The notes beneath the pieces are model-generated. The model searched no databases, was not told the origin of the DNA, and worked only from the letters and a program-made list of their open reading frames with translations. A program made the translations under genes and the position numbers. From contig JAVJWO010000202.1 of assembly GCA_040222015.1 (NCBI GenBank), positions 1-19,661 on the forward strand: a stretch of DNA of 19,661 nucleotides, in the 5' to 3' direction. This DNA is from Coleofasciculus chthonoplastes F2-STO-03 (GTDB lineage Bacteria > Cyanobacteriota > Cyanobacteriia > Cyanobacteriales > Coleofasciculaceae). Shown here piece by piece: positions 1 to 19,661 of this stretch; positions within the stretch are counted from its first letter, which is position 1; the number at the start of each line of letters is the position of its first letter.

Positions 1-141
1 TCAAGGCAAAATCTAGGGATGGGCAATCCCGAAGTAACGCTACAGGAGTTGGAGCCTCTACGCTACTTGGCGCAAGCCTGGTAGAGCAAGTTCTGACGAT
101 GAATGTAGAATCCCACGCGCTTTAAGCCGTGGGAGTGTCAA
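1..141 (+). mobile_element. Right end of an IS200/IS605-family element: tnpB 3' end plus right-end hairpin / omegaRNA region
   Basis: Subterminal hairpin TCCCACG(111-117)...CGTGGGA(128-134) followed by GTGTCAA (135-141). This matches the usual GAATCCC...GGGAG..GTCAA right-end signature of cyanobacterial IS605/IS1341 elements. Confidence 0.8.
3..125 (+). CDS. tnpB: C-terminal tail of TnpB (RNA-guided endonuclease), 5'-partial
   Basis: Frame is open from the window edge: KAKSRDGQSRSNATGVGASTLLGASLVEQVLTMNVESHAL*, TAA at 123-125 inside the right-end hairpin. The ...G.S.SNA.G...ES..L* tail is typical of TnpB. The catalytic domain lies outside the window. Confidence 0.7.
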   Translation, partial: KAKSRDGQSRSNATGVGASTLLGASLVEQVLTMNVESHAL

Positions 142-161
142 AACCAAGGGAAAATATTGAT

Positions 162-995
162 ATGTCAATTGACTGGCAAACCGCCAAAATCTACGAGGAT
201 ATTCTTTATCACAAAGCCGACGGTATCGCCAAAATCACCATTAATCGCCCCCACAAGCGTAACGCCTTCCGCCCTAAAACTGTTTTTGAACTCTACGACG
301 CCTTTTGTAACGCCCGCGAAGACCAGAGAATTGGTGTTGTTTTATTAACCGGGGCGGGTCCTCACACGGATGGTAAATATGCCTTCTGTTCTGGAGGGGA
401 TCAAAGCGTTCGGGATAAGGCGGGATATGTTGGGGATGATGGCGTTCCTCGCTTAAATGTCTTGGACTTACAACGCCTGATTCGTTCTATGCCCAAAGTG
501 GTGATTGCCTTAGTCGCTGGGTATGCCATTGGCGGTGGTCATGTGTTGCACGTTATCTGTGACCTAACCATTGCCGCAGATAATGCCATCTTTGGTCAAA
601 CGGGTCCAAAAGTCGGCAGCTTTGATGGTGGGTTTGGCGCTAGCTATCTCGCCAGAATCGTGGGTCAGAAGAAAGCACGAGAAATTTGGTTCCTCTGTCG
701 CCAGTATACGGCACAAGAGGCGCTGGATATGGGTTTGGTGAACACTGTTGTCCCGGTAGACCAGTTGGAAGCGGAGGGGATTCAGTGGGCAAGGGAAATT
801 TTACAAAAAAGTCCTATTGCTATCCGTTGCTTAAAAGCGGCGTTTAACGCTGACTGTGATGGTCAAGCAGGCTTACAAGAACTGGCTGGAAATGCCACGT
901 TACTGTACTACATGACGGAGGAGGGGGCAGAAGGGAAACAAGCCTTCCTGGAAAAGCGCCCTCCTGATTTCCGTCAATATCCTTGGTTACCGTAG
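162..995 (+). CDS. menB: 1,4-dihydroxy-2-naphthoyl-CoA synthase (crotonase family)
   Basis: Motifs [44 protein letters not shown] and [13 protein letters not shown] at 162 is preferred because the GTG at 129 lies inside the IS end. Confidence 0.97.
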
Positions 996-1020
996 TTTGA
1001 CACTGTTCGTTAGGTCTTTC

Positions 1021-1112
1021 ATATCATGTCTTGACGATTGCCCATAATTGCAATGCCGTAATAACAAGGGTTTCAGGCGTTTTTATTTGGGGTGTTTGAC
1101 CGGACATGATAT
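1021..1112. mobile_element. 92-bp MITE-like element with terminal inverted repeats
   Basis: ATATCATGTC (1021-1030) and GACATGATAT (1103-1112) are a perfect 10-bp inverted repeat with weaker similarity extending inward. No ORF inside. Confidence 0.6.
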
Positions 1113-1118
1113 CACTCG

Positions 1119-1245
1119 GTCGGGGCGGGTTTAGTCACTTATGGATGAATCAGAAACGATAATGGTGAAACCCGCCCCTACACAAAGGCGGGTTTAGTCA
1201 CATCTGGGTGAATCAGAAACGATAACGGTAAAACCCGCCCCTACA
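1119..1245. repeat. Tandem pair of REP/REPIN-like GGGGCGGGTTT-N35-AAACCCGCCCCTAC elements
   Basis: Copies at 1119-1181 and 1187-1244, period 63 bp, 5 mismatches over 59 bp. The same family occurs at 7745, 7945 and 10978. Confidence 0.85.
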
Positions 1246-1424
1246 TAAATTTTCTCAAAGATTAAGATTGGGTTATCAAAAATTAATTAAAAGGAAATCC
1301 ACTAAAACCATAACAACTCAAGGGTGAATTTTATGCCTTCACTGATCTGAATGGGTTCAATTGATGAAGGCTGTAAGTAACCTCTAACCAACTGATACTC
1401 TAGCCGAACGTTATCAAAGGGAAA

Positions 1425-1733
1425 TTACACAAGAGCAACTTTAGTTGCCACGTTTTCAGGGTTTGATGTCTGAACTTTTGTCGAGGGCGTCGGCTGGGAA
1501 TGTCTCTGGGAGCAGGTTGTAGCTAAATCTTCTCTCAACAGGCGTTTATCATCAAGCCATATTTGCTCAAAACTTTCCCACGAGGGCGCAAAGGGTGGAA
1601 GGGCTAAGGAACAAGCTTTCCAATTGGCTTTAACGGGTACGCCAAGTTGCTGACACGTACCGCCGCGCCGTCCTTCAAGTTGGTAATAGCGACAAAACTG
1701 ACAAGCAGACGTTGAGCATTTGAAGGTTTTCAT
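1425..1733 (-). CDS. Small Cys-rich hypothetical protein
   Basis: 102-aa ORF with CSTSACQFCRYYQLEGRRGGTCQQLGVPVKANWKAC and PPFAPSWE, preceded by an AT-rich upstream region. It resembles a cyanobacterial conserved hypothetical family (from memory). Confidence 0.75.
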   Translation of the reverse strand: MKTFKCSTSACQFCRYYQLEGRRGGTCQQLGVPVKANWKACSLALPPFAPSWESFEQIWLDDKRLLREDLATTCSQRHSQPTPSTKVQTSNPENVATKVALV

Positions 1734-2050
1734 TGGATGTCTTAAAAAATGAACGTTTAATTAGCTGCCTATATCTTATTAATTTCCATTATTTTTTACT
1801 TAAACTATTGATATTTTATCTTTTCTTTATAATTGCTTTATATATAAACACATTTTCGTAAAGAAACGAAACAATCGGTTAAGCTTGGTCAGAAAAATGA
1901 TGAATTTTTTGTTAAACCTAATGGGGATCAAGGCTAAAGGATAGACCTAATGTATAGTTAGACACGAAATTTTAGCGATAAATTCAAACGAGAATGATAA
2001 GTTAAACCGATCTGACAGGTCAGCATTCATAAGCCCGGTCAAGGCAACCG

Positions 2051-2593
2051 CTAACCCTGCCACTGCTTAGTCGCACACAAGCCACAAACGTGCCAGCGTT
2101 TCAGTTCTCCTGGCGGTGTCGGACAATGGCATTGAGGACACAGGGGTAGGTTCTGCGATCGCGCCTGTATTTTCGCCGCCCACTGTGCAAATGCGGTTTG
2201 GGGTGTAGGCTTTTTTACAGGCGGATCGGCAGCAGATGAGACATTCGGTTCATCCATAAGGCTGGGATGTTCCGATTCCTCAGTCTGGGGTAAGGTTTGC
2301 TCTTGATACCACAATCCGGGCGAAAAGCGGATAGTCTCTATCGGCGTGGACAATCGAGCATTAAGCTGTTTCAAAATAGAACGGCAATTTAAACTCAGAT
2401 CTTGAGACCAAACCGAACTTGACGTGGCAACATAAAGAATTGAACGGGATAGTGAATGGGGTCTAGTTTGCTGCGCCCTATCTGCACCCACAACATCAGC
2501 CCAACAGTCGCGGATCTGTTGAAATTGCTGTTGACCTTGCCAAAACTGCTGATTATCCAGTGCCTCTACTATATGATTAAGAGATTTCAGCAT
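2051..2593 (-). CDS. DUF721/DciA-family protein with C-terminal Zn ribbon
   Basis: WADVVG..AQQTRP...LYVATSSSVWSQDL (DUF721 core) and CPQCHCPTPPGELKRWHVCGLC (Zn-ribbon Cys pairs). Confidence 0.85.
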   Translation of the reverse strand: MLKSLNHIVEALDNQQFWQGQQQFQQIRDCWADVVGADRAQQTRPHSLSRSILYVATSSSVWSQDLSLNCRSILKQLNARLSTPIETIRFSPGLWYQEQTLPQTEESEHPSLMDEPNVSSAADPPVKKPTPQTAFAQWAAKIQARSQNLPLCPQCHCPTPPGELKRWHVCGLCATKQWQG

Positions 2594-2709
2594 GAGTATT
2601 TATGCTTTCCTATACAGTTATCCTAAACCAACACTATCCTTAACTATTGTCTTCGTGATCACAACAAGCCTCTAACTCAACCCTGCCGGATTAAACGGAA
2701 GTTCCCTTC

Positions 2710-4035
2710 ATGAGCCAAAAAACCTCAGCTAAATCATCCACTCCTTCCTCCCCCCTGTCGATTAACCCTGCTTTGCAGACGGCTTTAGGGAGCCTAGACG
2801 TGCAACTCGAAGCCGAATTAGCTCGCTATCGACGCCAACGCCGAGGACGTGGTATCACATCTCCCCAACTGCCGGGGCGTTACCCCAAACAGAAATCTGG
2901 AGTCAATCAGCTTGAGCCGACAACAGCGTCTCCTATTTCTATCGCCCCAGCCGCCGATTCTACGAGTTCTCCCGGAGACATTAATCGGCAATCCTCTCAA
3001 GTGAGTGGTTCTCCCACACCAGAAAAGAAAGAATCCCCAGAGACTGAACCCACTCCACCCCTGTTTCCGCCCCTACTTAGCCAGGAAGCCCCCTTGGTGA
3101 AGACTCAGGAGCAAAGGGTTACTGACTCGCAAAGTCTTGAGGAATCCCTAGAAGGGGAAGGTAAATTAATTGTCCCGACAACGGATCAGTCTCAGCCAGA
3201 AGACTATTTAGAATCCTCAGAAAAACTACGGCAAACCTTAGCCGAACAGGAAACCACAACGGAACCCCAAAAACCCGTATCGAATAGAATCCTCACTCCC
3301 CTCGGTGTCGGTTCGATTTTGCTGTTGCTGGTTTCGAGTGCGACATTGACCTATATTTTTCGGACTAGCCTAGGGCTTGACTTCTTAGAAACTGAGACAC
3401 CCACGACGGCTGAGAATTCAACAGCGACAACCGCTAATGGGGTCAATGAATTACTCGGCGTAAATAAACCGAATCTCGCCAGTGATGATGAATTCCCAGA
3501 CGTGAATATCAATACACTCCCTAATCTGAAAGCCAATCCAACCTCTAGTCCAAGTGCTTCACCCATCGCCCCCATCCCCAATTCACCGCCTCCAGCAGCG
3601 GCTCCACCCACGGCTTCAGTCCTACCTTTACCCCAGTTACCGAATCCAGCTTCAAATTTACCATCAGCCCTTTTAACTCGTCCTACCCCACCACCTCCAA
3701 CGGCGACGCCATCGGTGACACCAAATTCCTCACCCGCTCAACCCGAATCATCGACTAACAAGTCCTCAGAACAGGCGAATAAATCCACCTCGGCTGCACC
3801 GAGTCCAAACAACGCCACCTCGAATCTGAGTGATGAGTTCTATTATGTGCTGATTAACTCCAGCGATAGTAGTGTGTTGGAGACAGCCCAAACTATTGTC
3901 CCTGATGCCTATGTGGTGAACGTACCCGCAGGGACAAGAATTGCTATGGGTGCATTTAAACTAGAGTCAGAAGCCAAAACCCTCGTCGAGAGGCTTAAGC
4001 AACAGGGACTTTCTGCATCGATTTATAACCCTTAG
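2710..4035 (+). CDS. Pro/Ser-rich single-pass membrane protein with SPOR-like C-terminal domain
   Basis: N-terminal LGSLDVQLEAELARYRRQR, hydrophobic segment LTPLGVGSILLLLVSSATLTYIF, long Pro-rich linker, and C-terminal IAMGAFKLESEAKTLVERLKQQGLSA (SPOR-like). Confidence 0.75.
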   Translation: MSQKTSAKSSTPSSPLSINPALQTALGSLDVQLEAELARYRRQRRGRGITSPQLPGRYPKQKSGVNQLEPTTASPISIAPAADSTSSPGDINRQSSQVSGSPTPEKKESPETEPTPPLFPPLLSQEAPLVKTQEQRVTDSQSLEESLEGEGKLIVPTTDQSQPEDYLESSEKLRQTLAEQETTTEPQKPVSNRILTPLGVGSILLLLVSSATLTYIFRTSLGLDFLETETPTTAENSTATTANGVNELLGVNKPNLASDDEFPDVNINTLPNLKANPTSSPSASPIAPIPNSPPPAAAPPTASVLPLPQLPNPASNLPSALLTRPTPPPPTATPSVTPNSSPAQPESSTNKSSEQANKSTSAAPSPNNATSNLSDEFYYVLINSSDSSVLETAQTIVPDAYVVNVPAGTRIAMGAFKLESEAKTLVERLKQQGLSASIYNP

Positions 4036-4137
4036 TAACTATCGATGTGTCTACTGCTATAAGACCAAGGACTAAAGAAGCTTGAGATATCATGGTGTGA
4101 AAGTTTTCCCAACCCCTAACCACAATGGAGAGCTGCT

Positions 4138-5166
4138 ATGGGATTGATGGAGCGCATCGGGCGAGTGATTCGCTCCACCCTGAATAGCCTGATTGGACAA
4201 GTCGAAGATCCAGAGAAAATTCTGGAACAAGCAGTGGAAGATCCAGAGAAAATTCTGGAGCAAGCCATTATTGTCATGCAAGGAGATCTGGTACAACTGC
4301 GCCAAGCCGTTGCCCGATCCATTGCTACGCAAAAACGTACCGAGCAACAATACAATAAATACGAATCTGAAGACAATACCTGGCAGCAACGCGCCCAAAT
4401 TGCCCTGCAAGAAGGGGATGAAAACCAAGCCCAGGAAGCATTACAGGGTAAAAAAGCAGTCGCTAAAATGGCTCAAGCTCTACAAGCACAACTGGCTGAG
4501 CAACGTGAGATTGTTACTGAACTTAAAAAAGATATGCGGACTTTAGAGAGTAAAATCTCGGATGCAAAAACGAAAAAAGACCTTTATATTGCCAGAGCGC
4601 GTTCGGCTCAAGCCTCAGAGAAAATTAACCAGATGCGGGGAAATCTCAACACAGCCTTTGAGCGCATGGACAGATTACAGGAACTCGAAGCCCGATCAGA
4701 GGCGATCGCAGAATCTTCCAGTAGGGAGCGCATCGGGCGAGTGATTCACATTAATCTGAATAGGCTGATTGGAAAAGCCGAAAATCCAGAGAAAATTCTG
4801 GAGCAAGCCATTATTGACATGCAAGAAGATCTGGTACAACTGCGCCAAGCCGTTGATCAATTAATTGCTACGCAAAAACGTACCGAGCGACAATACCATA
4901 AATACGAATCTGAAGCCAATACCTGGCAGCAACGCGCCCAACTTGCCCTGCAAAAAGGGGATGAAAACCTTGCCCGCGAAGCACTCCAGCGCAAAAAATC
5001 CTTCGCTGAAATGGCTCAAGCTCTACAAGCACAACTGGCTGAGCAACGTGAGATTGTTACTGAACTTAAAGAATATATGCTGACTTTAGAGAGTAAAATC
5101 TCGGAGGCAAAAACGAAAAAAGACCTTTATATTGCCAGATCGGGTTCGGCTCAAGCCTCGGTTTAA
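4138..5166 (+). CDS. Chimeric two-unit PspA/IM30 protein (pspA/vipp1 mosaic; possibly decaying)
   Basis: 342-aa ORF with two internal units (starting 4150 and 4726), each built from segments nearly identical to 5413-6177 and 6504-7283. Its upstream region (~4077-4137) duplicates 5351-5412. Confidence 0.8.
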   Translation: MGLMERIGRVIRSTLNSLIGQVEDPEKILEQAVEDPEKILEQAIIVMQGDLVQLRQAVARSIATQKRTEQQYNKYESEDNTWQQRAQIALQEGDENQAQEALQGKKAVAKMAQALQAQLAEQREIVTELKKDMRTLESKISDAKTKKDLYIARARSAQASEKINQMRGNLNTAFERMDRLQELEARSEAIAESSSRERIGRVIHINLNRLIGKAENPEKILEQAIIDMQEDLVQLRQAVDQLIATQKRTERQYHKYESEANTWQQRAQLALQKGDENLAREALQRKKSFAEMAQALQAQLAEQREIVTELKEYMLTLESKISEAKTKKDLYIARSGSAQASV

Positions 5167-5286
5167 ATTAATGCGGTAATCTATACAGGTAAAGCCCTCA
5201 GAGCAGTTGAGCCCATGGAAAACAAATTGCTGAAACTCGAATCCGAGTAGAAGCGATCGCACAACCCTCTAGTGGCGATGAACTGG
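5167..5286 (+). pseudogene. Decayed continuation of the duplicated pspA segment after the TAA stop
   Basis: Similar to pspA ~5866-5996 (shared GCGATCGCA...CTCTAGTGGCGATGAACTGG) but carries deletions, including a 1-bp loss before the HIP1 site. Confidence 0.7.
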
Positions 5287-5317
5287 CTCGGTGATTGGGG
5301 AACTCTTAACAGAGAAT

Positions 5318-5345
5318 GACATAAGACATAAGACATAAGACATAA
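5318..5345. repeat. STRR-type heptamer tandem repeat (GACATAA)x4
   Basis: Four exact copies at 5318, 5325, 5332 and 5339. Confidence 0.9.
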
Positions 5346-5412
5346 GACCAAGAAGCCTGAGATACCATAGTGATAAAGTTTTCCCAACCCCTAACCACAA
5401 TGGAGAGCTGCT

Positions 5413-6177
5413 ATGGGATTGATTGAGCGCATCGGGCGAGTGATTCGCGCCAACCTGAATAGCCTGATTGGACAAGCCGAAGATCCAGAGAAAATTCTGG
5501 AACAAGCTGTGGACGATATGCAGCAGGATTTAATCCAAATGCGGCAGGCTGTCGCTCAAGCGATCGCGTCCCAAAAACGTACAGAACGCCAAGCCTCTCA
5601 AGCTGAATCGACTGCCAGTGAATGGTACAACCTCGCTCAACTGGCTCTGTCAAAAGGGGACGATAATTTAGCACGAGAAGCCCTAACTCGACGACAAACT
5701 CATCAGCAAACGGCTCAAGCTCTCCAGGGGCAACTGGGGCAGCAACGTGAGATTGTTACTAAACTTAAAAAAGATATGCTGACGCTAGAGAGTAAAATCT
5801 CGGAGGCAAAAACGAAAAAAGACCTTTATATTGCCAGAGCGCGTTCGGCTCAAGCCTCAGGGAACATTAACGAGATGCTAGGAAATCTCAACACAGGCGG
5901 TACTCTGAGTGCCTTTGAGCGCATGGAAGACAGAGTACACGAACTAGAAGCCCGATCAGAGGCGATCGCAGAACTCTCTAGTGGCGATGAACTGGAAAAG
6001 AAATTTAATGCCATAGAAAGTGGCAATAACGTTGATACAGAATTAGCTTCGATGAAAGCCAACCTGGGTGGCACAACGGAATCGGCAAAATTACCGTCCG
6101 CTCAAGCCGCATCGGGTAGCAATGCGGAGATTGAGGCAGAACTAGAAAAACTGCGTTCTGATCTGGATAAATCCTAG
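5413..6177 (+). CDS. pspA: PspA/IM30 family protein (PspA paralogue)
   Basis: MGLIERIGRVIRANLN, AEDPEKILEQ, GDDNLAREAL, AFERMEDRV..LEARSEA and VDTELASMKA. GGAG RBS upstream. Confidence 0.9.
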   Translation: MGLIERIGRVIRANLNSLIGQAEDPEKILEQAVDDMQQDLIQMRQAVAQAIASQKRTERQASQAESTASEWYNLAQLALSKGDDNLAREALTRRQTHQQTAQALQGQLGQQREIVTKLKKDMLTLESKISEAKTKKDLYIARARSAQASGNINEMLGNLNTGGTLSAFERMEDRVHELEARSEAIAELSSGDELEKKFNAIESGNNVDTELASMKANLGGTTESAKLPSAQAASGSNAEIEAELEKLRSDLDKS

Positions 6178-6186
6178 TTGGTGTCC

Positions 6187-6283
6187 AGAGACGTGCCATG
6201 GCACATCGTATTATGAGAAACTGGGTTTCTCGTGAGGATGACAAGGAAATATCAAGCTTTCACCCTGCATAACCCGGTTTTTT
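6187..6283. repeat. Degenerate REP-like elements
   Basis: AGAGACGTGCCATGGCAC (6187-6204) is the same family as 7344 and 11169. GAGAAACTGGGTTTCTC (6215-6231) and AACCCGGTTTTT (6271-6282) belong to a second family. Confidence 0.6.
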
Positions 6284-6503
6284 GACCGATGTCCTAGCAC
6301 TATTTAGCTGGAAGTTTTTACACTAGATGAAAAGCCTCCTGTCTTAATACCATTGGTTATGAGTGTTTCGATTACATTAACGCAGCGCTTCCTCCTAAAG
6401 ACAGGAGAGCCTCTATTCCACAAAGTTGACCCCCTAAGCAGGTTCCCAACCGTAGAGCCAGCTTGATACTTAGTTTGTACATTCCGAGAGGATAAACAAC
6501 GTC

Positions 6504-7283
6504 ATGGGACTATTCGATCGCCTGAGCCGAGTTGTCAGAGCTAATCTTAACGATATGGTTAGCAAGGCTGAAGACCCAGAAAAAATTCTGGAGCAAGCCA
6601 TTATTGATATGCAAGAAGATCTGGTACAACTGCGCCAAGCTGTTGCCCGATCCATTGCCACGCAAAAACGCACCGAGCAACAATACAATAAAAACCAATC
6701 CGAAGCCAATAACTGGCAGCAACGCGCCCAACTTGCCCTGCAAAAAGGGGATGAAAACCTTGCCCGCGAAGCACTCCAGCGCAAAAAATCCTTCGCTGAA
6801 ACAGCAACCGTACTCAAAGGTCAGCTTGAACAGCAAACGGCTCAAGTAGCCACCCTGAAGCGTAACCTAATTGCCTTGGAAAGTAAAATTTCTGAGGCGA
6901 AGACCAAAAAAGATATGCTCAAGGCACGGGTGAGTGCGGCTAAGGCAAACGAGCAGTTACAAAGCACCATTGGTCGTTTGGGAACTGGCTCGGCGATGGG
7001 GGCATTTGAGCGGATGGAAGACAAAGTGATGGAAATTGAAGCCCGTTCCCAAGCGGCTGATGAGTTGGGTGGTGCTGACTTAGAAAATCAATTTGCTGCC
7101 CTGGAATCGGGGAGTGATGTTGATGATGAGTTGACGGCAATGAAAGCCCAATTAGCCGGCGGTTCTGTCTCCCAGCCAGCGTTAGAAGGCACATCAGAGC
7201 AGAAAACTGACTCAGGTGCTGCCCGCAAATCAGAAGTTGACGACGAATTGGAACAACTGCGAAAGCAAATCGACAATTTGTAA
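6504..7283 (+). CDS. vipp1: Vesicle-inducing protein in plastids 1 (IM30)
   Basis: MGLFDRLSRVVRANLNDMVSKAEDPEKILEQ, LKRNLIALESKISEAKTKKDMLKAR, LENQFAALESGSDVDDEL, and a linker followed by the C-terminal helix EVDDELEQLRKQIDNL. GAGG RBS upstream. Confidence 0.93.
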   Translation: MGLFDRLSRVVRANLNDMVSKAEDPEKILEQAIIDMQEDLVQLRQAVARSIATQKRTEQQYNKNQSEANNWQQRAQLALQKGDENLAREALQRKKSFAETATVLKGQLEQQTAQVATLKRNLIALESKISEAKTKKDMLKARVSAAKANEQLQSTIGRLGTGSAMGAFERMEDKVMEIEARSQAADELGGADLENQFAALESGSDVDDELTAMKAQLAGGSVSQPALEGTSEQKTDSGAARKSEVDDELEQLRKQIDNL

Positions 7284-7343
7284 GCATCAGCTGTCGATCA
7301 GCCCGATCGCGTCAACCTCAGATCTTGGTAGACTACCGACTCC

Positions 7344-7373
7344 TGTAGAGACGTTGCATGCAACGTCTCTACA
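7344..7373. repeat. Perfect 30-bp GTAG-type REP palindrome
   Basis: TGTAGAGACGTTGCA|TGCAACGTCTCTACA between vipp1 and the thioredoxin gene. Confidence 0.9.
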
Positions 7374-7408
7374 TAATAAAGTAGTCTTTTGTGTTTATGG
7401 AGGGTGTT

Positions 7409-7732
7409 GTGAGTAACGTGCTTGAGATTACCGATCAAGACTTTGAAACCGAAGTTTTAAAAGCTGACAAGCCAGTGCTAGTGTATCTGTGGGCAAGTTG
7501 GTGTGGACCTTGCCGCCTGGTCTCGCCCTCGGTGAATTGGATTGCACAAAATTATAGCGAGCGCCTGAAAGTGACTAAGATGGAAGTTGATCCAAATCCT
7601 GTTACTGTGAAGCAGTACCACGTCGAAGGAGTCCCCTCACTCTTACTCTTTAAAAATGGAGAGGTTGCTCAGTTTCACGAAGGTGCTATTGGGAAGCAAA
7701 AGTTGCAGGAAATGATAGACAACCAGCTTTGA
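7409..7732 (+). CDS. Thioredoxin (x-type-like)
   Basis: VLVYLWASWCGPCRL active site and EGVPSL cis-Pro motif. GTG at 7409 follows GGAGG at 7399-7403. Confidence 0.92.
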   Translation: MSNVLEITDQDFETEVLKADKPVLVYLWASWCGPCRLVSPSVNWIAQNYSERLKVTKMEVDPNPVTVKQYHVEGVPSLLLFKNGEVAQFHEGAIGKQKLQEMIDNQL

Positions 7733-7744
7733 GTCTTTTCGGTT

Positions 7745-7893
7745 GTAGGGGTGGGTTTCACCCTGATCATTTTTTGCCACAAAAATGTCACCAGCCCCGA
7801 AGGGGCGGGTGTGGGGTGTGGGGTGTGGGGTGTAGGGGAGGAGACTACCTCCTACACCCTGCGCGAAGCGCACGTCACTAAACCCGCCCCGTC
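7745..7893. repeat. REPIN-like element interrupted by an 82-bp G-rich hairpin insert flanked by GTCAC direct repeats
   Basis: Arms GTAGGGGTGGGTTT (7745-7758) and AAACCCGCCCC (7880-7890). GTCAC at 7787-7791 and 7874-7878. The insert contains GGGGTGT repeats. Confidence 0.75.
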
Positions 7894-7944
7894 TGAATTA
7901 CAAATTGCGATTTAAAATTTCCTATTCCCTAACGAATGATTTAA

Positions 7945-8005
7945 GGGCGGGTTTAGTCCAGTTATCGGTTTGTGCCAAAATGTTATCTGTCAAACCCGCC
8001 CCTAC
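7945..8005. repeat. REP/REPIN-like GGGCGGGTTT-N37-AAACCCGCCCCTAC element
   Basis: Arms at 7945-7954 and 7992-8005. Confidence 0.85.
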
Positions 8006-8037
8006 ACCTCGGCTTCCCGAAGTCAACTAACTAAACC

Positions 8038-9240
8038 ATGCAGTTTGCTCAACGTTTACAACCTCTGCAAGCCAATGTGTTTGCCGATATGGATCAGGCG
8101 AAGGCAAAAGCTAAAGCCTTGGGTCAAGATATTATTGACCTGTCATTAGGCTCCTCTGATTTATCGGCATCGGATCATGTCGTTGCGGCTATTGAAACCT
8201 CGCTGCATGACCCTAGCACTCATGGTTACTTACTGTTTCATGGGACGCAAGCGTTCCGTCAGGCTGTAGCTAAGGCGTATACTCAACGATTTGGTATTCC
8301 GGTTGATCCAGAAACGGAGGTTTTGCCTCTAATTGGTTCTCAAGAGGGAACGGCACATTTACCCTTAGCAATTCTTAACCCGGGTGATTTTGCCTTGTTG
8401 CTTGATCCAGGGTATCCGTCTCATGTCGGTGGGGTTTATTTGGCAGGGGGTCAAATCTATCCGATGCCTCTGTTGGCAGAAAATCAGTTTTTGCCTGTTT
8501 TTGAAGAGATTCCTGCCTCTGTCCTTGCCCAAGCTAGGATGATGGTGTTGAATTATCCTCATAATCCCACAAGCGCGATCGCACCGTTATCGTTTTTCCA
8601 GAAAGCGGTGGCTTTTTGTCGTCAGCATGACGTGGTTCTGGTTCATGATTTCCCCTATGCTGATTTGGTATTTTCTCCAGATGGTACAGCACCTGCCAAT
8701 CTTAACGCCCTAGCGCCCTCAGTTTTACAAGCTGACCCTAATAAAGAAATCTCGATTGAATTGTTTACCTTTTCTAAGTCCTATAATATGGGCGGCTTTC
8801 GGATTGGGTATGCGATTGGAAATGCTCAACTGATTAAGGCACTGCGCCAAATCAAGGCGGTGGTGGATTTTAATCAGTACCGAGGAATTTTAAAGGGTGC
8901 GATCGCGGCACTACAAGGAAATCAAGATAGTGTGCAAGCGATGGTGGCTACGTTTCAGAAACGGCGGGATGCGTTTGTGCAGGCGTTAAACCGTATCGGT
9001 TGGCAGGTGCCGCTTCCCCAAGCGACGATGTATGTCTGGGCAAAATTACCCCAACCTTGGGAGCAGAATTCGATCCAATTTTGCACCCAGTTAGTTGAGG
9101 AAACTGGAGTGGCGGCATCACCAGGGGCAGGATTTGGCAAAGCTGGGGAAGGATATGTTCGCTTTGCTTTGGTGCATGAACCTGAGGTGTTAGAAACAGC
9201 CGTGCAGCGAATAGCGGGATTTATGCGATCGCATAATTGA
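8038..9240 (+). CDS. PLP-dependent class I/II aminotransferase (LL-diaminopimelate aminotransferase-like)
   Basis: LIGSQEG, DPGYP, LNYPHNPT, HDFPYAD, FSKSYNMGGFRIG (PLP lysine) and GEGYVRFALV. The substrate is not certain. Confidence 0.88.
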   Translation: MQFAQRLQPLQANVFADMDQAKAKAKALGQDIIDLSLGSSDLSASDHVVAAIETSLHDPSTHGYLLFHGTQAFRQAVAKAYTQRFGIPVDPETEVLPLIGSQEGTAHLPLAILNPGDFALLLDPGYPSHVGGVYLAGGQIYPMPLLAENQFLPVFEEIPASVLAQARMMVLNYPHNPTSAIAPLSFFQKAVAFCRQHDVVLVHDFPYADLVFSPDGTAPANLNALAPSVLQADPNKEISIELFTFSKSYNMGGFRIGYAIGNAQLIKALRQIKAVVDFNQYRGILKGAIAALQGNQDSVQAMVATFQKRRDAFVQALNRIGWQVPLPQATMYVWAKLPQPWEQNSIQFCTQLVEETGVAASPGAGFGKAGEGYVRFALVHEPEVLETAVQRIAGFMRSHN

Positions 9241-9259
9241 CGGTGAAGCTACTCTCTGC

Positions 9260-12200
9260 TTAACGATAAGTTCTTGAGCCTTGAGCTTGACAAATATCAT
9301 GAGATAGTGTATTAACCGGATGCAGACGTTCAAAAACGGGGTGATTTTCAAGGCGATCGCACGCCAGCCGCAGCCCAGTTTGCCAATCTCGCGGTTCTGG
9401 TAAAATCCGCACATCCCACAAGCGTACTGTTTTATCCCGGCTACCACTGGCAAGTCTCTCACCATCTGGACTAAACGCCAGCGATCGCACTGCACCTTGA
9501 TGTCCCCGTAACGGTTTACCCCGTAACTGACCCTGAGAATTCCATAAGCGAATTGTACCATCCCCACTACCACTAGCGATCGTTTCCCCATCCGGACTAA
9601 ACGCCACCGCAAAAACGACTCCCTGATGTCCCCGCCAAGGTTCACCGATTAACTCACCTTGACGATTCCATAAGCGTACCGTTCCATCTCGTCCCCCACT
9701 GACAATCCTCTCACCATTGGGACTAAACGCCAGGTCAAACACCACACCCTCATGTCCCCGAAACGGTTGACCCAAGGGTTGACCCTGACGATTCCATACG
9801 CGAATCGTACCATCCCCACTACCACTAGCAATGGTTTCTCCATCGGGACTAAACGCCACGGTAAAAACGACTCCCTGATGTCCCATGAACGGTTGACCGA
9901 TGGGATTACCTTGGCGATTCCACACCTGAACGGTTCCATCTTTCCCACCACTGACTAGAAATTGACCGTCTGGACTCCAAGCTATTGAGGTGATCCAATC
10001 TTGTCCAAAAAACGGCTGACCTAGGGGTTGACCTTGAACCGTCCACAAGCGAATTTTACCATCCTGGCTACTACTAGCAATCACCTGTCCCTGGGGACTA
10101 AAAGCTACCCCTGTCACCTCAACTTTATGTCCGGGTAAGGATTGACGAATTACATTATCCTGTCGCGTCCACAGATGAACTAAACCATCCTCCGTTCCAC
10201 TGACCAAGATTTGATTATCAGGATGAAAAGCGACAGCATTAACCGCTGATTCGTGGTCTAAGCGATCGCGTTCTCTAGCTACCTCAATTGCCTGCCAAAG
10301 ACTAGACACAATCCGCTGATCGACTTGCTGAAATTTAGCATAACTTTGACCCGTTGTTTCAATTGCCAGTAATAATCCCTTAATCGGTTCCACTGGGAGC
10401 AAATTTTGGACAGTAGCGGCATTTTTATACAATTGTTCCCGTTGAGCCATCTGTGCCGTTTTATACCATCGGCTCATCCCCATCCCACTGGTCAGACTCA
10501 ATAGCGCGATCGCGAAAATTAATCCCCCCCTAGCTAAACCCCGTCGCGTTCGTTTGGGCTGGAGACTCTGCTGAATTAGGTCTTGTCCTAACCTAGATAA
10601 ATTGAGATGATCTCGATAATACTCTGCCTCAGTTAGGGTCAAATCCGATAACATTCGGTTCGGTTTTCCTTGAGTTTGCCACTCAATCGCCGCCGCTTCA
10701 ATTTGGCGCTGTAGTCTCATCCCGTGGCGTTTTTTTTCGACCCATTGCTGAAGTTTTGACCAATGCTGAATTAGGGCTTCGTGAGCAATCGTGACCAGGG
10801 TTTGGTTCCATTTTCCGGCGTAAGTAACGATTAATCCAGCATCGATTAAGTTTTGCATCACTGATGTAACCGCTTTCGTGGAATGGCGATCGCCAATGAA
10901 ATCATTTACCGCATTTGTTGGTGAAGCAGTGTTGATTGTTGACCCTTCACAACCTTCGAGAGCATCGTTTTGATTGTGTAGGGGCGGGTTTAGGAACTTT
11001 CGTTTCGCTATTGATAGTAACGTTTGTGCAAAACCCGCCCTGACTGAGGGTTGAGTGTTGCCCCTTCGCGACCTTCGAGGGTATGGTTTTGAGTTAACGA
11101 CTGAACTGTGTCCCGCTGCGCTAACCTTTTCCTCTAGTTTCCCTGATTCTGTGTTCCCAGACATAGTATGAGACGTGCCATGGCACGTCTCAACAGATTT
11201 GAATTGGTTTCTAGAGTTTACTTTAAAACTCAGGATTAACTCAGACGGGTCTGCTTTTCGCGCCGTAACTTGACCGTTTTCATTTAATTGAATTAACGCC
11301 AAAAAAATGTCTTTGGCAATTTGTTGCTCATTAGCCGACAACGATTGATAAACGCGGTTGGCGTGTTTTTCGATTGCTCCTTGCAGCTTACCCCAACGAT
11401 AATATTCGGCTACCATTAACCGATCCACTGGACGCCGTTGCCACAGTTGAGTTAACATAAACTGGAGTAACGGTAAACTGGCAGCATCCTCTAAATCTAA
11501 GAGTAGTTGAGTTATTAAATCTGACTCAATCTCTACACCCACTTGCTGGGCGGGTTTAATAATAGCGGTTTTCAATCCTTCCCTGGTTATTGGCGTTACC
11601 GTCACCATCAGCGCCTGAATTTTTTGGACTAATTCGGGATAATTTGCACAATGACTTAAAAAATCTGTTCGCATCCCGATAACCAGACAAAGTTGATTAT
11701 CGGTACGTTCTAGTCCACCCAACAAACAATCAAAAAACTGTTGTCGTTCAGTTTCATCCTGACAACAAGTAAACACCTGTTCAAATTGATCCACCACCAG
11801 TACTAACCGCTGCTTTTCAGCCCTTGTCCGCACCACAATCCCTAATCCTACCGCCCCCATTTGAATCAGTTTCATGGTTTGTGCAAACTGATAGTCGCGT
11901 TCTGGGTTATGGGGATTGATAAAGGATCGGGCTAAATTCTGGAGAGGATGTTCACCGGGTTGAAAAATTAAAGTTAGCCATTCCTGAGTTCCTGATAAGC
12001 GTTGTCCCCGTTGAAGCTGATGCAAAAGTCCGGCGCGAATTAGCGAAGATTTGCCACTACCACAGGTTCCGATTACCGCCAGGAAAGTGTTTTTGCGTAT
12101 ATGTTCGAGGAGTTCATCTGTTAACGTCTCTCGCCCATAAAAATACTGGGGGTCTTCATTTTTGTAGTCAAAATAGGCTAACCCTTTATAAGGACAAAAC

Positions 12201-13015
12201 CGTTCAGGTGCGCTGGGGGGTAAAGCGGGGAAAGAGTCTGAATCAGTTTCACGGTTACGGATTAAAAAAATCGGATTTCCGGCGTTAGCAAAAATTAGGG
12301 GTGGGGACAATTGATGAATCAAATCGGTCAGGGTATAGTTCGTCACCCAGCCAGGGAGATGGTTTCTGGAATCGAGTCCTAATAATAGAATGGACGCCAA
12401 CTGACTATATTTATCCGATTCAGTCGGATTCAGTTGTTGTGTTTGCAGGTTATCCTTGTCTCCCCATTTTCCCCTCTCCCCATTCCTTTGTGACTGACAG
12501 GTGGCGATAAAACAACGACTGTATCCCTGACCCCGATATCCCGGATCAGCTTGGGTGAGGTCAAATCCTGCATCGTTACAATAGCAATCTAACCAAATAA
12601 TTTGCTCTCGAACTGGACTTTGTTGCAACAAATCACGCAGCCATGACAGAGATAATCCCCAGTTACCGCGATTTGGGTTAATATCGCTGGTGGCTAAGAA
12701 ACTGGTTGGTCTATCTTGGTGTTTGCAGAGTCCATAGCCAGAGAAATACAGCAGAACCGTATCGGGAATTGTGTTTCCTTCTGGTAACAAGAGTTGGACG
12801 AGTGCGGCTTCAAGTTGAGTCAGGGTAACTCGAATCGGGGTGGTTACATCGACAGGAGTGTTGAAAGTGAAAGCCGGAATCCGCCTAACTTCGACATTAC
12901 CGCGATCAATCAGGAGTTGCGCGATCGCATCAGCATCTTTTGCTGGTGATGTCAAGTTTTTCAGATGCTGAGTATCGTAAGTATTAATCCCAACGATCAA
13001 AGCCTGTCGATTCAT
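9260..13015 (-). CDS. Caspase-like (C14, dyad mutated) + nSTAND NTPase + TM + WD40 repeat protein
   Basis: N-terminal ALIVGINTY..L.SPAKDA; CPYKGLAYF, YFYGRE, Walker A GTCGSGKSS, LVVDQFEQ, SLPLLQFMLTQLW and IAHEALIQHW. A hydrophobic segment lies at ~10475-10528, followed by about seven GH...W WD40 repeats. Confidence 0.9.
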   Translation of the reverse strand: MNRQALIVGINTYDTQHLKNLTSPAKDADAIAQLLIDRGNVEVRRIPAFTFNTPVDVTTPIRVTLTQLEAALVQLLLPEGNTIPDTVLLYFSGYGLCKHQDRPTSFLATSDINPNRGNWGLSLSWLRDLLQQSPVREQIIWLDCYCNDAGFDLTQADPGYRGQGYSRCFIATCQSQRNGERGKWGDKDNLQTQQLNPTESDKYSQLASILLLGLDSRNHLPGWVTNYTLTDLIHQLSPPLIFANAGNPIFLIRNRETDSDSFPALPPSAPERFCPYKGLAYFDYKNEDPQYFYGRETLTDELLEHIRKNTFLAVIGTCGSGKSSLIRAGLLHQLQRGQRLSGTQEWLTLIFQPGEHPLQNLARSFINPHNPERDYQFAQTMKLIQMGAVGLGIVVRTRAEKQRLVLVVDQFEQVFTCCQDETERQQFFDCLLGGLERTDNQLCLVIGMRTDFLSHCANYPELVQKIQALMVTVTPITREGLKTAIIKPAQQVGVEIESDLITQLLLDLEDAASLPLLQFMLTQLWQRRPVDRLMVAEYYRWGKLQGAIEKHANRVYQSLSANEQQIAKDIFLALIQLNENGQVTARKADPSELILSFKVNSRNQFKSVETCHGTSHTMSGNTESGKLEEKVSAAGHSSVVNSKPYPRRSRRGNTQPSVRAGFAQTLLSIAKRKFLNPPLHNQNDALEGCEGSTINTASPTNAVNDFIGDRHSTKAVTSVMQNLIDAGLIVTYAGKWNQTLVTIAHEALIQHWSKLQQWVEKKRHGMRLQRQIEAAAIEWQTQGKPNRMLSDLTLTEAEYYRDHLNLSRLGQDLIQQSLQPKRTRRGLARGGLIFAIALLSLTSGMGMSRWYKTAQMAQREQLYKNAATVQNLLPVEPIKGLLLAIETTGQSYAKFQQVDQRIVSSLWQAIEVARERDRLDHESAVNAVAFHPDNQILVSGTEDGLVHLWTRQDNVIRQSLPGHKVEVTGVAFSPQGQVIASSSQDGKIRLWTVQGQPLGQPFFGQDWITSIAWSPDGQFLVSGGKDGTVQVWNRQGNPIGQPFMGHQGVVFTVAFSPDGETIASGSGDGTIRVWNRQGQPLGQPFRGHEGVVFDLAFSPNGERIVSGGRDGTVRLWNRQGELIGEPWRGHQGVVFAVAFSPDGETIASGSGDGTIRLWNSQGQLRGKPLRGHQGAVRSLAFSPDGERLASGSRDKTVRLWDVRILPEPRDWQTGLRLACDRLENHPVFERLHPVNTLSHDICQAQGSRTYR
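10978..11044. repeat. REPIN-like element inside the STAND/WD40 coding sequence
   Basis: GTAGGGGCGGGTTT-N39-AAACCCGCCCTGAC, read in frame as VRAGFAQTLLSIAKRKFLNPPL. Confidence 0.85.
11169..11192. repeat. Perfect 24-bp REP-like palindrome inside the CDS
   Basis: TGAGACGTGCCA|TGGCACGTCTCA, encoding ETCHGTSH. Same family as 6187 and 7344. Confidence 0.85.
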
Positions 13016-13304
13016 AAGAAGTCGTCAATCCCTGTCAGCAGCATCCCGTTTTCCGGGCGTATTTAACTGATTCAGAGATTTTGTTCCTAGTCAGGACAAT
13101 TAGGAGAATTACTTAGAAGATCAGAAGTTCTGTTGAATAGGAATAAAATTGACCCTATAGGTAGGCACATTTTCCCATTATGAAATAATCCTCTCAGAAA
13201 ACCACCACATTTGTCAATAGTTCAAAAAAAAATATTTTCCCAAAACCCGCTTTTAAGGAGTTAGTCTTATACCCAGAAACTTTAGATCGATATTATAAAG
13301 ACCT

Positions 13305-15212
13305 GTGTTACTATTTCAAGACTTTCATCCCCTAACCGCGATCGCAACCACTCCTACCGCCGCCCAAACCCTACAGCCTCTGTGCCAGACAGCCGGGGCA
13401 ACGTTGTGGCTGCCTGAGTCTCTTCATCCCTCTGAACAGAACAATATTTCCACAGTATCGTTCTATCAGGGTTCTCTTAAATCCCATATCGCCTCCCTCT
13501 GGCAAAATCATCGCGCTTTTATTTTTGGATTAGCAACGGGGGCGGTAGTGCGCCTTATTGCCCCACTTTTACAGGATAAATCCTCTGATCCAGCGGTTAT
13601 CGTTATCGATGAAACTGGGCAGTTTGTGATTAGTTTATGCAGTGGACATCAAGGGAAAGCCGATCAACTGACGCGGATGATTGCCTTGCAACTAGGGGCG
13701 ACTCCTATTTTAACTGGGGGTTCTACAGGATTAAATTTACCTGCTGTCGATATGGTAGGCATTCCCTTCGGTTGGCAACGGGGTGAGGGAGATTGGACGG
13801 GTGTCAGCGCCGCCGTAGCTAAAGGTGAACGGGTTGAGGTAATCCAAGAGGTGGGTTCTAGGTTGTGGCAAAATCACCTCCCCTCAGGACATCCCTTTGT
13901 TTTCGATGCTGACGAAGAGACAGTTGATGCTAATTCAGCTAATCCCTCATCAATTAATGCCCGGATTTGGATTAGTTTTACTCAGCGTCGCTTTTCTCCA
14001 GACTCTGATCTGCCCAAAGTGCAATGGCATCCACGGGTATTATGGGTGGGGATTGGTTGTGAACGGGGAACATCCAGAGAATTAATCGAAACGGCGATAA
14101 TTCAAACCTGTCAACGGTATCATCTAGCCCTAGGTGCGATCGCGGGAATTGCCACCATTGATATTAAAGCCTCGGAAACGGGATTAGTGGAATTTTGTCA
14201 AGCCCATGATTTTCCCCTGCGAACTTTTCCGGCTGAGATTTTGCGATCGGTAACGGTGCCTACGCCGTCAACGGTGGTGAATCAGGCAGTGGGGACTCCT
14301 AGTGTGGCAGAAGCCGCCGCCTTGGTATGTAGTCAGCGCTTTAGCGCTTCTGGCACTAAAGTGCCGACTACGAACCTACTGGTGCAAAAACAAATTGTTC
14401 GGGCAGATGATCAGCCGGGGGCGGTGACGGTGGCGATTGCTGTGGCAGAACAAGACTATACGGGTAGAATTGGACAACTGTTGTTGGTGGGTATGGGACC
14501 TGGACAGTTAGACCAAATAACGCCAGCCGCAAAAACGGCACTCTCTCAGGCTGATGCGGTAATCGGTTATTCTCTCTATATTGATTTAATTTCCCCGATT
14601 CTGCATCCCGGACAAATTATTGAATCTCTGCCAATTACCCAGGAACGCCAACGGGCGCAACGGGCGATTGAGTTAGCCCAGTGGGGATTAACGGTGGCGG
14701 TTGTGTCATCGGGGGATTGTGGCATTTATGGCATGGCGGGATTAGTGTTGGAGGAACTAAAAGCCCAAGATTGGGATGGGAAGACGCCAAGGGTGCAAGT
14801 CTTTCCCGGTATTACCGCCCTGCAAGCAGCGGCGTCTCGCGTGGGTGCGCCCCTGATGCATGATTTTTGTGCGATTAGTTTAAGTAACCTGTTGACGCCT
14901 TGGGATGTAATTGAAAAGCGCCTGAATGCTGCTGCCCAAGCCGATTTTGTGATTGCTTTATATAATCCGCGATCGCGCACCCGCATCGAACAACTGACAA
15001 TCGCCCATCGTATCTTACTTCAATACCGTTCTGCCCAAACCCCAGTCGCGATCGTGCGATCGGCTTATCGAGAGGATGAAGAAATCACCCTTTCCACACT
15101 TGACAAATTACTCGATATTCCCATTGACATGCTGACCACTGTACTCATTGGCAATCAAAGTACCCGTCTTCACGGAGATTGGATGATTACACCACGGGGA
15201 TACTACCCTTAA
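13305..15212 (+). CDS. cobJ: CbiG-CobJ fusion: cobalamin biosynthesis CbiG + precorrin-3B C17-methyltransferase
   Basis: CbiG motifs GAVVRLIAPLLQDKSSDPAV, SGHQGKAD, WVGIGCERG and GTPSVAEAAAL. CobJ/CbiH motifs LVGMGPG, VSSGDCGIYGMAG, GAPLMHDFCAISLS, LYNPRS, DMLTTVLIGN and TPRGY. Confidence 0.93.
   Translation: MLLFQDFHPLTAIATTPTAAQTLQPLCQTAGATLWLPESLHPSEQNNISTVSFYQGSLKSHIASLWQNHRAFIFGLATGAVVRLIAPLLQDKSSDPAVIVIDETGQFVISLCSGHQGKADQLTRMIALQLGATPILTGGSTGLNLPAVDMVGIPFGWQRGEGDWTGVSAAVAKGERVEVIQEVGSRLWQNHLPSGHPFVFDADEETVDANSANPSSINARIWISFTQRRFSPDSDLPKVQWHPRVLWVGIGCERGTSRELIETAIIQTCQRYHLALGAIAGIATIDIKASETGLVEFCQAHDFPLRTFPAEILRSVTVPTPSTVVNQAVGTPSVAEAAALVCSQRFSASGTKVPTTNLLVQKQIVRADDQPGAVTVAIAVAEQDYTGRIGQLLLVGMGPGQLDQITPAAKTALSQADAVIGYSLYIDLISPILHPGQIIESLPITQERQRAQRAIELAQWGLTVAVVSSGDCGIYGMAGLVLEELKAQDWDGKTPRVQVFPGITALQAAASRVGAPLMHDFCAISLSNLLTPWDVIEKRLNAAAQADFVIALYNPRSRTRIEQLTIAHRILLQYRSAQTPVAIVRSAYREDEEITLSTLDKLLDIPIDMLTTVLIGNQSTRLHGDWMITPRGYYP
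14329..14371. repeat. Two-hairpin GTAGT...ACTAC small dispersed repeat in frame within cbiG-cobJ
   Basis: GTAGTC-AGCGCT(TT)AGCGCT-TCT-GGCACT(AA)AGTGCC-GACTAC. Same architecture as 16508 and 17414. Confidence 0.8.
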
Positions 15213-15419
15213 CGGTTACTCTACTTAGGGTCTGCTGAATAAGTGGTATGGTGAGGGGAAGCTCTTGAAACTGGGGAAGATGGGGGAGCAAGGGTACATT
15301 TTTCCATAGCTTGGTGATGCCATACATATAGATGAGGGTAGGATAGGGACAGGCTAACTACTGAATGTTTTTATCTCCGGTTCTCTCACCGGATTTCGTA
15401 GCAAATTAAACAGCCTTTG

Positions 15420-16022
15420 TCAAGACACCCCCATCTGGAGCTTGATAAAATCAATCACGGTTGCTAATCCGTCCTGAGTCTTTAAATTCGTAAATACAAA
15501 TGGCTTATCACCTCGCATCTTTTTGGCGTCTCGTTCCATAACACCCAAATCAGCCCCAACCATTGGCGCTAAGTCTATTTTATTAATCACCAATAAATCC
15601 GATTTAGTGATTCCGGGTCCACCTTTGCGGGGAATCTTGTCACCGGCGGCGACATCTATCACGTAAAGGGTCAAATCGACGAGTTCTGGGCTAAAGGTGG
15701 CGGCTAGGTTATCCCCTCCACTTTCTAAGAAGACTAAATCTAAGGGGGTGAACTTCTGTTCTAACTCTTCAATTGCCGCTAAATTCAGGGATGCATCCTC
15801 CCGAATTGCCGTATGTGGGCAACCTCCCGTTTCCACACCCCGGATGCGATCGCGTTCTAATGCTTGAGAGTTTACCAGAAACTGGGCATCTTCCTGGGTG
15901 TAAATGTCATTGGTGACAACAGCAATTTGATAGGATGCCCGCATCGCCTTACACAAAGCATCCAATAAAGCGGTTTTTCCGGAACCCACTGGTCCTGCAA
16001 TACCAACGCGAAATGTATTCAT
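15420..16022 (-). CDS. ureG: Urease accessory GTPase UreG
   Basis: [53 protein letters not shown] and NKIDL. ATG at 16022; the TTG at 16025 is an alternative start. Confidence 0.97.
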
Positions 16023-16099
16023 CAACCGTGTTTGAGATGTGATTTATTAACTATAAATTTACTATTATTTTTACGGCTTTTCTGGTCTTCGAGTTATGT

Positions 16100-16435
16100 T
16101 CACTCAGATGGCATCACATCATGAAAGAGGCGATAGTCGATAATCCGTCGCCCATCTTTTGTTCATTGACGTTGGCGAAGGTATCCGGCGATAGTTACGT
16201 CACCAGACAAGTATACATCCTGAATCATCTTGAAATAGTTGGATATTTAGGACTTGCTGCACTGCACAAAGGAGACACCCATATCAATCAATGCTTTGAT
16301 CCATATTGACGTCCATAAGTAGAAGCGATCGAGAAAAACCATCAGGAAATAGGGGGCTTTGTAAAACGTTCCGTGTGCGAGAATATTGCGGCGGAATTGT
16401 GCTGCCCAGTCTGGTGATGTTAAGTTACCTTTCAT
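16100..16435 (-). pseudogene. Probable gene remnant(s) of a hypothetical protein
   Basis: Protein-like SPDWAAQFRRNILAHG...PYFLMVFLDRFYLW. The same frame continues through stops at 16247-16249 and 16163-16165 to TGA at 16100-16102. Confidence 0.4.
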
Positions 16436-16504
16436 TTTGTTTTTGCTGCAAACGTTACCATAGTAGTCCTAGTTTAGATGATCTAGATAGTTCTTTACCA
16501 GTCG

Positions 16505-16590
16505 TTTGTAGTGAGGGCTTCAGCCCTCTCCAGCTAGGCGTTAGAGAACTAAAGTTCTCACTACAAACAAATTAGGTGTGCCACGCCAGT
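16505..16590 (+). repeat. Two-hairpin GTAG repeat with CACGCCAGTA end (left member of an inverted pair)
   Basis: GTAGTG-AGGGCT(TC)AGCCCT-CTCCAGCTAGGCGTTAG-AGAACT(AA)AGTTCT-CACTAC (16508-16564), then AAACAAA...CACGCCAGTA. Confidence 0.8.
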
Positions 16591-16669
16591 AGGGATGCAA
16601 CACATCACAATCATTGTAACCCCATGCTACCGTAGGAGAGCGATGAACGGTTCCCCAATGCAAGAGATT

Positions 16670-16894
16670 ACTAGTGCATCGGCAATTTCAGAGTTTCATA
16701 CAGCACCAACTCAGTTTATTAACTATCGGGCGGCATTGCGTCGTGAAGAACCTGATCGCATTCTCTATCTAGCCGTGCCAGATCTAACCTATAACAGTTT
16801 ATTTCAACTTGATTTTTCCGCATCAATGCTGCAAGAAAATACTATAAAAATGATAGTTTACAATATTGAAGTGGAGGAAATTTTACAATGGTAG
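16670..16894 (+). pseudogene. xisH: XisH-family gene, 5'-truncated
   Basis: SAISEFHTAPTQFINYRAALRREEPDRILYLAVP...IVYNIEVEEILQW is the C-terminal half of XisH. The N-terminal half is missing, and the upstream ORF sequence (16595-16670) is unrelated. Confidence 0.85.
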
Positions 16895-17235
16895 AACTAA
16901 CGGATAAAGTAATCAAGTATCAGCAAATTATGTAGCAATTGTTGATAGATTATGCAGAAGTTAAGCCGACTTATGGTGAGTTCGAGGTAGAGACAATCTT
17001 TGATACGCAGCGAAATCACTATCAAATTGTGCATCTAGGTTGGCACCATAGGCGCTGGGTGTATCATTGTTTAATGCATCTGGATATTCAGAATGAGAAA
17101 ATCTGGATTTTTTACAATTCAACGGAGCATGATATTGCGGCAGAATTAGTCGATTTGGGTGTGCCAAAACAAGATATTGTGCTAGGGTTTTATCCTCCTT
17201 TCATGCGTGAAATGACTGATTATGCCGTGGGCTAA
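16888..17235 (+). pseudogene. xisI: XisI-family gene with premature stop
   Basis: ATG at 16888 overlaps the xisH end: MVELTDKVIKYQQIM*QLLIDYA..., TAG at 16933-16935. The remainder has IFDTQRNHYQIVHLGW, HLDIQNEKIWI, TEHDIAAELVDLGVPKQDIVLGF and DYAVG. Confidence 0.85.
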
Positions 17236-17275
17236 AAGCAGCAGGATTAAAGAGGCTGGCTGATGGACAAGCGTA

Positions 17276-17376
17276 GGCGTGACTCACCTTAATTGGTGGA
17301 TTAGAATTGTAGGGGCGCAAGGCTTGCGCCCAGTTTAAACGTTAAATCTATTCCACAATTTTAGCTTGGTCAGTCC
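17276..17376. mobile_element. Degenerate MITE-like element carrying a GTAGGGGCG REP
   Basis: 17276-17308 matches the reverse complement of 17344-17376 at 23/33 positions. The centre is GTAGGGGCGCAAGGCTTGCGCCC (17309-17331). Confidence 0.55.
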
Positions 17377-17378
17377 AG

Positions 17379-17474
17379 TATTGGCGTGACCGGATTAAAA
17401 TAGGACTTTGTTTGTAGTAAGCACAAAGCGTGCTTTAACGCCTAGCTGGAGAGAGCTAAAGCTCTCACTACGAA
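17379..17474 (-). repeat. Two-hairpin GTAG repeat (right, inverted member of the pair)
   Basis: Reverse complement reads GTAGTGAGAGCTTTAGCTCTCTCCAGCTAGGCGTTAAAGCAC...ACTACAAACAAA...CACGCCAATA, matching 16508-16590. Confidence 0.8.
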
Positions 17475-17484
17475 CCAACTTAAC

Positions 17485-19661
17485 TTATTGGGCATTACCA
17501 ATTAAAATAAATGGTGACCAATAGAAGGGATGACGATCAATCTGTTGAAGTTTTGCCTGACGCAGGGCTTCGCCTTTACTCATCCCTTGGTTGAGATTTT
17601 GATAAAATTGGGTCATAATTTCGGATGTTGTTTCATCCTCAGCATTCCACAAACTTGCCATCACTGCTTTAGCACCTGCCCGTTCAAATAAGTAGGCAAT
17701 ACCTGCAATTTCTCGCCCGTCTGATTCTTCTCGCAAAGCGGTTTGACAGGCGCTGAGGATAAGAAGTTCAGTATTTTTCATGCCTAATCGTGCAGCATTG
17801 GCGATGTTGAAGGGTTCATCGGCAAATAGGAGGGTGTTGGGTTCCATATCGATGCGGCGTACACCATTACAGTCTTCCTCTTCTCCTAAACAGCAACCCT
17901 CAGATTCAAAACAGCCGTGAGTGGCAAGGTGGATCACTGGGAAGCGAGAGGCGTGATATTTGAATCTTTCGACAGTGGCGTCGTTACCCAGATAGATTTC
18001 ACTTCCAGGTAGGAGGTTGGGTAGATTTTTGATTTCGGCTTCCGCACCCGGTAAATTATAGGGTTCTTCCGGGATGGGATTCCCTAATCCTAATGCCCCA
18101 ATCTGTAAAGATGGAGAATTTTCGGTGTCTGTCAATTGCAGGGAATTGACACTTAAGCGAGTGAAATAATTGATGGGATAGTCTTCAATTAAGAATTTGC
18201 CTGTGTCTCGGTTGTAGAGGGTTTCAAAGGGAATATAGCGCAATTTACCTGTGGCGATGATGGCAATTTTGCTAGGATATAATGCCTGAATTTGGTCTTC
18301 AATGGGACGAATTAATAAGTCGTAGAGTTCGCTTCCCCTGTCGCGGAAGCCTGTGGCATAACGGTTTTGCAATATCTCTCGGTAGTCAGTAATTAGGGTA
18401 TCTAGTTTATCCGGATCGACGGGAACTTTTTTAACCGTGATGGGTTGGTCTTTCGTCAGGATAAAAATGGCGATATTGTTGGGAACATCTTTTATATTGG
18501 TCAGCAGGACGGGCTGAATAACGACTGTACCATCGGGGATACTGGCTTGGAGTTTTTCAATATCATCAGGCGTGGTTTCTAGAAGTTCAGCAACTTCAGG
18601 ATACTGGCGAGAGATGTCTTCCGCTTCTTGGTTAACTTGTGCCTCAAATTCCCGAAATTGGCGGGAGCGTTCCTCAGAAAAGTTGGCTTGTAATTGCTGG
18701 CGGAGGATTTCTAATTGCTGATTTTTTTGATTCCACTGGTCTAAAGATTTTTGGGCTTTGGTATTACTCACTTGAGCATCAATGAGGCGGGTATAATCAG
18801 CGAGTTCGGCTGTGCTGTAAAGGTTAATCCATTCAAAAGCTTTTTCAGGTTGATTTTGGTCAATCAAGAGGTTTGTTAGAGTAATGACACGACCTGGCTT
18901 ATTTCGTAAAAATGACTGCCGATTTTCTCGTAGTAAGCCGCGACGCATTTCTAGGGTAATGGTAATAGCTTGCTTGAGGTTACTAATCGCCTGTTGGGGT
19001 TGTTCGATAGTATCGTAGACTGCACCGATGTTATTGAGAGTAGTGGCAACACCAGAACGCTCGCCCACTTCCTGGAAAATAGGTAAGGCTTGGTTAAAGT
19101 AGTCTAATGCCTGTTGGAGTTGTCCGATGTCATTGTAGACCAAGCCAATATTATTGAGAGTGGCAGCTTCGCCAGAGAAATCGTCCACTTCCCGACGAAT
19201 CGGTAAAGCTTGGTTAAAGTAGTCTAATGCCTGTTGGGGTTGTCCGATGGTATCGTAGACTGCACCAATATTATTGAGAGTAGTGGCAACACCAGAGAGA
19301 TCGCCCACTTCCTGGAAAATAGGTAAGGCTTGGTTATAGTAGTCTAATGCCTGTTGGGGTTGTCCGATGGTATCGTAGACTGCACCAATATTATTGAGAG
19401 TACCAGCTTCACCAGAGAGATCGCTCACTTCCCGGCGAATAGGTAAGGCTTGGTTATAGTAGTCTAATGCCTGTTGGGGTTGTCCGATGGTATCGTAGAC
19501 TGAACCAATATTATTGAGAATAGCAGCTTCGCCAGAGAGATCGCCCACTTCCTGGAAAATAGGTAAGGCTTGGTTATAGTAGTCTAATGCCTGTTGGGGT
19601 TGTCCAATAGTATCGTAGACTGAACCAATATTATTGAGAGTAGTGGCAACACCTGAGCGAT
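17485..19661 (-). CDS. TPR-repeat + CHAT (caspase HetF-associated) protease; 5'-partial, start lies beyond the window
   Basis: Frame stays open past 19548 to the window edge (RSGVATTLNNIGSVY...). 40-aa TPR units; CHAT motifs LYDLLIRPI, LRYIPFETL, LPGAEAE, HLATHG, LSACQTA, ASLWNAED and HPFYWSPFILIG. Confidence 0.92.
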   Translation of the reverse strand, partial: RSGVATTLNNIGSVYDTIGQPQQALDYYNQALPIFQEVGDLSGEAAILNNIGSVYDTIGQPQQALDYYNQALPIRREVSDLSGEAGTLNNIGAVYDTIGQPQQALDYYNQALPIFQEVGDLSGVATTLNNIGAVYDTIGQPQQALDYFNQALPIRREVDDFSGEAATLNNIGLVYNDIGQLQQALDYFNQALPIFQEVGERSGVATTLNNIGAVYDTIEQPQQAISNLKQAITITLEMRRGLLRENRQSFLRNKPGRVITLTNLLIDQNQPEKAFEWINLYSTAELADYTRLIDAQVSNTKAQKSLDQWNQKNQQLEILRQQLQANFSEERSRQFREFEAQVNQEAEDISRQYPEVAELLETTPDDIEKLQASIPDGTVVIQPVLLTNIKDVPNNIAIFILTKDQPITVKKVPVDPDKLDTLITDYREILQNRYATGFRDRGSELYDLLIRPIEDQIQALYPSKIAIIATGKLRYIPFETLYNRDTGKFLIEDYPINYFTRLSVNSLQLTDTENSPSLQIGALGLGNPIPEEPYNLPGAEAEIKNLPNLLPGSEIYLGNDATVERFKYHASRFPVIHLATHGCFESEGCCLGEEEDCNGVRRIDMEPNTLLFADEPFNIANAARLGMKNTELLILSACQTALREESDGREIAGIAYLFERAGAKAVMASLWNAEDETTSEIMTQFYQNLNQGMSKGEALRQAKLQQIDRHPFYWSPFILIGNAQ
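18989..19661 (-). repeat. 120-bp near-identical tandem TPR-coding repeats (at least 5.6 units)
   Basis: GCCTGTTGG(G/A)GTTGT recurs at 18989, 19109, 19229, 19349, 19469 and 19589. Confidence 0.95.

Follow-up and report, generated by a model that had tools for sequence, protein, structure and literature searches.

The closest described systems are the cyanobacterial Vipp1/IM30 and PspA proteins (PF04012; PDB 6ZVR, 7O3W, 7ABK), which share with the gene described here the alpha0 helix, the alpha1-3 hairpin and the predicted fold. The chimera differs from them in that it holds two units per chain, has no alpha5 or alpha6, is a mosaic, changes its amino acids at a neutral rate and is accessory. 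Tandem PspA_IM30 repeats are already known: they are reported in <2% of homologues, cyanobacterial dyads and triads being occasionally fused (Ravi et al., PMC11237479), and they include Microcystis PspA-PspA-PspA(s), where, as here, a repeated domain stands beside pspA and vipp1. We compared these proteins by description; the account we draw on (PMC11237479) notes their architecture, not alpha5 loss, conversion mosaics, selection or function. A second point of comparison are engineered truncations, i.e.: Vipp1 delta-alpha5/6 (1-191), IM30 alpha1-3 and alpha1-4, and E. coli PspA 1-144 (4WHE), described as forming no rings. Unit 1 of the chimera is roughly equivalent to 1-191 and unit 2 to about 4-150, but the truncations are single units made in the laboratory, while the chimera is natural, tandem and hybrid. 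Neither the chimeric gene nor a natural alpha5-less PspA/Vipp1 is described in the literature we found, although such proteins may be listed in papers under subscription, in bioRxiv supplements or in the web app of Ravi et al.

A two-unit mosaic of pspA and vipp1

G000 is this genome (Coleofasciculus chthonoplastes F2-STO-03), and all coordinates are those of the window, the whole stretch of 19,661 nt that was analysed; the features below lie on its forward strand unless stated. At the locus, dciA (opposite strand) is followed by a 441-aa gene that matches neither Pfam nor NCBIfam, and then by the chimeric ORF, a pspA-type gene, vipp1 and thioredoxin. The ORF (4138-5166) encodes 342 aa in two PspA/Vipp1-like units and has no alpha5/alpha6 by profile and structure prediction. 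It passes PF04012 with 248.3 bits (gathering threshold 33.9) and, since alpha5 and alpha6 are missing, we class it as derived from PspA and Vipp1 and not as a canonical member of either. Its score for the PspA equivalog TIGR02977 is 190 bits (cut-off 243), and the intact neighbours also fall below the cut-off (159 and 164). The pspA-type gene (5413-6177, 254 aa), parent and conversion donor, retains alpha5 and has a Vipp1-like C-terminal tail; vipp1 (6504-7283, 259 aa) is the other donor. We consider pspA a fair label for the 254-aa neighbour because it outscores vipp1 against Synechocystis PspA (146 vs 114 bits), though its tail is Vipp1-like. Residue 74 of this pspA (5632-5634) is Leu, although Arg is nearly invariant at this position in the family.

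DNA identity between the ORF and its two neighbours is 75-91%. To map the mosaic, informative sites were scored against the pspA (P) and vipp1 (V) genes of G000 itself. Unit 1 (4138-4722), spanning alpha0-alpha4 with a degenerate hairpin tip, is pspA-type at 4138-4248 (29 P and 0 V at 4144-4248), vipp1-type at 4260-4465 (69 V, 4 P) and pspA-type at 4470-4720 (100 P, 5 V). Unit 2 (4723-5166) covers template residues 4-150, from alpha0 to part of alpha3, has a near-template tip, and follows the same order: pspA-type at 4723-4785 (22 P, 3 V), vipp1-type at 4791-5008 (72 V, 6 P) and pspA-type at 5013-5163 (65 P and 3 V, counted over 5013-5184). Switches are sharp in both units. This map bears out the initial annotation, which had read the ORF as a mosaic of its two downstream neighbours from the sequence alone, with boundaries agreeing within about 25 bp. 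The 89-bp identity that it reported between 4923-5011 and vipp1 6713-6801 was recovered as an exact match; this is the most recent conversion tract, and it includes a base unique to G000 vipp1 among 7 congeners. We also checked the three indels it had described as in frame, and all of them are: a 33-bp duplication (4204-4236) in the first pspA-type segment of unit 1, and 15-bp and 3-bp deletions in the second. Downstream of the ORF, a non-coding remnant of the alpha3-alpha4 region of unit 2 (5167-5286) stays in frame for 27 codons after the TAA and is then frameshifted, as had been noted, by a 1-bp loss near 5243 and closed by a TAG.

The ORF is preceded by a copy of the pspA leader (4075-4137) with an RBS-like GGAGAG at 4127-4132. 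This copy is part of a 168-bp direct repeat (93% identity) that brackets the ORF (4075-4242 / 5350-5517) and would allow its excision; the gene persists nonetheless. Repeat-mediated deletions of this kind outpace point mutation. A promoter and terminator scan found nothing upstream of the ORF, and returned 4 sites versus 3.9 in shuffles, and 5 versus 5.2. An internal GGGAG lies 12 nt before a GTG at 4741 (4724-4743), and a 141-aa protein consisting of unit 2 only (P0228, 4 members) is recorded for the contig, which could reflect an internal start or, alternatively, a different gene call. Heptamer tandem repeats (5315-5351 and 4036-4075) precede both copies of the pspA leader and are strain-variable where empty alleles join. 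Elsewhere in the window, a 46-nt inverted repeat of 87% identity (16504-16549 / 17430-17475) flanks two short ORFs (16595-16894 and 16939-17235) that we take to resemble XisH/XisI, and large ORFs at 9260-13015 and 17485-19548 (reverse strand), with 126-bp and 120-bp internal repeats, are presumably of caspase-like/ATPase/WD40 and TPR/CHAT types, judging from motifs.

The chimera exists in other genomes and in several allelic forms

The two-unit frame was found outside G000. A six-frame search of 31 genomes recovered it in G008, a congener of another species, as an ORF of 336 aa that occupies the same position and shares the unit junction and the C-terminus. A metagenome scan yielded L055, a contig encoding 342 aa with the same junction and the same stop codon, which is also that of G008; in both, the remnant carries a 26-bp deletion. 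Three database proteins came from protein searches: P0001 (342 aa, 87%) and P0002 (234 aa) have the same junction, the latter going out of frame just after residue 217 (a frameshift inferred from the protein), and P0229 (161 aa) is a one-unit allele that ends in the same ten residues and carries the degenerate tip. Contigs spanning the unit junction were present in 4 of 8 public runs (X6, X8, X10 and X12), a one-unit joint (4619-5189) in two (X12 and X17), and a deeper contig that skips the gene, joining 4032 to 5332, in five, so that these runs hold two-unit, one-unit and empty alleles. ORF coverage was almost nil in X1 and none was specific in X2 and X3, which is not to be read as absence. 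Across the contigs of the eight runs, RNA libraries and a probable DNA library gave ORF depths, relative to the empty allele, of similar magnitude. The ORF is real: the concern that it might be a misassembly is settled, for the gene, by the recurrence of the junction in G008, L055, P0001, P0002 and the contigs of four runs.

Among 8 congeners the gene is present in one; in five, the upstream gene is joined directly to pspA in an intact locus, and in the other two (G004 and G006) no junction match was found. Neither the locus tree, in which G008 is basal (support 94), nor the rpoC1 region places the carriers G000 and G008 together as sister species. Therefore, the gene is either ancestral and lost, or it has moved between species. 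Flanking dS (0.20-0.34) cannot date it securely: the remnant differs between G000 and G008 at only 6 of 114 sites, vs 8-16% in four spacers, which may reflect a later transfer or constraint on the remnant. This low divergence keeps transfer between species possible, and the age of the gene is uncertain. The likeness extends over 5190-5412, including the pspA leader (1 difference in 63 sites), which could mean that a promoter element of pspA lies within the remnant, or that the remnant belongs to an introgression tract. What did not survive is the description of the gene as newly assembled, since junction and stop are common to another species; a recent and lineage-specific origin applies to the vipp1 tracts alone.

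Probable repeated gene conversion and a possible history

The conversion tracts differ between lineages. In G008, unit 1 is wholly pspA-derived and unit 2 is vipp1-type in alpha1 only; the start of unit 2 in L055 resembles unit 1 of G000; and the donor that renewed the hairpin tip of unit 2 was vipp1 in G000 and pspA in G008. The two neighbours thus continue to exchange sequence with the ORF, and repeated gene conversion from both genes is the likely patching mechanism. As for the origin, we infer that pspA was duplicated together with its leader, that the copy was truncated ahead of alpha5, doubled and fused in frame, and that it was later stopped at template codon 151 of unit 2. Traffic may also have run in the opposite direction: in the pspA gene of G008 (L037:4496-5257), four bases within codons 104-108 that are unique among congeners match the chimera units, which suggests a back-conversion from the chimera into pspA. 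That same gene has the most private changes (20 codons).

The frame is probably protected while family residues drift

Pairwise dN/dS of the ORF in G000 was 0.93 against L055 and 0.51 against G008; the values for G000 against 6 congeners were 0.14-0.27 for pspA and 0.10-0.14 for vipp1. Conversion was removed from the analysis by counting, in the 3 alleles with DNA, only those states absent from all 14 parent genes. Codons 127-165 of unit 1 in G008 (poor alignment) were left out of all private-change counts, and the first 4 codons were additionally left out of the conserved-column, stop/proline and residue-class/tip tests. Private changes were synonymous and nonsynonymous in a ratio of 30.5:106.5 (30.5/137 synonymous), neutral in simulation, compared to 57:34 (57/91) in the parents (Fisher 1e-9). 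Family-conserved columns took 62% of 93 amino-acid changes, the neutral expectation being 62% and the parental value 27%. Profile damage was only slightly milder than neutral (-7.6 vs -8.3, P 0.03; parents -3.1), and BLOSUM score and charge-class tests of private changes gave no clear departure from neutrality. With conserved columns hit at the neutral rate, many polymer contacts have probably been eroded.

A different picture emerged for the reading frame. None of 123 private nucleotide changes creates an in-frame stop, with 6.5-9.1 expected under four mutation spectra (P 0.0001-0.0012). Stops were also avoided among the 76 changes absent from G000 (P 0.007) and among the 57 found only in G008 (P 0.025), and the same changes read in the five other frames gave 20 stops for 25 expected. 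Only one proline was gained (5.5-7.9 expected, P 0.003-0.03). All seven DNA-level indels are in frame, or 7 of 8 counting P0002 (P about 0.003 with a one-third background), vs 4 of 27 in nearby spacers, where gaps are not fully independent. Changes from hairpin core to polar residues were 7 where 13.6 were expected (P 0.03, one of ten classes, uncorrected). These results come from several tests on few alleles, that of G000 having been ascertained as open. Avoidance of stops and prolines and in-frame indels, together with a neutral amino-acid rate, suggest that an open frame and helicity are likely selected, and family residues are not; on this comparative evidence, selection has likely kept the frame open. 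Stops and frameshifts at a neutral rate and a dN/dS near 1 are both features of a pseudogene, and the ORF shows the second and not the first. The decaying duplicate that the initial annotation had offered as an option is hence hard to accept in the sense of a plain pseudogene, given the avoidance of stops and prolines. Among the signs of decay it had named, dN/dS near 1 was found (0.93 against L055, neutral S:N ratio), while frameshifted orthologues amount to 1 of 5 two-unit alleles (P0002).

Two predicted hairpins with unequal tips and no alpha5

AlphaFold, run on a 48-sequence alignment, predicts two hairpins (residues 35-151 and 216-332; mean pLDDT 78, pTM 0.50), with low confidence for their relative placement and for alpha0 (pLDDT <50 at residues 1-22). 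The first 17 rows of the Foldseek output are Vipp1/PspA chains, among them PspA 1-144 (4WHE, rmsd 1.2). The ORF protein gives no match to the alpha5 profile, for which pspA scores 51.9 and vipp1 60 bits, and, as it stops at template residue 150, the alpha6 extension of Vipp1 proper is absent too. Structure prediction and profile search thus uphold the proposed third paralogue, in which both hairpins are hybrid and alpha5/alpha6 are missing. The accompanying proposal of two membrane-binding helices is doubtful: alpha0 of unit 1 retains its hydrophobic moment (0.57), while that of unit 2 is internal and partial, having lost residues 1-3, and has a moment of 0.34 (comparison range 0.50-0.57). Net charge over residues 5-150 is -1/+1 in the chimera units vs +3/+6 in the parents.

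The two hairpin tips have fared differently. Residues 70-97 hold 18 of 55 changes in unit 1 and, in unit 2, 2 of 43 (Fisher 7e-4; 0.0075 by window-scan permutation); a single conversion tract wipes out several tip changes at once, however, so that these do not count as independent. The tip of unit 1 is degraded in both lineages, mostly through different changes. Vipp1 without alpha5/6 is reported to form neither rings nor filaments (PMC8281802), and IM30 alpha1-3 and alpha1-4 are reported as dimers (PMC6374351). By analogy with these non-polymerising truncations, a protein with no alpha5 is unlikely to form homopolymers.

Multi-hairpin relatives recur

Other, uncharacterised proteins resemble the chimera in having 2-3 hairpins and no alpha5 match (P0315, P0004, P0311, P0323, L111 and L112; P0315, of 336 aa, contains the alpha0-hairpin twice). 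They are at most about 45% identical to it, and hence likely of independent origin. Among the best 150 matches, 19 of 146 new representatives have at least two hairpins, and 16 of these 19 have no alpha5 match, about 4 of the 16 keeping alpha5-like remains by eye; in the same set, 53 of 127 single-hairpin matches also lack alpha5, many of which may be fragments. Given these remains, the bias of a two-unit query and the alpha5-less single hairpins, the data show recurrence and not enrichment. From the top matches listed in an order-wide PF04012 scan of 251 genomes, we took five genomes, each with four matches, for inspection by hand. Other PspA/Vipp1 derivatives with two hairpins were seen outside the pspA-vipp1 locus, at L044:560-1777 (G008:C65, a second such gene in G008), L109 (G160), L111 (G087) and L112 (G152). 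Vipp1 paralogues at L045:4027-5172, L046:2903-4021 and L113 have about 125 additional residues, hydrophobic and rich in Gly/Ala, inserted between alpha0 and the hairpin, and another, L108 (G034:C52), lies in a single 528-aa frame whose unrelated C-terminal region begins with a hydrophobic segment.

Discussion

The reading we favor, with a probability of about 40%, is that of an accessory double-hairpin product whose frame is kept and which, itself non-polymerising, would cap or shorten PspA/Vipp1 polymers; capping is one of the roles that the initial annotation had suggested, next to cross-linking and inhibition. Translated from the copied pspA leader, the predicted protein would join polymers by hairpin stacking, or by accepting the alpha5 of a neighbour. 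Offering no alpha5 itself, it would end the protofilament, so that the polymer is capped or shortened, with a presumable benefit in some niches. A degraded tip in unit 1 and a near-template tip in unit 2 fit such an acceptor-only subunit, which would dock on polymers through the intact tip of unit 2. Against docking, P0002 is frameshifted early in unit 2 and the one-unit P0229 has the degenerate tip; against the reading as a whole, the synonymous fraction is neutral, conserved columns are unspared and the gene is absent from five congeners. PspA/Vipp1 hetero-polymers are themselves described as unproven (PMC13051332).

Frame protection also suits an expressed but useless passenger, in which nonsense and proline alleles are culled because broken hairpins are harmful, while the gene is being lost by repeat-mediated deletion. 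The neutral amino-acid rate with unspared conserved columns, the absence from most congeners and from the deepest contigs of five mat runs, the frameshift in P0002, and the reported high fusogenicity of the isolated hairpin in vitro (PMC6374351) all agree with it. Yet the gene has remained in two species through 123 or more private changes, although it could easily be excised, its units show an asymmetry at the tip and its architecture recurs elsewhere, so we hold this explanation to be unlikely, albeit a serious one. Rather less probable is a stand-alone membrane protector, in which a bivalent hairpin, disassembled from the outset, would attach to stressed membranes or seed IM30 condensates, leaving polymer interfaces untouched. 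This would explain why helicity is kept and contact residues are not, and the hydrophobic moment retained by unit 1 alpha0 is in line with it; the alpha1-3 hairpin is reported to be enough for membrane binding (PMC12636044) and for condensates (10.64898/2026.02.28.708693), and the non-oligomerising IM30* to outdo wild type in protecting liposomes (10.1101/2020.09.16.299396). Binding is electrostatic, however, and the net charge of the units has fallen; moreover, the carpets are reported to require the C-terminal region that the chimera misses (10.1101/2020.09.16.299396).

A high amino-acid rate in a protected frame could alternatively denote a fast-evolving decoy or sensor in phage or toxin conflict, with a dN/dS near 1 that blends positive and purifying selection and with conversion shuffling surfaces. 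Patchy presence, possible transfer between species and the clustering of changes in the unit 1 tip speak for it, but overall dN/dS never exceeds 1, alleles are too few for site models, and no defence genes were noticed adjoining the ORF on inspection of the gene list; we deem it improbable. More improbable still is an untranslated pseudogene left open through luck and conversion. Its N:S ratio would be neutral, as observed, and the G000 allele was picked for being open; conversion, though, erases missense changes as readily as stops, whereas the deficit concerns stops and prolines only, stops are gained normally in other frames, and G008, which came from a search that reads through stops, has no in-frame stops either. 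As to an assembly artefact, which the many repeats of the locus and the draft state of the genome (219 contigs) might invite, the independent occurrences of the junction refute it for the gene, and the units hold private changes found in neither parent; its probability is negligible.

Beyond this locus, it is conceivable, if rather doubtful, that multi-hairpin ESCRT-III proteins without alpha5 arise time and again in cyanobacteria and terminate or cross-link Vipp1/PspA polymers, as a brake that works without Vps4 and that is tuned here by conversion, matching one docking tip to the Vipp1 or PspA of the host. Bacteria appear to be devoid of Vps4, and both the limiting or disassembly of their ESCRT-III polymers and the co-assembly of PspA with Vipp1 are described as questions in the field (PMC7619361, PMC13051332). 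The locus is a clear case of a duplicate with a protected frame and drifting family residues, of which mat populations hold alleles with zero, one and two units. If the gene were a mere passenger, its value would fall to that of an example of gene conversion. Being a natural double hairpin that lacks alpha5 and has hybrid PspA/Vipp1 surfaces, it is a ready reagent for the questions of polymer limitation and co-assembly and, if the broader proposal were true, recurrent alpha5-less terminators would constitute a genetically encoded brake on ESCRT-III polymers in Vps4-less bacteria.
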